Source of the DNA: a virus
Strand: one strand, 5' to 3'
DNA: 64,000 nucleotides
IMG/VR virus record: IMGVR_UViG_3300027985_000286
Location: 64,001 to 128,000 of that record
Both the position numbers and the translations under genes were made by a program. Positions 1 through 64,000 of this stretch are shown in pieces. The notes under the pieces were generated by a model. That model saw only the letters and a program-made list of their open reading frames with translations, did no database searches and was not told the origin of the DNA. The number at the start of each line of letters is the position of its first letter. The stretch's first letter is position 1.

Positions 1-52
1 CTGACTCTCGCTAAAGACTCGTTGAGTGACGACCCAGCAATCGGAGGAAAAG

Positions 53-895
53 ATGCTACCTGATATGAAATGGTTTTTGGGTGTCGTTGAGGATATATCT
101 GATCCTGAGAAGATGGACCGCGTGCGCGTGCGCATAGCAGGGTACCATACAGAGAATAAAGCTCAACTCCCTACAAGTGGGTTGCAGTGGGCAATTGTAA
201 TGGACCCGACAACCTCAGCAGCGGTGTCAGGGGTGGGTCAGTCTCACGCCTTGGTGTGTGGTTCTTGGGTTATGGGAATATTCCTTGACGGTGAGGATAT
301 GCAACAGCCTGCAGTCATGTTCTCTATGAAAGGAAAGCCTCAGATTAAGTACCCTACTAGTCAAGGGTTTTCAGATCCTAACGGAGAGTTCCCTAGGTAT
401 ACTGGAGAGCCAGACACCAATAGGCTTGCCAGGAACGAAGGTTCTACCATTGTTTCTTCCAAGAACAGTACGCGCAAAACAGGTGTACAAGGAGTGTCTG
501 GAGACTGGAGTGAGCCTGCATCACCTTACGCTGCTCAGTACCCGTACAATAAGGTAAAAGAGACTCCATCCGGTCATATTCAAGAGTTTGATGATACCCC
601 AGGTGCTGAAAGAGTTCATACATATCATAGAACAGGAACCTATGATGAAATGCAACCTGACGGGTCTAGAGTAGAGAAGGTTATCAAGGATCATTACACT
701 GTGGTACTAGGTGACGATAGAATGTACGTGGGTGGTAAGGTTCAAATCTATGTAGACGGTGACGCTGAGATTATCACCGGTGGCGATATCAATGCAGTAT
801 CGCAGCAAAACGTATCAATATCAGCATCCGGTGAAATGAGACTACACGCTGATGGCAGAATGTGGCTAACAGCCGAAAGGATTGACCTCAACTAA
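53..895 (+). CDS. gp5: Baseplate hub/central spike protein gp5-like, without lysozyme domain
   Basis: N-terminal WFLGVVED..DPEKMDRVRVRI.G.H (gp5 OB fold); YPYNKVKETPSGHIQEFDDTPGAER..YHRTGT and C-terminal beta-helix repeats; GGAGG RBS supports the ATG at 53 rather than 26. Confidence 0.93.
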   Translation: MLPDMKWFLGVVEDISDPEKMDRVRVRIAGYHTENKAQLPTSGLQWAIVMDPTTSAAVSGVGQSHALVCGSWVMGIFLDGEDMQQPAVMFSMKGKPQIKYPTSQGFSDPNGEFPRYTGEPDTNRLARNEGSTIVSSKNSTRKTGVQGVSGDWSEPASPYAAQYPYNKVKETPSGHIQEFDDTPGAERVHTYHRTGTYDEMQPDGSRVEKVIKDHYTVVLGDDRMYVGGKVQIYVDGDAEIITGGDINAVSQQNVSISASGEMRLHADGRMWLTAERIDLN

Positions 896-1968
896 TGGCA
901 CGCACAGAAAGGTTCCAAGACCCAAACACTGCGGGTGGATATGTTGTCTCTATCCCTCAAGGTACTGTCTACGTCAACGGGTTGTTGGCATCTGTTGACG
1001 GTTCTTTAGTATCACCAGATGCAGAGTGCCACGACAATAACGTGCACTGTTCTCCTGATACGGCGAATGGTGGCCCGACAGTATTCGTTGAAGGCATTCC
1101 CTTGAATAAAGCAGGTGACTTGGATACCTGCGGTCACCCTAGAGATGCTGGGTCCCCTGACGTGTTCAATGATTCTTTCCAAGGGGCAGGTGCTTTGATT
1201 GACAGCAACCCACCTTACCATAAAGACCCTCCTACAGGTGGTCAGCCAACACCACCTGATGCGTACGTCACCAACACTGCAGCGGATGTGCATGTCATAG
1301 AAAATAACGATGACCCGGATGGAACCTTAGCTGGTCCTCCAGAGCTCACTGATACCAAGCCAGTAGAAAAGAAGGAAGAAGAGGATAAGCCAGTGGACAA
1401 AGAAACTCCGGTATTGAACTGCTCTTCAATAGAACAACTGCCGTCTGATTATTCGTGGGACGATGACGGCGCTCCAAGCTTTGAGACTTGGGCGAGGAAC
1501 TTTCAGCTCTCGCCGCGCTTTACGGTATACGACTTGACTATGGGTACTGCTGTTAGCTCATACACTTTCACAACAGCACCAATCCAGGCTTGTGGGCTGT
1601 CACAGAAGCAAATCCTACAGAACCTTTGCTACCTAGCTAAGAGCGTGCTTGAACCTCTTGTTGACAAGTTCGGGTCTTTTACTCTTACCTCGGTTTTTAG
1701 GAACAAGAGCGATAAGAGTCAGCACAACAAAGGCCAAGCAGCAGATATCCAGTTCCTTAACTTCCATGGGTCGTCAGATACGGGTAAATACTACTTTGAG
1801 CGTGCCAAAGAGATTAGGGACTCAATTCAGTTTGACCAGCTTATTCTGGAATGGTTTGGTCGCAACCCATGGATTCACATCAGCTCTAACTCTTCAGGCA
1901 ACAGGGGTTCGGTACTAACTCAAACCGGTTCTAGCAGCTACTCACCAGGGCTAATGAGACTAGGATAA
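895..1968 (+). CDS. PAAR (gp5.4-like) spike tip fused to a C-terminal peptidase M15 (Zn D-Ala-D-Ala peptidase fold)
   Basis: First ~90 aa are PAAR-like (TVYVNGLLAS..G, TVFVEGIPL..AGD..TCGH...GSPDVF); C-terminus has LS.RFT, LEPL..KFG.F..TS.FR, SQH.KGQAADI, FDQLILE, WIHIS; sits directly after gp5. Confidence 0.85.
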   Translation: MARTERFQDPNTAGGYVVSIPQGTVYVNGLLASVDGSLVSPDAECHDNNVHCSPDTANGGPTVFVEGIPLNKAGDLDTCGHPRDAGSPDVFNDSFQGAGALIDSNPPYHKDPPTGGQPTPPDAYVTNTAADVHVIENNDDPDGTLAGPPELTDTKPVEKKEEEDKPVDKETPVLNCSSIEQLPSDYSWDDDGAPSFETWARNFQLSPRFTVYDLTMGTAVSSYTFTTAPIQACGLSQKQILQNLCYLAKSVLEPLVDKFGSFTLTSVFRNKSDKSQHNKGQAADIQFLNFHGSSDTGKYYFERAKEIRDSIQFDQLILEWFGRNPWIHISSNSSGNRGSVLTQTGSSSYSPGLMRLG

Positions 1969-1971
1969 TAA

Positions 1972-2355
1972 ATGAAAACACCTGCATTCACATACAGAGA
2001 CCTAGACTTTAACTTCATCAGTCACCCCATCACAGGTGATGTGTCTACCAAGATTGATATTGGTGATGTGCAGCAATCTGTTAGAAACTTGGTCCTCACC
2101 AGTTACTACGAGAGAGGGTTTGCGGTTCACATTGGAAGTTCCATCCCTAAGCTTCTGTTTGAGCTGGCATCCCCTACCATCAACGTTGAGATCGAGGAAG
2201 AGATTAAAGCCTTGATTAACAACTTCGAGCCTAGAGTTGACCTTGTGTCAGTTACATCTGGATTTGACGACTACTACCTCAACATCATAATCAAATTCAA
2301 CATCCTCAATAACGATACCGTAAGGGACGTGTTTATCAAGCTTGAAAGACCTTGA
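1972..2355 (+). CDS. gp25: Baseplate wedge protein gp25
   Basis: YRDLDFNF..HPITGD, QSVRNLVLT.YYER, I.NFEPRV motifs; gene order. Confidence 0.93.
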   Translation: MKTPAFTYRDLDFNFISHPITGDVSTKIDIGDVQQSVRNLVLTSYYERGFAVHIGSSIPKLLFELASPTINVEIEEEIKALINNFEPRVDLVSVTSGFDDYYLNIIIKFNILNNDTVRDVFIKLERP

Positions 2356-2357
2356 CA

Positions 2358-2363
2358 TAAATA
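2358..2363 (+). promoter_or_regulatory. T4-like late promoter core TAAATA upstream of gp6
   Basis: The same intergenic hexamer recurs at 4164, 7655, 9660, 10014, 11386, 21365, 26698, 27493, 30279, 31939, 35470, 54855 and 63081; compare T4 TATAAATA. Confidence 0.75.
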
Positions 2364-2388
2364 GAAAAAATCAAAGAGGTAACTTTTC

Positions 2389-4155
2389 ATGACAACGAAT
2401 TTTGATACTGGCGTCCCTTCGCTTGACCCGTCTGTTATCAAGGCTTCACTAAGAGAATTCCTTAAAGGCCAGTCAGAGTTCTCTTCGTACAACTTTGAAG
2501 GTTCTGCTTTGTCGACAATCCTTGATCTGTTGACTAAGAACACCCATTACCTGGCCTTTGTTGCTAACATGCTTGCTCGCGAATCGTTCTTGGGTAGAGC
2601 ACAACTACGCAGAAACGTGGTAGAGCACGCTCAGAGGTTGTCTTACCGCCCTGGATCAAAAACCTGTTCGACAATTGAGGTAACGGTTGTCATTACGCCT
2701 GCTTCTGGAACAACTGTATTTCCAACCTTTATCACCATGTCCCCGAATACGCAGTTTTCTGGTCAGTATGATACTGAGGTTGTGCACTTCACGAATCAGG
2801 AAGAGTATACGCTATACAAGAATACAGATAACACTTACTCTCATTCTGGTGTAATCCTAAAGCAAGGTGACCTTGTCAACGAGACGTTCACTGTCACGAG
2901 TGATTCAAGGTTTGTGATTTCCAACCCAAACATTGATGTGTCTACTTTGCGCGTTACTGTTCAAAACAGCGCTACAGATACAAACCTAGTACCATTCACA
3001 GAAGCTACGTCTATCGTAGATGTTGGTCCTACAAGCACCGTCTATTTCCTATATGAGGACGATGATGAGAAGTTCCGTATTGAGTTCGGTGACGATGTTC
3101 TAGGAAAGAGTCTGAGCATTGGTAACGTAGTGAACGTTGAGTACATGGCTGTGAATTCTGACACCATTGCTAATGGCATTGATGCTCTTACGATGATTTC
3201 TGACATTGACGGTTTCGTTGACGCGGCTGTTACTCCAGACTCCCCTGCTTACGGTGGATCAGAAAGAGAGACTATTGAGCAGATTAGACGTTGGGCCCCT
3301 CTAGGCTGGGAGTCTCAAGACCGGTCGGTTACTGAGAGTGATTACGTTGTCAACCTAATGCGGTTATTCCCGCAGGCTAAGTCAGCTATCAGCTGGGGTG
3401 GTGAGGATAACGACCCACCCATGTACGGTAGCGTCTACATTGCAGTGAATACGAAAGACGGCTTGCCGTTGGTCGATAACGTTAAAGAAGCAATTAAGGC
3501 GCTTCTCAAAAAGACCAACGTTGGTTCGATTACACCCATCATCGTTGACCCAGATTACGGCGACCTTGATCTGAGTGTGTCTGTTGCTTACGACTCTACT
3601 AAGAGCTTAGGCTCTATGGCAGACGAGTTTAATGCAGTGTCCTTGATCTGTGTTTCGTACTCAGCTGACTACCTTGAAGATTTCAACCGTAATTTCATTA
3701 ACTCTGATCTTGTCGCAAAAGTGAAGGCTAGACCTGCAGTAGTGTCTTGCGATATTACCACCACTCTTACCAAAAAGGTTACTGTGGTAGAGGGTATTGA
3801 AGGTAGGTACATCGTTAAGTTCAATAACCCTATCACGGAAGGGAGCGTTGATGGTACTGGGTTTGCTGTCCTTCCCAATAGCACAGATACCAGATTGTAC
3901 GATGATGGCGCAGGAACGCTTCTAATTGATAGATTGGACGGTGGTGTTAGAAAGGTTATAGTAGAGAACGCAGGTACCGTTGACTACACTACCGGAGAGG
4001 TAGATGTCACGTTCTACCCAATCTCTGTGACAGACACAGACTCCACCGTTAGCATCACGGTTACCCCTTCTGATACTAACATCCTGGCTGTTCAGAAGGA
4101 TATCTTAAGAATCAACAGCGTAGGCGTAACAGAAAACACGAAGCTTAGGAGATGA
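2389..4155 (+). CDS. gp6: Baseplate wedge protein gp6
   Basis: QSEFSSYNFEGSALSTILDLL..NTHY, ESFL..AQLR..VV.HA..L.Y, FGD.VLGK, WGGEDNDPPMYG. Confidence 0.95.
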   Translation: MTTNFDTGVPSLDPSVIKASLREFLKGQSEFSSYNFEGSALSTILDLLTKNTHYLAFVANMLARESFLGRAQLRRNVVEHAQRLSYRPGSKTCSTIEVTVVITPASGTTVFPTFITMSPNTQFSGQYDTEVVHFTNQEEYTLYKNTDNTYSHSGVILKQGDLVNETFTVTSDSRFVISNPNIDVSTLRVTVQNSATDTNLVPFTEATSIVDVGPTSTVYFLYEDDDEKFRIEFGDDVLGKSLSIGNVVNVEYMAVNSDTIANGIDALTMISDIDGFVDAAVTPDSPAYGGSERETIEQIRRWAPLGWESQDRSVTESDYVVNLMRLFPQAKSAISWGGEDNDPPMYGSVYIAVNTKDGLPLVDNVKEAIKALLKKTNVGSITPIIVDPDYGDLDLSVSVAYDSTKSLGSMADEFNAVSLICVSYSADYLEDFNRNFINSDLVAKVKARPAVVSCDITTTLTKKVTVVEGIEGRYIVKFNNPITEGSVDGTGFAVLPNSTDTRLYDDGAGTLLIDRLDGGVRKVIVENAGTVDYTTGEVDVTFYPISVTDTDSTVSITVTPSDTNILAVQKDILRINSVGVTENTKLRR

Positions 4156-4204
4156 AATCGTCTTAAATATCAATAGCTATTCTTAGGATATTAGGGACGA
4201 ATCA

Positions 4205-4621
4205 ATGACATTCTGGGACTTCCTGTGGACTTTTTGGACCAACGATGGTTGGTTGTTTTCATTTATCTTCATACTATTCATTGCCTTTGTTAAGATCTTC
4301 AACTTTGTAAAGCTTGCTCTTCTTGTTAGACACCTCCCTGATGAAAGAACCAGGCAGGATATGAAGAACACCTTCGACGAGCTCAGGATTGCGAATACAC
4401 TAGCTAGGAATGAAATCGAGAACCTGCACAACCGAGTAATGGATACAAAGACGTTACTTGGAGAATTAAATAGTGACATAGCCGAGCTCAACCAAAGGAT
4501 AAGCAGAAGCAGAAGACTGCTCGTAGAGAAAAAGAAACTCACCAGTATTGCAAAGGACGACCTGCAAGAGGTGATTGACGTGTTGGACGGTTACAGTGAC
4601 TGGAACAGCGACAACAAGTAA
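4205..4621 (+). CDS. Membrane protein: N-terminal transmembrane helix followed by coiled coil
   Basis: Hydrophobic WLFSFIFILFIAFV, then a heptad-rich helix; RBS AGGGA and a late promoter upstream. Confidence 0.65.
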   Translation: MTFWDFLWTFWTNDGWLFSFIFILFIAFVKIFNFVKLALLVRHLPDERTRQDMKNTFDELRIANTLARNEIENLHNRVMDTKTLLGELNSDIAELNQRISRSRRLLVEKKKLTSIAKDDLQEVIDVLDGYSDWNSDNK

Positions 4622-4982
4622 CATCACTCAATACAGGGTGGAGCAACTTTCCACCACGATTGAGCACATAGGAAAATCACTTGAGAAACTACAAGAGACG
4701 CAAGGTTCTCTTGTGGAAACTGTTAACCGTCTGTCTGTTCAGATGCAGATGGTGCTAGAAATCAGAAAAACAGTCAGCGAGCACGATAGGTCAATCACTG
4801 AACTGCAAACACGTATGACTGCGATGGAGACTGCGGCTGAATCTATCAAGACACTAACTGCTGCAGTTAACCGACACACTTGGGTTAATCAGCTTGGTAT
4901 CTGGGTAGTGAGTCTCATTGTGTCTTCTTTGTTTGGTCTAGGTGTATGGTTTCTCCAGAACGCCATAGCTAATTCACCATAA
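4575..4982 (+). CDS. Coiled-coil protein with C-terminal transmembrane helix (true start possibly GTG 4596 or 4638)
   Basis: Long heptad region, then LGIWVVSLIVSSLFGLGVWFL. Confidence 0.65.
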   Translation: MTCWTVTVTGTATTSNITQYRVEQLSTTIEHIGKSLEKLQETQGSLVETVNRLSVQMQMVLEIRKTVSEHDRSITELQTRMTAMETAAESIKTLTAAVNRHTWVNQLGIWVVSLIVSSLFGLGVWFLQNAIANSP

Positions 4983-4991
4983 GGTCCTAAC

Positions 4992-6503
4992 GTGGCAAAA
5001 AGTGTAACTCTGTCAAAACTGATTGCCCAGCAAGTACCAGGGCACGTTAGAAAGAACTACGATACGTTCGTCAAGTTCTTAGAGTATTACTACGAGTGGC
5101 TTGAGCAGAAATACGGTCCCACTGACGTTATCAGAAATTGGGAGACGTACGGATCTGTTGACTCTGATGTAGACGAGTTTGTCAACGAGTTCAAGAGCGA
5201 AACGCTCTACTCTTTGCCTCTGAGTATCGTGGGTGATAAGAGACGACTTCTTCTACATGCTCGCGAGTTTCTCAAAACTAAGGGCACAGAAAGATCATTT
5301 AAGTTCCTTTTTCGTATCCTGTTCAATGAAGATGTTGATCTGTACTTGCCCAAAGAGAACATCTTCCGTCTGTCTGATGGTGACTGGGTCAAGAACGATA
5401 ATGTGATTGTAGCTACCTCTATTAACGACCCGTCCACGTTCCTGTATAAGAGAATTAAGCAGGTGCGTGTGATTAACGAGTTCCTCACAGAGGAAGCATC
5501 AGCTCTAGTTATCAAAGCTGAAAGGTATCGCAGGGACAAGATTGTCAGAAATAGGTTCTTTGTTTCTGATGTGCGAGGTGTATTCAAAGATACACATCCT
5601 GTCTTTCTAGAATCTGATGAAGGAACGTACGAGTATCTTTACCCTATTGTGACTAGCGTCGATATTACTACTGCAGGGACAGGTTACATCAAAGGGGATA
5701 CTATCAGCTTAGACGGGACAGCGCAGTGGGTTGTATCAGGAACGCTGAACATTGCTAAGATTTTTGATACAAAGGTCACCTCTCTTCTAGCTGCATCTGA
5801 TATTGTTGTCAAAGTCAATACTGTGACAACAACCAGCTTCACGTTCGATGGTAGATACATCACATTAAGCTCTTACGCTGAAGGCGACGATGTTGAGGTG
5901 CTGTTTCCTTCTGTTACTGGTTACGTTGAGGTTGATGGTGTTGACTCTACGGGTGGCATTGTTCAAACACGAATCTATGACTTCCCTATTGGGTACCCAA
6001 CGTCACCCACCTACTCAATTACATCTAGAACTGGTTCTGGCGCTGTCTTACAGGTGAACGTGGGTACAGTAGGGTATGTGGCTGGGTACTACATTGGCAG
6101 CAAAGGAATGCCGTCTTCAACCAATTTCTTGCAAGACAGTCTGTATTACCAGGAATACTCCTACGTCATACGAGCATCCAGGTCAGTTGACACCTACGCA
6201 AGCATCGTAAAGCAACTATTGCATCCTGCTGGTATGATGATGTTTGGTGAGATTAGCATCCTGTCTCTTATTTCAATGATTATTCGAGACATGAAGAGTT
6301 ACGTCGATGTGGTTGTACTGTACGGTTCGTATGTACTGGTTACATCAGAAGCCTTGCACAGCAGGGTGATGACATACGATAAGCATAAAACTGCAGTAGA
6401 CCTTGATGTAAATACATACGAAAACTTTACCATACAGTCCGTCTTGAATAACTACAGAACGAAATGGGATTATGGACTCCCAGTAACAGTTACTATCCAA
6501 TAA
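4992..6503 (+). CDS. gp7: Baseplate wedge protein gp7-like
   Basis: FVKFLEYYYEW, KTKGTERSFKFLFRILFNE, LQDSLYYQEYSYVIR, KQLLHPAG. Confidence 0.85.
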   Translation: MAKSVTLSKLIAQQVPGHVRKNYDTFVKFLEYYYEWLEQKYGPTDVIRNWETYGSVDSDVDEFVNEFKSETLYSLPLSIVGDKRRLLLHAREFLKTKGTERSFKFLFRILFNEDVDLYLPKENIFRLSDGDWVKNDNVIVATSINDPSTFLYKRIKQVRVINEFLTEEASALVIKAERYRRDKIVRNRFFVSDVRGVFKDTHPVFLESDEGTYEYLYPIVTSVDITTAGTGYIKGDTISLDGTAQWVVSGTLNIAKIFDTKVTSLLAASDIVVKVNTVTTTSFTFDGRYITLSSYAEGDDVEVLFPSVTGYVEVDGVDSTGGIVQTRIYDFPIGYPTSPTYSITSRTGSGAVLQVNVGTVGYVAGYYIGSKGMPSSTNFLQDSLYYQEYSYVIRASRSVDTYASIVKQLLHPAGMMMFGEISILSLISMIIRDMKSYVDVVVLYGSYVLVTSEALHSRVMTYDKHKTAVDLDVNTYENFTIQSVLNNYRTKWDYGLPVTVTIQ

Positions 6504-6513
6504 CGAGGAAACA

Positions 6514-6861
6514 ATGAAAGCTCTAAAATCAAGTAACTGGGTTGATCTCCCTGTTGTGGGACCACCAATTGATGGCGCATACTACGTGCTCGAAGGTACT
6601 TACACGATTACTGTGCCTGCTGGCGCTCAAATGGTGAGCTTTATCTGCAAAACAGGTACTGCGTACGTGATGGAAAGCCAGACAGATGCAGAAGTTTTGC
6701 CTACTCCCTGGCCTCCTGCTTCAAACGAAACAACCGGATTCCCTTGGGCTCCTCTAGCGGCATCTACTTCTTACGAGTATGGTGAATACGCGGTGGCACC
6801 GGGACAGAAGTTGCGTCTGTCCGTGCTGGCCACCAGCTCCGTGCAGGTGCTGTTCAGCTGA
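6514..6861 (+). CDS. Small beta-rich virion/tail-associated protein (3' end GC-rich, apparently mosaic)
   Basis: GAGGA RBS; TITVPAGAQMVSF beta pattern; lies within the tail cluster. Confidence 0.55.
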   Translation: MKALKSSNWVDLPVVGPPIDGAYYVLEGTYTITVPAGAQMVSFICKTGTAYVMESQTDAEVLPTPWPPASNETTGFPWAPLAASTSYEYGEYAVAPGQKLRLSVLATSSVQVLFS

Positions 6862-7502
6862 TGGCCCGGCGACTCGGGACAGGGACAGGGAGCGGACGCG
6901 CTCGTTTCCACGGCGAGCACAGTGGAGGTAGCGGGTTATTCCTGCTCGACACGTTCACGGACAACGACGGGGTGTTGTTGACGGCCCACGCGCCGGAGGT
7001 TGGTGTGGCCTGGAACCCGGTTTACGGTTCGTCTGCGTCACCAACGATTGCGAATAACCGATTGCACGGAAACGGCACAGTGACGGCGGAATACATGGTT
7101 TCCACGGGTCTCGCACCGAGCGCCGACTATTCCGTGGCCGGTCAGTTCACCTATCTGACCGGAATTGGTGGAGACATGATTGGAGTGCTCGGCCGTGTCT
7201 CAACAGATGCGCAGACGTGGTACAAATTCGACTACTACGGCGGCGCTTTCAGGCTCGTCAAGCGGGTTGATGGTGTCGATGAGATCCTCGCGTCATTTCC
7301 GTTGATCCCGTCAGCAGGCGATACCAAAACAATTACGCTGACTATGGTTGGGACCAGTATTGTCGGCTACCTGGACGGCGCGCCCATTGCGTCTGCGGTG
7401 AATGGTGCGATTGTCGCCGCCGGTCACCCGGGCCTGGTGACGCGCTATTCGACTCCGACGACGGGCTGCGTACTCGATTGGATTCAGGCGGATGCGGCCT
7501 AA
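6861..7502 (+). CDS. Beta-sandwich (ConA/lectin-like) tail or receptor-binding protein, GC-rich
   Basis: LDTFTD.DG..L.AH.P, DYSV.GQF, IGVLGRV, ITLTMVGTSI.GYLDG, GHPGL pattern of phage jelly-roll domains. Confidence 0.55.
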   Translation: MARRLGTGTGSGRARFHGEHSGGSGLFLLDTFTDNDGVLLTAHAPEVGVAWNPVYGSSASPTIANNRLHGNGTVTAEYMVSTGLAPSADYSVAGQFTYLTGIGGDMIGVLGRVSTDAQTWYKFDYYGGAFRLVKRVDGVDEILASFPLIPSAGDTKTITLTMVGTSIVGYLDGAPIASAVNGAIVAAGHPGLVTRYSTPTTGCVLDWIQADAA

Positions 7503-7597
7503 TGACTGACCGCCTCATCACCGGCTACATCTACCTCCTCGCCGCGCTCTCCAGCGCGATGGGGGGACCGGGGTGGAGTGCAATGGGCATCTGCTGA
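7502..7597 (+). pseudogene. Short ORF or truncated gene remnant ending the GC-rich insert (MTDRLITGYIYLLAALSSAMGGPGWSAMGIC)
   Basis: ATG overlaps the previous stop (TAATG); hydrophobic N-terminus; high GC ends just after it. Confidence 0.3.
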
Positions 7598-7693
7598 AAT
7601 GCAGGCCAGAGTCGTCCAGGTGATCTAAAATCTGGACGCCTTACCTATAAGTAATAAATACAGGTAAGATTGCTCACATAGAGAAGAACTCAA

Positions 7694-9637
7694 ATGTCAT
7701 ATACTGGTGCACAACCAAGATACGCAAGACTAGAAACAGAATCCTTCGACGCTGACGGATCTACTGGTACTTTTGCTCTTACCTACGCCCCAGGTGTACC
7801 TGAGGGTATCTTAGTCTTTCTAGATAACGTCTTTCAAGAACCTAGGGTATCGTATACTGTATCCGGTAAGACACTTGTATTTGTAGGTGCCAATCCATCT
7901 GGACGACTCATTGTTATGTACCGTGGTATTGAGGGCGGCTCTGTTATCGAAGGATCGGTCAACATCTATGGAGACTATCCACTAGTTGGATCCCCGACTA
8001 ACCTAGGACAGTTCCTAACCCAGGTTAATAGCGGAATTCTGGGAGTGGTAGTTGCTGATAGAACTGCCGCGGAGGCTCTTCCGATCATTAATGGACTCAA
8101 AGTTCATATTAAGTCTGAAGATGGGGGTGATTTCATCCTAGAAACAGCAAACTCACCATACACAAGTGACGGCGGTTCTTACTGCGGTACAATAATTGCT
8201 CTAAGCGGTGGTACTGCAGGTCTTGTTCGAGTAAGACAGTCTAATTCTGTAGATATTACTTGGTATGGTGCATTTCCAACAGACGGAAGCACCACACCAG
8301 ATTGCTCTACTGCACTTACCTTGGCTTACAATGCTGTTTCATCTTCTGTGAGCGGGACTGACCCCACCAGGGTTTACTCTACTGGTGGCGAGATTATTTT
8401 TACCGCAGATGACAAGAAACGGCACTACTACTTTGCATCGGGTAGCTCTACTCTCCTGCTAACCTCTGACTTCATTACAATTCGAGGGTTGGGTGGACCG
8501 GTTATTCACAACCTTTCTGGTAATCCTGTTTTTGCTGTGGGAGACGGTTACTCTAACCTAGGACTTTGGATGACAACAAGCGAGCCGTCATTTGTTACTA
8601 TCTCTGACCTGATGATCTTCGATTATGCCGGCGGTGATCAGATTGAAGTGAGGGGTGGGCACTTCATCACGATCACCAACTTACTACTGAGAGGCAACGA
8701 TGCCAACACAATTGCAAGAAACGGTGGTATTAGAGCTAGACAGTTCCAGTGGCTAACTGTATCGCACAATCGTATTGAAGGGTTCAACGATTACGGAATT
8801 CTTGTCGAAACTGGCGACCAGCAAATAGACCATTTTCACTGCAACTCGAACAGCATATCTATTGGTGGTACGTTGTCTCTAGGTACAGAGGCTGCAGGTC
8901 TGTCTGTTAAAGGTCATAAGACTCTGGGTGCCATTGACTGGTCAATTGGAGACCTAACAGTATCTGCAGAAGTGTATGACCAGGCAACTTACGGAATAAA
9001 GATACAAGGTTACAGTGATTACACCTTCACTGCTGCTTCAATCAACAAGCCTGTTATCGAAGTCTTGAATATCGGTCACCTTGGACTAGAGTCTGTCGGT
9101 TACGGTATTTTCAACTCTCAAGGTGGTGCTATTAACATTGGTTCTCTTGACCATACGTCAAATGGTCACACCTACAGGTTGTATGATACAAACGGTTCGC
9201 CTTACTGTGAGACAGTAATTAGCGTGTTCAGCTCTCAAGGTGCATCTGCGCAGACTTGGTCTGGTGCTGGAACACCGCTGTTGTTCGCACCAAACAATAG
9301 TAGGCTCACACTAGGTATTGCTCGTGGTAGAGCAGTTGGGAGTATCTACTTTGCATCAACCCAATCTTTTACCAATATTGTCTTCTTGAGCACCGTTTAC
9401 GGTCCGTCTGGAAGTGAGTTCTACTACAGGAAATCAGGGTCGGTAACAATCACTGCCGCATCTACAACCTACGTTCTAGCTCACGGAGTGCTGAAAGCCC
9501 CTGAAAGGTACCATTTGCACCCTTCCTGGGATACTACTGTATTTGTGACTGCTGTAGACGATACGTCCATCTACATTTCGTTCGGCACAGCACCTGGGGT
9601 TGATTCTACACTCAGATGGGCTGCGAGCATCATCTAG
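7694..9637 (+). CDS. Tailspike / putative depolymerase with right-handed beta-helix
   Basis: N-terminal virion-attachment module (FDADGSTGTFAL..VFLDNVFQEP..SYTVSG); VDITWYGA..DG...DCSTAL start of a pectate-lyase-like helix; repeated ITITNL/LTVSHNRIEG strands. Confidence 0.78.
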   Translation: MSYTGAQPRYARLETESFDADGSTGTFALTYAPGVPEGILVFLDNVFQEPRVSYTVSGKTLVFVGANPSGRLIVMYRGIEGGSVIEGSVNIYGDYPLVGSPTNLGQFLTQVNSGILGVVVADRTAAEALPIINGLKVHIKSEDGGDFILETANSPYTSDGGSYCGTIIALSGGTAGLVRVRQSNSVDITWYGAFPTDGSTTPDCSTALTLAYNAVSSSVSGTDPTRVYSTGGEIIFTADDKKRHYYFASGSSTLLLTSDFITIRGLGGPVIHNLSGNPVFAVGDGYSNLGLWMTTSEPSFVTISDLMIFDYAGGDQIEVRGGHFITITNLLLRGNDANTIARNGGIRARQFQWLTVSHNRIEGFNDYGILVETGDQQIDHFHCNSNSISIGGTLSLGTEAAGLSVKGHKTLGAIDWSIGDLTVSAEVYDQATYGIKIQGYSDYTFTAASINKPVIEVLNIGHLGLESVGYGIFNSQGGAINIGSLDHTSNGHTYRLYDTNGSPYCETVISVFSSQGASAQTWSGAGTPLLFAPNNSRLTLGIARGRAVGSIYFASTQSFTNIVFLSTVYGPSGSEFYYRKSGSVTITAASTTYVLAHGVLKAPERYHLHPSWDTTVFVTAVDDTSIYISFGTAPGVDSTLRWAASII

Positions 9638-9691
9638 CCAATTAGAAGGCTGTTCTTACTAAATAGAATAAACCATTGTTAGGAGAAAATC

Positions 9692-9961
9692 ATGGCTGCA
9701 CCAGTTCGTAAAGTAAAAGAAAACAACACAACTGTCAGACTTCCTGACGGTACCACGTATAACAGAGCAACCAACGCGGCTGCGGTTACTGCTGCGATTG
9801 CAACCACTGCAACGGTTGATGCGACACTCAATACTGGTGGAACTACTGCAGAGAGACCAGTTGCTCCGGTGACCTATCAGAGCTTCTTCGACACCACTCT
9901 GGGTAAGCCAGTTTGGTACGATGGCGCAGGATGGGTTGACGCAACTGGTACGACTGCGTAA
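9692..9961 (+). CDS. Small virion fibre/structural protein
   Basis: GTTAERP...YQSFFDTTLGKPVWYDGAGWVDATG, a motif common in phage fibres; late promoter at 9660. Confidence 0.7.
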   Translation: MAAPVRKVKENNTTVRLPDGTTYNRATNAAAVTAAIATTATVDATLNTGGTTAERPVAPVTYQSFFDTTLGKPVWYDGAGWVDATGTTA

Positions 9962-9984
9962 GCAGTACGCGCCTAAAGTTGTAG

Positions 9985-10011
9985 GAAAGGGGCTAAGGCC
10001 CCTTTCTTTTT
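9985..10011 (+). terminator. Rho-independent terminator
   Basis: GAAAGGGGC-TAAG-GCCCCTTTC followed by TTTTT. Confidence 0.88.
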
Positions 10012-10048
10012 GTTAAATACATGAAACCGTACCAACTGAGAGATTATT

Positions 10049-11380
10049 ATGGCCTCTATCATTACCACCCAGATTAGAAACTTCAACATTCAGCAAAACA
10101 AGGAAGCTTTTTCTGAAGTAGGCGCAGATAGGTTGTACCTCTTTGTTGGCAGAACTACTGCTTGGGCAGACGAACAGGTGCCGACTGTTCCTGTTGATTC
10201 AACCTGGACGTTCTTGGATGCTTACCGAAATATGGTGGGTCTCAAGTTGATTAACGCTTCAGATATCATCACCGTATGCAGACGGTTTGACTGGGAAGTG
10301 AATACAATCTACGACCAGTTTGATGATCTGGTTAACATGACCAACGGTTTCTCAATTGATGATACTAGCTTCCCGGTATTCTACGTTCTTACCGATGAGC
10401 TCAACGTCTACAAGTGCATCGATAACAACGGTAATTCTCTTTCAACAGTCAAGCCAACAGGTAACTCAGTGTCTTCCTTTGAGACTGCGGACGGCTATGT
10501 TTGGAAGTATATGTTTTCTCTAAAGACCACTGACGTATTCAACTTCCTTACCACAGATTGGATGCCTGTTGTGACTCTAAATGTCACAGACGGATCGACC
10601 CAATGGACCATCCAACAGAACGCGGTTCCTGGTGCTATTGAATCTATTGTCATTGAACAGGCAGGGCTAGGGTATGATGACGTACTCCTCCCTATCCTCA
10701 CAATCACAGGTGACGGTACTGGTGCGGAAGCCGCGGCTGAGGTAGATCCAGTTACTGGAGCGATCACAAAGATCAGAATGACTAACGTTGGTAGCGGATA
10801 CACGTATGCAGATGTGGCAATTGACGCCAACGGATCTGCCGGGGCTGGCGGTGTTGCGCGTGCAATTATGAGCCCTTCAGGAGGTCATGGTGCTGACCCA
10901 ATCGAAGAACTGGGTGGGTACTACATCATGGTTGCTACCAAGCTCGAAGGAGATGAAGGCGGTAAGATCCCTGAGACAATCGAGTTCCGACAGCTAGGTC
11001 TAGTAGCTAACCCTCTGTCTACCACCTTAGGGAAAAGAATTGGCTTTAGTGGTCTTGCAGGGTGTTTTGATATCGGAGACACAGTCACCGGTAGTGGTTC
11101 TGGTGCCACAGGAACTATCGTTAGTGTCAACTTGTCTGACGGATACATGGATGTCAACGTGACAGCAGGGTCATTCCTTGTTGGCGAAACGGTCACGTCC
11201 GGCGTATCTTCTGCTACCGTAGATTATGCGGTTGACACCTACCTGCCGCTGAGTGCGCTCACTGCTGCACTAGCTGACATTATCTCTGGGTCAGGAAAGA
11301 TGCTGTACCTTGAAAACAGAGTAAAGATTACCAGAAACGTAGGTCAGAATGAGCTAATTAAGTTTGTGATTGAAGGGTAA
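10049..11380 (+). CDS. gp8: Baseplate wedge protein gp8
   Basis: LYLFVGR..AW.DE..P, FYVLTDELNVYKCIDN, DGYVWKYMF, GGHGADP.EELGG, FRQLGL..NP, SG.MLYLENR. Confidence 0.92.
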   Translation: MASIITTQIRNFNIQQNKEAFSEVGADRLYLFVGRTTAWADEQVPTVPVDSTWTFLDAYRNMVGLKLINASDIITVCRRFDWEVNTIYDQFDDLVNMTNGFSIDDTSFPVFYVLTDELNVYKCIDNNGNSLSTVKPTGNSVSSFETADGYVWKYMFSLKTTDVFNFLTTDWMPVVTLNVTDGSTQWTIQQNAVPGAIESIVIEQAGLGYDDVLLPILTITGDGTGAEAAAEVDPVTGAITKIRMTNVGSGYTYADVAIDANGSAGAGGVARAIMSPSGGHGADPIEELGGYYIMVATKLEGDEGGKIPETIEFRQLGLVANPLSTTLGKRIGFSGLAGCFDIGDTVTGSGSGATGTIVSVNLSDGYMDVNVTAGSFLVGETVTSGVSSATVDYAVDTYLPLSALTAALADIISGSGKMLYLENRVKITRNVGQNELIKFVIEG

Positions 11381-11429
11381 CGCATTAAATACAAGCAGAT
11401 AACAACCAATGCTCTGATACGGAGTTAAC

Positions 11430-14400
11430 ATGGCGATCAATGAAAGCACTTCCCCTTATCATAATGACTATGATGAGGACAAGCAGTTTCTAAAAATCCT
11501 GTTCAAGCCTTCTGTAGCTGTTCAGGTTAGGGAAATGAACCAGCTACAGACTTTCCTGCAGAAGCAGGTCTCTAGACTGGGTGATCACTTCTTCGTTGAA
11601 GGCTCGATGGTGATTCCTGGTGAGGTCAACTACGATCTGGCCTTTGCATACGCAAAGCTCACCCTTGTTGATCCTTACGAAGATGTCGCTGCAGCTATTC
11701 TTAACGCAGGTGTTACGGTTGAAGGCACTGGTGGTCTTACTGCCGACGTCCTAGATTTCGTCAACGCTTCGGGCGCAGACCCTATCACGGTTTACTTGAA
11801 GTACAATGGTTCTGGCACTACAGGTGAGGTCTCTGCGTTTACTACTGCATCTACGATTACGTTCAAGGATTCTCTGGGCAACACCATCACCACAGCGACT
11901 GTTGATGAGACTGGTTTTGGTTCAAAAGTCAGTGTCAATCGGGGCATCTACTACATCAACGGGCAGTTTGTTCTAGTTACCGACCAGAATGTGATTGTTG
12001 AGAAGTACAGCCCAACGCCTACCAAGAAGGTGGGCCTGGTGTTTTCTGAGTCTGTTGTGACTGCGTTTGACGACGATTCTCTTCTTGACAATGCTCTGGG
12101 TACACCTAACTACACTGCACCCGGCGCCGACCGTTCTAAGATGACGGTAACCCTCACATCGTTGGATGTTGCGGACACTACATCTAATTTTGTTGAGCTT
12201 ATTAGGTTTGATGCTGGTAATGTGGAGAACCTTGTCGATAAGACTCAATACTCCATCCTTGCTGATACTCTTGCTCGAAGAACGTTTGACCAGTCTGGTG
12301 ATTTTACGGTTAACCCGTTCAACATTGTGCTCGCTGATCATCCCACAGATACCACTAAAATTCGAGTCGGTTTGGAGCCAGGAAAGGCGTACGTCAAAGG
12401 TTATGAGATTGGTACAACTGCAACACAGTATGTCAACGTCAATAAGGCTAGAGACACTGAATTGTTCAACAATTCTGTGACAATTGCTGAATTCGGAAAT
12501 TATGTTCTTGTTGAATCAGCGTACGGTTTGCCAGACGTTGCTACTTGTGACGAGATTGAGTTCTACACTGGTGCTGTAACTGTACCAGGATCAATGCCTA
12601 GTGGTACAAAGATTGCCACTGCCTACGTTCGTCATATCGAACAGATTAGCGCAACACAGTGGAAGATTTACGTTTTTGGTATTACAGGATCAATCGCTAC
12701 AGCGGTTTCTGTGTATGTCCCTGATACCTACGTTCCGTTTACAGGAACTCTGGTGCCGGATGTCTCTGGAAATAACCTCTACAGCTCAACTAACGGTTCG
12801 TACATTTTCCAGTCCCCACACACTAATGTCAAGACTCTTCTGGACGGGTTCGGAGCAACAGATACCAACTTTGTGGTAATGCGCAAGTATGACGTTACCG
12901 CAGATAGCTCAGCCAACGTCATTTTGACTGCAGGTACAGACGAGCTGTTCAGCGAATACTCTATTACGAATTACGTTCTCACTACAGTTGCGGGCGAGAT
13001 TGTTGATCTTACCGGTAAGGTGACTCGCGGTGGATCTCCTACAGGTACGCAGGTTACCATTGCTCTCGGTGCAGGGTACGAGAGCGTTAACGTGCGTGTG
13101 ATTGCTGCCGTTATTAGACAGGTTGCTCTTCAAAAGTCTAAGACTGTCCAGACTCAGGTCATCCCTGGTTCAGCTCTTGCTGCAGGTTTCCTATCTCTGG
13201 GTAAAGCAGACATCATTTCTCTTACTTCGGTGATTGATGACTCGACTTCCCAGGATATTACCAGCTCTTTCACTCTAGACAACGGACAGAGACGGTCCTA
13301 CTATGACCTAGGCTCAATCCAGCTCAAGGCAGGATATCCAACTCCCGCTTCAACAGTTACTGTGACGTTTGATTACTTCCAGCACAGCCCCGGTGATTAC
13401 TTCAGCGTGGACTCGTACTCAGTTATTGACTACGCTGATATTCCTACGTTCGTTGATGGTACCACCACATACAAGCTAACGGACTGCTTCGACTTCAGAC
13501 CTCGTATCAATGATGCTGGGACTGGTTTCAGTGGAACTGGTTCTTCCGTGGGTAACACAGTAAAGCCTGCAGGGTACATCACTGCAGACATTACCACCTA
13601 CTTGCCAAGAAAGGACAAGGTGTACCTAGACTACCGTGGTAACTTTGGTGTTGTTGAGGGTACTTCAGACCTTGATCCTAAAGAGCCACAAGACCCGAAC
13701 GATTCGATGGTTTTGTATAAGCTCTACGTCAACCCGTATACGGTTGACTCAAAAGACCTGGTTGTCACCTATGTCGAGAATAAGCGATACACCATGAGGG
13801 ACATTGGTAAGATTGAAAAGAGAGTAGATAACCTCGAATACTACACCGCGCTAAATGAGCTCGAAAAGAAAACTGTAGACCAGCAGGTGATTGACCCTGT
13901 TACCGGGAACGATAGGTATAAGAACGGGTTCTTTGCTGATCCGTTTGTTGACCATGCGATTGGTGACTTTGGGTCTTCAGAGGTACGGTGCTCTGTTGAT
14001 GAAGCCAACAGTATCCTGAGAGCTGAGTTTGATGCACAAGGTATCGACCTTGCGTTTGATGCTGCAGCTTCTACCAACGTTGAACAGCACGGCGACCTTA
14101 TCACTCTTCCGTTTGTTGACAGCGTGCTCATTAGTCAGCCACTGGCAACCCATTCCGTCAACGTGAACCCATACGACATCTTTGCGTGGATTGGGCGACT
14201 TGGCTTGACGCCTTCTTCGGACTATTGGGTTGACACTAGATACAAGGACCCGGATGTTACGTACTCTGAGAACGGTAAAAAGACAACTAACACGTGGTTG
14301 AGTTGGGCAACCGGATGGTCAGGGGCTCAGGTTGTTGATGTGAACGATACTGCTGCGTCTCGTTCAATCAACCTGTTCGGTAGAACGATTACTCTTTCTA

Positions 14401-16316
14401 ACGGTGTAAAGAGAACCACTACTACTGTTACCAACACAATCGTTGATGACAAGCTTGTGAGTAAGGATACTGTTCCTTGGATTCGTCCGAAGACCATCAA
14501 GTTTACTGCGCTCAAGCTCAAGCCATCTACTAGGGTATACCCGTTCTTTGATGGTGTTAACGTTTCAGCGTACTGCCGGCCTCTTGCAGGTGTTGCGGGC
14601 GCAGCACTCATCACCAATGCTGCTGGTAAGGTAGAAGGGTACTTTGATATTCCCGACAGCACCTTCAGAACAGGTACCAAAGAGTTCAAGCTCGTTGATG
14701 ACTCTGCGGGCGTTGATGCAGTGTCTCTGACGACTGCCAGAGACAATTACACAGCAAAGGGTATTCTGCAGACAAGACAGAAGACAATCGTTTCTACCAA
14801 AGAAACAACGTCTCAGGTTGTTTACGTTGATCCGTTGGCGCAGTCTTTTATGGTTGACTTGAACGGTGGAGCGTTCATTACCAAGCTTAGTCTCTATTTT
14901 GAGACCAAAGATGATAATATCCCGGTAAGCGTCGAAATCCGAGAGATGGAGAACGGTCAGCCAACCCCCAACGTTGTTCCTTACTCTTCTGTGGTTGTTG
15001 ATGCTGCTAGTGTGAACGTTTCAACCGACGCCTCATTAGCTACAGATTTTGTTTTCGACACACCGGTATACCTGCAGCAGGGCGTCGAGTATTGCTTTGT
15101 GGTTATGGCGGATAGCACTGCGTACAACCTATGGGTTAGCCAGATGGGTGAGCAGGACACTGTGACCGGAAAATGGGTCACCAAGCAGCCCTATATTGGT
15201 GTTATGTTCAAGTCTCAGAACAGCTCAACCTGGACTGAATCACAGCTAGAGGATATCAAGTTCCAGCTTTACAGGGCTAGCTTTACTCAGAGTTCAGGCA
15301 CAGTTAGTCTGAAGAACACTGACGTGGAAATGCTTCCTCTTCCTGGCCAGCCATTCTTGGCAACTAGCGGTTCATCTGTGCTACAGGTTAATCACCCGTA
15401 CCACGGTAAGATGATTGGTTCTTTGGTGACATACTCTGGTGCTACAGGTTCGGCTGGTATTGCTGATACAGACCTCAATAAGACGCATACGGTTGCGAGT
15501 ATTATTGACTCCGACACGTACACGATTGATGTGGGCGTGCTTGCAACCAGCGATACCTTAATGGGTGGTAATCCGCTGGCTAGCAGCAACATCCAGTTCA
15601 ACACGCTGCGTCCTTTAGTCAGAGAATTGATACTCTCTGGTACTAATACGTCTTGGTCAATGAGCGCGACTACAGGAAAGAGCGCAAGCGGATCAGAGAC
15701 CCCGTATGCGGCATTTGATTTGAGCGTCATCAATACGCAGGACCTGTCAGTGAAAGCTCCTCTCATTGTTCTGGAAGCCGCTGAAGAAACCTCTGCACTT
15801 GCAGGCAACAGAAGCTTTGAATTGGTGGGAACACTTACTACAGACAGCACCAACCTAAGCCCTGTGATTGACGTAAACCGTCTAGGTGCCATTGCAATAC
15901 GGAATAGAATCAACTCTCCTGCAGTTTTGGATGAGACTCCTGCGGTTGTTGATGACATTCCTGTGGCAAACAGAGCAACATGCAGATATATCAATAAGGC
16001 TGTGAGCTTGGACGACCCTGCCACTCTCCTTAAAGTCTGGTTCGATGTGCAGAAGCCTTCTGAGTCTGACGTGAAGGTGTTCTACAGGGTTGTTGCAGCA
16101 GATAGTGGTGACGACATCTCGAGTGTGAACTGGACTGAGATGGACGTTGTGAAGTACGCAACACCTAGTGGCTCTACATCGTACTTTGAGGAAGAGCACG
16201 ACAAGGACTTGAGTGCCACGCCGTTTACAGAGTTTCAGTTGAAGCTTGTTCTTATCAGTACGGTGGAGGGTGCAGTACCTCAGATCAAATCGCTTAGAGC
16301 AGTGGCTCTGAGCTAG
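11430..16316 (+). CDS. Large virion structural protein, VrlC/DUF4815-like
   Basis: PY.NDYDEDK.F.KILFKP..AVQ.RE.NQLQT, APGADR, LARRTFD.SGDF.V, RYTMRDIGKIEKRVDNLEYYT.L, DPLAQSF, SQN.STWT.SQ.EDIKF. Confidence 0.85.
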   Translation: MAINESTSPYHNDYDEDKQFLKILFKPSVAVQVREMNQLQTFLQKQVSRLGDHFFVEGSMVIPGEVNYDLAFAYAKLTLVDPYEDVAAAILNAGVTVEGTGGLTADVLDFVNASGADPITVYLKYNGSGTTGEVSAFTTASTITFKDSLGNTITTATVDETGFGSKVSVNRGIYYINGQFVLVTDQNVIVEKYSPTPTKKVGLVFSESVVTAFDDDSLLDNALGTPNYTAPGADRSKMTVTLTSLDVADTTSNFVELIRFDAGNVENLVDKTQYSILADTLARRTFDQSGDFTVNPFNIVLADHPTDTTKIRVGLEPGKAYVKGYEIGTTATQYVNVNKARDTELFNNSVTIAEFGNYVLVESAYGLPDVATCDEIEFYTGAVTVPGSMPSGTKIATAYVRHIEQISATQWKIYVFGITGSIATAVSVYVPDTYVPFTGTLVPDVSGNNLYSSTNGSYIFQSPHTNVKTLLDGFGATDTNFVVMRKYDVTADSSANVILTAGTDELFSEYSITNYVLTTVAGEIVDLTGKVTRGGSPTGTQVTIALGAGYESVNVRVIAAVIRQVALQKSKTVQTQVIPGSALAAGFLSLGKADIISLTSVIDDSTSQDITSSFTLDNGQRRSYYDLGSIQLKAGYPTPASTVTVTFDYFQHSPGDYFSVDSYSVIDYADIPTFVDGTTTYKLTDCFDFRPRINDAGTGFSGTGSSVGNTVKPAGYITADITTYLPRKDKVYLDYRGNFGVVEGTSDLDPKEPQDPNDSMVLYKLYVNPYTVDSKDLVVTYVENKRYTMRDIGKIEKRVDNLEYYTALNELEKKTVDQQVIDPVTGNDRYKNGFFADPFVDHAIGDFGSSEVRCSVDEANSILRAEFDAQGIDLAFDAAASTNVEQHGDLITLPFVDSVLISQPLATHSVNVNPYDIFAWIGRLGLTPSSDYWVDTRYKDPDVTYSENGKKTTNTWLSWATGWSGAQVVDVNDTAASRSINLFGRTITLSNGVKRTTTTVTNTIVDDKLVSKDTVPWIRPKTIKFTALKLKPSTRVYPFFDGVNVSAYCRPLAGVAGAALITNAAGKVEGYFDIPDSTFRTGTKEFKLVDDSAGVDAVSLTTARDNYTAKGILQTRQKTIVSTKETTSQVVYVDPLAQSFMVDLNGGAFITKLSLYFETKDDNIPVSVEIREMENGQPTPNVVPYSSVVVDAASVNVSTDASLATDFVFDTPVYLQQGVEYCFVVMADSTAYNLWVSQMGEQDTVTGKWVTKQPYIGVMFKSQNSSTWTESQLEDIKFQLYRASFTQSSGTVSLKNTDVEMLPLPGQPFLATSGSSVLQVNHPYHGKMIGSLVTYSGATGSAGIADTDLNKTHTVASIIDSDTYTIDVGVLATSDTLMGGNPLASSNIQFNTLRPLVRELILSGTNTSWSMSATTGKSASGSETPYAAFDLSVINTQDLSVKAPLIVLEAAEETSALAGNRSFELVGTLTTDSTNLSPVIDVNRLGAIAIRNRINSPAVLDETPAVVDDIPVANRATCRYINKAVSLDDPATLLKVWFDVQKPSESDVKVFYRVVAADSGDDISSVNWTEMDVVKYATPSGSTSYFEEEHDKDLSATPFTEFQLKLVLISTVEGAVPQIKSLRAVALS

Positions 16317-16326
16317 GACGGAGAAA

Positions 16327-16584
16327 ATGGCTGAAAGATCATTGCTTCCTGTCAAAGGGTCAACAAGCCTGTTTAGAGACCCAATATCAGGTGCGGTAAT
16401 CAACAAGAACGTCAACGAGTACAGAAAGACGATTGAAACTAGGAAAAGGGCGGTTGAGCTAAACAACACAATCAAAGACCTTACTGAGTCTGTTCGTCGA
16501 TTAGAGTCTACTGTACGGGTTATGTGTGACAGGTTAGACGCCCTAGAGCACTCAGAGTGTATGCAGATAGCCTCTATGGACTAG
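16327..16584 (+). CDS. Conserved small protein of T4-like phages (coiled-coil C-terminus)
   Basis: VKG..SL.RD..SGAVIN.N..EY motif, usually seen between VrlC and gp13. Confidence 0.7.
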   Translation: MAERSLLPVKGSTSLFRDPISGAVINKNVNEYRKTIETRKRAVELNNTIKDLTESVRRLESTVRVMCDRLDALEHSECMQIASMD

Positions 16585-16600
16585 CTGTATAGCTTAAGTA

Positions 16601-16632
16601 AGAAGTCGTGGCAGAACGTGTCTAGCGCAGTC
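16601..16632. repeat. Intergenic motif AGAAGTCGTGGCAGAACG-N8-GCAGTC, copy 1 (copy 2 at 39569-39600)
   Basis: 18-nt identity plus a 6-nt block at identical spacing. Confidence 0.75.
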
Positions 16633-16646
16633 CTAAAGGGGGTTTC

Positions 16647-17390
16647 GTGGCAAGCATAGCAACTAGAGAAGAGTTCACAGCCTACTGCCTGCGTCGGTTG
16701 GGTTCTCCTGTTATTAACATTGAGGTGGATACCACTCAGGTAGATGATCGCATTGATGATGCGATCGACTACTGGTGCAGAAACCATATGGATGGCTCTG
16801 AGAGAACCTACTTCATCCATACCATTACACAAGCAGACATTGACACCAGGCTGATCACTATACCTGAGGAAATCTTTGAAGTAAGGTCTGTGATCCCGTG
16901 GTCAACATCTAATAGCCATGACATGTTCAGCGTTAGATACCAGGTTAGGTTACAAGACTTTGCGTACTTCCGTCCAATTGATTCGCTGTCCTACTTTATT
17001 AGAGCGTCTTACTGGGATTACATCAACGAGCTTTTGAGTGAAGGTACGTCGATTGAGTTCAACTGGCATAAAGGTAAGGTTAGGCTAGATATTGACGCTG
17101 CCAACCTGTTTGTTGCAGATGGCAGCGTTTTGGTTCTTGACGTACAAAAGATGATTCTTCCTGCAGATAACCCTCATGCTTGGAATGATGAGATCCTAAA
17201 ACGCTACGCAACAGCATTAATCAAAAGACAATGGGGTGAAAACCTCAAGAAGTACTCACAGGTAATGCTCCCAGGCAATGTGACTACCAATGGAGTTGAG
17301 CTTTTCCAAGAAGCAGAGGCAGAAATTGCTAAGATTGAAGATGAGATGAGGGAGCGGTACTCATATCAGCCAATGTTTTTCATGGGGTAA
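16647..17390 (+). CDS. gp13: Neck protein gp13
   Basis: YCLRRLGSPVINIEVD..QVDDRIDDA, KRYATALIKRQWGENLKKY. Confidence 0.95.
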   Translation: MASIATREEFTAYCLRRLGSPVINIEVDTTQVDDRIDDAIDYWCRNHMDGSERTYFIHTITQADIDTRLITIPEEIFEVRSVIPWSTSNSHDMFSVRYQVRLQDFAYFRPIDSLSYFIRASYWDYINELLSEGTSIEFNWHKGKVRLDIDAANLFVADGSVLVLDVQKMILPADNPHAWNDEILKRYATALIKRQWGENLKKYSQVMLPGNVTTNGVELFQEAEAEIAKIEDEMRERYSYQPMFFMG

Positions 17391-17391
17391 T

Positions 17392-17697
17392 ATGGAAACG
17401 TTCATCGGCACAATCACATCGCCATTCTTCATGCTGATATACGGCCTACTGACTCATTTCTTAAAGGATCTGGTCAGGCTACAGTCAGAGGGTCAGAAGA
17501 AGCTGTACCTTATTCCGTACTGGATTAAGTTCCCGCATCAGTCCCTAATTGCCTTAGTGGGTGCAGTTGCAGGGTACTCTGCTCTGATTGAAACAAACCA
17601 GCTATCGGGGCTAACTGCTTTTGGCGTGGGTTACATGGCAAACTCGATTGCTGATACCTTGGGGAAGAGAACGGTGGATAGGTTCAATGACAGTTAA
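17392..17697 (+). CDS. Small multi-transmembrane protein, holin-like
   Basis: Three hydrophobic segments and a charged C-terminal tail. Confidence 0.45.
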   Translation: METFIGTITSPFFMLIYGLLTHFLKDLVRLQSEGQKKLYLIPYWIKFPHQSLIALVGAVAGYSALIETNQLSGLTAFGVGYMANSIADTLGKRTVDRFNDS

Positions 17698-18331
17698 CTC
17701 CTACTTCAACTTCTATACCCCTACCAACGAGCAGGACTTGCAGGACTCCCTTGTGATCGAAGCCATCCAAATTCGAGGCTTTGATGCACAGTACATTCCG
17801 CGAGATTCTGTGAACACTGACTATCTTACCGGCGATAGTCCTGGCGAGTTCTATGATGTTGCGTTTCCTGTTGAAATGTACCTAGAGTCTGTTGATAGTT
17901 TTGGTGGTGATACAATGATGATGTCGAAGTTTGGTCTGCATATCGAAGACACCGCAACCTTGGTGGTTTCCAAGACTAGGTTTAAGGTAGAGGGTGCGAA
18001 GCTGACTCCTGCTATCGAGTATCCTAAGATCGGAGACCTACTCTACCTTCCTTTCTCAAAGTCGATTGTAGAGATTGAACACGTACCAACAGAAGAGCCG
18101 TTTTACCAGCTTGGACGGAACTATGTCTACAAGCTCAAGGTAAGAGCGTTTACGTTTACGCACCAAGATTTTGCTACTGGTATTGCTGACGTTGACACGT
18201 TTGCCACAGGGGTTGACCTAGACGGTGATCTTCTCCTGGCAAATGATACGTTCGGTGACAATATCGAAGCTGACACAGAGGTCGAGGCTGGAATCATAGA
18301 CCTCTCGAAAGACAACCCGTTTGTGAGGTAA
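17687..18331 (+). CDS. gp14: Neck protein gp14
   Basis: NSYF, EQDLQDSLVIEAIQIRG..YIPR, SKFGL.I.D, P.IGDLLY.P, PFYQLG; ATG at 17687. Confidence 0.95.
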   Translation: MTVNSYFNFYTPTNEQDLQDSLVIEAIQIRGFDAQYIPRDSVNTDYLTGDSPGEFYDVAFPVEMYLESVDSFGGDTMMMSKFGLHIEDTATLVVSKTRFKVEGAKLTPAIEYPKIGDLLYLPFSKSIVEIEHVPTEEPFYQLGRNYVYKLKVRAFTFTHQDFATGIADVDTFATGVDLDGDLLLANDTFGDNIEADTEVEAGIIDLSKDNPFVR

Positions 18332-18333
18332 TA

Positions 18334-19047
18334 ATGAGCGGTTTGGGTGACACGTACTTTTATCACAAGACGACAAGAAAGGCGTTGGCTCTTTTCGAGT
18401 ACCTGTTCTCCAACATCTTTGTTCAACACGACCAGGGTGGTGGAACTGTCAAGACTATGAAGGTGCCTATCGCCTTTGGGTCTCCTCATAGGGATCACCC
18501 CGCCTACGTGAGCGATCCTAGCTACAAGCCCAAGGAAGGTGTGCGCGTGCGCACCATTCTTCCTCGGATGGGCTTTACTCTAGAGTCCTGGACTTTCGAC
18601 TCTGCAAGAAAGTTGAATACTGCAGAGCTGTTGCACCACACCACTACCGGAGTTAATAAAGGCCAGTACCAGAAGGTACCGTTCGACTTGGTTATTAGCT
18701 TGGGTATCCTCACTGATACGCTAGACGATTTGTTTCAGATTGTTGAGCAGATACTACCTTGGTTTGACCCCAAGCTAACAGTATCTACGTTGATGAATAG
18801 TGACCTTACAATCAACGACGACATCCACATCTTCTTAAATAGCTCTGACCCGTCAATTACGTTCGAGGGTTCCTTCGAGGATGCCAAGGTAATAGAGGCA
18901 ACACTGTCATTCACCATTAAAACGTTCATGTACCGTAGAACAATTGATGTTAAGCCTATCCTGAAGGTTGACATTGATCTGATCTCTGAAGACTGGTACG
19001 GCATTGAGGTCGACAACCACGGTCATGTAACGGAGATTGCACCGTGA
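18334..19047 (+). CDS. gp15: Tail sheath stabiliser/terminator gp15
   Basis: YFYH.T.RK, KVPIAFG, LPRMGF, D..RKLN, QIVEQILP.F.P. Confidence 0.93.
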   Translation: MSGLGDTYFYHKTTRKALALFEYLFSNIFVQHDQGGGTVKTMKVPIAFGSPHRDHPAYVSDPSYKPKEGVRVRTILPRMGFTLESWTFDSARKLNTAELLHHTTTGVNKGQYQKVPFDLVISLGILTDTLDDLFQIVEQILPWFDPKLTVSTLMNSDLTINDDIHIFLNSSDPSITFEGSFEDAKVIEATLSFTIKTFMYRRTIDVKPILKVDIDLISEDWYGIEVDNHGHVTEIAP

Positions 19048-19571
19048 GTAATATTGGAAAAAGACTTGATGACATACTAGCTGGTTTCAATACCCAGATG
19101 ACAACTGATTCAAACCCTGCTGACGAGGAATTCCAGCGCCCGTCAAGTTTTCCAGAAAGGGTAGATATTACCAAGGTTCACTCAGACATTAAAGATACTA
19201 TTGGCTCTGACCTTGGAGATGACTTCGAGCACGCAAGAAACGTCTTAAGGCACCTCTTGGATAGAGGGGTTCTTACTCTTGAAGGTGCCATCAATATAGC
19301 CAAGGATACAGAAAATGCCAGAGCAGTAGAGGTTGTTAGTCTGCTAATGAGCACGATTAGCGATGTTACTACCAAACTTATGAAGCTACACGATGCGTCT
19401 CAGGTTAAAAACCTAAACAAGCCCAACGAAAACCTAGAAGGGGCTTCACCTGGTATCTACGTTCTAGGTAAAGGCAAAGATGCAAAGCAAATCCTTAACC
19501 ATATGCTAGGTAAGGCACTTAACGGCGAAGTCATTGAAGGCGAGATAGTAAAGGATGAGAAACGGACCTAA
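19044..19571 (+). CDS. gp16: Terminase small subunit gp16
   Basis: DDFE.AR..L..L..RG...LE....A..TE.ARA.EV; position between gp15 and gp17. Confidence 0.85.
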   Translation: MSNIGKRLDDILAGFNTQMTTDSNPADEEFQRPSSFPERVDITKVHSDIKDTIGSDLGDDFEHARNVLRHLLDRGVLTLEGAINIAKDTENARAVEVVSLLMSTISDVTTKLMKLHDASQVKNLNKPNENLEGASPGIYVLGKGKDAKQILNHMLGKALNGEVIEGEIVKDEKRT

Positions 19572-21342
19572 ATCACAACCCAAGCAACTCGCGCCGCCAA
19601 TCTGGGAACAGGCCGCAGCGTTTGTTGAACAGAATTTAGATGTTGCGGTTGAGTATATTCGAAGAGATACGTGGAACGTAGAAGTACCTGACATTGAAGA
19701 CCACGTAAAGCTCAAGAATTGCTACCGTAACGACCCAAGAATCAAATCCTTTTCTGCGAACATCTTTTACTCAGAACTACAGTTACTTGAATGGGTGAAG
19801 TGTTCCAAAGACCCAGTCTACTTCTTAACGAAATACGTCAAAATCGTTAGCCTTGATTATGGTATTGTTCCTTTCAAGTTGTGGGACTATCAGAAAGATA
19901 TCATTAAGACCTACGTCCAAGAAAGATTCGTTATCTCTATGCAAAGCAGACAGAGTGGCAAATCAACCACGGCTGCTGGGTATATCCTGTTCTATTCGTT
20001 ATTCCAGCAAGATAGAACTACAGCAATCCTAGCTAACAAGGCTGCCCAGGCCCAGGAGATTGTTAGAAGAATCCAGGGAATGTACGAAAGCATCCCTTGG
20101 TTTCTGCAACCAGGAGTAACATCATACAACAAAAGGTCGATGGGTCTGGCTAACAGGTCTCAGGTCATTTCTGCAGCATCGTCGAATAGCTCGATACGTG
20201 GTCAATCGATCAACTTGCTGTATTTGGATGAGTTTGCTTTCATCCCAAGAGAGCAAGAGTTTTACGAATCAACCTACCCTGTGATTACGTCTGGTATTGA
20301 CACCAAAGTCCTTATCACGTCAACACCTAAAGGTGCCCGTGGTTTGTTCTTTAACTTGTGGCAAGGCGCAATCAAAGGCAATAACGAGTATGTGCACAAG
20401 CTTGTTACCTGGAGAGATATCCCAGGCAGAGACGAGAAGTGGGCCAAGACTACTCGTGCGAATATGACAGAAGCGCAGTGGAACCAGGAGATGGAGTGCC
20501 AGTTCCTGGGTTCTCAGAATACGCTTATTCCTTATTCTATACTATCAACTATCTTTACTGAAGAACCCTTAGACGGCATTACAGATAATGAGCACCTGGA
20601 CGTGTATGATGAGCCTGTTAAGGGTCGAAAATACTTCATGACAGTTGATACGTCACGAGGGTTTGGTCAAGACTACTCTGCGTTCATTGTCTATGACATC
20701 ACTGAGATTCCTTTCAAGACTGTCGCGAAGTACAGGAACAACAGAATTAGCACCATGTTGTTCCCTACCGTGGTCTTTAACACTGCGCTGCACTACAACG
20801 AAGCTGAAGTTCTTGTAGAGGTTAACGATGCAGGCATTGAGGTCGTTAATAAGCTCTACTATGACTTTGAATATGAAAACACACTGATGACTTCAAAGGA
20901 TGGCGCTAAGGTAATATTGGGTGGGTATGGTACCAATGCCATCCTTGGTCTTAGAACTACCAAATCCACAAAAGCCATCGGATGCGGTAACCTAAAGGTT
21001 ATGGTTGAGAAAGAAAAGCTACGGGTTACTGATTTTGACACAATCGACGAGCTTACGAACTTTGTGGAGAAAGGTTCATCTTACGAAGCAGACGAAGGGT
21101 GTCACGATGACCTTGTGATGTGTTTGGTGCTGTTCGCTTGGGCGTCATCGCAGGATCACTTCAAGCAAAACTATGATGTCGACATTAGGAAAAGATTTGA
21201 AGAAGAAGAGATGCTCAGAGAAGAAGCATCCCTTATGCCATTTGGCGTTATATCGTCTAACGCCTACGATGACGATGTACCTGCAACAATCGAAGATTAC
21301 GCGGAGATTCGATGGGCATCAGAACGTGACCCTACCTTTTAA
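19555..21342 (+). CDS. gp17: Terminase large subunit gp17
   Basis: Walker A SRQSGKSTT, Walker B LYLDEFAF, ITSTP.G, nuclease VDTSRG.GQDYS and HDDLVM. Confidence 0.97.
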   Translation: MRNGPKSQPKQLAPPIWEQAAAFVEQNLDVAVEYIRRDTWNVEVPDIEDHVKLKNCYRNDPRIKSFSANIFYSELQLLEWVKCSKDPVYFLTKYVKIVSLDYGIVPFKLWDYQKDIIKTYVQERFVISMQSRQSGKSTTAAGYILFYSLFQQDRTTAILANKAAQAQEIVRRIQGMYESIPWFLQPGVTSYNKRSMGLANRSQVISAASSNSSIRGQSINLLYLDEFAFIPREQEFYESTYPVITSGIDTKVLITSTPKGARGLFFNLWQGAIKGNNEYVHKLVTWRDIPGRDEKWAKTTRANMTEAQWNQEMECQFLGSQNTLIPYSILSTIFTEEPLDGITDNEHLDVYDEPVKGRKYFMTVDTSRGFGQDYSAFIVYDITEIPFKTVAKYRNNRISTMLFPTVVFNTALHYNEAEVLVEVNDAGIEVVNKLYYDFEYENTLMTSKDGAKVILGGYGTNAILGLRTTKSTKAIGCGNLKVMVEKEKLRVTDFDTIDELTNFVEKGSSYEADEGCHDDLVMCLVLFAWASSQDHFKQNYDVDIRKRFEEEEMLREEASLMPFGVISSNAYDDDVPATIEDYAEIRWASERDPTF

Positions 21343-21417
21343 GCTTCAAACCCTAAATTTCTACTAAATAGGTTTAGATAACCAAGTTAGCATTCAAGAA
21401 TAGAGAGGAATAACACC

Positions 21418-23256
21418 ATGTTGAATATGGCGTCTCCCGGTATCAAATCTACAGAACTAGACCTTAGCTACACTGTTCAGTCAGTTGCTGGCGTGTCTGG
21501 TGCTTTTGTAGGTGCTTTTCTTTGGGGCCCTGTTGAAGAGGTTTTGAACGTAACTGATGGCACACCAGGTATGGTTCAGCGTTTCTTCCAGCCCGATAAC
21601 AACACTGCAATCTACTGGCTGTCTGTTCGAGATTACCTTATCTACAACAACAGCGCTAAAGTGGTGCGACTCGTAGGAGCTTCTGCGGTCAACGCCGTTC
21701 CCACTGGAGAGACTGCACTTCTCGTCAAGAACGAATCCCACTACGATACCTTAACCCTTACAGGTCTAAGCGTTATCGCCAAATATCCAGGTTCTCTGGG
21801 TAACGCTCTAGCTGTCCATGCGGCAGATAGCGTCGGGTTCACTGGATGGGCTTACGCAGACGACTTTGAGTTTGCTCCTGCTGCGGGTCAGTTCAACATG
21901 GTTGTTGTTGATACTACCGGCGCATGGTCTGGCACTGCTGGTACCGTTCTTGAGAAGTACGAGCTCATGACCAACGTGGCAGGGTCTAAGAAGACCGACG
22001 GTTCTTCTGCGTACGTCAAAGATGTGGTCAATCGTGGTTCAAACTATGTTTGGATTGGTGATATTGATGCAATGTACTTCCTACAGGAAGCAACCGCGGC
22101 GGAAATCGTTTCTGGTGGTTCTGGTTACACTGCAGCTGATACACTGACTGTGACTGGTGGAACAGGTACGTCAGCAACGATTACCGTTGATACAGTCGAT
22201 GGGTCTGGTGTGATCACGGGTATCACTGTTGCAACAGGCGGCTCGTACTCTGACATTCCAACTAACCCGGTTTCGGTGACTGGTGGTACTGGAACAGGTG
22301 CAACATTCAATCTTACGTTTGCTTCCATTACCGGGTTGTTTGATGCGACTCTCCAGGGCGGTGTTGACGATAACACACTAACATCTCACGTGACAGGTTG
22401 GAACCTGTTCGACAACCCGTCAACCACTGACGTGTGGGAGTTGGTAGCCGTTAACCAGGCAACTGCAGATATTGACGCGCTTGTTACTATCGCAGAAGGC
22501 CGCGGTGATTGTGTTGGCTTCTTCAGCCCCCCTCTTGCCGCTGTGTTGAACAATGTTGGTAGCGAGGTAACCGACATCGTTACCTACAGAAGCACTACGA
22601 CCAATAAGAACTCCTCGTACCTGATGATGGACGATAACTGGAAACAGGTGTACGACGAGTTTAACGACTTGTATCGCTGGATTCCGATGGCGCCGTCTAA
22701 TGCAGGACTGCACGCGGTTACTGTCAACTCTTCACAGCCTTGGCAGAGTCATGCAGGTTACACTCGCGGTAAGGTAAAGAACATCATCCGCCTTGCCTGG
22801 AACAGTAACGAAGCATACAGAAACACGCTTTACAAGATTGGTGTGAACTCGTTCATTTCTGAGCCTGGTGAGGGCGTGGTTCTGTACGGCGATAAAGTGC
22901 AGGTCCAGAACCCAACTGCATTCAGTCGCATCAACGTCAGAAACCTGTTCATTGTAATGCGCAAGGCGGTGTCTAGAGCTGCAAAGTATCAGCTTTTTGA
23001 GCTTAACGATTCGATCACTCGCAGCTTGTTCAGAAACCGTGTGTCTGCTTACCTGCAAGGCGTTCAGGCTGGTAGAGGTGTTTACGATTATCGAGTGGTG
23101 TGTGATGAGAGCAACAACACTGCTGAAGTGATTGACGCCAACGAGTTCATTGCATCAATCTTTGTGAAGCCTGCAAGAAGCATCAACTTCATTGGTCTTA
23201 ACTTTGTTGCAGTTGCTTCTGGTGTCGATTTTACTGAAATTGAAAACGCCATCTAA
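21418..23256 (+). CDS. gp18: Tail sheath protein gp18
   Basis: SPGI...ELD, F.WGPVE, AKYPGSLGN, AFSRINVRNLF, VCDESNNT.EVIDANEF..SIFVKPARSINFI.LNFVA. Confidence 0.97.
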   Translation: MLNMASPGIKSTELDLSYTVQSVAGVSGAFVGAFLWGPVEEVLNVTDGTPGMVQRFFQPDNNTAIYWLSVRDYLIYNNSAKVVRLVGASAVNAVPTGETALLVKNESHYDTLTLTGLSVIAKYPGSLGNALAVHAADSVGFTGWAYADDFEFAPAAGQFNMVVVDTTGAWSGTAGTVLEKYELMTNVAGSKKTDGSSAYVKDVVNRGSNYVWIGDIDAMYFLQEATAAEIVSGGSGYTAADTLTVTGGTGTSATITVDTVDGSGVITGITVATGGSYSDIPTNPVSVTGGTGTGATFNLTFASITGLFDATLQGGVDDNTLTSHVTGWNLFDNPSTTDVWELVAVNQATADIDALVTIAEGRGDCVGFFSPPLAAVLNNVGSEVTDIVTYRSTTTNKNSSYLMMDDNWKQVYDEFNDLYRWIPMAPSNAGLHAVTVNSSQPWQSHAGYTRGKVKNIIRLAWNSNEAYRNTLYKIGVNSFISEPGEGVVLYGDKVQVQNPTAFSRINVRNLFIVMRKAVSRAAKYQLFELNDSITRSLFRNRVSAYLQGVQAGRGVYDYRVVCDESNNTAEVIDANEFIASIFVKPARSINFIGLNFVAVASGVDFTEIENAI

Positions 23257-23275
23257 TAGGAACCGGAGAGAATAG

Positions 23276-23800
23276 ATGAAGATTTCTGAATTCAAAAAGA
23301 ACCTTAGAGGCGGTGGCGCTCGTACCAACCTGTACCGGGTAGAAATTGACTACCCGGTCTTTGCTGGCGGTGAAGCCGAAACCCGAAGAGGTACATTCCT
23401 AATCAAAGCTGCATCCCTTCCTTCTTCGGTCATCGGAGTGATTGAAGTTGGCTACCGAGGAAGAAAGTTCAAGCTTGCGGGTGATAGAACGTTTGAAGAG
23501 TGGTCAGTCACTGTACTGAATGATACCGTGTTTGACATCAGAGATGCTCTGGAGCGCTGGTCTAACGGTATTAATCAGAACGAGTCAAACATTGGCCTTG
23601 AGAACCCTGAAGACTATATGTCTACTGCAATGGTTCACCAGCTCAACAGAAACGGTGACGTGGTAAAATCATACCTGTTCCAAGACGTTTGGCCATCCAA
23701 TGTGGGTATGATTCAGCTTAACCAGGATGACAGTGACACTGTTGAAGAGTTTGAAGTTACCCTTCAGTATTCACAGTGGACCAGCAACACTACTTCTTGA
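23276..23800 (+). CDS. gp19: Tail tube protein gp19
   Basis: GGGAR.NL, KAASLP.S.IG.IEV.YRGRK.KLAGDRTFEEW. Confidence 0.97.
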   Translation: MKISEFKKNLRGGGARTNLYRVEIDYPVFAGGEAETRRGTFLIKAASLPSSVIGVIEVGYRGRKFKLAGDRTFEEWSVTVLNDTVFDIRDALERWSNGINQNESNIGLENPEDYMSTAMVHQLNRNGDVVKSYLFQDVWPSNVGMIQLNQDDSDTVEEFEVTLQYSQWTSNTTS

Positions 23801-23836
23801 TATGCTAAACAGTGAAAACAGGTAAAGGAGTGAACA

Positions 23837-25441
23837 ATGCGCTGGGATTCATTCTGGAATGGTTTCGGTTCTAAGAAGGAAGATAGAAAGCAGCAAACCA
23901 TCGCGGCAAACACTGTTGTAGAAGAACAAGACGGTGCGATTGTCGTTGAAGGCGGTTTCGGTTACTACGGTCAGGCTTTTGTTGGTTGGGATGGTTCACC
24001 CACAAAAACAGAAGCAGACCAGATTTCTAAATACAGAAACCTGCTTCTTATTCCTGAAGTAGACTATGCAGTTGACGACATTACAAACGAGGCAATCTCA
24101 ACTGATACGACAGATGTATCAGTTGAGGTTATCCTTGATGACGTTGAAGTTAGTGATAAGATCAAAAAGAGGATAGTTGAGGAATTTGAGACTGTCCTGT
24201 CTTTGATGAAATTTAGCGTTAGAGGTTATGAGTACTTCAAAGACTTTTACGTTGATGGTAGAGTTGCGTTCCACAAGATTATTGATTCTTCCAAACCCAA
24301 GCAGGGTTTGATTGCCGTTAAGCAGTTTGAGGCTATCTGTCTGACTAAGGTCAGAGAGGTAAATAGAGATGGAGACGGCATTATCAAGGATTTTCGTGAA
24401 TACTTCGTGTATGATGAAACACTCTTACCCTTCCATTCAAGAAGATCAAGATTCAACGGTAAGAAGGTTGAGATTCCTAAAGATTCGGTCACCTTTGTTA
24501 TTAGTGGTGATGTTGATGTGAGAACAGGTATGGTTATCGGCCCTTTGCACAAAGCTGTTAAGTGGGCTAATAACCTAACCATGCTAGAAGATGCCACTGT
24601 AGTCTATCGCTACAGCAGAGCACCAGAAAAGAGAATGTTTTATATTGATACTGGAAACCTTCCACCAACTAAGGCGGAAGCGTTCGTTACTAAGATCATG
24701 AACAAGTTCAAGAATAAGATTGTTTATGATCCAATGACTGGTGGCGTAAAGGATCAGAAGAATCTCCTAAGCATGTACGAAGACTTCTGGCTTCCTAGAT
24801 CTGCAACTGGTCGAGGCACTGAGGTAACTACTCTGCAAGGTGGTCAAAATCTTGGAGAGATTGATGATATTCTTTACTTCCGTAAGAAGCTATACCAGGC
24901 ACTTAATATCCCTACTTCAAGGGTTGAACAGGATGGTGTGATTCAGTTTGGTAAGCTTGCTGAAATCACCAGAGACGAGCTGAAGTTTTCAAAGTTCGTT
25001 GGTAGGCTCAGAAAGCGTTTCAGTGAGGTTTTTACTGACATACTTGGTACACAGTTAATACTCAAAGGAGTGCTAACTGAAGATGAGTGGTTAAATATCA
25101 ATGGAGATGTAAGGTACGATTTTGTTCAGGATGCCTACATTGCAAGACAGAAAGAAAACGAGCTTCTGCAGTCTAAAGTTGACATTATGAGAGACCTTGA
25201 ATCATATATTGGTAAGTTCATAAGCTACAAGTGGACGGCTAAGAATGTTTGGAGAATGTCAGATGAAGAGATTGAAGAGATGAAGAAAGAGATTATTGAA
25301 GAAAGGAGTGATGAGGTATACGGCCAGCCAATGAATGATGAGGGTGGTGATTTTGGTGGAGGCCAAACACCACCAGATAACAACTTTGGACAAGGTAGTA
25401 AACAACAAGATAACAACCAGGATACAGAGGAAGAGGATTAA
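23837..25441 (+). CDS. gp20: Portal vertex protein gp20
   Basis: YVDGR, LHKA.K.AN.L.MLEDA.V.YR.SRAPE.R.FYID.GNLP, EDFWLPR, RDELKF.KF. Confidence 0.97.
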   Translation: MRWDSFWNGFGSKKEDRKQQTIAANTVVEEQDGAIVVEGGFGYYGQAFVGWDGSPTKTEADQISKYRNLLLIPEVDYAVDDITNEAISTDTTDVSVEVILDDVEVSDKIKKRIVEEFETVLSLMKFSVRGYEYFKDFYVDGRVAFHKIIDSSKPKQGLIAVKQFEAICLTKVREVNRDGDGIIKDFREYFVYDETLLPFHSRRSRFNGKKVEIPKDSVTFVISGDVDVRTGMVIGPLHKAVKWANNLTMLEDATVVYRYSRAPEKRMFYIDTGNLPPTKAEAFVTKIMNKFKNKIVYDPMTGGVKDQKNLLSMYEDFWLPRSATGRGTEVTTLQGGQNLGEIDDILYFRKKLYQALNIPTSRVEQDGVIQFGKLAEITRDELKFSKFVGRLRKRFSEVFTDILGTQLILKGVLTEDEWLNINGDVRYDFVQDAYIARQKENELLQSKVDIMRDLESYIGKFISYKWTAKNVWRMSDEEIEEMKKEIIEERSDEVYGQPMNDEGGDFGGGQTPPDNNFGQGSKQQDNNQDTEEED

Positions 25442-25443
25442 CA

Positions 25444-25698
25444 ATGAATCTCTCAGAAGCAATTGAATCAAAAACACCGTCTCTTAAGATTGGAGAGATT
25501 GTGGAAGGTATCGCTGAAGCTACCCTATCTGGCATCATCAACGAGAATTTCGAAAGCGTTCTTGCTGAGCATTCTTTCATTCTCGAGAAGAAAAAGTGCT
25601 CTGAGGAAGAGGACGACATGGAAGGCAAGGAAGGCGATGATGACAAAGGTGACAAGGAAGGCGATGATGACTCTGACGAAGACGAAGACGAAGAATAA
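25444..25698 (+). CDS. gp67: Prohead core protein gp67-like (acidic tail with short internal duplication)
   Basis: Follows gp20; Asp/Glu-rich C-terminus. Confidence 0.7.
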   Translation: MNLSEAIESKTPSLKIGEIVEGIAEATLSGIINENFESVLAEHSFILEKKKCSEEEDDMEGKEGDDDKGDKEGDDDSDEDEDEE

Positions 25699-25725
25699 TT
25701 CTTCTCTCGTCAAGGAGTAGTCACC

Positions 25726-25977
25726 GTGGCAACAGGTAGAATTAAGACCAGGGTTACGTCGAAAGGTCAGAAAATTAGACGTAAGTTCTGCGCAGCTGGT
25801 TTTCGGTTCAACCGAGAAACCAACACGTGCGAGAAAATGTCTGCTTCTGACAGAGCTCACAAAAAGCTAGCAATTAGAAAGGCTCTAAGAACAAAAAAGG
25901 CAGACTTGGGTGGTAAAAAGAGAGCCACAAGAAAACGTCTAAAGGCACTCAAAAGAAGAAAGGCAATGGGGTTGTAA
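25726..25977 (+). CDS. gp68: Prohead core protein gp68-like (basic)
   Basis: Very basic, ends RKAMGL; precedes gp21. Confidence 0.78.
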   Translation: MATGRIKTRVTSKGQKIRRKFCAAGFRFNRETNTCEKMSASDRAHKKLAIRKALRTKKADLGGKKRATRKRLKALKRRKAMGL

Positions 25978-25981
25978 CCTA

Positions 25982-26653
25982 ATGGCACTCAAGCTTATTC
26001 AAGAATCGTCATTTCAGCTGAGCACTATCCGAGAAGATACATCTGAAGGCAAGAGGATGTACATTGAAGGTATTTTCGCTCAAGCTGAGGTTGTCAACGG
26101 TAATAAAAGATGGTACTGGAAGCCTGTTCTTGAACAGTCGATTGGGAACTATATTGAAAACTTTGTAAAGAAGAACAGAGCAATCGGTGAAATTAACCAT
26201 CCCGACTACCCAATGCCTAATCCAGACAACGCTGCGATTCGAGTGACTGAGATGCAGTGGGATGGCAATAACGTATTGGGAAGAGCCCTTGTTCTAAAGA
26301 ACAATCAAGGTAAAAACCTCCAGAGTTTGATTGAGGATGGGTACCAAGGCGGCGTTTCTACTCGTGCTCTAGGTGAGATGAAGAAATCGAAGTCGATGAA
26401 GGGTGTTAATGAGGTCCAGATGGGTCTTATTACCACTGCAGTAGATTATGTGTCTGACCCATCTGGACCTGATTGCTGGGTAAACGGCATTAACGAGTCT
26501 CTCTCAGAATGGGTTCAAGATGCCAAAGGCGCATGGGTTCGGCGACTTGTTGAAGAGCGGAGCCGTGAGGCATTTGAAGACATCGACCCTAAAACAAGAG
26601 AGGCTTTGCTGCTCGAGTCTCTTAAGAGTTACTTTGACAGCTTTAGAGCATAA
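25982..26653 (+). CDS. gp21: Prohead protease gp21
   Basis: YIEGIF.QAEV.N.N.R.Y, A.GE.NHP, GVSTRALG, D.V.DPS.PD. Confidence 0.95.
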   Translation: MALKLIQESSFQLSTIREDTSEGKRMYIEGIFAQAEVVNGNKRWYWKPVLEQSIGNYIENFVKKNRAIGEINHPDYPMPNPDNAAIRVTEMQWDGNNVLGRALVLKNNQGKNLQSLIEDGYQGGVSTRALGEMKKSKSMKGVNEVQMGLITTAVDYVSDPSGPDCWVNGINESLSEWVQDAKGAWVRRLVEERSREAFEDIDPKTREALLLESLKSYFDSFRA

Positions 26654-26736
26654 CAAGGAGACTCGCAAGAGTATCCTTTCTAACCGTATTCATTTGTTAA
26701 ATAACAGAAACGCTTAGAAATACCAGAGGAAGAACA

Positions 26737-27471
26737 ATGAACGAACTGCTGAATATTTTTGAAGGCAAGGTTGAGCTCTCAGATGAACTGAAAACTGCTC
26801 TTTCCGCTCTTTGGGAGGCTAAGGTTGAGGCTGTTACCACAGAACTAGAAGCCAAGCAAGAGAAGTACATCACTGAAGAGGTCATTCCTTTTTACGAGCA
26901 GAAGGCTCAGAATTACATCGACGACGTGATTATGCCTGAGGTAAACGATTACGTGACCGAGTCGGTCAAGGACTTTGCCAGAAAGCACGAAAAAGAACTG
27001 CGCAACTATGCAATCACCGAGGCTAACTCTTATTTCATCGGTAAGATGAAAGACCTGTTTGAAGGGATGTCAATCAAAGTTCCTGAAGGCAAGGTTAACG
27101 AGCTGAGCGACGCAATGGCGCGCATCGCTAAGCTGGAGGAGCAGGTAGAATCTGCAACTCAGGCCAAGATCATTGCCGAGAAGGCAGTTCTTGACATGAA
27201 GAAAGGTATTATCGTTGAAGACCTGAAAGACGGCATGAGCGAGCTACAGGCCGAGAAGTTCTCCAAGCTCATCGAGTCTATCGATTCGGACAGCCTAGAA
27301 ACCTTCGAGAAGAGAGCTAACCTGATTAAAGAGTCTGTTACGGTGAAGGCCCCGGCTAAAGTCGAAGAAGGTAAGGATACACCACCTGCAAGTGTAATCA
27401 ACGAAGACGGTATCACTGACCCCTGGCTCCGTAGCCTTGTTGATTCTGTGAAAAAGAATCCTAAGGCTTAA
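26737..27471 (+). CDS. gp22: Prohead scaffold protein gp22
   Basis: Helical acidic protein between gp21 and gp23; F..KMK.LFE...I.VPE. Confidence 0.88.
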   Translation: MNELLNIFEGKVELSDELKTALSALWEAKVEAVTTELEAKQEKYITEEVIPFYEQKAQNYIDDVIMPEVNDYVTESVKDFARKHEKELRNYAITEANSYFIGKMKDLFEGMSIKVPEGKVNELSDAMARIAKLEEQVESATQAKIIAEKAVLDMKKGIIVEDLKDGMSELQAEKFSKLIESIDSDSLETFEKRANLIKESVTVKAPAKVEEGKDTPPASVINEDGITDPWLRSLVDSVKKNPKA

Positions 27472-27527
27472 GGTTTAGACTGGCAAAAGAATTAAATACC
27501 AATAGAAAACACAAGACTTGAAGAGGA

Positions 27528-28826
27528 ATGACAATGGAACGCATTTTCGAAAATCTTGACCACGGTGAGGCCGTTTCTCAGTTGCTGACTGATGAAAAGG
27601 GTGCACCTCTTATCAAAGAGAACTACAAGAAGTTCGTCACAGCAACTATGCTCGATAACCAGATTGACTTCCTGAAGGAGTCTGCTCCTCCTGTGAACGT
27701 TACTGGTTCGGCTATTCAGAATTGGGACCCCGTCCTCATTCAGATGGTTCGTCGGGCAACCCCTCAGCTGATGGCGTTTGACATCGCTGGTGTGCAGCCG
27801 ATGACCGGTCCTACCGGTCTGATCTTTGCCATCCGCTCACGTTACACGTCGCAGACCGGTGATGAGGCACTCTATAACGAGGCTAACTCCGCGTTCTCGG
27901 GTACGGGTACTCAGGCTGGTGATACGTCAGGCTTTGCTGCTGACGCGTTCGGTACTGGTGACCCTGCTACTGGTACTTCTGCTGGTACTGGTATGGCTAC
28001 GAGCGCTGCAGAGCTGCTGGGCACCACTTCTGGTACTGCCTGGTCAGAGATGGCGTTCAGCATTGAGAAGACCAACGTTACTGCTACGAGCCGCAAGCTG
28101 AAGGCTACCTTCTCGCATGAAATTGCGCATGACCTGCGTAAGATTCATGGCCTGGATGCAGAGACTGAGCTGGGCAACATCCTGTCCACTGAGATCGTTG
28201 CAGAGCAGGACAGAGAGATCCTGCGTCGGCTGAACATCTCTGCTTCGCTGGGCTGCGTGACCGGTACCACTTCTCAGTACATCTACGACGTTGCCTCTGA
28301 CTCTGATGGTCGTTGGCTTGTTGAGCGTTGGAAGGGACTGGTCTTCCAAATGGAGAAGGAAGCTAACGTGATTATGAAGGCTACGAGACGTGGCAAGGCA
28401 AACATTGTGATTTGCTCTGCTAACGTGGCGTCTGCGCTGAGCATGGTTGGCTTGCTGGACTCTAGCAACAACCCGCGTTTCAAGGGTGACCTGATGGTGG
28501 ACGAGACTTCCAGCACTTATGCTGGTGTGCTGAACGCTCGTTACAAGGTCTACATTGACCCATTTGCGACCATTGATTACATCACAATGGCGTATCGCGG
28601 TCCTAACGCTTGGGATGCAGGCATTTATTACTGCCCGTACGTGCCGCTCGAGATGTACCGTGCAGTGGGTGAGGATTCGTTCCAGCCACGTATCGGTATT
28701 GCCACTCGGTACGGCATTGTTGCCAACCCGTTCGCTGCTAACACAGCAACTGGTGAAAAGACTGGCAAGGGCCTTGGACAGGGTGAGAACCCTTACTTCC
28801 GCAAGTTCAAGGTGATCGGTATCTAA
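27528..28826 (+). CDS. gp23: Major capsid protein gp23
   Basis: DPVLI.MVRR..P.L.AFDI.GVQPMTGPTGLIFA.RSRY, EMAFSIEK, DAG.YYCPYVPL, FQPRIG..TRYG...NPF. Confidence 0.98.
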   Translation: MTMERIFENLDHGEAVSQLLTDEKGAPLIKENYKKFVTATMLDNQIDFLKESAPPVNVTGSAIQNWDPVLIQMVRRATPQLMAFDIAGVQPMTGPTGLIFAIRSRYTSQTGDEALYNEANSAFSGTGTQAGDTSGFAADAFGTGDPATGTSAGTGMATSAAELLGTTSGTAWSEMAFSIEKTNVTATSRKLKATFSHEIAHDLRKIHGLDAETELGNILSTEIVAEQDREILRRLNISASLGCVTGTTSQYIYDVASDSDGRWLVERWKGLVFQMEKEANVIMKATRRGKANIVICSANVASALSMVGLLDSSNNPRFKGDLMVDETSSTYAGVLNARYKVYIDPFATIDYITMAYRGPNAWDAGIYYCPYVPLEMYRAVGEDSFQPRIGIATRYGIVANPFAANTATGEKTGKGLGQGENPYFRKFKVIGI

Positions 28827-28851
28827 TACCAACAACCAGAGTAGTAACATT

Positions 28852-28879
28852 GAAAGGGCCTATTCGGCCCTTTCTTTTT
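28852..28879 (+). terminator. Rho-independent terminator after gp23
   Basis: GAAAGGGCC-TATTC-GGCCCTTTC-TTTTT; the stop codon of the convergent minus-strand ORF lies at the loop. Confidence 0.88.
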
Positions 28880-29162
28880 GGTTGTCTTTTCTGGGGATGG
28901 TAACGTCGATGAGATCTTGGGTTAGCTTATCGAGCTTATCCCTTTCACTCTGTACTAGCTCACCAACAGTATTAAAGGTGCTGTTTTGGAAAGCAGGAAC
29001 GTTCCTATAGACACTCTTAAGTGGTGTACTAGGATCCATACCAGAGAAGAGTATGGCATAGTGTAGTATGACACTTCTGGTGTCTTCGATCTGGGTTAAA
29101 AGCTCCTTGCGACGCTCCCCCATACCTTTCTTAGCACGTCTCTTCTTAAGGTTACCGTTCAT
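28860..29162 (-). CDS. Hypothetical protein, convergent with gp23
   Basis: GGAGGAG RBS 6 nt upstream of the minus-strand ATG at 29162. Confidence 0.65.
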   Translation of the reverse strand: MNGNLKKRRAKKGMGERRKELLTQIEDTRSVILHYAILFSGMDPSTPLKSVYRNVPAFQNSTFNTVGELVQSERDKLDKLTQDLIDVTIPRKDNQKERAE

Positions 29163-29222
29163 ACATTGCTCCTCCAATTAGTAGCGCAAACACGTTAGCA
29201 CAAAAATAAATCAGAATAAACC

Positions 29223-29250
29223 TTGTATCTTTGATATGTTCGTGTATACT
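29223..29250 (+). promoter_or_regulatory. Sigma70-like early promoter followed by an AACAACATACA leader
   Basis: TTGTAT-N16-TATACT; the same leader follows the promoters at 34322 and 36479. Confidence 0.6.
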
Positions 29251-29296
29251 AACAACATACAAACAACACAGCACAACTTGAAGATAGGACTACACA

Positions 29297-29551
29297 ATGG
29301 CACGTAACAAAATCGCATCACCTCAGCGTGTAAAGTCTGTAATCAAAGAGCTGGTAGAATCTGGGTTTGAGTTTGTAGAATGGACCGAAGATAGTCCTTA
29401 CGACTCTCCCAAAGTTCGCGTTAAAAAGAATGACATAACGTGGAGCGTGGCTATTGAAAAGGGTACCGTGCAAGCTCTTAGGATGAGCGACTGGTCTTGG
29501 GGCAAAAGCCATACCAACGTAATCGATATGATTGAAGAAATGGGGAGATAA
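29297..29551 (+). CDS. Hypothetical early protein
   Basis: AGGA RBS, downstream of early promoter. Confidence 0.75.
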   Translation: MARNKIASPQRVKSVIKELVESGFEFVEWTEDSPYDSPKVRVKKNDITWSVAIEKGTVQALRMSDWSWGKSHTNVIDMIEEMGR

Positions 29552-29553
29552 CA

Positions 29554-29736
29554 ATGACACCCGAACAGCAAACAGAAATCCTTGAATTCCTGCGTTCACG
29601 GGCAGATGAATGGCAAAACAAAGCTGAATCGTTCAGCGGTGACCCAGATTTCGATGAAGGCGTGGTATCTGGAATGTTTCGCTGCGGTGACGAGGTTGAA
29701 ACTCTACTACGACGCCTGGGCCTCTGCAGGCGTTAG
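29554..29736 (+). CDS. Hypothetical protein
   Basis: GGGGAG RBS; tight gene packing. Confidence 0.65.
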   Translation: MTPEQQTEILEFLRSRADEWQNKAESFSGDPDFDEGVVSGMFRCGDEVETLLRRLGLCRR

Positions 29737-29771
29737 TACACATAGCAGCACAACTTGAAGAGGACTACACA

Positions 29772-30071
29772 ATGGCACACAATGACAACGAAACTACTTT
29801 GGTCCTTAACCGAATTTTCACTGTTGCCAGCAAGTTCAACCTCATATTCGACGGCCCTGGTACTTCGAACTGGCGTCGTCGCAAAGGTGAGTACCACATC
29901 TACTTCCGCGCTGTAAACACAAAAGGTAACCCCACACTGAAGGAATTGTGGGTGAGCAAAGGCAATCGCATGGACTCGGAGCTCAGTAAAGAGCTCAGCA
30001 AGCACTTCAGCGCGGTAAAGTTTGAAGGTGGCTGCGCTGACCTTGGTGCTTCGTACAAGGTCAAGATCTGA
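29772..30071 (+). CDS. Hypothetical early protein
   Basis: GAGGA RBS within the repeated leader. Confidence 0.75.
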   Translation: MAHNDNETTLVLNRIFTVASKFNLIFDGPGTSNWRRRKGEYHIYFRAVNTKGNPTLKELWVSKGNRMDSELSKELSKHFSAVKFEGGCADLGASYKVKI

Positions 30072-30081
30072 GGGGATAACC

Positions 30082-30258
30082 ATGGACCGCAACTTGCTGA
30101 ACATTGCTCGAGAGATTGAAGAAGACGGGTTGCTCTACGACCAAATCAACGGGTTCCATCGCACTGTACTGGACGAGGTAATAATCAACACTGTGTCAAG
30201 GAGCATGGATCCTGACTGCACTGCATACTCGCAGTGGGTGTTGAACCTCAATCTCTAA
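30082..30258 (+). CDS. Hypothetical protein
   Basis: GAGGGG RBS before ATG 30082. Confidence 0.6.
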   Translation: MDRNLLNIAREIEEDGLLYDQINGFHRTVLDEVIINTVSRSMDPDCTAYSQWVLNLNL

Positions 30259-30261
30259 CGC

Positions 30262-30311
30262 TTGCGGAGTCCTTTGCTTAAATAGAGTTGTTCTAGCAAA
30301 GGACTCCGCAA
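30262..30311 (+). promoter_or_regulatory. 17-bp perfect hairpin sequestering the gp3 RBS, with late promoter TAAATA in the loop
   Basis: TTGCGGAGTCCTTTGCT (30262-30278) / AGCAAAGGACTCCGCAA (30295-30311); TAAATA at 30279-30284. Confidence 0.85.
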
Positions 30312-30811
30312 TGTCATCATCTATACAAAGCGCTCTTAACAACCTTACACCTGATAAGTTCTTGATGAGGGTGTCTGTGTTGCCCAACTTATCTTTCCGG
30401 ATAAAGCAAACTCAAATCCCCGGGTTGTCTGTTGCTGTACCTCAAATTGGAAACCGAGCAAGTCAGAGATTTAAACCCACTGCATACAACGTGGAGCTGA
30501 GTCCCCTCAATGTCACGTTTGTGGTAGATGAAGAGCTTAGGAATTGGATGGAGGCCTTCAACTGGTTTAAATTGTGTACCAAGTCAGATGACCTCTTTGA
30601 GGATGGCATTCTAGCTGAAATATCCATCTTGGTACTAGACTCTGACCTTAAAGAGGTGTTGGAGCTGCAGCTACAAGATTGCGTACCAGTGTCCTTGAGT
30701 GATATCAACCTAGCAGTTGATGACGAGAGTACAACCCTTCTGGCAACTGTTACCATTGACTACTCTACCTACAAAATCAAAACACCCTTGTTTGAAGTGT
30801 CATATGATTAA
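30311..30811 (+). CDS. gp3: Tail completion/sheath stabiliser gp3
   Basis: N.L.P..F, LP..SF..Q..IPG, L.VTF.VDE.L.NW.E.FNW, P.SLSDI. Confidence 0.9.
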   Translation: MSSSIQSALNNLTPDKFLMRVSVLPNLSFRIKQTQIPGLSVAVPQIGNRASQRFKPTAYNVELSPLNVTFVVDEELRNWMEAFNWFKLCTKSDDLFEDGILAEISILVLDSDLKEVLELQLQDCVPVSLSDINLAVDDESTTLLATVTIDYSTYKIKTPLFEVSYD

Positions 30812-30855
30812 TCCGCCTATCGTGCTATACTAAATGAGGTTCTACTAGAGGTAAG

Positions 30856-31308
30856 ATGATGACAACCGACTCGTTGTTCGACAAGAAGTTTGATGATCTT
30901 AAGAAAGAAGCCAACAATGACGTTAAGATCAACGTTGCAGACCTTGGAAGGTCTGCATCAGAAAATCCTAAACTGTACGTCAAGTACCTTGACAAGCTTT
31001 CAACAGAGGTTGTCCAACTCGATAAGCTAGAAAGAGAAAAGGCAAGGTTGTACAAGTCAAGATGGTCTTACTATATGGGTCATGCACCTGAGGAAGAGTA
31101 CAAGAAGAGTCCATTAAGAGAGAAGATACAGAAGGCAGACATAAATAAATACATTGACGCCGACCCTTTGATGCTAGAGATGAGCGCGCGCATCGACAGG
31201 CAGAAGGTGCTCGTAAGATACCTAGAAGATGTAATCAAAGCTATCAAAGATCGACAATTTTCCATCAAAGCTGCCATTGACTGGCAAAAATTCCAAAGCG
31301 GGGCATGA
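30856..31308 (+). CDS. uvsY: Recombination mediator UvsY
   Basis: NPKLY.KYL, YY.G.A..EEY, YIDAD, I.DRQFSIK.AIDW.KF.SG. Confidence 0.92.
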   Translation: MMTTDSLFDKKFDDLKKEANNDVKINVADLGRSASENPKLYVKYLDKLSTEVVQLDKLEREKARLYKSRWSYYMGHAPEEEYKKSPLREKIQKADINKYIDADPLMLEMSARIDRQKVLVRYLEDVIKAIKDRQFSIKAAIDWQKFQSGA

Positions 31309-31309
31309 C

Positions 31310-31498
31310 ATGAAATCATTCAAAGAATTCGTCAACGAAGCCAAGTATCAGGCATATGGTCCGTTCAAGACCAAAGAAGAAGCTATAGCAGATGCCAAAG
31401 AAGAGATTGGCGGTGGAACTCAAGGAAAGAACTTTTTCATCGAAAAGGAGAAAGATGGTTTCTACTGGTCAGAAACCAAGAAAGATGGGTCGATTTAA
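31310..31498 (+). CDS. Putative internal head protein (N-terminus MKSFKEFVNE)
   Basis: N-terminus resembles the T4 internal-protein capsid-targeting sequence (MKTYQEFIAE type). Confidence 0.6.
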   Translation: MKSFKEFVNEAKYQAYGPFKTKEEAIADAKEEIGGGTQGKNFFIEKEKDGFYWSETKKDGSI

Positions 31499-31926
31499 CC
31501 CCATCTTTCTTTAGCAGCAGCGAAAGCAGCCTTATCGGCAATTTCGTTGAAATGATCGCCGTTGTGACCGCGTACCCAGTTCCATTTGACCTTGTGCCTC
31601 TGCGATGCGGCTATTAGCCGCTTCCAGAGGTCTGGGTTCTTCACGTTCACAAAATTCTTTCTTTGCCACCCAAGAACCCATTTCGTCATTCCGTTGACAA
31701 CGTACTGGCTGTCAGAAACAATCTCAACTTCGCAGGGGTACGGTAATGCCTCTAAAGCAGAAATTGGACCCATCAACTCCATACGATTATTGGTAGACTG
31801 AGCATCGTCACTGGCACCAGTCAAAACCTTGTAGTTTCCACTCTCGAGAATGACAACTGCAGCCCATCCACCAGGGCCTGGATTCTTACGAGTACTGCCG
31901 TCAGTGTAAATCTTTATCTTGCGCAT
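31495..31926 (-). CDS. rnhA: Ribonuclease HI
   Basis: IYTDGS..NPGPGGW, TNNRMEL, SDSQYV, VKNPDLW, WVRGHNG..FNE.AD. Confidence 0.96.
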   Translation of the reverse strand: MRKIKIYTDGSTRKNPGPGGWAAVVILESGNYKVLTGASDDAQSTNNRMELMGPISALEALPYPCEVEIVSDSQYVVNGMTKWVLGWQRKNFVNVKNPDLWKRLIAASQRHKVKWNWVRGHNGDHFNEIADKAAFAAAKERWG

Positions 31927-31986
31927 TTCTTTTCCTGTTAAATATGCTATATTGTAGTGAAATTTATCTAAAGGAGCAACACTATC

Positions 31987-32271
31987 ATGAAAACACTAAA
32001 AGATTACCTCGGAGAAGAGGTGAAAGATCCTGCAGTCTTGAAAGCGTTCAAGGATGCTGGCATCCCAGCAGTGTCTTATGGCTTCATTGCCAGAACTGCA
32101 GCACAGGATAAGAAAATAGACGTGTTCTTGTCTGTTCTTAAGAAGTCTGGTTTTGATTACAGAGACCTAGGTAACGGTACGTACCAGTTTTTCAAAGGTA
32201 GGACTGTGGTAGGTATCCGTCCCAAGAACAAAATGAAGTTCCAGTCAATTCTCGACATTGACGAGGCTTGA
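31987..32271 (+). CDS. Putative internal head protein (N-terminus MKTLKDYLGE)
   Basis: CTS-like N-terminus; TAAATA at 31939; AAGGAG RBS. Confidence 0.6.
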   Translation: MKTLKDYLGEEVKDPAVLKAFKDAGIPAVSYGFIARTAAQDKKIDVFLSVLKKSGFDYRDLGNGTYQFFKGRTVVGIRPKNKMKFQSILDIDEA

Positions 32272-32289
32272 GATGCTAGAGCTAGATGT

Positions 32290-33840
32290 ATGAGCGCAGA
32301 CATCAAGGTAATCAAAGAGGACGAGTCAACCTTAATTGTTGTGCCTAACGAGGCGCACATAATCGAGGAACTCTCTGATTACTTTGAGATTGAAAAGGAG
32401 AATTCGGTATACCAGAGAAGAAACCGTAAAGGTTGGGATGGTATAACGCGCCTTTACAGTAAGGCATCTGGAAGGCTCCCTGCTGGTCTCTTCCATCACC
32501 TTAAAAAATTCGCTTATGACTTCCAATACACCATGGATGTTGAAGAGTCAATCGACTCGAAGTTAGATATCAATAGAGAAGACTACGTTAAGTTCGTAAA
32601 TGAGGATATCTGCCCCTACTCTAAGGGAAATCCAATCAAGCCGTACGAGTACCAGCTCTACGCTGCCTACTACGCTCTAAAGAATAAGAGAGGTACTTTG
32701 CTTGCCGCCACGTCAGCAGGGAAGAGCCTTATAATTTACATCATCAGCAGAATTATGGAACTAAGTGATGAGAAAGGAGTAGGTAAGCGCATCCTTATCA
32801 CAGTACCCACAACGTCTCTGGTTGAGCAGCTCTACAATGACTTTGTTGACTACGCTAACAACCACAAGAAGGACTGGGTAGTTGGTAACCACGTCCAAAA
32901 GATATCAGGGCAGTATGAGAAAACTGTAAACAGAAACATTGTGATTTCGACATGGCAGTCTGCAATCAAGCTCTACAACTTGAACCAGTTTGGTGTCTGG
33001 ATCAACGATGAGACCCACAACGGTAAATCCTCATCAATCAAAGAGATTGGCAAGAACCTATCTGAGTGCGCGTTCAGGGTTGGCCTTACAGGAACACTTG
33101 ACGGAGTAGAACTACACAGCCTAGAGATACAAGGCGTTTTCGGTCCGGTGAAACAGATTGTGAAAGCAAAAGAGCTTCAAGATATGGGTAGAGCAGCAGA
33201 GACTAAGGTGTTTGGTATCCTTCTTGAGCACCCAGAGTCTGCCAAACGGTTGCTAAGAAACCTCCAAAACGAGGATAAGAAGGTCAAAGGCAGTAAATCT
33301 AACCCTTACGAGATTGAGATGCAGTACCTTATGTCATGCCCTCTAAGAAACGACTACTTAACCAGACTTGCGTCCGAGCTGAAAGGGAACACAGTGTTCC
33401 TAACTGGTAGAATTGATGCACACTTGAAACCACTAGAAGAGAAGTTCAAAGAAGCAACAGACAAGCCAATATTCGTTATTCACGGTGGCGTAGGTGCAGA
33501 CGAGCGAGAAGTCATCCGAAACATCCTAGAGACCCACGATAACGCTATCATCCTTGCTTCTTACGGAACTATGAGTACTGGTGTTAGTGTCAAGAACCTG
33601 CACAATTTGGTATTTGCATACCCACTGAAGGCTAGAATCAAGATCTTGCAGTCAGTAGGAAGAATGATGCGGATGCACACATCTAAGAGCCACGCTAAAA
33701 TCATAGATATTGGTGATAACTTGAAGCTGGGTGGTAAAGCAAATCACACCATGGAGCATATGAGAAAAAGATTTGAACACTACATCAGCGAAGGATGGAA
33801 GATCAAGTTTCTTCAAGTACCGTTAACAAATAAGGGATGA
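32290..33840 (+). CDS. uvsW: SF2 RNA-DNA/DNA helicase UvsW
   Basis: WDGITRLY, YQ..A, TSAGKSLIIY, VPTTSLVEQ, DETH, GLTGTL, SYGTMSTG.S.KNLH, LQSVGR. Confidence 0.96.
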   Translation: MSADIKVIKEDESTLIVVPNEAHIIEELSDYFEIEKENSVYQRRNRKGWDGITRLYSKASGRLPAGLFHHLKKFAYDFQYTMDVEESIDSKLDINREDYVKFVNEDICPYSKGNPIKPYEYQLYAAYYALKNKRGTLLAATSAGKSLIIYIISRIMELSDEKGVGKRILITVPTTSLVEQLYNDFVDYANNHKKDWVVGNHVQKISGQYEKTVNRNIVISTWQSAIKLYNLNQFGVWINDETHNGKSSSIKEIGKNLSECAFRVGLTGTLDGVELHSLEIQGVFGPVKQIVKAKELQDMGRAAETKVFGILLEHPESAKRLLRNLQNEDKKVKGSKSNPYEIEMQYLMSCPLRNDYLTRLASELKGNTVFLTGRIDAHLKPLEEKFKEATDKPIFVIHGGVGADEREVIRNILETHDNAIILASYGTMSTGVSVKNLHNLVFAYPLKARIKILQSVGRMMRMHTSKSHAKIIDIGDNLKLGGKANHTMEHMRKRFEHYISEGWKIKFLQVPLTNKG

Positions 33841-34270
33841 ACTGAAGTAGCAACAGAGTTCAGGGATGATTCAAAAAGTCATAGGTCCCCTAAAGCGACT
33901 ATCCAAAACATCATTGCCCGTAGCCATACGGTTTTTGGTTTTGGGTTACACTAACTGAGTTCAGTACACGACCCCTTCAGTCAGAACGTGAGCATGACCA
34001 TAAAGGTGAGTAGGCGGTCAGCCTGTACCTACTTCTTACCTTGCTGTTGTCTGAGTGTTAACACTCACTGACGGTTTGTATCACTGCAGGATGCTCACGT
34101 TCCAACTATCCTGCAGTTCGGGTAACCCCGATCATTTGTTTCTCGGCTGTTTGCTTTAAGGTGCCTGAGTGCTTGTTAGTACAATGAGGTACCACACTCC
34201 CTAGGGCTACTCTCCAAGCCACAATGTTGCTGTGCCACTGCTTGGAGGGTCACCAGGTATAGTCAACCTG
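33840..34270 (-). ncRNA. Candidate ~430-nt structured non-coding RNA of unknown class
   Basis: No credible ORF; about ten consecutive stems plus a 12-nt long-range complement; minus-strand promoter TTTACA-N17-TACAAT immediately upstream. Confidence 0.62.
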
Positions 34271-34276
34271 CCTTGC

Positions 34277-34305
34277 ATTGTATATAGCGTTTTGTGTTTT
34301 GTAAA
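34277..34305 (-). promoter_or_regulatory. Sigma70-like promoter pointing into the structured non-coding region
   Basis: Minus strand TTTACA (34305-34300), N17, TACAAT (34282-34277). Confidence 0.65.
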
Positions 34306-34321
34306 GATGCGAGAAGATGTC

Positions 34322-34350
34322 TTGCTATTCTTAATCAATGGTGCTATGTT
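34322..34350 (+). promoter_or_regulatory. Early sigma70-like promoter, divergent from the ncRNA promoter
   Basis: TTGCTA-N17-TATGTT with TG extended -10, followed by TACAACATACA. Confidence 0.7.
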
Positions 34351-34383
34351 TACAACATACAAAACGTGATGAGAGACAATACA

Positions 34384-34920
34384 ATGACAAACCCAATCGT
34401 AGAAGCCGTAAGTCCTCTCAAGAACAGTGCAATGGACCGCGCTGAACAGCATGCCAACTCGTTGATCAATCGTGTGAAGAAAGAACTCGAGATTGGTGGG
34501 TGGGACCTTAATGCGGTCGCTCCTTACCCCAGAGCATGGGGGGCTAGCAAGAAAAGTTACGCAGAGGCGCGGAGCCGGAACGCAATGTTTTGGGCGTTGG
34601 TTGTACCTGCAGGAGAGCAAGCTTCACGTATAACTGGCAAGCCGTATATTGTGAAGTTGAGCGACACTAAAATCCAGAAGTTTGTTGATTCTGCTCGCAA
34701 AGATGCAGCTGAGCAGTATGACTCCTTCGTGGCCAAGCTTGTGTCGAAGATCGGTGAGGTGGAAAAGGCTTCGTTGATCGGAGACCATGTGTGGTCTCAT
34801 TCAATCTTAGTTGTCTCCAAGAGGGACGGTTCGGTTGAGCGTTGGAAGACCCAGATGATCATTAACGTGTCCAAGCTGGGCAATCTCTTCAATCAGTGGC
34901 CTACTCGTAAGGTCAAGTGA
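34384..34920 (+). CDS. Hypothetical early protein
   Basis: ATG 34384 follows the early leader; C-terminal W.TQMIINVSKLG.LFNQWPTRK. Confidence 0.75.
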   Translation: MTNPIVEAVSPLKNSAMDRAEQHANSLINRVKKELEIGGWDLNAVAPYPRAWGASKKSYAEARSRNAMFWALVVPAGEQASRITGKPYIVKLSDTKIQKFVDSARKDAAEQYDSFVAKLVSKIGEVEKASLIGDHVWSHSILVVSKRDGSVERWKTQMIINVSKLGNLFNQWPTRKVK

Positions 34921-34933
34921 GGAGGGCTAGACT

Positions 34934-35311
34934 ATGGCAAGGCGCAGGTCGGTAAACGTGCATTCTTGGGAGTACATCACCAAAGGCGCAACAGAACCGC
35001 ACGTGAGATGGACTAACTCTGAGCTCGCCAAGTTTCACTACATGAACAAGAACGGTGTTTACTTTGAGCACCGTCGGATGGTTCATTTAGTCGGTATGGC
35101 AGTGAAAGCTGGATTCATAAGAAGCGGTTGGTACTTGGCATATTGTATGAGTACCCAACCTGATACCCTGAGCAAGTACGCAAGGATGAAAAAGGTAAAG
35201 GCAACCTCTCTGCACGTCACTGTTCAAATGATAAAGGAAAACACCGCCAAGGCTCTTTCGAGGTTACAAGAAGAAGGTTTCGATATCAACCAAGAGGTAC
35301 CCAACCTGTGA
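34934..35311 (+). CDS. Hypothetical protein
   Basis: GAGGAGGG RBS. Confidence 0.7.
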   Translation: MARRRSVNVHSWEYITKGATEPHVRWTNSELAKFHYMNKNGVYFEHRRMVHLVGMAVKAGFIRSGWYLAYCMSTQPDTLSKYARMKKVKATSLHVTVQMIKENTAKALSRLQEEGFDINQEVPNL

Positions 35312-35317
35312 GGTCTT

Positions 35318-35467
35318 ATGGTACTGTATAACTGTATGCAAGAGGCGTGGATTGATACTGATGACGATACGTTCAATGTAGACATGACGCCGTCTATGAA
35401 TGTCCGTGATGAGGACCTAGAGTTTTGCGATCAGGCTGCTTTCTGGGTATGGTATAACGGTGAGTAG
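35318..35467 (+). CDS. Small acidic hypothetical protein (49 aa; not in ORF track)
   Basis: GAGGT RBS then ATG; fills the gap between neighbours. Confidence 0.5.
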   Translation: MVLYNCMQEAWIDTDDDTFNVDMTPSMNVRDEDLEFCDQAAFWVWYNGE

Positions 35468-35504
35468 GTTAAATACACTAGTCCCTTTTCAGAGTATACC
35501 CGCA

Positions 35505-35741
35505 ATGAGCAAGTTCACAAAGTACCTTTCTGAGTCTGCAGTGAGAGTCAACGCTGACGCCTTGGCTCTCGTTATCTCTAACACTGGAAATATTCCCAAA
35601 GGCACTGCGTTGGCATTGGCCAAGCAGATCGCGATTAGGGTGGAAGGTGGGAGAGCATGGGAGCGTCAGGTTCTCAACAACGTCGACGATAACCCAGACA
35701 AGGTTATAGCTCAGATCAAAGCAATTCTGGCCAAACCTTGA
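35505..35741 (+). CDS. Putative internal head protein (N-terminus MSKFTKYLSE)
   Basis: CTS-like N-terminus; TAAATA at 35470. Confidence 0.55.
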   Translation: MSKFTKYLSESAVRVNADALALVISNTGNIPKGTALALAKQIAIRVEGGRAWERQVLNNVDDNPDKVIAQIKAILAKP

Positions 35742-36160
35742 ACATACAACAAGTCTTAGAGCATGTAAACCAAAAGTATCAACCTGGCCCAGTCTATCAG
35801 TACGTAGAGGACCAGGTTGACTACTGGCAGTCACCAGACGAGTTTGAGGAAAGCAAGGCCGGGGATTGCGAGGATTTCGCCATTGCCAAGTTTTTTGCCT
35901 TGAAGGGTGTGGTAAAGGACAAAGGAAAGCTAAGCCTAGCCCATGTATCTCTAGCGAACGGTCAACAGCATATGGTCTGCATGTACGGTGACATGGTGCT
36001 AGACATACGCACTTCTCTTGTAGTCGATATCAAGCACCGTCCTGATATAGCCCAGCTCATCTACAAGTTCAACGAAGACAGTCTCACGATAGGGACCACT
36101 GTTATGAAAGGTGTTCCTAATATCAAGCCTTGGAAGGAAGTTCTTGCACGTATGAGTTAG
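35738..36160 (+). CDS. Transglutaminase-like cysteine protease (BTLCP / peptidase C93, LapG-like)
   Basis: DYWQSP.EF....GDCEDFAIAKFF.L, H(MV), VLD: Cys-His-Asp triad motifs. Confidence 0.82.
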   Translation: MNIQQVLEHVNQKYQPGPVYQYVEDQVDYWQSPDEFEESKAGDCEDFAIAKFFALKGVVKDKGKLSLAHVSLANGQQHMVCMYGDMVLDIRTSLVVDIKHRPDIAQLIYKFNEDSLTIGTTVMKGVPNIKPWKEVLARMS

Positions 36161-36264
36161 ACGTGTTAGCTTGTAAAGATACTTAGAGGATTAAAGCTTA
36201 AACCCAAGACGAGTTTTAGATTTGGTACAACAGTTGATTACATCATACTCAGGGAGGATATACA

Positions 36265-36474
36265 ATGGCTAAGATTATCGTTCTTAAGGAAATTGAGGTC
36301 CCTGAGGGTGACTACTGCTTTCTCAATAATAGGCCTGAAATCTGTATCAACCTCGACCCTTATACCCTGAATTGGGTAGAACCTCAGTGCGACCACGGGT
36401 TTTGTTGCCTTGAAAAGGATGAGGTAGGACTGAAGAAGTCACCCGAATGTAAGAAACTCCGTGTTTTGAAGTGA
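36265..36474 (+). CDS. Cys-rich GDYC-family small protein (paralog 1)
   Basis: EVPEGDYC..C..C.HGF..KK.PEC.KL. Confidence 0.7.
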   Translation: MAKIIVLKEIEVPEGDYCFLNNRPEICINLDPYTLNWVEPQCDHGFCCLEKDEVGLKKSPECKKLRVLK

Positions 36475-36478
36475 GTTG

Positions 36479-36507
36479 TTGCGTTTCTTCGTCAACGGTG
36501 CTAGAGT
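36479..36507 (+). promoter_or_regulatory. Early sigma70-like promoter
   Basis: TTGCGT-N17-TAGAGT, TG extension, AACAACATACA leader. Confidence 0.7.
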
Positions 36508-36542
36508 AACAACATACAGAAGCACTTGATGAGGACTAGACA

Positions 36543-37703
36543 ATGAAGCAGACCTTCAAAGTTCCTACCAGCAAGATGGATTGGGTCAAGGCCAGGGTTG
36601 CCAAGCTCAATAAGCGCGCTTCAAAGCACAGTTTGCCTGGTCTTTACCTGACAGTGACGGGGACTCACGTTGAGCGCATAGTAGCTGACCCTTCTGACCC
36701 GCATAGTCAAAAGATCTGGGTAGAGTACACTGATTACACCGTAGAAGGTGAAACTCCTATCATCAAGGGTTGGGAGTTTATTGGGCGTATTGACCACGTT
36801 GATGGTCATAACATTACGCTCAGTGTACCTGGTTGCGATACCCAAATACCCGATGAGTTCAAAGATAGAGCTCCGTTTTGCGACCATTGCCGGACGCACC
36901 GTCTTAAGAAGAAGTCGTACATCATTACAAGAGACGGAGAGTTCATGCAAATTGGCTCTGCGTGCTTGAAAGAATTCTTCGATCGTCCTGTGGAGCAGCA
37001 GGTTCACAGGATGTCGGTGTTTGATGACATCGACCAGATGAATCAGAGCTGGGGGTTCAATGACTTCCGCCAGCCTTTGATGACCTCACTTGCGGTTGCG
37101 GCTGCGTCTATTCGGCAGTTTGGGTTCCAGAAGTCAGATTCTGAGAATCCAACCAAGCAGGACGTTATCACGTGGTTTAGCAGGGTTGGATGGCAGCATA
37201 AGGAACACCTCAAGCCTACTGTCAATGACCGCCGCATTGCTCGCAAGACTGTAAAGTGGGTGCGTCAGCAGAAAGCTAACAGCGAATTCATGCAGAACCT
37301 GCAAGCGTTTACGACTATGCGGTATGTGGACTTGAAGTACGCTGGGTTCCTTGCTGCTGCGGTTAACTCGTTCCTGCGGTCTGAGGCAGAGAAGAAAGAA
37401 AAAGAGGTTGTTGACAGTCATTGGGTTGGCAACATCAAGCAGCGCCTGGATCTGGATCTCACTTTGCAGCGAATGATTATCCGTGAGAACGAAGGTCACT
37501 ATGCTTACGCCTACGTTCCTAACTATACCTACATCCACATCTGGGTAGACGATGATGGAAATCGTTTCGTGTGGTTCGGTTCCAAGATCATTAGTGACGT
37601 GCCTGGAGAGCGTGTTAGCGTAAGGGGTACCGTTAAGGATCATAGTGAGTACAAGGGAATCAAGAATACGGTGCTTACCAGGGTTGTTGCCAAAGGGGCA
37701 TAA
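36543..37703 (+). CDS. Conserved phage protein with a Zn-binding CDHC..C motif and a C-terminal OB-fold-like domain
   Basis: GWEF.GRIDH, CDHC...R, QIGSACL; C-terminal DDDGN.FVW..S, V.GTVKDH.EY.GIK.T.LTR. Confidence 0.7.
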   Translation: MKQTFKVPTSKMDWVKARVAKLNKRASKHSLPGLYLTVTGTHVERIVADPSDPHSQKIWVEYTDYTVEGETPIIKGWEFIGRIDHVDGHNITLSVPGCDTQIPDEFKDRAPFCDHCRTHRLKKKSYIITRDGEFMQIGSACLKEFFDRPVEQQVHRMSVFDDIDQMNQSWGFNDFRQPLMTSLAVAAASIRQFGFQKSDSENPTKQDVITWFSRVGWQHKEHLKPTVNDRRIARKTVKWVRQQKANSEFMQNLQAFTTMRYVDLKYAGFLAAAVNSFLRSEAEKKEKEVVDSHWVGNIKQRLDLDLTLQRMIIRENEGHYAYAYVPNYTYIHIWVDDDGNRFVWFGSKIISDVPGERVSVRGTVKDHSEYKGIKNTVLTRVVAKGA

Positions 37704-37704
37704 T

Positions 37705-38022
37705 ATGAAACACATCATTGACATCGATACAGAGGCTCTTATCAAAGAAGCAGCGAGGTCAGCAGAGGCTGTTGCTCGTAAGTCAATCTCTGCTAACTTA
37801 GCACATAGGTTCCGTGGCCCACTAGGTTTTTGGGATTCCCCTGGTGGTGGTGATCTCTACGACCTTATGCTAGACAAGGTGAAAGACCTTGTCTCGAGCG
37901 ATGAGTTCGACCAGATGATCAACCGAATCATTCGGGAGAAGATGGAAGCGGCGGCTGACAGTGCAGTTAAAACGGCGTTGAACCATCTTGCTCGTAAAAA
38001 GGTTTTCCTGGAGAGAGTCTAG
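37705..38022 (+). CDS. Hypothetical protein
   Basis: ATG 37705 just after the previous stop. Confidence 0.65.
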   Translation: MKHIIDIDTEALIKEAARSAEAVARKSISANLAHRFRGPLGFWDSPGGGDLYDLMLDKVKDLVSSDEFDQMINRIIREKMEAAADSAVKTALNHLARKKVFLERV

Positions 38023-38024
38023 CC

Positions 38025-38321
38025 GTGTTTAACCTTTCTGAAATACCAGCTTGGCCTCAGCGACAAGATTCGCTTGCTGAACAGTTGTCAGACCTTCAAA
38101 TGGTTGCAGTTCGTCTTGGTATGTACGACGCAGCAGATGCCATTGTTCAGATGTACCCGAATCTTCCTAACCTGAAGTACGGCTGTCATTGTTGTTTAGG
38201 CACAGATAAAGAAGAGCCTGACGGTTGTGTTTTGGATGGTGGTTCAGTACGCTACTGTTTCTTAGCAACACAGTACGACAAGAAGGAAAAGTGCCCGTAT
38301 TGGAAGATAGTCACTTTGTGA
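38025..38321 (+). CDS. Cys-rich hypothetical protein
   Basis: YGCHC....PDGCVLD...C....KE.CPYW. Confidence 0.65.
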   Translation: MFNLSEIPAWPQRQDSLAEQLSDLQMVAVRLGMYDAADAIVQMYPNLPNLKYGCHCCLGTDKEEPDGCVLDGGSVRYCFLATQYDKKEKCPYWKIVTL

Positions 38322-38350
38322 CTAGTCTTGAAACCTTAGAGGTATTGGTT

Positions 38351-38764
38351 ATGAAAACGAAGAAGGTTACTCTTGAGGTTGAGGTTTCCGGCGGTGACTA
38401 CTGCTTTGACGAGGACTTTAACGGATGCCCTCATCTTACGTTGAGTTCTAACTCAACTTGCGCGCTTGGGTTCAAGCCGGAAATCGTCGATTTCCTTCAC
38501 ATCCGGAAAGATAGGGCTTGCGCAAACCTTCCGGATTGCCGCAACGACGATGCAGTGGATAATCAGAAGGAGTACCTGGTCTGTCACCCTGAAAAGGGGT
38601 TCTTTCGCGCATTCAGCAGTGTGGACATTGATGGATTTTTCCCTGAGCAGTGGACAGCTGATGAAGAGAAAGCGAAGGTTTTCACGGGTCGTCAGATTAA
38701 CGGGATTGTAAGGCTACACCCAAACCTGTTTGAGTTGTGCATGTTCAAGGTTAAGGAGGGCTGA
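38351..38764 (+). CDS. GDYC-family protein with an extra C-terminal domain (paralog 2)
   Basis: EVSGGDYC..C..CALGFKP..RKD.AC.NL; ATG 38351 with GAGGT RBS. Confidence 0.7.
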   Translation: MKTKKVTLEVEVSGGDYCFDEDFNGCPHLTLSSNSTCALGFKPEIVDFLHIRKDRACANLPDCRNDDAVDNQKEYLVCHPEKGFFRAFSSVDIDGFFPEQWTADEEKAKVFTGRQINGIVRLHPNLFELCMFKVKEG

Positions 38765-38767
38765 CAC

Positions 38768-39091
38768 GTGGAATTCCAGCAAGTTGCTTTAAAGACTGCA
38801 GTTGTACCTAAAGGGGACTACTGTTGGTCGGACGGGTCAGGGTGTAGGTGGTTCTGCCACGATTCTCCTGTAGAGAATAGGTGTTTGAGAGGGTTTAAGC
38901 CTTCAGAACCAGAAGACCCGTTCGAGATCATTAAAGACCCGGAATGTGCAAGGTTAACTGTCATTCGACCCCGTATCTGCTTGGCGAAACCTTTGCGTTC
39001 TATTAAAAAGGCTTTACACTACTGGAAGCCGACAAGGCTTACTCTAAAGGTAAACCCAAGAATTCACGCTTGGCTTTGGTGGAACTTCTAA
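38768..39091 (+). CDS. GDYC-family protein (paralog 3)
   Basis: VVPKGDYC..C..CLRGFKP..IKDPECARL; AAGGAGG RBS. Confidence 0.7.
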   Translation: MEFQQVALKTAVVPKGDYCWSDGSGCRWFCHDSPVENRCLRGFKPSEPEDPFEIIKDPECARLTVIRPRICLAKPLRSIKKALHYWKPTRLTLKVNPRIHAWLWWNF

Positions 39092-39105
39092 GGAGACATT
39101 ACATC

Positions 39106-39558
39106 ATGAATAGCATCAAGAAAGAGGATATGACACCTGGTTGTACTATCTTTACCGTGCATGCCTTTTTGGATGGCGGTTCTTACATTGAAGAGCTCCG
39201 GGTAGTCAACCTCACGTCGAAGGATAGTCACTTTTTCGTTGATGGTTCTGAGTCTGAAAGGGCCTCTCGTAGCCAAGATTTTTTCGATGCTGTGCACGTT
39301 GGTAATGACAGAAGAGAGCAGTACACCTTTTTTGTGTCCTACCTGGACATGAACATTGTTCCCAACGGTTACAACAACCACAGAGCCTTTGCTACCAGGG
39401 AGGAGGCAGAGCACTACAAGAATCACCCTGAAATCTGGAGTAACGGACAAGGTGGCGTATCTGCTGATATGCGCGATAGCTTCCTTGATGATCTTTGGGA
39501 TGACTACGAAGAGGCGTACCCCTTCGACCGATTCGACGAACCCGATAGCACTGTGTAG
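39106..39558 (+). CDS. Hypothetical protein
   Basis: AAGGAG RBS; S..D.NIVPN.YN.HR.F..REEAE.Y. Confidence 0.7.
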   Translation: MNSIKKEDMTPGCTIFTVHAFLDGGSYIEELRVVNLTSKDSHFFVDGSESERASRSQDFFDAVHVGNDRREQYTFFVSYLDMNIVPNGYNNHRAFATREEAEHYKNHPEIWSNGQGGVSADMRDSFLDDLWDDYEEAYPFDRFDEPDSTV

Positions 39559-39568
39559 GCCCCGGCCC

Positions 39569-39607
39569 AGAAGTCGTGGCAGAACGCCTCTCAGGCAGTC
39601 TGCCACG
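39569..39607. repeat. Copy 2 of the AGAAGTCGTGGCAGAACG-N8-GCAGTC motif, here part of a long hairpin
   Basis: CGTGGCAGA..GCCT-CTC-AGGC..TCTGCCACG at 39575-39607. Confidence 0.75.
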
Positions 39608-39609
39608 TA

Positions 39610-39638
39610 TTGCTGTTGTATGCCAGCGCTGCTAAACT
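39610..39638 (+). promoter_or_regulatory. Sigma70-like promoter of the topoisomerase operon
   Basis: TTGCTG-N17-TAAACT with TG extension. Confidence 0.55.
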
Positions 39639-39666
39639 ATGCTGGAAAATACACCAGGGAGGCACA

Positions 39667-41523
39667 ATGAGCGATAACCTACACTCGAAGTACAAGATGC
39701 TGGACGAGCGCGAGCACGTCCTTATGCGCCCGGGGCGTTACGTAGGAAGTATCAAAGACCACGAAGGGATGTGCTGGGTGATGGATACCTCGAAGAAGAG
39801 GTTCCATCACCAGATAGCAAAGTACAACCCAGCGTTCCTCAAGCTCTTCGATGAAATCATTACCAACTCAGTGGACTTCAGCAAGACACCTGAAGGTAAG
39901 CATCTAGATACCATTGAGGTGACCTGTAACGCAGAGGATGGCTTGATTGAGGTGAAGGACAACGGTGGCATTCCTGTTGTCGTGCACCCAGATTACGGAG
40001 TGTATGTGCCAGAGCTGATTTTCTCCAACCTGCGCGCCGGGTCGAATTTTGACGATACTGAGGACTCTGTAGGAGCAGGGCAGAACGGAGAAGGTGCTGC
40101 CCTGGTGGCAATCTTCAGCAAAGAGTTCCGTGTGAAGACTTGTGACGGAAAGAACTCTTTTGTCCAGGAGTACACTGAAAACCTGCTCTACAGGACAGCG
40201 CCTGTAGTAACCAAGTCTGGCGAGCGTGGTACTACCATCAGTTACCGGGCGGACTGTAGTACCCTAGGTACCAGGTTCGAGGATAGCGTTCACGCTATTG
40301 TTCGTCGGGTGTATGATGTTGCAGGCACTAACCCTAAACTCAAGGTGTTTCTTAACGGTCAGCGAATCGGACCGTTCAAGAGTTTTGGTGATTACGTGCT
40401 CCACTGCTACGGAGGCGGTGACGCATCTGACCTTGTGTTCGAAGAGCAGAAGGACTGGCGAGTGGGGGTTAGCGTATCTGACGATGGCTTCCAGCACATT
40501 TCATTTGTCAACTGTACTGAGACCAAAATCGGTGGTTCTCACGTTAACCATGTAGCCTATGGTATTGCAAACAAGTTGCGTGACGTGATCTTGAAGAAGC
40601 ACAAGGTTGATGTTAAACCGCAACAGATTATGCAGTACATGCGCATCTTCATTGATGCTACTCTGGTTCGTCCTCGTTATAGCTCTCAGACCAAGGATGA
40701 CCTTATTACCGAGGAACGCGAATTCCAGAGCAAGTTCACCCCAACAGATAAGTTCATTAATCAGGTTTTCACCAGCCCTGTTGTTGAGTCTGTTATGAAC
40801 TGGGTAATGGCAAAGCAGAGAGCGGAAGAGCTTGCAGAGCTGCAGAAGAAGCAGAAGCAGAAGAAAAAAGAGAGGATTGCGCAGCATATTGAGTGTATTG
40901 GAAAGGGAGGCCCCAACAAGCCCCGAGCCTTGCATTTGATGGAGGGGCTGTCTGCGTGCAACAATTTCATCAACGTCTACAACAGTGACATCCACGGCGC
41001 ATACCCTCTGCGCGGTAAGGTCCTTAACGTTCGCGAAGAGAAGCTCTCGGTAATCGCAAAGAACGCTGAGCTGATGAACATTATGGGCATCATGGGTCTC
41101 CAGATTGGAAAGCCGGCAACTGGGCTGAACTACGAGATCATCAGAATTACCACAGACATGGACTACGATGGTATATCCATTGCAGCCATGCTTATTAACT
41201 TTTTCAGCTTCTGGCCAGAACTGTTTGACGATGGTCGTATACAGGTCCTTCAGTCCCCGTTGTACGTTGCTTCTAAGGGTAAGAACGTTCTGCGCTACTA
41301 CTCGACCGAGGAGTACATGGATGATGTGAGCAAGGGTAAGCTCAAGGGGTATACTGTAAACCACATGAAGGGGTTGGGAAGCTTGTCTACTGACGACTAC
41401 GACGAGATGATCAACAACCCTCGTTTCATTATTGTACGTCGTGACCAAGAGGCTGAGAAGTACCTTGACATCGCCTTTGGTAGTGTTTCCCAGAAGCGCA
41501 AGAAGTGGTTGATGGAGAATTAA
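39667..41523 (+). CDS. gp39: DNA topoisomerase II large subunit (gp39 and gp60 in one chain; GHKL ATPase + TOPRIM)
   Basis: EHVL.RPG.Y.GS, KLFDEIITNSVD, V.DNGGIP, GQNGEGA, EGLSA, PLRGKVLN, DMDYDG, KGLGS. Confidence 0.96.
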   Translation: MSDNLHSKYKMLDEREHVLMRPGRYVGSIKDHEGMCWVMDTSKKRFHHQIAKYNPAFLKLFDEIITNSVDFSKTPEGKHLDTIEVTCNAEDGLIEVKDNGGIPVVVHPDYGVYVPELIFSNLRAGSNFDDTEDSVGAGQNGEGAALVAIFSKEFRVKTCDGKNSFVQEYTENLLYRTAPVVTKSGERGTTISYRADCSTLGTRFEDSVHAIVRRVYDVAGTNPKLKVFLNGQRIGPFKSFGDYVLHCYGGGDASDLVFEEQKDWRVGVSVSDDGFQHISFVNCTETKIGGSHVNHVAYGIANKLRDVILKKHKVDVKPQQIMQYMRIFIDATLVRPRYSSQTKDDLITEEREFQSKFTPTDKFINQVFTSPVVESVMNWVMAKQRAEELAELQKKQKQKKKERIAQHIECIGKGGPNKPRALHLMEGLSACNNFINVYNSDIHGAYPLRGKVLNVREEKLSVIAKNAELMNIMGIMGLQIGKPATGLNYEIIRITTDMDYDGISIAAMLINFFSFWPELFDDGRIQVLQSPLYVASKGKNVLRYYSTEEYMDDVSKGKLKGYTVNHMKGLGSLSTDDYDEMINNPRFIIVRRDQEAEKYLDIAFGSVSQKRKKWLMEN

Positions 41524-41525
41524 CA

Positions 41526-41843
41526 GTGGCTTCAATGGTAATAGACAGGTACAACAGCAGTGAGCTCAAGGTTTACGTCCAGGGTGAGCTTGTCGCCGAT
41601 ATGCACGTTTCGAAAGTTGGCAAGGCTGCGCTAACCAGAGCCTATAAGTCCGCAGTCAGTATGGCAACGGCTTTGGGCATGGACCTAGTCATCAACGATA
41701 AACCTGAATGGCTGGTTGTCAATTTGGCTAGTGAGTTACTAGGTGCAATGAACAACCCTACAGGTTCCAGGAGGCAGAGCGACATCATTGCTGACCTTGA
41801 GAGTGCAATGAAGGTTGCCTCAGCCAATAATCCTAGGAAGTAA
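41526..41843 (+). CDS. Hypothetical protein
   Basis: GGAG RBS before GTG 41526. Confidence 0.6.
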   Translation: MASMVIDRYNSSELKVYVQGELVADMHVSKVGKAALTRAYKSAVSMATALGMDLVINDKPEWLVVNLASELLGAMNNPTGSRRQSDIIADLESAMKVASANNPRK

Positions 41844-41845
41844 CC

Positions 41846-42214
41846 ATGGCGAAATACTGCAAGACTAGGAAGGCAGCAAAGAAGCTAGGCAGGCTCTACT
41901 ACAAGACAGGAGAGGCATGTTTTCGCGGCCACAATGCTCCTCGGTTTACGTCAACAGGTAAGTGCGTTGAATGCGATAAGCTCTACAAGGTCAGCCGCAG
42001 GAACGCAATCAAACTGGCAACACCACCTTGGGCAGACCTAGGAAAAATCCAGGAGTTGTATGACGAGTGCTTTGATAAAGGGCCAGACTATCATGTAGAT
42101 CATAATATACCTCTACAGGGTGATCTTGTGTGCGGACTGCACACCCATGATAATTTGCGTATTCTTCATGGGAGTGTTAATATGAGTAAGTCCAATAGAT
42201 ACGAGGTGGAGTGA
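41846..42214 (+). CDS. HNH endonuclease
   Basis: YKTGEAC.RGH...R....KCVEC Zn motif; YHVDH.IPLQG..VCGLH...NL..L....N.SK.N. Confidence 0.85.
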   Translation: MAKYCKTRKAAKKLGRLYYKTGEACFRGHNAPRFTSTGKCVECDKLYKVSRRNAIKLATPPWADLGKIQELYDECFDKGPDYHVDHNIPLQGDLVCGLHTHDNLRILHGSVNMSKSNRYEVE

Positions 42215-43590
42215 TGAGCGGACTTGACGATTTGCTTGATGACAACATTGAGAGTCCTTTGACGGGTGGGCCTGACTGGCCGAGATTGAGCACAGTCAGC
42301 CAGTACATTGATTGCAATTACCGAGACTACGCCAACTATGTGGTGTATTCGAGAGCAATCCCTCACATCATTGACGGGTTTAAACCCAGTCAGCGCAAGA
42401 TCTTCTTTACCGCCCTTAGCCATGCGTTGAACAGCGATGTCAAGACCGCTTCTCTTAGCGGTATGACTATTGCGTACTCCAACTATCATCATGGAGACGC
42501 CTCACTCAACGAGGCAATCAACGGTCTCACCGCAGAGTACAACAACAATCTTCCGGTTCTTAAGGGGAAAGGGTCGTTTGGTTCGCGCCTTGTTCAAGAG
42601 GCAGCTCAGGCAAGGTATACGAACGTACAAGTGAACAAGGAAGTCTTGAAGTATTTCATGGACTTTGAAATCTTGCCTCCGAGCGCAGACTCTGAAAACC
42701 CTGAACCTGAGTACTACCTACCAATCATTCCTTGGGTCCTGGTAAACGGAGTTCGAGGGATGGCGATTGGGTTCGCAACATCAATTCTACCGCGCAGCCC
42801 TGAGAACCTCAGTAAAGCATGCCAGAGCTTTTTGAAAGGTGATGATATTGATCCTTCTCTCTTGGTCCCTGTGTTCCCCAATTTTCGAGGAACTGTAGAT
42901 CAAGATCCATCAGACCCGCTCAGGTGGTTTGTGAAGGGGTCTTTTGAGAGGCAGGGTAAGACAGGCATACTCATCACAGAGGTTCCTTACGGTTACGATA
43001 GGGCCTCGTACATCGAGAAGCTTGAGTTACTGCGCAGTAAAGGGCGCATTACATCTTATGTTGACCGATGCAGTAAGGTGGGCTTCCGGTTCGAAGTCCG
43101 CATGAACGGCTTGGATAAGATGAGTGATGAAAAGGTTCTTAGTGACCTGTACCTGGTTAAGTCGTATAAAGAGAACATTGTTGTCATCAGCCAAGACACC
43201 AGCGTTCATGTGTTCGATAGTGCAGAGAGCCTGCTCAAGCAGTTTTGCACTGCTCGCTTGGAATTCTATTCTACTCGATACCAGTACCGCATAAAGAGAG
43301 ATACCGAAGATCTCGAAAAGACTGATGCCAAGATCAGGTTCATTGAAATGATCTTGGACCAGAGGATTACCATTGAAGGAAAGACTAAGGCCCAGCTGAT
43401 GAAGGAGTTGGCAGGTAGGGGTTTTGGTACTAACGTCCTAGACACACTCTTGTCCATGCCAATATATCACTTGTGCAAGGACAAGCTTGATGAGCTGAAG
43501 AGGAAGAGCAAGTCTCTGAGCAAAGACATTGTGACGTGGAAGAACACGAATAGTACCAAGGCATTCGTTAAAGACCTAGAAGGGGTGTGA
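42211..43590 (+). CDS. gp52: DNA topoisomerase II medium subunit gp52
   Basis: RAIP..IDGFKPSQRK, YHHGD.SL, G.FGSR...AA.ARYT (catalytic Tyr), P.IP.VLVNG..G.AIGFA. Confidence 0.96.
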   Translation: MMSGLDDLLDDNIESPLTGGPDWPRLSTVSQYIDCNYRDYANYVVYSRAIPHIIDGFKPSQRKIFFTALSHALNSDVKTASLSGMTIAYSNYHHGDASLNEAINGLTAEYNNNLPVLKGKGSFGSRLVQEAAQARYTNVQVNKEVLKYFMDFEILPPSADSENPEPEYYLPIIPWVLVNGVRGMAIGFATSILPRSPENLSKACQSFLKGDDIDPSLLVPVFPNFRGTVDQDPSDPLRWFVKGSFERQGKTGILITEVPYGYDRASYIEKLELLRSKGRITSYVDRCSKVGFRFEVRMNGLDKMSDEKVLSDLYLVKSYKENIVVISQDTSVHVFDSAESLLKQFCTARLEFYSTRYQYRIKRDTEDLEKTDAKIRFIEMILDQRITIEGKTKAQLMKELAGRGFGTNVLDTLLSMPIYHLCKDKLDELKRKSKSLSKDIVTWKNTNSTKAFVKDLEGV

Positions 43591-43647
43591 TATGTGGCCT
43601 TTACGGGATTCTGCGGTATTTGCGCATTCTCAAGTTGACGGGACAGA

Positions 43648-44682
43648 ATGCTCTGGTTAGACACCAAGTACGTTAACCTGGTTTCGTTTCATCTTCAGGG
43701 GTTTGTCCAAAAAAAGGTAAACCTCTGGAACTCCTGGTGCTTGATTTGTGGAGACGATGACCATAAAAAAGGCAAGCGTTTCTACATACACCAAGGAAAG
43801 AGGGACCACTCTCAGGACTTGATGTGCACGTGTCATAACTGCGGATACCATAAGGAGCTACGCTGGTTCTTACGCGACGTAGACGTGCTGCTTTACAGAG
43901 AGTATACACTAGAGCGCTTTACACAAGAAGTCGCGGCAGAACGCTTCTCAGGCGGTCCTAGCTACACTGTTAAGCAGACTGCTAGCACGCTTCCTGCTGT
44001 AGGCGACGACATCCTAACTGGGTTGCAGCGCATTAGCGAACTGCACCCCAACCATAGCGCAAGGGTTTACTGCGTTGAACGCAAGATTCCTGACTTCGCG
44101 ATGGACGAGTTTCGTTGGAGTGATGATTTCAAAGCTGTTGCATCGAAGCTGAATGCCGAGTCGGCTAGAGATCTTCGAGAGAATGATCCCAGGATTGTTA
44201 TACCGTTCCTTGACGCTGATAACGATGTTACAATAATACAGGGCAGAACGATCGACCAAATGGTCAAGCCCAAGTACATAGCGATCAAGATGAACGACAG
44301 TGTTGACAAGGTTTACGGTCTATCACGGGTCGACAGGAGCCGACCAATCATAGTCCTAGAAGGACCCGTCGATAGCCTATTTGTTGATAACGCTGTTGCT
44401 ACAGGTGATAGCGACTTGACTAGGTTTAGTGCAGGATCGTCTTATGTCTTTGACAACCAACCTAGGAGCTACGAGATTGTCAAGAAGGTTCAAAGGGCTA
44501 TTAGCCAGGGATACCCGGTTTTCCTATGGTCGTCTGCTATGCTTGGTTTCGACGGCAAGGACATTAACGACCTTGTAAGAGAAGGAAAGGTAGAAGCTAA
44601 GGATCTGCATAACATCATTATGGACCACACTTACACTGGAATGAAGGCAAGGATGGAATTTATACGATGGCGCAAAGTGTGA
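43648..44682 (+). CDS. gp61: DNA primase gp61
   Basis: W.D.KY, C.ICGD....K.RFY, CHNCG, RIVIPF, QGR, EGPVDSLF, FDNQPR, KDIND. Confidence 0.95.
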   Translation: MLWLDTKYVNLVSFHLQGFVQKKVNLWNSWCLICGDDDHKKGKRFYIHQGKRDHSQDLMCTCHNCGYHKELRWFLRDVDVLLYREYTLERFTQEVAAERFSGGPSYTVKQTASTLPAVGDDILTGLQRISELHPNHSARVYCVERKIPDFAMDEFRWSDDFKAVASKLNAESARDLRENDPRIVIPFLDADNDVTIIQGRTIDQMVKPKYIAIKMNDSVDKVYGLSRVDRSRPIIVLEGPVDSLFVDNAVATGDSDLTRFSAGSSYVFDNQPRSYEIVKKVQRAISQGYPVFLWSSAMLGFDGKDINDLVREGKVEAKDLHNIIMDHTYTGMKARMEFIRWRKV

Positions 44683-44716
44683 GTTAAAATAACGCGTCAG
44701 TCAAAGGATAGAACCA

Positions 44717-46240
44717 ATGCTTTTTTGTCCAAAGTGCGGAAGTAATAACCTAGCTAAGAGTGGTTTCACACCATCAGGCAAGCAAAGATACCGGTGTAGT
44801 GTATGTCATATAAAGACGTCATCACCTGCAGGCCACGATCATGTTGACGTGGTATTTGATAGAAAGGCCATTAGCAACCATATCAAGAAGAAGTCTGAAG
44901 TTTTTGTAATCACGTCTGCTCAGAACGCTACCCCTGTTAACAGTCCATTCCTGAACTCGTTGTTGTCATTCTGCAACCATAAGAAAGCAAAACTCATGGT
45001 TGTGCCGTACAGGTATAAAAACCCAACCTCAGTGTTTGTGGATAAGGATCACGACTGGTGGGATAGTAGCATTATTCCTTATATCGTTGACGAGAACGTG
45101 TCCGTCACTGATTCTTTGTGGGTGATGGGAGACATCAAAATCCAGCCTACTGCATCAAAACCTCTATCTGGACTCGAGTCCATGACCGGCGTTGAGAGCG
45201 CAGTATTCGGCCATCCTAAGGTTCAGCTTCGTTCTATTGCCACTCAAGCGGGTGAGATGGCAAAGATTATGACTACGACTGGCAGTGTAACCATTCCTAA
45301 TTACACTAACTCTAAGGCGGGCAAGAAAGGACAGCACCATCACTCGTACTCAGCTGTTATAGTTGAGAAGGATGGCGACGAGTTCCACCTTAGGCATGTC
45401 ACTGCAACAAAAGACGGACAGTTCATTGATCTAGAATATGAATACAGACCTGATGGAACGGTTGCTGCCGCACCTCCTGCTCTTGCTCTTGTCATGGGGG
45501 ACATACATGCAGTCTTTATGGAGCCTCTAGTTGATAAGGCAACCTTTGGTACCAAAGGCATCGTTCATGCTCTAAAACCAGAAAAGGTTGTTATGCAAGA
45601 TGTGCTAGACTCGTACGCTGTTTCTCATCACGATAAAAGCGACCCGTTCAAGCGAGTCAAGAAGTTTTATTCTGGTATGTCTAACATTGAAGATGAGATG
45701 AAGAAGACAGTGAAGTACCTGAAGGATAGAGATCACCTTGCTAACATTCACATCATCTCTAGTAACCACCATAATCACCTTAAGCGTTGGCTTATGGAGA
45801 CAGACTGGAGGAATGACCCTGAAAATGCACAGTTCTACCTTCACAGCGCATTAGCTATTGTTGACGGATATCACCAAGGTGTAGATGTCAACCCATTTAA
45901 GATGTGGGTCGAGAAGAGTGGTGTTAAAGCAACATTCCATGGTGATAACGAGGGGTTTCGAGTTGGCAAGTTTGAGTTAGGTTTTCATGGTGATGTTGGC
46001 CCTAACGGCGCCAAAGGTTCCCTGAGTAACTTATCTAAAATTGGCAGAAAGGTGATTATAGGGCACTCTCACTCCCCAGGACGCGAGGATGGCAGTATTC
46101 AGGTTGGTACGTCGTCTAGGCTAGATCTCGACTACGCAAAGGGTCCCAGTTCCTGGATGCACAGCCATGCGGTTATCTACGGAAATGGTAAGCCTACTCT
46201 CATAATGATACTGAGCAACGGAAGATGGAGAAAAGGATGA
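44717..46240 (+). CDS. T5 A1-like metallophosphoesterase/nuclease with an N-terminal Zn ribbon
   Basis: FVITSAQNATP, GDIH, QDVLD..AVSHH, SNHHNHL, FHGD.GPNG.KGS, IGHSHSP, Y.KGPSSW. Confidence 0.78.
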   Translation: MLFCPKCGSNNLAKSGFTPSGKQRYRCSVCHIKTSSPAGHDHVDVVFDRKAISNHIKKKSEVFVITSAQNATPVNSPFLNSLLSFCNHKKAKLMVVPYRYKNPTSVFVDKDHDWWDSSIIPYIVDENVSVTDSLWVMGDIKIQPTASKPLSGLESMTGVESAVFGHPKVQLRSIATQAGEMAKIMTTTGSVTIPNYTNSKAGKKGQHHHSYSAVIVEKDGDEFHLRHVTATKDGQFIDLEYEYRPDGTVAAAPPALALVMGDIHAVFMEPLVDKATFGTKGIVHALKPEKVVMQDVLDSYAVSHHDKSDPFKRVKKFYSGMSNIEDEMKKTVKYLKDRDHLANIHIISSNHHNHLKRWLMETDWRNDPENAQFYLHSALAIVDGYHQGVDVNPFKMWVEKSGVKATFHGDNEGFRVGKFELGFHGDVGPNGAKGSLSNLSKIGRKVIIGHSHSPGREDGSIQVGTSSRLDLDYAKGPSSWMHSHAVIYGNGKPTLIMILSNGRWRKG

Positions 46241-46428
46241 TTGAGGTTTTGGTGTTGATTATATTCTTAAACGGCGGTGCAGTGTACTTTGATGAGTATA
46301 CGCACAACCCAGGTAGGCTGTCTTGCTCTGAACTAGCTAGAGACATTGCAGAGCAGCACATCAGAGTAGAGGACCGAGCTAAAGTCCTCTATACAAATCA
46401 GGTTTGCAAACCTATGGTGACCGCATGA
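46237..46428 (+). CDS. Small protein with hydrophobic N-terminus
   Basis: ATGA overlap with the previous stop; VLVLIIFL. Confidence 0.55.
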
Positions 46429-47333
46429 AACAGTACCAGGATATGCTACGCTACATCTTGAATTCCGGCGTAGACAAGGAAGACCGTACAGGCACAGGAA
46501 CTCGGTCTATCTTTGGACACCAAATGAGGTTTAACCTACAGGAAGGTTTTCCGATTGTTACAACCAAGTTTACCCCGTTTCGTCTTGTTGTGACTGAACT
46601 GCTCTGGTTCCTTAAAGGCAATCCAGACATTAGTTATCTCCACAAGCACAACAACCATATCTGGGATGAGTGGGTAAAGACGGACGGTACGTTTGGACCC
46701 ATCTACGGGAAGCAGTGGCGTTCGTGGCCAGTGTGTGATGGTCAGAATATTGACCAGATTACTAACGTCATTGAGACTCTCAAGAAGAATCCTGACGACC
46801 GACGAATGATCGTGTCTGCATGGAACGTCGCTGACGTAGAGAGTGGTGAGATGGCACTTCCACCATGTCACGTTATGTTCCAGTTCTACAGCGCACCGAT
46901 GAGCATCAGCGAACGAATAAAGATTGGAGACGAAGAAGGCAAGCTCTTTAGCCGATCGTTTTACGACGACCTTCAGCATTCTTTCCTTGATCAGGTTGGC
47001 ATTCCACGCCGCAGGCTTTCCTGCCAGCTCTACCAGCGCAGTTGCGACACGTTCCTGGGTGTGCCATTCAACATTGCGTCTTATGCTTTACTGACCCACA
47101 TGGTTGCTCACTTGACTGATCATGCAGTAGGGGACTTTATCTGGACGGGTGGTGACACACATATCTACAAGAATCATTTTGGCCAAGTGGTTGAGGTTCT
47201 TTCAAGAGACCCTCTTTCCTTGCCTCGACTCGTTATGACGCCCAGGGATAGCATTGATGCCTTTATTCCTGAGGATTTTCGTCTCGATGGGTACGAGCAC
47301 CATCCTGCGATCAAGGCTCCGGTGGCTGTATGA
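46425..47333 (+). CDS. thyA: Thymidylate synthase
   Basis: [53 protein letters not shown]. Confidence 0.97.
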
Positions 47334-47483
47334 GGGCTTGGAATATCGGTCAGCCTCCGACACCCTGGCCAAAGGATTGGGAACGCAACTGGTGGAAACC
47401 AACATCACGGAAGAGAGATTTGATTAAGGCTGCAAGCTCTCATTATCGCTGAGATTGAGCGGCTCAATAGAACAGAGAGATAA
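47330..47483 (+). pseudogene. Frameshifted remnant of a WP..W..WWKP..RRDL.KA.ALI.AEIER-type phage protein
   Basis: Reads WPKDWERNWWKPTSRKRDLIKAA, then continues ALIIAEIERLNRTER in a shifted frame after an extra A at ~47434. Confidence 0.6.
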
Positions 47484-47494
47484 AACCAAGCTAA

Positions 47495-47526
47495 ACAGCG
47501 GCAACTAACAAAGGAGTTGCCGCTGT
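47495..47526 (+). promoter_or_regulatory. 12-bp perfect hairpin over the RBS and GTG start of the Zn-ribbon/resolvase operon
   Basis: ACAGCGGCAACT-AACAAAGG-AGTTGCCGCTGT. Confidence 0.75.
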
Positions 47527-47677
47527 GGCATATATCAAGTATGAATTTGCTTGTCACGAATGTGACAACGACATTACAATCTTCTTAAAGGATGATGTTG
47601 AAGATGAGCCAACCTTTTGCCCCGTCTGCGGAGTTGCCATTCGATCTAACGAACCTGTCGAGGATGATGGAGAATGA
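47525..47677 (+). CDS. 50-aa zinc-ribbon protein (not in ORF track)
   Basis: MAYIKYEFACHECDNDITIFLKDDVEDEPTFCPVCGVAIRSNEPVEDDGE; AAGGAG RBS; ATGA coupling to the next gene. Confidence 0.8.
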   Translation: MAYIKYEFACHECDNDITIFLKDDVEDEPTFCPVCGVAIRSNEPVEDDGE

Positions 47678-48258
47678 TTCTCGCAGGGTTGGACTATTCA
47701 ATCACTTCTCCGGGGTTGACGATTGTAAATACACAGAAACCTTTAAGGTTCGAGAACATGGAAATGTTCTTCGTGACAACAAAGAAGGCGTTGGTAGGAG
47801 ACTTCAAGAACCTACACGGGTTTCAGTATCCAGAGTGGAAGTGTGCAGAGGAGAGGTACCACAAGTTAGCCCAGATGTACTTCGGCATATTGAAGAGGTT
47901 TGGCGTAGACGTTTTGATGCTGGAAGATTACTCCTACTCCAGCAGCAACCAAACACTCAATCTTGCAGAAGCACTATCGGTGCTGAAACAGTTCATGTGG
48001 GAGTCTGGCTTGAACTATTTCTCTATTCCACCCTCAAAGCTAAAAAAGCAAAGTACCGGGAAGGGAAACGCAGACAAATCTACAATGATCCGCTCGTTCT
48101 ATTCACGTGAGAAGTGCCAAACGTTTAATGAAATACTTGGCATCAAGAGTGAAAAGGTTGACGCTAAGCCTATTGACGACTTGGTGGACTCCGCGTGGCT
48201 GGCCATTGCACTATATGAGTCAGATCTTTGGAAAACAGTTAACAGAGAAGGAAAATAG
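47674..48258 (+). CDS. RuvC-like Holliday junction resolvase
   Basis: ILAGLDYS.TSPG, LEDYSY, P.KLKK..TGKGNADK, DDLVDS. Confidence 0.85.
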   Translation: MILAGLDYSITSPGLTIVNTQKPLRFENMEMFFVTTKKALVGDFKNLHGFQYPEWKCAEERYHKLAQMYFGILKRFGVDVLMLEDYSYSSSNQTLNLAEALSVLKQFMWESGLNYFSIPPSKLKKQSTGKGNADKSTMIRSFYSREKCQTFNEILGIKSEKVDAKPIDDLVDSAWLAIALYESDLWKTVNREGK

Positions 48259-48262
48259 AATA

Positions 48263-48724
48263 GTGACTATCAGAATCCCTACTAGAGTTGCACGGTACGA
48301 TATTTCAGAAATCTTCGATCTGCTGAACTCGGATAAAGTTCAGACAGAAGAGGATGCGCGAATTGTACTATCTTCGTATAAAACACCAGAGCTGATGTGG
48401 TTTCTCCGGACCATGTACGCGCCAGACGTCAAGTGGAAGTTTGGAACCACTCTACCCAGATGGAAGCCATCTACCCATATTCGCGGTAACACCTATTCGA
48501 CCTTGTTCCACCAGTTGTCTAGGTTTGAGAGTCTAATTGTTGGGCAGGGAACAGAGATGACAGATAAGAAGGCTAGAGAAGTCTTCTTGAATGCAATGGA
48601 GGTGATCCATGCTGACGAGGCTCGTTGGGTGGGTCATCTGGTTAGAGGTAACGCTGAGAAAAAGATTAAGTTCATGTCTAGAGACCTTGTTAACAGAACG
48701 TTTGTAGGACTTATCAAGACTTGA
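48263..48724 (+). CDS. Conserved hypothetical protein of T4-like phages
   Basis: ISEIF, Y.P.VKW...P.WKP, REVFL..MEV.H..EA. Confidence 0.7.
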   Translation: MTIRIPTRVARYDISEIFDLLNSDKVQTEEDARIVLSSYKTPELMWFLRTMYAPDVKWKFGTTLPRWKPSTHIRGNTYSTLFHQLSRFESLIVGQGTEMTDKKAREVFLNAMEVIHADEARWVGHLVRGNAEKKIKFMSRDLVNRTFVGLIKT

Positions 48725-48780
48725 CTTTGTGTGAGTTTTGTGTAATCATACGATATATGCAATGAACAGGAGGTAGGTCT

Positions 48781-50166
48781 GTGCAAATTAACGAGTATTG
48801 CAGAAACAAGTTCTCTGAGATTGAGAACACTTCTTCGAGGTTGGCTAAAGAGGCAATCATCAAAGAAGTGATGGAGAACCACAGTAAGGAGAGCCAGGTC
48901 TTCCTCGAGCTGGTTCGCCTCTCCCTAGACCCTACGATCACGTTTAACACCAAAACGATGCCTGAGGGGTTTGGGATTACGGCAAACCATGCAGTAGTCA
49001 GCGCAATGTCGTTTGACGAGGTTGCTGACAAGCTTGTGACGCTGTCCTCTCTTCGTGGTGCAGACAATGCTCGACTGCTGTCTGCTATCCTGTTCAGTCT
49101 TTGCGTTGAGGATGCCTTTATCATTTCCAGGGTAGTAATGAAGGCCCCTCGAATTGGCGCAACAGCAACCACCTTCAACAAGTTCCGTCCAGGGTTCATC
49201 TACCAACACCCGTATATGCGGTGCTCAAGCTTCGACTCTAAAATCATAGGAAAAAGTATCACTCTTCCTGCTTACAGTCAGCTCAAGGCAGATGGTAGAT
49301 ACAACGACACTGTCATCAACAACGGTACAGTGACCTTCAGAGGCAGAAGCGGCCTGTTTGTTGATATTGTAAAAGGCAGTAAGATCCTTACTGTGCTCGA
49401 GTCCATCGCCAGCGGGTTATCTGTTGTTCTTATGGGCGAGATGATCGCCCTAGACGAGAATGGTCAGGAGTACCCAAGAGAGAAATCCAATGGCATGCTG
49501 AACAGTGATGAGATTGTCACTGAACTAGCGTACCATGATCGTATTCGATTCTATCTTTGGGATTGCGTTCCGTACTACGATTGGAGCAAAGGTCGTTGCG
49601 AAATCCCATACAAGGAACGCTTCTCTACTTTGCAAAAGATTGTATCTGGACTGGACGACAACATCCGAGTCGTAGATACCAGATTCTGCGTGGAGGTTGA
49701 GGATCTTATTGATCACTTCACGTCCAAGATTAAGGCAGGACTGGAGGGCACCGTTGTAAAGGACCAGAACCTAATCTGGGAAGACGGCACCTCCAAGAAG
49801 CAGATGAAGATGAAGGTTGAGTTCGTGGTTGAGCTGGAAATCATGGAGGTGAAAGAGGGAAAGGGTAAGTTCAAAGATATGGCCGGGTCCCTTTTGTGCA
49901 AGACATCTGATGGCCTCCTTGAAGTGGGTGTATCCGGGATGACCGATAAGGTGAGAAAGGATTTCTGGGAGAGTAAGCTAACGTCTCCAGGCAGGGTGAT
50001 AAGTGTGCGTGCAAATGGTATTACTAACGCCGGCGATACGTATAGCCTTTACCTTCCACGGTTTAATGGTGAGCGCGATGATAAGCTCGTCGCTGATGAT
50101 CTCCCAAGGGTTAAGGAGCAGTTTGCAGCCTTTGTCAACACGGTCAAAGTCGCGTTCGGAGTGTAG
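48781..50166 (+). CDS. gp30: ATP-dependent DNA ligase gp30
   Basis: QLKADGR (motif I), VLMGE, LWD, EGTVVK, K.K, SL.LPRF..R.DK. Confidence 0.95.
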   Translation: MQINEYCRNKFSEIENTSSRLAKEAIIKEVMENHSKESQVFLELVRLSLDPTITFNTKTMPEGFGITANHAVVSAMSFDEVADKLVTLSSLRGADNARLLSAILFSLCVEDAFIISRVVMKAPRIGATATTFNKFRPGFIYQHPYMRCSSFDSKIIGKSITLPAYSQLKADGRYNDTVINNGTVTFRGRSGLFVDIVKGSKILTVLESIASGLSVVLMGEMIALDENGQEYPREKSNGMLNSDEIVTELAYHDRIRFYLWDCVPYYDWSKGRCEIPYKERFSTLQKIVSGLDDNIRVVDTRFCVEVEDLIDHFTSKIKAGLEGTVVKDQNLIWEDGTSKKQMKMKVEFVVELEIMEVKEGKGKFKDMAGSLLCKTSDGLLEVGVSGMTDKVRKDFWESKLTSPGRVISVRANGITNAGDTYSLYLPRFNGERDDKLVADDLPRVKEQFAAFVNTVKVAFGV

Positions 50167-50173
50167 CAAGAAG

Positions 50174-50356
50174 ATGGATTTTAGTCTTCTACCATACAAT
50201 ACGGATAGGGTGTACGTGATTGGTGTCGACAAGTCTGGCACTAAGGTATATGTGCCTATTCGCGATTTGGGTACAGTGTACCAACAAAGTGCCAGGGAAG
50301 AGCTTCAAGAGTATTTGGACACACAACCTGCTCCGGCCAGAGTAAGGAAGAAGTAG
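50174..50356 (+). CDS. Hypothetical protein
   Basis: ATG 50174; packs between the ligase and FmdB-family genes. Confidence 0.55.
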   Translation: MDFSLLPYNTDRVYVIGVDKSGTKVYVPIRDLGTVYQQSAREELQEYLDTQPAPARVRKK

Positions 50357-50617
50357 ATGCCTCTGTACGATTACAAGTGTAAAAGCTGTGAGCACGAGTT
50401 CTCACAATGGCTCAAGTCTCAGGAAAACAAGCTGCCAGAATCTATGCCATGCCCTCAGTGCGGTGAGTCTGAGGTACAACAGGTTCTCGGGGCTACGGCA
50501 ATGTCTTACAGAGGTGCTACTAAGACCGTTAGTGATGATTTCAACTACCGCGTTAAGGAGATGAAGAAGAGGTACGGTAAATCGGAGACGCAGCTGGATG
50601 GAATCACAAAGAATTGA
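50357..50617 (+). CDS. FmdB-family zinc-ribbon protein
   Basis: MPLYDYKCKSCEHEF.....CPQCG. Confidence 0.88.
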   Translation: MPLYDYKCKSCEHEFSQWLKSQENKLPESMPCPQCGESEVQQVLGATAMSYRGATKTVSDDFNYRVKEMKKRYGKSETQLDGITKN

Positions 50618-50900
50618 CTTTGATGTGCTTTCCAAGCAGCAAAGCCAGAAGAGCCTGAAACTGTTTTTGGTTGAAGGTCTTAGACGGTTTATCTCTTCCG
50701 TGCACAGCAAAGTAGACCGCATGACATTGGATGACTTCTACGTTTCAATAATGGATTCTGTGGGAGAGACTATAGGTCTTAGGGTAGTAGGTAAAGTCAA
50801 CGAGTACATGGAAGCTAATGATCTTGTGACTGCCAAGGATGCGCTCAGATCTTTGAATAAGTTTGTGCTGGATTTTGAAAAAGAGGTTCCTACCATTTAA
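50598..50900 (+). CDS. Hypothetical protein
   Basis: GGAG RBS; overlaps the previous gene. Confidence 0.6.
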   Translation: MESQRIDFDVLSKQQSQKSLKLFLVEGLRRFISSVHSKVDRMTLDDFYVSIMDSVGETIGLRVVGKVNEYMEANDLVTAKDALRSLNKFVLDFEKEVPTI

Positions 50901-50903
50901 GTC

Positions 50904-50932
50904 TTGCAAGTACCAGTTTTAGGTGTTAAAAT
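50904..50932 (+). promoter_or_regulatory. Sigma70-like promoter
   Basis: TTGCAA-N17-TAAAAT with TG extension. Confidence 0.65.
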
Positions 50933-50999
50933 TAGCTATTGCTGAGCTCTTTTATAAAATGAAAGGTCAAAACAATGAACAAACAAGGAGTGAGCTCAA

Positions 51000-51524
51000 T
51001 TGGAAAAAGCACTTGTTACCGTTCGAGCGAGGTTGGTTTTACTAGAAGCTGATAGAATTTGGCAAGATGTTTTGGGTGGTAGTACCTTTTCCAGACAAGC
51101 AAAAATTGAGTTTTTTAGAGATTCGCCCTTCTCTGGGATAGCGTACCCTTGGGACATGAAGGTGAGCTTCAACCTCGATTACGTCGAGTGTTATGGCATC
51201 AAAGCCTTCAATGACACCATTATCCACGAGATTTCCCACCTTGTAGCTGAAACCATCTACGGTGATTCTATCACCGACCATCATGGAAAGGAGTTTGTTG
51301 ACTGCTGCACTAAGCTAGGAGGTACGGGTGTGGCTCATCACACCTTTGACATCCAGACTTCTTTGAATCGAAAGGCTTTTAAGAAGCACTACACTTCACT
51401 ATCCTGTCCTCATTGCAGAAGCAAAACCTTCATCCGTAGTAGCGATGCCAGGAGAGTCCTTTACAATGGTTGCCTTGTGTCTTGCCAGCATTGCGGTGTG
51501 AACTTTACGTACCAACAGAGGTAA
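51000..51524 (+). CDS. SprT-like zinc metalloprotease
   Basis: DTIIHEISHL, HGKEF, C-terminal CPHC..CQHC. Confidence 0.82.
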   Translation: MEKALVTVRARLVLLEADRIWQDVLGGSTFSRQAKIEFFRDSPFSGIAYPWDMKVSFNLDYVECYGIKAFNDTIIHEISHLVAETIYGDSITDHHGKEFVDCCTKLGGTGVAHHTFDIQTSLNRKAFKKHYTSLSCPHCRSKTFIRSSDARRVLYNGCLVSCQHCGVNFTYQQR

Positions 51525-51526
51525 CC

Positions 51527-52027
51527 ATGTTTAATCTATACACCAAGCTTGACCGTTTCTTTAGCTCTGTGAAAGGCATGATAGATAGCCACCAGTCCCT
51601 TAGAGAAGAGTACGACCAGAAAACGATAAAGGGTATGGGTGGTTACTCCTACGTGAACAGAGTCTGCACGCTGGGGTTTCAAGTACCAAGGTCTCTTGGT
51701 ACAACAACGTTCCTAAAAAATCTAATTAACTCGAATTACTTTGGTGACCGTGAGGTGTTTGTTTCACCTCATAATGATCAAAGGTACGATAGGATGTTTC
51801 ATAACCAGGACGTCCTATGGAAGAAAAGCAAAGGTCCTTCCTTCAACGTTGAATCGTGGTTTAGCGGCAAGCGATTTGAAAAGGGTGTTGTGTTCATTTT
51901 CACTGAATACAACCCTCAGCATGTAGAAGCACATCGTAAGTCTCAAATCGATTCTATTCTTATTCAGCTAGGAAGACTTGCTGATAGCGGTATGAAAGAC
52001 ATTACTGTTCTTTTCTTTTCAAGTTGA
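51527..52027 (+). CDS. Hypothetical protein with a degenerate P-loop-like motif
   Basis: PRSLGTTTF; GAGGT RBS before ATG 51527. Confidence 0.6.
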   Translation: MFNLYTKLDRFFSSVKGMIDSHQSLREEYDQKTIKGMGGYSYVNRVCTLGFQVPRSLGTTTFLKNLINSNYFGDREVFVSPHNDQRYDRMFHNQDVLWKKSKGPSFNVESWFSGKRFEKGVVFIFTEYNPQHVEAHRKSQIDSILIQLGRLADSGMKDITVLFFSS

Positions 52028-52034
52028 GGCAATC

Positions 52035-52985
52035 ATGGATATTCGTTACGGTAGAAAGCGTTCTGGCATTCGTAGAGAAGTTCAGGCAAAGGTTAATGAC
52101 TGGCTAGAGTCTATCAAAGATGAGGATCTGCGCGAGGCTGCAGAGAAGGATGTGATTGTGACTGGTGGCGCAATTGCTTCCATGCTCTTAGGTGAGCGCG
52201 TTAATGACTGGGATTTCTACTTTCGTACCAGGGAAACGACAAGGGCAGTTGCTGACTACTATGTCAATATGTTCAATGAGGCCCATAAGCTAGAGGTCAG
52301 CAAGGGAGTTAAGAACTGTCAGCCTCTTGTTAGAGAAGAGGATATTAAGAACATCCGCGGAGAATCAGAAAGGCGAGTTGTAATCTTCATTCAGTCTGCA
52401 GGTGTTGCCTCAGAGACACAAGAAACATACTCCTACTTTGAAGGTATGGGCGTTAACGATGCAATGGACTTTGCAGAGACCGCAATCAAAGAGCGGGAAG
52501 AAGAGGAGAAGGGAGAGAAGTATCGCCCGGTATTCATGTCTCAGAACGCTATTACACTGAGCAACAAGGTTCAGCTAGTTACCCGGTTCTACGGAGAGCC
52601 AGAAAAGATTCATGATAACTACGACTTCATCCACGCAACCAGTTATTGGGACCACGCCAAGAAAGAACTTGTGATTCCTGCTGCTGCGATGGAGTCACTT
52701 CTCAGTAGAACTCTAGTGTACCGAGGTAGTCTCTACCCTGTTGCTAGCATCTTTCGAGTCAAGAAGTTCATTGAGCGGGGATGGAGAATTACTGCAGGCC
52801 AACAGCTCAAGATCATGTGGCAGATTAGTGAGATTGATCTATCTGATTATGATGTCATGAGAGAACAGCTTACGGGAGTTGATATGGCCTATATGTGGCA
52901 GTTGATTGAAGCTCTAAAGGGAGTTGAACCAGACAAAGTCAACTCTTCGTACATTGGGGCAATCATCGATAAGATATTCGATTGA
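52035..52985 (+). CDS. Nucleotidyltransferase (Pol-beta superfamily, GG...DxD)
   Basis: IVTGGAIASMLLGERVNDWDFYF; NAITLS..VQL..RF; YDF.H. Confidence 0.72.
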   Translation: MDIRYGRKRSGIRREVQAKVNDWLESIKDEDLREAAEKDVIVTGGAIASMLLGERVNDWDFYFRTRETTRAVADYYVNMFNEAHKLEVSKGVKNCQPLVREEDIKNIRGESERRVVIFIQSAGVASETQETYSYFEGMGVNDAMDFAETAIKEREEEEKGEKYRPVFMSQNAITLSNKVQLVTRFYGEPEKIHDNYDFIHATSYWDHAKKELVIPAAAMESLLSRTLVYRGSLYPVASIFRVKKFIERGWRITAGQQLKIMWQISEIDLSDYDVMREQLTGVDMAYMWQLIEALKGVEPDKVNSSYIGAIIDKIFD

Positions 52986-52997
52986 GCACAGCCTGGT

Positions 52998-53252
52998 ATG
53001 GACAGAGATCTGCAAGCGTTGATCAACCAAACGATCTTTGAGAACGAAGAGCTCAAAAAGGATAAGCACAACCTTGAGTTAAAGGTGCGTGGTTTACAGA
53101 AGAGTCTTGCTAGGGCGTGGTTTTATGCCCTAGAAGATATAATAGATGATATGGAGAAGGATTTGGCTTTCAGAGAAGAACTACGCCCTTTAGTCGAGAA
53201 GATTGTAGAGTTTGAGCACAGCAAGATAAAGGTTGAGCGGTGTTTTTTGTGA
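52998..53252 (+). CDS. Hypothetical coiled-coil protein
   Basis: Gene packing. Confidence 0.55.
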   Translation: MDRDLQALINQTIFENEELKKDKHNLELKVRGLQKSLARAWFYALEDIIDDMEKDLAFREELRPLVEKIVEFEHSKIKVERCFL

Positions 53253-53259
53253 CGATGTC

Positions 53260-53288
53260 TTGAAGTCTACTCGTGTCGGTGCTAAGCT
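53260..53288 (+). promoter_or_regulatory. Early sigma70-like promoter
   Basis: TTGAAG-N17-TAAGCT; the spacer ends in GGTGC as in the promoters at 34322 and 36479. Confidence 0.6.
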
Positions 53289-53316
53289 ATAGACACACTA
53301 ACAAGGGTACTACACT

Positions 53317-53583
53317 ATGTCACGCAGAACTAACAAACAGATCCTCAAGCACGTTTGCCGTGTTACCCTTATCATGGACTTCAGCAACTACACTCTCTTG
53401 GATTGGATGGATGATGAAGACGTCCAGAAGATGCACAAGATGAAGGACGAGGGGCTGATCCAGTACGTTGAAGGTAAGGGTTGGCGAGCAACTGCTGGTG
53501 GGCTAGTTCGGTGTTACCCGATGATGAGCACAGACCTTCTCAAGGTTTACATTGAGGCAGATGAACGGAACGGGGTGGCTTGA
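53317..53583 (+). CDS. Hypothetical early protein
   Basis: Promoter upstream, terminator downstream. Confidence 0.7.
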   Translation: MSRRTNKQILKHVCRVTLIMDFSNYTLLDWMDDEDVQKMHKMKDEGLIQYVEGKGWRATAGGLVRCYPMMSTDLLKVYIEADERNGVA

Positions 53584-53599
53584 CCACCCCCTTTCTTTT
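53572..53599 (+). terminator. Rho-independent terminator
   Basis: GGGGTGG-CTTGA-CCACCCC followed by CTTTCTTTT. Confidence 0.7.
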
Positions 53600-53645
53600 C
53601 TGTTACAGTAAACCACGACATTACAAGTAATCTTGGAGGTTGACG

Positions 53646-54029
53646 ATGGACACCATCGTATACATTGCTATCGACAAGCTCTACACTGCTGATGACTTCA
53701 ACGTTGGTGACGAGGTTGTTTTGGCGTATCTCTTTCCTGGTAACGTGAAAGGCGAGTACACTTTCAACCCTTTGGCTCATAACAGAAAGGTTTTCCCTGA
53801 CCACGAATGCAGGGGTAAGATAATTAAGAAGATTGGTGACCGTGTTCACGTGGATAGTGACGACTACCCTATCACGGTTGGTCATACCTGTGGAAAGTTT
53901 GATTTCAGCCCGTTTATTGCAGCGTTTCCGGTGGACGTTGCAAAAGAGACCTACCGCAAGTTCTTGGAGGCTCAGCCTAATTCCTATGTAAAGCGAGAGC
54001 TTATTGATACCTGCGTCAATGGACTGTAA
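53646..54029 (+). CDS. Hypothetical protein
   Basis: GGAGGT RBS. Confidence 0.7.
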   Translation: MDTIVYIAIDKLYTADDFNVGDEVVLAYLFPGNVKGEYTFNPLAHNRKVFPDHECRGKIIKKIGDRVHVDSDDYPITVGHTCGKFDFSPFIAAFPVDVAKETYRKFLEAQPNSYVKRELIDTCVNGL

Positions 54030-54045
54030 AGGAGACCCATCAGAT

Positions 54046-54252
54046 ATGGCAAGAAATAGGAAAGATTTCGTCAACGGTTGCCCCGGAGAAGAAGAGGGAG
54101 CGCACGACTACCTAAAAGAGGTTCTTGATGAGATTGAGAACAGAGTCAACTTAATCAAGGATCTTTTAGAAAACATCAAAGGCGTGCGTGACCTAGGTCA
54201 AGCGGAAGATGCTATGAGAGAGCTTGATGACCTTTCAGAGGATCTGTACTAA
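54046..54252 (+). CDS. Hypothetical acidic helical protein
   Basis: AAGGAG RBS. Confidence 0.6.
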   Translation: MARNRKDFVNGCPGEEEGAHDYLKEVLDEIENRVNLIKDLLENIKGVRDLGQAEDAMRELDDLSEDLY

Positions 54253-54261
54253 GGAGGCTAT

Positions 54262-54486
54262 ATGAAAGAGGTGGTGTTGCCATTTGCAAGTGCCTTCAGG
54301 TTGGCGGTCAAGGAAAACATCGAACGAGATCAGAGGAAGGGGTTGATCTCTAAGGTTCACGGTGACGTTGCTGACCTCTACGAAGAGGAAGCACGGGATG
54401 TACTAATTCGTACAGGGGCGAACTACAAGCCTGAGTACCCTGATCACCATTTCATTAAGGTAGAGGGGTTTATTGATGAACGTTAG
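54262..54486 (+). CDS. Hypothetical protein
   Basis: AAGGAGG RBS. Confidence 0.65.
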   Translation: MKEVVLPFASAFRLAVKENIERDQRKGLISKVHGDVADLYEEEARDVLIRTGANYKPEYPDHHFIKVEGFIDER

Positions 54487-54682
54487 TTTGGTTATACCTA
54501 AGTCCACTTTTGACCAATTTCGTAAATCTAACCCCAATCTTCGGTGGGGTCAAGAATTCTACACGTTTATGCAACTGCATAAGGTTAAGTCTGAACGTGT
54601 CTTTTTCGACAGGTTGTATAACGAACAGTCCGACGAAGTAGCCAAGAAGATGGTATTAAGCATAGTAGACCACACCCAGTGA
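54476..54682 (+). CDS. Hypothetical protein
   Basis: GAGGGG RBS; LRWGQEFY.FM.L. Confidence 0.6.
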   Translation: MNVSLVIPKSTFDQFRKSNPNLRWGQEFYTFMQLHKVKSERVFFDRLYNEQSDEVAKKMVLSIVDHTQ

Positions 54683-54828
54683 CTGGGAGGTTGGTGTTGA
54701 CGATGAAGCAATTGTATCTGGTGACTACACTCTAGTGAAGAGTTTTGGCATAGGTACAAAGGACTCGAAGACGAGGTACAGCCTTATGATTTTCGATAAT
54801 GATAAGAAGGTTGTAAGGTGAAACCAGA

Positions 54829-54892
54829 TACTCCTCTAGTACAGGAGTAGGGGTTAAATAATCTTGCTAGAGGAGTTCTAGCTTAGTACAAT
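54829..54892 (+). promoter_or_regulatory. Compound promoter region of the NAD operon: late TAAATA, sigma70 TTGCTA-N17-TACAAT and palindromes
   Basis: TAAATA 54855; TTGCTA 54864 / TACAAT 54887; GCTAGA-GGAGT-TCTAGC across the -35 and spacer; TACTCCT..AGGAGTA at 54829-54849. Confidence 0.6.
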
Positions 54893-54928
54893 ACGTGTAA
54901 CTAGCAGTTCACTACATTGGGGAGTCCA

Positions 54929-55969
54929 ATGATGCAAAGTAAGCCTTATGACCTTATCGTTTACATCGGTAGGTTCCAACCTTTTCACTTTGGTCACTAC
55001 AAGGTTGCGCGCTACGCGCAAAGTATTTCAGAGAACCTTCTGATTCTGATTGGTTCTTCTGAGTCTCCTAGAACACCCAAGAACCCCTGGACATTCTTAG
55101 AAAGGGCTGAGATGGTACGCTGTTTACCATCACTGAACCTGTACATCAGACCCGTTCCGGATGTCATGTACGATGATTCAGCTTGGGTTGCCATCGTTGA
55201 TGGCTGCATTGAAGAAATCAAGAGCCGAACTAATGCCAAGAAGATTGGCATTATAGGTTTCAATAAGGACGAGTCCTCCTATTACCTAGACTACTTCAAA
55301 CAGCGGACGACATTTGTCCAGGCTCCTGAGTTTTCTGCAGGTGACCAACCGCTGAGCTCTACTGACATCAGGTCGTCTATGTTCAACGGTCTTCACGTCT
55401 TCACTAAGTCCGTTCTTCCGATTGATGTGTACTCCAAGTTCGTCGAGAATTTCGTCAAAACGTACCACTTCGAAGATCTGAAGAAGGACTACCAAGCTGT
55501 TTCGGATTACAAGAAGGCTTGGGCTAACAGTCCGTACCCACCAATTTTTACGACGGTTGACTGTGTTGTCGTACAGTCTGGCCACATCCTCTTGGTAAAA
55601 AGAGGAGCGTACCCTGGTAAGGGTTTGTGGGCATTGCCTGGCGGTTTTGTTAACCAGAATGAGCATATCCTGGATGCTGCAATCCGAGAGCTCAGAGAAG
55701 AGACTGGATTGCACGTTGCGGAAAAGGTTCTGCGCGGATCTATCCGAAAAGTAAAGGTGTTTGATAACCCGGATAGGTCAAGTAGAGGAAGAACCATCAC
55801 TCACGTACATGGTATCCGTTTGGACGACAAGAAGGACCTTCCAAGGGTTACCGGTGGTGATGATGCAGTAGAGGCAAAGTGGTTTTCTTTCGGCGAGTTC
55901 TACGGTATGCAGAGAGTGATGTTCGAAGACCACTATTTCATCGGCCGTTCAATCGTAAGTCAAATCTAA
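54929..55969 (+). CDS. nadM: Bifunctional NMN adenylyltransferase / ADP-ribose pyrophosphatase (NadM-Nudix)
   Basis: YIGRFQPFHFGH, KNPWTF.ER, SSTDIR; Nudix box GGFV...E....AAIRELREETGL. Confidence 0.95.
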   Translation: MMQSKPYDLIVYIGRFQPFHFGHYKVARYAQSISENLLILIGSSESPRTPKNPWTFLERAEMVRCLPSLNLYIRPVPDVMYDDSAWVAIVDGCIEEIKSRTNAKKIGIIGFNKDESSYYLDYFKQRTTFVQAPEFSAGDQPLSSTDIRSSMFNGLHVFTKSVLPIDVYSKFVENFVKTYHFEDLKKDYQAVSDYKKAWANSPYPPIFTTVDCVVVQSGHILLVKRGAYPGKGLWALPGGFVNQNEHILDAAIRELREETGLHVAEKVLRGSIRKVKVFDNPDRSSRGRTITHVHGIRLDDKKDLPRVTGGDDAVEAKWFSFGEFYGMQRVMFEDHYFIGRSIVSQI

Positions 55970-55982
55970 GGGGAGCCCGAAG

Positions 55983-57383
55983 ATGCGCGTTAATCCTATT
56001 CTTAATACTGATAGTTACAAGTACAGCCACTACCTGCAATATCCGCCAAGAACCCAGTACGTTACTTCGTACATCGAAGCCAGAGGGTCTTACGACCCTG
56101 ACTATAACGAAACTGTTTTCTTCGGATTGCAAGCATTCCTTATGGAATACATGATGCAACCGATCACTATGTTTGACGTGATGGAAGCCAATTTCATCGT
56201 GTCAGCGCATGGTGAGCCCTTTAACCTGGAAGGTTGGAAGAAGATCGTAAACAAGCACGGCGGTTTCCTCCCTGTCAAGATTGAGGCGGTACCGGAGGGC
56301 ACTGCTGTTCCTCTGCGCAATGTCCTGGTGCAGGTGACCAACACTGATCCAGAACTCCCTTGGGTGACTACCTTTGTTGAGACTGCAATCCTCAGGGCAG
56401 TGTGGTACCCCTCAACCGTGGCCACCATTAGCATGAAGATTCGCAACATGCTCAAAGAGTATGCAGCGAAGTCTGGTTCTGTTGAAGGTGTTGACTTCAA
56501 GCTACACGATTTTGGAGCAAGAGGCGTTTCGTCTAACGAGTCTGCAATGCTCGGAGGCTTGGCCCATCTTGCTACCGGGGCGATGGGGACTGACACCGTC
56601 ATGTCATTGGTCGGTGCTCTGAACTACTATGACCAGCCAGATGCTGGGTTTTCAATTCCAGCAGCAGAGCACAGTACCATCACTTCCTGGGGCCCTGACC
56701 ACGAGATTGATGCGTATCGGAACATGCTCCAGCAGTTCGCCAAGCCTGGGTCCCTTGTAGCGGTTGTTTCTGACTCGTACAATATCTGGAATGCAGTTGA
56801 CAATCTCTGGGGCGAAGAGCTCAAGAAGGATGTCATCAATAGCGGAGCAACTGTTGTTGTTCGCCCAGATAGCGGTGACCCAACTACCGTACCGGTTGAG
56901 GTGATAGAAAGACTGATGCTGAAGTACGGTTATACCGTGAACGAGAAAGGGTACAAGACTCTTCCGAAGTGCATTCGAGTTATCCAAGGTGACGGAATCA
57001 ACAAGGATTCTATCAAGCAAATCCTTGCGAATATGGATGACAAGAAGCTTTCGCTAGACAACATCGCGTTTGGTATGGGTGGTGCGTTGCTCCAGAAGAT
57101 GGACAGAGATACGTTCATGTGGGCAATGAAAGAGAGCAACATTGTCGTTGATGGCAAGTCCCGTGACGTTTTCAAGAGCCCTGTAGGCGACGCAGTGAAG
57201 GCATCCAAACGCGGACGTTTGAAGCTGGTGCGTAACCCTCAGAACAATATGTTCACTACCATGAAGGAGTCTGTTGTGCACTTTGCTGGTGATGTGTCTG
57301 TCATGCGTGATGTCTACGAGGACGGTGTTCTCTACAACAAAACTACACTGAAAGAGGTTCGTGCGACTGCAAATGCTTCTTGA
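55983..57383 (+). CDS. nadV: Nicotinamide phosphoribosyltransferase (NAMPT)
   Basis: TDSYKYSH..QYP, LHDFGARG, SIPAAEHS, VSDSY, VRPDSGDP, IQGDG, FGMGG.LLQ. Confidence 0.96.
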   Translation: MRVNPILNTDSYKYSHYLQYPPRTQYVTSYIEARGSYDPDYNETVFFGLQAFLMEYMMQPITMFDVMEANFIVSAHGEPFNLEGWKKIVNKHGGFLPVKIEAVPEGTAVPLRNVLVQVTNTDPELPWVTTFVETAILRAVWYPSTVATISMKIRNMLKEYAAKSGSVEGVDFKLHDFGARGVSSNESAMLGGLAHLATGAMGTDTVMSLVGALNYYDQPDAGFSIPAAEHSTITSWGPDHEIDAYRNMLQQFAKPGSLVAVVSDSYNIWNAVDNLWGEELKKDVINSGATVVVRPDSGDPTTVPVEVIERLMLKYGYTVNEKGYKTLPKCIRVIQGDGINKDSIKQILANMDDKKLSLDNIAFGMGGALLQKMDRDTFMWAMKESNIVVDGKSRDVFKSPVGDAVKASKRGRLKLVRNPQNNMFTTMKESVVHFAGDVSVMRDVYEDGVLYNKTTLKEVRATANAS

Positions 57384-57408
57384 CCTCCAGGGTGAGAAGC
57401 GTTATAAT
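57380..57408 (+). promoter_or_regulatory. Near-consensus sigma70 promoter for rIIA
   Basis: TTGACC-N17-TATAAT. Confidence 0.75.
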
Positions 57409-57439
57409 GAGCAAATTGTAAAGAGGAGGGTTACTCAGG

Positions 57440-60373
57440 ATGAAGGTTGCTTTTGACGACTCAGAAGTGCTGATTAGTGGAGAGAGAGAAACGCAGGATT
57501 TTCGGTTCAAGGCCTCTGGCCATGCGTTTAAGATTATGTCAGACACGCTGTACTCTGACAAAGTCAGGGCAATCATTCGTGAGTTGAGTACCAATGCTTG
57601 GGACTCGCACAAGGACGCAGGGAAGGAGGACGTCAAGTTTGACGTCCACTTCCCTACGATCTTTGATCCCTACTTCTACGTGAGAGACTACGGCACCGGG
57701 TTGTCACATAGTGATGTGATGAACCTCTACACCACATTCTTTGAGTCTACCAAGACAAACAGCAACGACTTTGTGGGCGCGTTGGGGCTGGGCTCTAAGA
57801 GTCCTTTTGGGTACACTGACCAGATTGTGGTGGATAGCTGGTTTGATGGGAATCACCGTAGTTACTCTACGTTCATAGGAGACGCCGGTATTCCGAAGTG
57901 TGTTCTTCTATCCACCAAGAAGTGTGATCCTGATGAGACGGGTATCAAGGTAACTATTCCTGTGGAAGAGAAGGACTGCCATTCTGGTGGCGTTTTCTTC
58001 CAGAAGGCTCTTTTGGTATTCCCTGTGTTTGAGGTTTTGCCTAATCTACTAAACCTCGAGAAGAACTACTTAGAGCAGATCGAAGAGGATCATCGGTTGT
58101 TCTGGGAAGAGTGTCCAAAGCTAGGAGAATCAGAGTACACCAAGAACACCTTGAACTTCCATAAGATTAGCGCGTTTCCTTGGTACGTAAGACAGGGTAA
58201 CGTCATTTACCCTGTCAGCGTTAACGACATCAAGATTAACGATGATAACGCCGAAAAAGAGAAAGACACCAAGCAGTTGGTTGAATGGTTTAGCAAGTAT
58301 CTTTTTTCCGTTCTAGGTACCAACAGGTACTCGAGCAGTCATGCTTGCTTGATATCAAACGTCGAAATCGGACAGGTATCTGTCGCCCCTTCTAGAGAGG
58401 CTTTGAGTTACGACGACGTTACGTCAAGTTTCATTATGAGTCAAATCAGTAAAGTTACTCAAGCCATGGTTGATTCTTATACAGAATCGTATCGTGCGTA
58501 CGAGAACCCAGATGATTTGTTTGCTGCAGTAAGCGAGCTGAAAAGAAAGGTTGTTGTTGTTCCGGAATGGCTTGAGACTAGAGTAGCTGAGTCACCTTAC
58601 AAAGCCGACGGCCTTGATAAATGGCTGATGCTCAGCCTTACTAACAAGTTCCCTCAGTTTTCCAAAAATTATCAAGGAACTATCGTCGAGACTGTCTCTG
58701 AGGTTTTGTGTAACACTATCCCTGACAGTCTAAGGCAAGATGTTTTGATCAAGCCTAAGGATCATGTTATTGAGGCCATGGTCTCCGGAGGAGTCGAACC
58801 CAGAGTCATAGAAAAGACATCAAAGGGCACATCTACTCCTATACTCTTCAATCTTCACGAAGTGAGCTCTAAGGAATCGTACAACTCGAAAGATTCATAC
58901 CCTACCTACAACGGTTACGGTAGTAGTGTTAGCTCTATTATGAGCCTTAGGACTCGACTCAGTAACGAAAAGAAAAACTACCCTAGCAACAAGAAAGAGA
59001 TAGTTACAGTAATTCTTGTTGATGACTTCAAGACCATCAGCGCTGGTAATAAGATCGCAAAGCTCATTAGAGACTACTCAGACGATCTTATTCTGTGCGG
59101 AGAGATTTTTGTTTATCGACCTGCAAACTCGTCGATTAGAGGTTACAAAGATAATCTGAAGATGGTAGGTACTACCGGGTCATCGTATATAGAGCAGGAT
59201 ATTGACGCTGACAAGGTGTACCAGTACTTCAAGGACACTGTTGTTCCTGTGATGGAATGGATCACTGGTGGAAAGGCAGTTATTTACTCTGATATCATCG
59301 AAGGCCTTGAGAAGAAACGCCGCGATGAGATGAAGAAGGCTAAAGCTGCGTCCAACCAGAATACTTTCCCTGTGAAGTGTCTGGGTGTTGGTAAGAGTGC
59401 GTGGTCGACTGGAGTAGAGGATATTCTGGAGTACGCGCGTAAGCACCAAAATATCTTTGTGGTGTACACAAAAGGTTCAATGTACCATTTCATCGACGGC
59501 GTAAAGGAATCTATTGCTTATAGCTCAGGTACCGAGATCATTGAACGGTTCCGAAGAGCGTTCAATTTCAAGGATAAGGTATTCTTCCTTAACCAAGTAG
59601 ATACTAAGTCTGTCAAAAAGGCGGGGCTGGCTGACAGGTTGATTAATTTCTACGATTGGATGTCTGTAACGTTTAGCACGTTCTCCGAACGGCACCCGTT
59701 GGCGTATGCCATGGCAAGGATTGGTCCGTCCAAACAGCCAGTGTCTCATAGAATCGTTCAAAGGGCTGCATCTCTTATTAGCGATGACTTCTTCGTTAAG
59801 AACTTCGAAGAACTTTTCGGTCATAGCGGTTTAAGACTTAAGAACTCTTCTGTGATCGATACGTTTATCAAAAAGGCTTCAGTCTTCAGGCTAGTACCTG
59901 AAGAAATGAGTCCTCTAGGTAAACCAAGTGCAACGTCGGTAAGAAACGCATCTTCATTGATTACAAAGGATACTCTTGCTGATGAGGTCGGAGAGGCTGC
60001 TGCCAACCTTGACATGCTGAAGAAGGTGAAGGACAAGATTAGGTTCTTCGTTAATCATCGGTACGAGTTGCTAAGCTTGAATAGTGTAACCAAGTCCAAC
60101 AGGTTTATGCCAAGGAGCAAGATCGCGTCTGATATCAAAGACTCTGCAAATAAGGTGATTCAGCTAGTAAAAGGTGAGCCAAGCCAGATGGGTGGGTTCT
60201 TGCACAAGGTTTATGAAAGGTACCCTCTCTTGAACGGTGTTGTGGTGTCAGCCATACCAGAAGATTTAGTCTTAGACCACATGAAGTTTTACATTTCAGC
60301 GGTTGACAAGGCTGCAGAATGCGTGCAAAATACGCAGACCCTAAACAAAGGAGACGAGAATGTCACTCTATGA
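57440..60373 (+). CDS. rIIA: rIIA-like protein (N-terminal GHKL ATPase)
   Basis: AFKI.SD.LYSDK.RA..REL.TNA.DSH, VRDYGTGL, STK..SND.VG.LGLGSKSPF.YTD, APSREAL.YD. Confidence 0.92.
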   Translation: MKVAFDDSEVLISGERETQDFRFKASGHAFKIMSDTLYSDKVRAIIRELSTNAWDSHKDAGKEDVKFDVHFPTIFDPYFYVRDYGTGLSHSDVMNLYTTFFESTKTNSNDFVGALGLGSKSPFGYTDQIVVDSWFDGNHRSYSTFIGDAGIPKCVLLSTKKCDPDETGIKVTIPVEEKDCHSGGVFFQKALLVFPVFEVLPNLLNLEKNYLEQIEEDHRLFWEECPKLGESEYTKNTLNFHKISAFPWYVRQGNVIYPVSVNDIKINDDNAEKEKDTKQLVEWFSKYLFSVLGTNRYSSSHACLISNVEIGQVSVAPSREALSYDDVTSSFIMSQISKVTQAMVDSYTESYRAYENPDDLFAAVSELKRKVVVVPEWLETRVAESPYKADGLDKWLMLSLTNKFPQFSKNYQGTIVETVSEVLCNTIPDSLRQDVLIKPKDHVIEAMVSGGVEPRVIEKTSKGTSTPILFNLHEVSSKESYNSKDSYPTYNGYGSSVSSIMSLRTRLSNEKKNYPSNKKEIVTVILVDDFKTISAGNKIAKLIRDYSDDLILCGEIFVYRPANSSIRGYKDNLKMVGTTGSSYIEQDIDADKVYQYFKDTVVPVMEWITGGKAVIYSDIIEGLEKKRRDEMKKAKAASNQNTFPVKCLGVGKSAWSTGVEDILEYARKHQNIFVVYTKGSMYHFIDGVKESIAYSSGTEIIERFRRAFNFKDKVFFLNQVDTKSVKKAGLADRLINFYDWMSVTFSTFSERHPLAYAMARIGPSKQPVSHRIVQRAASLISDDFFVKNFEELFGHSGLRLKNSSVIDTFIKKASVFRLVPEEMSPLGKPSATSVRNASSLITKDTLADEVGEAAANLDMLKKVKDKIRFFVNHRYELLSLNSVTKSNRFMPRSKIASDIKDSANKVIQLVKGEPSQMGGFLHKVYERYPLLNGVVVSAIPEDLVLDHMKFYISAVDKAAECVQNTQTLNKGDENVTL

Positions 60374-61613
60374 CGAACATAAGTATTCTTTCGCTATCGC
60401 TTATGCTGTATACGCAGGCGCGCATGTAAGTCTGTCTGACCTAGAGCGGTTTGGCAGTGTTGATTGCAGTCGGAAGACCTACTCGAAGGTTTTTAACGAT
60501 GCTGACAAACGTAACGAGATGGTCGGAACCCTGCTTACTGAGGTTGAGGGATACGAAGACCAGCTTGAAGAATCGCAGGTGTTTGACGATATCACTGCTC
60601 TCCTTGATGACATTGGCGGTGACAGTGAAGGTAAGGATGTAAAGTCTATCCTTAACGCTATTGGTGTTAGCCTTCCTGGAGAAGACGACGATGTGGACGA
60701 CGTAGACGACGACCCCTCAGAGCACGTTGACGTCGCTTACGAGGAAGAGGATGAGCCCGCCCAGGAACAGGTTGAATACATCGTTACTCGTGAGACTATT
60801 ACCCTGACTCGTGGTAACGAGACTCGCACTATCAAGAAGAGCATGGGTGTATTCGATGACGTTCGTGATCTCATTCTGGAGGATGACCTCGAAGGTGCTT
60901 GGTCTTCGGCATCGCCCAAAGAGTCCCTGATGAAGGCTACTGCTGGCTTCATTACCATCGAGGGAAACCAGGTCTTGTTCCAGGGTGTTCCTCTGAAGAA
61001 CGAGATGGCGAATCGAGTCATCTCACTCGTCACGCGCCATGGATCGAAGTATGTCGGCCATCTTGCGAATTTTGCAAGTCGCTGCATGGAGAACACGTCT
61101 TTCCGGGCAATCAACGAGCTCCTGAGCTTCATGGAGAAGAACACTCTCCCTATCACCGCTGATGGGTGCTTCTTGACTTATAAGAAGGTGAATCCCAAGT
61201 ACATGGATATTCACTCAACGAGTGTCTGTAACATGCCTTGGGACGTTTATACCAAGTCCTTTAACGGTTCGAAGCTCGAATACCCTGTGCTCTTGAAGGG
61301 CGGCAAGAACGATGAGGTGACCACCATCTACACTGAAGACGGTTGTGCGATTGTTAGCACCGATCGTCGTAACGTGGACGATAACTACAATCAGACCTGC
61401 TCTAACGGTCTGCATGTTTGCGGGTATAGTTACCTTGGACACTTTGGTTCTCATGAGTCTGGCACAGACAAGATCTTGGTCTGCAAGGTAGACCCGAAGA
61501 ACGTGGTTTCTGTTCCTCGTGATTACAATGACCAGAAGATGCGAGTTTGTGAGTACGAGATTGTAGGTACGATCCTTCCGGGTAGTCAGGTCAAGGATAT
61601 GTTTGTGGATTGA
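60360..61613 (+). CDS. rIIB: rIIB-like protein
   Basis: N.S.RA..EL..F....LPIT.DG.FL.YK.V, TCS.GLHV, KVDP..VVSVP.DYN..K.RVCEY. Confidence 0.92.
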   Translation: MSLYDEHKYSFAIAYAVYAGAHVSLSDLERFGSVDCSRKTYSKVFNDADKRNEMVGTLLTEVEGYEDQLEESQVFDDITALLDDIGGDSEGKDVKSILNAIGVSLPGEDDDVDDVDDDPSEHVDVAYEEEDEPAQEQVEYIVTRETITLTRGNETRTIKKSMGVFDDVRDLILEDDLEGAWSSASPKESLMKATAGFITIEGNQVLFQGVPLKNEMANRVISLVTRHGSKYVGHLANFASRCMENTSFRAINELLSFMEKNTLPITADGCFLTYKKVNPKYMDIHSTSVCNMPWDVYTKSFNGSKLEYPVLLKGGKNDEVTTIYTEDGCAIVSTDRRNVDDNYNQTCSNGLHVCGYSYLGHFGSHESGTDKILVCKVDPKNVVSVPRDYNDQKMRVCEYEIVGTILPGSQVKDMFVD

Positions 61614-61660
61614 TTTGACCGACAGCTTGGGGTGGGGATAACCCACCCCAAGGAGGGTAC

Positions 61661-62023
61661 GTGGAAAAAGAATATGAGAAACTAGCGTACTTTGCGCGTC
61701 CTGTTGTAAACTTTGGTACTGAACAGGATAAGAAAGACATTGAGATGATTGAGTCTTTGGGCTATACTGTGATTGACATCACAACCCCAGAGGTAAAATT
61801 GATGTATCAACTTCACGGAATGTCCGTATTCGAACCTCTGGTTAAGAAGTCAAGCGTAGTCTTTTTTAGAGCGTTTCTAAGCGGTTCTATAGGAGCAGGC
61901 GTATACAAGGAGGTATGTTGGGCTAGAGACGCTAGGAAGCCTGTCCTAGAGCTTCCTACAGGGGTTTCTGACAGAGCTTTAACAGTAGAACAAACCAGGT
62001 TGAAGCTGAGGTACAATGACTGA
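61661..62023 (+). CDS. Nucleoside 2-deoxyribosyltransferase-like fold protein
   Basis: AYFARP, G.IGAGVY.E..WA....KPV. Confidence 0.55.
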   Translation: MEKEYEKLAYFARPVVNFGTEQDKKDIEMIESLGYTVIDITTPEVKLMYQLHGMSVFEPLVKKSSVVFFRAFLSGSIGAGVYKEVCWARDARKPVLELPTGVSDRALTVEQTRLKLRYND

Positions 62024-62033
62024 GGTAATCTGA

Positions 62034-62525
62034 GTGATGACTTCAAGTGAACTGGTGTATATCTATAGGGTAGAGGATAATGACGGTGCAGGTATGTACC
62101 AGGTTTATCCATCATTCACCAAACTCATGTATATGTTCAACGAGGGTATTGACTGCGTAAACGATGACTATGAATACCTGGAAGAGCCCAACAAAGATAG
62201 CCACCCGGTCCCTAACGATGATATCCTCTGTTGGAAAGATCTAGATTTCGGCTTGAAGGAACAGCATTTCTTTGGTTTTTGCTCTGTGAAGCAACTGATG
62301 AATTGGACTGTCAATGCACAGCTGCGAGCCTTTATTGAGAGCAAGTACCAATCTTTGATGATTAGCATATACTCTGTACCAAAAGAGTTTGTCATGTACG
62401 GTGGTAAGCAAGTAGCGTTCATCAGAGAAAAAGCTACGCTAGAGGAAAGAAAACCGTTGACTTGGGCAGATAAGGCTGCTAAAATAACTGAAAGTTTACA
62501 AAGCGCCCGTAGCTCAGTTGGATAG
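62034..62525 (+). CDS. Hypothetical protein (3' end overlaps tRNA-Arg)
   Basis: IYRVE..DG.G.Y, HP.P..D, FGF.S..QL..W, V..G.KQV.F. Confidence 0.7.
   Translation: MMTSSELVYIYRVEDNDGAGMYQVYPSFTKLMYMFNEGIDCVNDDYEYLEEPNKDSHPVPNDDILCWKDLDFGLKEQHFFGFCSVKQLMNWTVNAQLRAFIESKYQSLMISIYSVPKEFVMYGGKQVAFIREKATLEERKPLTWADKAAKITESLQSARSSVG
62457..62485 (+). promoter_or_regulatory. Sigma70 promoter for the tRNA cluster, embedded in the upstream CDS
   Basis: TTGACT-N17-TAAAAT with TG extension, 17 nt before the tRNA 5' end. Confidence 0.7.
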
Positions 62526-62579
62526 AGCAACGGCCTTCTAAGCCGTGGGCCGCAGGTTCGAGTCCTGCCGGGCGCGCCA
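62503..62579 (+). tRNA. tRNA-Arg (anticodon TCT)
   Basis: Acceptor GCGCCCG/CGGGCGC, anticodon arm ACGGC-CTTCTAA-GCCGT, GGTTCGAGTCC, encoded CCA. Confidence 0.97.
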
Positions 62580-62621
62580 ATTTACGTGATGTGTAAATAA
62601 TACACATCACGGAGAAAGACG

Positions 62622-62849
62622 ATGGCCAACGACCAACACAGTAGGATTATAGGTCACACAGAGATCGAAGAGATCAACATTCTTACAATCAACAAGATCA
62701 AGTCCATCGGACAAGAGCTTGGTCATACGATTGATGACATTGGTAGTAGAAAGGATGTTGACCAAGAAGCTGTTAATCACGCACGTCAGTACCTGCAAAC
62801 GTGCTTGATGTGGGCATGTCGTGCTGTTGCAAAGCCGGAGGGTTTCTAA
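62622..62849 (+). CDS. acb2: Acb2-like anti-CBASS sponge protein (divergent)
   Basis: DQH..I.G....E..I..IN.IK..G and C-terminal LQT..MW..RAVAKP..F match the Acb2 family pattern. Confidence 0.8.
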   Translation: MANDQHSRIIGHTEIEEINILTINKIKSIGQELGHTIDDIGSRKDVDQEAVNHARQYLQTCLMWACRAVAKPEGF

Positions 62850-62980
62850 TGGTCCTGAAGTTTGTTGTGAACGATGGCAACGATGTTGTAGTCCTTGGAG
62901 CGTACATGAACGCAGTTGTGCACAAGGATGATCTCAAACGATACGTGAAGATGTTCCCTATCCATTGGATTGTGGTTTAA
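62849..62980 (+). CDS. 43-aa hypothetical protein (not in ORF track)
   Basis: TAATG coupling with the acb2-like gene; GGAGGG RBS. Confidence 0.5.
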   Translation: MVLKFVVNDGNDVVVLGAYMNAVVHKDDLKRYVKMFPIHWIVV

Positions 62981-62987
62981 CCTCTTA

Positions 62988-63063
62988 GGGCCAGTAGCTC
63001 AGTTGGTAGAGCATCGGACTTTTAATCCGGGTGTCGAGGGTTCGAGTCCCTCCTGGCCCACCA
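62988..63063 (+). tRNA. tRNA-Lys (anticodon TTT)
   Basis: Acceptor GGGCCAG/CTGGCCC, anticodon arm TCGGA-CTTTTAA-TCCGG, GGTTCGAGTCC, encoded CCA. Confidence 0.97.
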
Positions 63064-63069
63064 ATTACA

Positions 63070-63113
63070 ATCTCCTGGCTTAAATACGATTAGTTAACTA
63101 CAGCACAGGGGAT
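63070..63113 (+). promoter_or_regulatory. RBS-sequestering hairpin with late promoter TAAATA in the loop
   Basis: ATCTCCTGGCT (63070-63080) pairs with AGC-A-CAGGGGAT (63102-63113); TAAATA at 63081. Confidence 0.7.
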
Positions 63114-63118
63114 ATTAT

Positions 63119-64000
63119 ATGGAATTGGTTCAGTATAGAGATTTCTTGAACGAATCTCTAGATAAATTCTACCCCTTCGCGGTAAATACAGAAAGCCTTG
63201 CAAGCTGGGTAAGGGCTCAATATGAGTTCAACGTCGGCTCGAGTACCTTCGCTCTTAGAGTGATCAAATCTTTTAGACCAGGGACTTTTGCTTACCAGGT
63301 TCTTCTAGGTAGACTGGTGAGTAAGAAGGTATCACCCAAGCTTGTAGGTGTTACCAATTTTAAGATGTTCTTCTCAACTCTGGTTAATATCCTTTTAGAG
63401 ATTCACGATAATCCAGTCCCAAAACTGAAGACTGTCTTTGGTATGGCTATACGAATTGATGCAGATGCGTACGATAAGCACAAATCTTTGATTGTTAGAG
63501 CGGTAAGGATGAAGCTCAAAGGTAAATACCGATTGATGGAGGGGGTGAGTAAAGATTACATTGATGATGGCAGCATGAAGGTCCTGTATATCTACCAGTT
63601 CGGAAAAACCTTTAAGCAAGTCTTCGACAAGCTACCTTCGGACTTTCTTGATAGCGTACCTGACGAAGGGCAGGATACCACAAACCCTCAACCTGAGACG
63701 GACACTCTTTCTTCTGTAGCTAAGCCTATAGAAAAAGCTGCTCCGGTACTAACAACCCCTTCATCTGTTGTTTCTAAAGGTACCGAGAAAGAAAAGGACG
63801 TTAGCCCTACTTTCAAAAAGGTTCCTGTTGTGGTAGAGCCTGTCACGAAGCCTGAACCTTTGAGTAAGACTGGTGACTTTAAGAGTTTTGTTAAAGCGCC
63901 AGAAGATGTTAAAGATGATAAGAAAGATCCTATTGATAGGGTTTTGTCTCCTTTGGGCTCCAACTTGTCTGAAAAAGATGTCGCTGAAGGCTGGAAGCTC
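63119..64000 (+). CDS. Large late protein truncated by the window edge; Alt-like internal-protein N-terminus plus a Pro/Thr/Lys-rich linker
   Basis: Open from ATG 63119 to the edge (MELVQYRDFLNESL...); absent from the ORF track because it has no stop; segment GMAIRID...IVRAVRMKLKGKYRL..DY...VLYIY recalls the T4 Alt N-domain. Confidence 0.65.
   Translation, partial: MELVQYRDFLNESLDKFYPFAVNTESLASWVRAQYEFNVGSSTFALRVIKSFRPGTFAYQVLLGRLVSKKVSPKLVGVTNFKMFFSTLVNILLEIHDNPVPKLKTVFGMAIRIDADAYDKHKSLIVRAVRMKLKGKYRLMEGVSKDYIDDGSMKVLYIYQFGKTFKQVFDKLPSDFLDSVPDEGQDTTNPQPETDTLSSVAKPIEKAAPVLTTPSSVVSKGTEKEKDVSPTFKKVPVVVEPVTKPEPLSKTGDFKSFVKAPEDVKDDKKDPIDRVLSPLGSNLSEKDVAEGWKL

Follow-up and report, generated by a model that had tools for sequence, protein, structure and literature searches.

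An orphan structured core and a PeSL-like promoter cassette in the non-coding gap downstream of uvsW in a T4-like phage

The window, the whole stretch of 64,000 nucleotides that was analysed, comprises bases 64001-128000 of an IMG/VR phage record of 149,348 bp. The phage is T4-like, and the T4-type core genes uvsY, RNase H and UvsW are present. As seen in Table 1, uvsW is the final gene of a conserved uvsY-rnh-uvsW block and is followed by a gene-free stretch (hereafter the gap), with genes of the + strand on either side. The gene beyond the gap belongs to phrog_4687 and is the first gene of a hyperplastic region. Erythrobacter phage XM05 and Ackermannviridae have homologues of phrog_4687, and in neither case is there a large gap upstream of the gene.

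Table 1. Genes, folding segments and sequence features around the gap downstream of uvsW (positions in the window; fold z against dinucleotide shuffles; energies in kcal/mol)
Feature	Position	Strand	Details
uvsY	30856-31308	+	gene upstream of uvsW
RNase H gene (rnh)	31495-31926	-	between uvsY and uvsW
uvsW helicase gene	32290-33840	+	Pfam: UvsW_N, ResIII, DEAD, Helicase_C
Gap	33841-34383		gene-free, 543 nt
Left segment	33838-33978		fold z -0.08 minus, -0.99 plus
T1, composite hairpin	33901-33946	+	inner CCGTA/TACGG 33918-33931, then TTTTTGGTTTTGG; terminator scan
Core structured domain	33975-34120	+ or -	fold z -3.50 minus (1 of 200 shuffles as good), -3.31 plus (0 of 200)
P1, closing helix of core	33979-33995 with 34091-34107		12 bp perfect; 17 bp on minus with two G-U
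Core hairpins	34003-34042; 34052-34067 (16-nt palindrome); small third hairpin		enclosed by P1
H4, alternative local hairpin	34083-34117		10-bp perfect stem, 15-nt loop; -14.7 plus, -17.7 minus
T2, hairpin TCGGG/CCCGA	34118-34140	+	then TCATTTGTTTCT; terminator scan; -6.3
Segment 3' of core	34118-34205		fold z -0.90 minus, -1.59 plus
Right segment	34160-34275		fold z +0.13 minus, -1.88 plus
Three hairpins of right segment	34160-34193; 34209-34250; 34254-34270	+	
Minus-strand promoter candidate	34305-34277	-	sigma-70-like TTTACA-N17-TACAAT; 10/12 consensus positions; predicted start ~34270
PeSL-like promoter/leader cassette	34301-34396	+	nhmmer E 6.6e-16; one of 7 genome copies
Cassette, promoter parts	stem-loop 34309-34325; -35 34322-34327; -10 34345-34350	+	-35 TTGCTA; -10 TATGTT
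T3 stem	34309-34325	+	6 bp; -5.2 plus, -1.2 minus
Cassette, 3' parts	Shine-Dalgarno 34371-34376; ATG 34384	+	leader ACAACATACAAA; Shine-Dalgarno GAGAGA
phrog_4687 gene	34384-34920	+	function unknown; PHROGs E 6.7e-53
phrog_2319 gene	36543-37703		

A preliminary description of this DNA had presented the gap as the largest ORF-free stretch of the genome, and a mechanical six-frame ORF map of the 149-kb record bears this out. The gap is non-coding. Codon log-likelihood is strongly negative for all of its frames, the best-frame value of -73 falling in the lowest 0.15% of 460-nt genome windows, and translation with read-through in six frames gave only sub-threshold noise against Pfam and PHROGs. 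According to these two results, a decayed gene was rejected. Perfect inverted repeats of at least 8 bp are enriched, the region being in the top 1-2.4% of 465-nt windows, with stems of 12, 10, 8 and 8 bp; the 12-bp and 10-bp repeats together place it in the top 1.3% of the genome. A 16-bp perfect palindrome is present and the half-site GAGTG/CACTC recurs, while no duplicated domains were found inside the gap. The ten stems listed in the preliminary description, together with their inner stems, all lie exactly where they had been placed. The 12-nt complementarity of 33984-33995 with 34091-34102 is likewise exact, and it extends to 17 nt at 88%. Additionally, compared with the + strand genes the gap shows a reversal of both its AT and its GC skew (AT skew -0.11, within the lowest 2.6% of windows from the region of plus-strand genes), and 34276-34383 is the only AT-rich part, with 33% GC.

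The wealth of inverted repeats does not extend to the folding of the region as a whole, which is only modestly better than that of dinucleotide shuffles (minus strand, z -1.37; plus strand, z -2.16). Significance is limited to 33975-34120, and the view that some 430 nt are highly structured is not borne out for the region as a unit. The folding comparison upheld that view for 33975-34120, where z is near -3.4 for either strand, and on the minus strand went against it in the left third and in the right third. Among GC-corrected 200-nt windows of the genome (n=1492), the core ranks 20th on the minus strand and 42nd on the plus strand, and the neighbouring windows are ordinary. What the statistics support is thus a core of about 130-146 nt instead of an RNA spanning 430 nt.

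This core is an orphan element and is significantly structured. Its predicted fold is a four-way junction closed by helix P1. On the minus strand the two mismatches of P1 turn into G-U pairs, so that a contiguous helix of 17 bp would be formed, for which a mean pair probability of 0.95 is predicted; on the plus strand the pair probability of P1 is below 0.7 in a 600-nt context. The loop of the alternative hairpin H4 holds the 3' strand of P1. P1 and H4 must therefore either compete, as in a switch, or form an H-type pseudoknot, with which their layout appears sterically compatible, and MFE folding picks P1 over H4 on both strands. It can be seen that the pseudoknot or switch proposed earlier is retained in the models, as a 10-bp hairpin predicted to compete, or to be knotted, with a helix of 12-17 bp.

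The right end of the region is of another kind. When the gap was compared with its own genome by nhmmer, the first sign was a resemblance of 34293-34373 to two other genome sites, and seven genome copies of one cassette were then recognised, with nhmmer E values from 4e-14 to 1e-24. Their consensus is TTGCAT-N16/17-TATACT, followed by a conserved leader, CAACATACAAAC, and then by GAAGAGGACTACACAATG; the copy at genome position 18174 has a 13-bp stem just upstream. Cassettes of this kind have been described in T4-like phages as PeSL (promoter-early stem-loop) elements (Arbiol 2010, PMC2839356; Comeau 2014, PMC4122927). Like these, the copy at 34301-34396 has an AT-rich upstream part, a stem-loop at the promoter, sigma-70-like -35 and -10 hexamers with a 17-nt spacer (TTGCTA-N17-TATGTT), and a Shine-Dalgarno site and start codon at its 3' end (GAGAGA and the ATG at 34384). 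The AT-rich part is the one noted above, and the stem-loop has 6 bp (-5.2 kcal/mol), despite overlapping the -35 hexamer, a point in which this copy differs from PeSL elements. The particular consensus hexamers and conserved leader in this phage are a further difference. Several conserved genome copies at the edges of variable blocks are also shared with PeSL elements: copies precede both the first gene of the variable block and the conserved gene (ATG 36543) that anchors its other end, and the content of the block differs among relatives. As judged from its sequence, the right end of the region is thus an ordinary repeated plus-strand promoter cassette of the PeSL type. The core lies outside the reach of the PeSL model, which accounts for no more than the ~100 nt on the right.

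Several hairpins of the gap favour the plus strand. Three terminator-like sites with a hairpin and a T-run lie on the plus strand of the 543-nt gap (at 33918, 34118 and 34309), where about 0.2 would be expected from shuffles, and the same scan found none on the minus strand inside the gap. All three hairpins are weak, at -5 to -6 kcal/mol. The first, T1, has an inner hairpin of -5.8 kcal/mol within a composite of -14.4 kcal/mol on the plus strand and -13.0 on the minus strand, with plus-strand pair probabilities of 0.87-0.91; it may be a weak terminator-like site for the uvsW unit. T2 (pair probability 0.89) lies directly 3' of the core. Further to the right, helices of 7 and 11 bp within 34160-34270 reach a probability of 0.99 on the plus strand, and the hairpins 34160-34193 and 34209-34250 are each longer by one G-U pair on this strand only. 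Altogether, six G-U extensions in five helices other than P1 occur only on the plus strand, compared with two for the minus strand. The A-rich linkers that had been attributed to a minus-strand RNA are equally the T-runs of the plus-strand terminator-like hairpins, and these T-runs also account for the reversed AT skew of the gap. The strand evidence is mixed: P1 and the skews point to the minus strand, and the right part, the G-U extensions and the T-run hairpins point to the plus strand.

A minus-strand promoter had also been proposed. The motif TTTACA-N17-TACAAT does stand at the proposed site, and it fits the early-promoter consensus of T4/PST, TTTACW-N17-TAYWAT (PMC4122927). The match is weak evidence: 35 sigma-70 matches of equal quality exist in the genome, many of them within genes, and about 0.1 are expected in this gap by chance. 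Nor does the motif hold as independent evidence, since its -35 hexamer is the complement of the TTGTAAA(A)G element upstream of the plus-strand cassette. TTGTAAA is also found upstream of at least one other cassette copy, that at genome position 18174, where no minus-strand -10 follows. Given the chance expectation and this complementarity, a minus-strand promoter is possible but weakly supported. No convincing minus-strand terminator was found; the only candidate is a 6-bp hairpin of -3.7 kcal/mol that overlaps the stop codon of uvsW.

Comparison with relatives indicates how this locus is placed. Among 5.8 billion sequences, the nearest UvsW proteins are 71, 66, 62, 58 and 57% identical, followed by others at 46-47%, and the relatives in this range of 46-71% have the same length as the UvsW of the window. 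Their contigs keep the upstream order uvsY ... rnh, uvsW, and synteny stops at the uvsW stop codon. Beyond it, a Dam-like methylase follows after 21 nt in contig L004, small ORFs with a T5orf172-type gene are present in L006 and L007, and L168 and L170 carry yet other genes. A homologue of the window's phrog_2319 gene closes the variable block in L006 and L168; in this phage, another copy of the cassette precedes that gene. Because uvsW and phrog_2319 are retained and the genes between them differ, both anchor the hyperplastic region, and the gap is its left edge. The gap itself is absent from all close relatives found via UvsW or via the downstream protein, the nearest of which are 71% and 55% identical, and the UvsW relatives recovered by scans of IMG/VR and the JGI metagenomes were at most 41% identical.

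Searches for the gap sequence gave the same picture. Neither blastn over 50,697 phage records nor BLAST with five related full records turned up a homologue, and the 170 loci surrounding uvsW relatives, searched with nhmmer and tblastx, had none either. Exact and gapped patterns of the gap returned no relative in the IMG/VR and GTDB genomes, and a cassette-leader pattern in IMG/VR returned no lineage relative of the gap. A covariance model of the core (R1), run against four related full records and 100 loci, recovered the core itself and one chance match at E=3.5. Homologues with compensatory changes, by which a structured ncRNA is recognised, were thus not found in any collection searched. 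Nor does the region belong to a known Rfam family: against Rfam 15, 33600-34600 has no match even at E<=10, the families covered including ROOL, GOLLD, tmRNA, RNase P, group I/II introns, riboswitches and small ribozymes. Two tRNAs at 62.5-63.1 kb are the sole Rfam gathering-score matches in the whole window, and ARAGORN reported nothing in the gap region.

The reading that we favour, tentatively and at somewhat less than even confidence, is that the gap is a composite boundary of two plus-strand transcription units, at which the conserved uvsY-rnh-uvsW block meets the hyperplastic region. As the genes on either side lie on the plus strand and uvsW is not followed by a strong terminator, the plus strand must be transcribed. 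The boundary would begin with the 3' untranslated region of uvsW, carrying the weak terminator-like hairpin and T-run of T1; then would come the orphan core of ~130-146 nt, bounded by inverted repeats, with T2 immediately 3' of it; next, three hairpins predicted to be stable on the plus strand only; and in the last part, a PeSL-type stem-loop, promoter and leader cassette that would start the next gene. The hairpins may terminate the transcripts of uvsW and make them more stable, and may insulate the genes driven by the cassette. In read-through RNA, the core with its closing helix of 12-17 bp could form and serve as an exonuclease block or as a site for double-strand-specific processing. The three plus-strand sites with hairpin and T-run, the better plus-strand fold overall and in the right part, and the different genes that relatives carry between the same anchors, uvsW and phrog_2319, argue for this boundary. 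So do the G-U extensions and the T3 stem, which favour the plus strand, the seven-copy cassette with its PeSL anatomy and its copies at both edges of the variable block, and the lack of coding signal. On the other side, the hairpins of the terminator-like sites are weak, a boundary in so compact a genome would call for much less than 460 nt, P1 forms better on the minus strand, the skews are reversed, and a minus-strand promoter candidate with 10 of 12 consensus positions stands back-to-back with the plus-strand cassette promoter.

It is rather unlikely, but deserves weight, that the stretch is instead a non-functional remnant of recombination or cassette exchange, its inverted repeats being incidental or relics of a lost element. 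The locus is a zone of plasticity, at which relatives have Dam-like methylase genes, T5orf172-type genes or ORFans; its sequence is an orphan in every collection searched, and most of it folds like shuffled sequence. However, a remnant should sit poorly with the lack of any leftover coding signal or family match in all frames and of any degraded cassette copy within the gap, and with the fact that this is the largest non-coding stretch of a compact genome, with 12-bp and 10-bp perfect inverted repeats that are jointly exceptional.

A discrete, stable minus-strand ncRNA, of ~430 nt or shorter around the core, starting at ~34270 and containing a pseudoknot or switch, is considered unlikely. If transcription read on, such an RNA could function in trans, or else restrain uvsW early on as an antisense RNA. 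The promoter-like site that fits the T4/PST early consensus, the 17-bp contiguity of P1 on the minus strand only, the core z of -3.5, the reversed skews and a layout of H4 and P1 that seems to permit an H-type pseudoknot are all consistent with it. These points are offset by the whole-region z, by left and right thirds that fold no better than shuffles on the minus strand, by the lack of a credible terminator at its end, by a promoter whose quality is at chance level and whose -35 complements the cassette-upstream element, and by the lack of any homologue or covariation in the searches. A bolder form of the idea is distinctly doubtful. It takes the core, alone or together with its flanks, to be a new orphan ncRNA of the phage that is transcribed early from the promoter on the minus strand. 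Here the H4 loop would pair 95 nt downstream as a pseudoknot or co-transcriptional switch, and the RNA would run antisense into the 3' end of uvsW, holding the R-loop-unwinding helicase off during origin-dependent replication.

Very improbable is an element acting at the DNA level, either an R-loop origin of the T4 type (a promoter with an unwinding region) or protein-bound operator-like palindromes: the neighbourhood of uvsY, RNase H and UvsW, as at T4 ori(uvsY), and the 16-bp palindrome with the recurring half-site would suit it, but there is no GC-skew inflection at the gap (the switch of the genome is near 57 kb), iterons were not found, the sole AT-rich part contains the cassette promoter from 34301, and the mismatches of P1 are compatible with G-U pairing and so suggest RNA rather than DNA. 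UvsW unwinds R-loops, and T4 ori(uvsY) adjoins uvsY. The likeness to ori(uvsY)/oriF, namely a promoter beside uvsY/uvsW whose transcript could persist as an R-loop, is purely positional, and a skew signal, a defined unwinding element and homology are all absent.

Overall, the region holds a real, though unproven, orphan non-coding element rather than a large ornate RNA. The main outcome is negative and clarifying: what had been taken for an ornate RNA of 430 nt resolves into weak plus-strand terminator-like hairpins, an orphan structured core of ~140 nt and a promoter cassette, repeated and of known type, which marks the hyperplastic region. Should the core turn out to work as an RNA, a poorly sampled group of T4-like phages would possess a lineage-specific regulatory RNA, and the place of the core beside uvsW would be of interest, for the timing of uvsW matters for replication.

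Comparison with known classes of elements also shows partial likenesses. With ROOL and GOLLD RNAs the region shares phage association, a non-coding nature and a length of several hundred nucleotides. Unlike them, it has no match in Rfam, only about one third of it is significantly structured, the supported part measures 130-146 nt, and the element is without a family in the collections searched; a single RNA of ~430 nt of the ROOL/GOLLD type is unsupported, as two thirds of the stretch fold no better than shuffles. A retron msr/msd was rejected: inverted repeats are present, but the neighbours, UvsW and phrog_4687, are without an RT domain. The core resembles a MITE in being a unit of ~129 nt with 17-nt terminal inverted repeats, and was rejected as one on account of its single genome copy, the absence of the terminal-repeat pattern from IMG/VR and GTDB genomes, and flanks (CTTC on the left, ATCC on the right) that give no visible target-site duplication. 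Of the words typical of T4 late promoters, TATAAATA does not occur anywhere in the window, and CTAAATA shows no enrichment. Intrinsic terminators and 3'-stabilising hairpins are alike in that short GC-containing hairpins with T-runs lie on the coding strand, between a stop codon and the next promoter; they differ from what is seen here, where the stems are weak (5-6 bp), three of them are spread over 460 nt, and a multi-branch domain of 130 nt lies between.

Comparison with relatives chosen by UvsW similarity marks window 33841-36542, between uvsW and the phrog_2319 gene (36543-37703), as hyperplastic. Unrelated genes, 0.4-1.5 kb in all, separate these same two anchors in loci L168 and L006, a Dam-like methylase lies directly 3' of uvsW in L004, and a T5orf172-type gene is present in the block of L006/L007. 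The RNase H gene also varies in orientation: the minus strand carries it in the present phage (window 31495-31926) and in L004-L007, the plus strand in L168/L169, the 58% relative (L168:3562-3993). In that relative, a ClpP-like protease gene sits between uvsY and rnh.

Across the whole genome, a conserved promoter/leader cassette composed of TTGCAT-N16/17-TATACT, CAACATACAAAC, and GAAGAGGACTACACAATG occurs in 7 plus-strand copies, resembling the PeSL (promoter-early stem-loop) cassettes of T4-like phages. On the same strand, TGTTTCTC (window 34137-34144) is able to pair with GAGAGACA (34371-34378), a segment that includes the phrog_4687 gene's ribosome-binding site; the pairing probability in a 600-nt fold is 0.77, and such 8-mer complementarity has a chance expectation of roughly 5%. 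Masking of the site would affect uvsW read-through RNA only; RNA started at the cassette promoter would escape it.

Perfect inverted repeats of at least 10 bp, with loops up to 120 nt, number 44 in the genome versus about 17 expected in random sequence, and several exceed in strength all those of the gene-free gap following uvsW.

Cassette copies and inverted repeats (rows marked genome: whole-record coordinates)
Feature	Coordinates	Position	Strand	Remark
Cassette	window	29210-29304	+	
Cassette	window	34301-34396	+	
Cassette	window	36458-36548	+	
Cassette	genome	5500-5602	+	
Cassette	genome	18174-18277	+	
Cassette	genome	144860-144963	+	
Cassette	genome	145218-145280	+	leader half alone retained
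Inverted repeat	genome	7190		20-bp stem
Inverted repeat	window	30262		17 bp
Inverted repeat	window	26412		15 bp
Inverted repeat	window	31478		12 bp

About 7 kb upstream of the window start, at genome 56611-56963, lies the ORF-free gap that ranks second in size genome-wide. It coincides with the cumulative GC-skew minimum and a strand switch, and carries divergent sigma-70-like promoters at genome 56735 (+) and 56668 (-), each matching at 10/12 positions.
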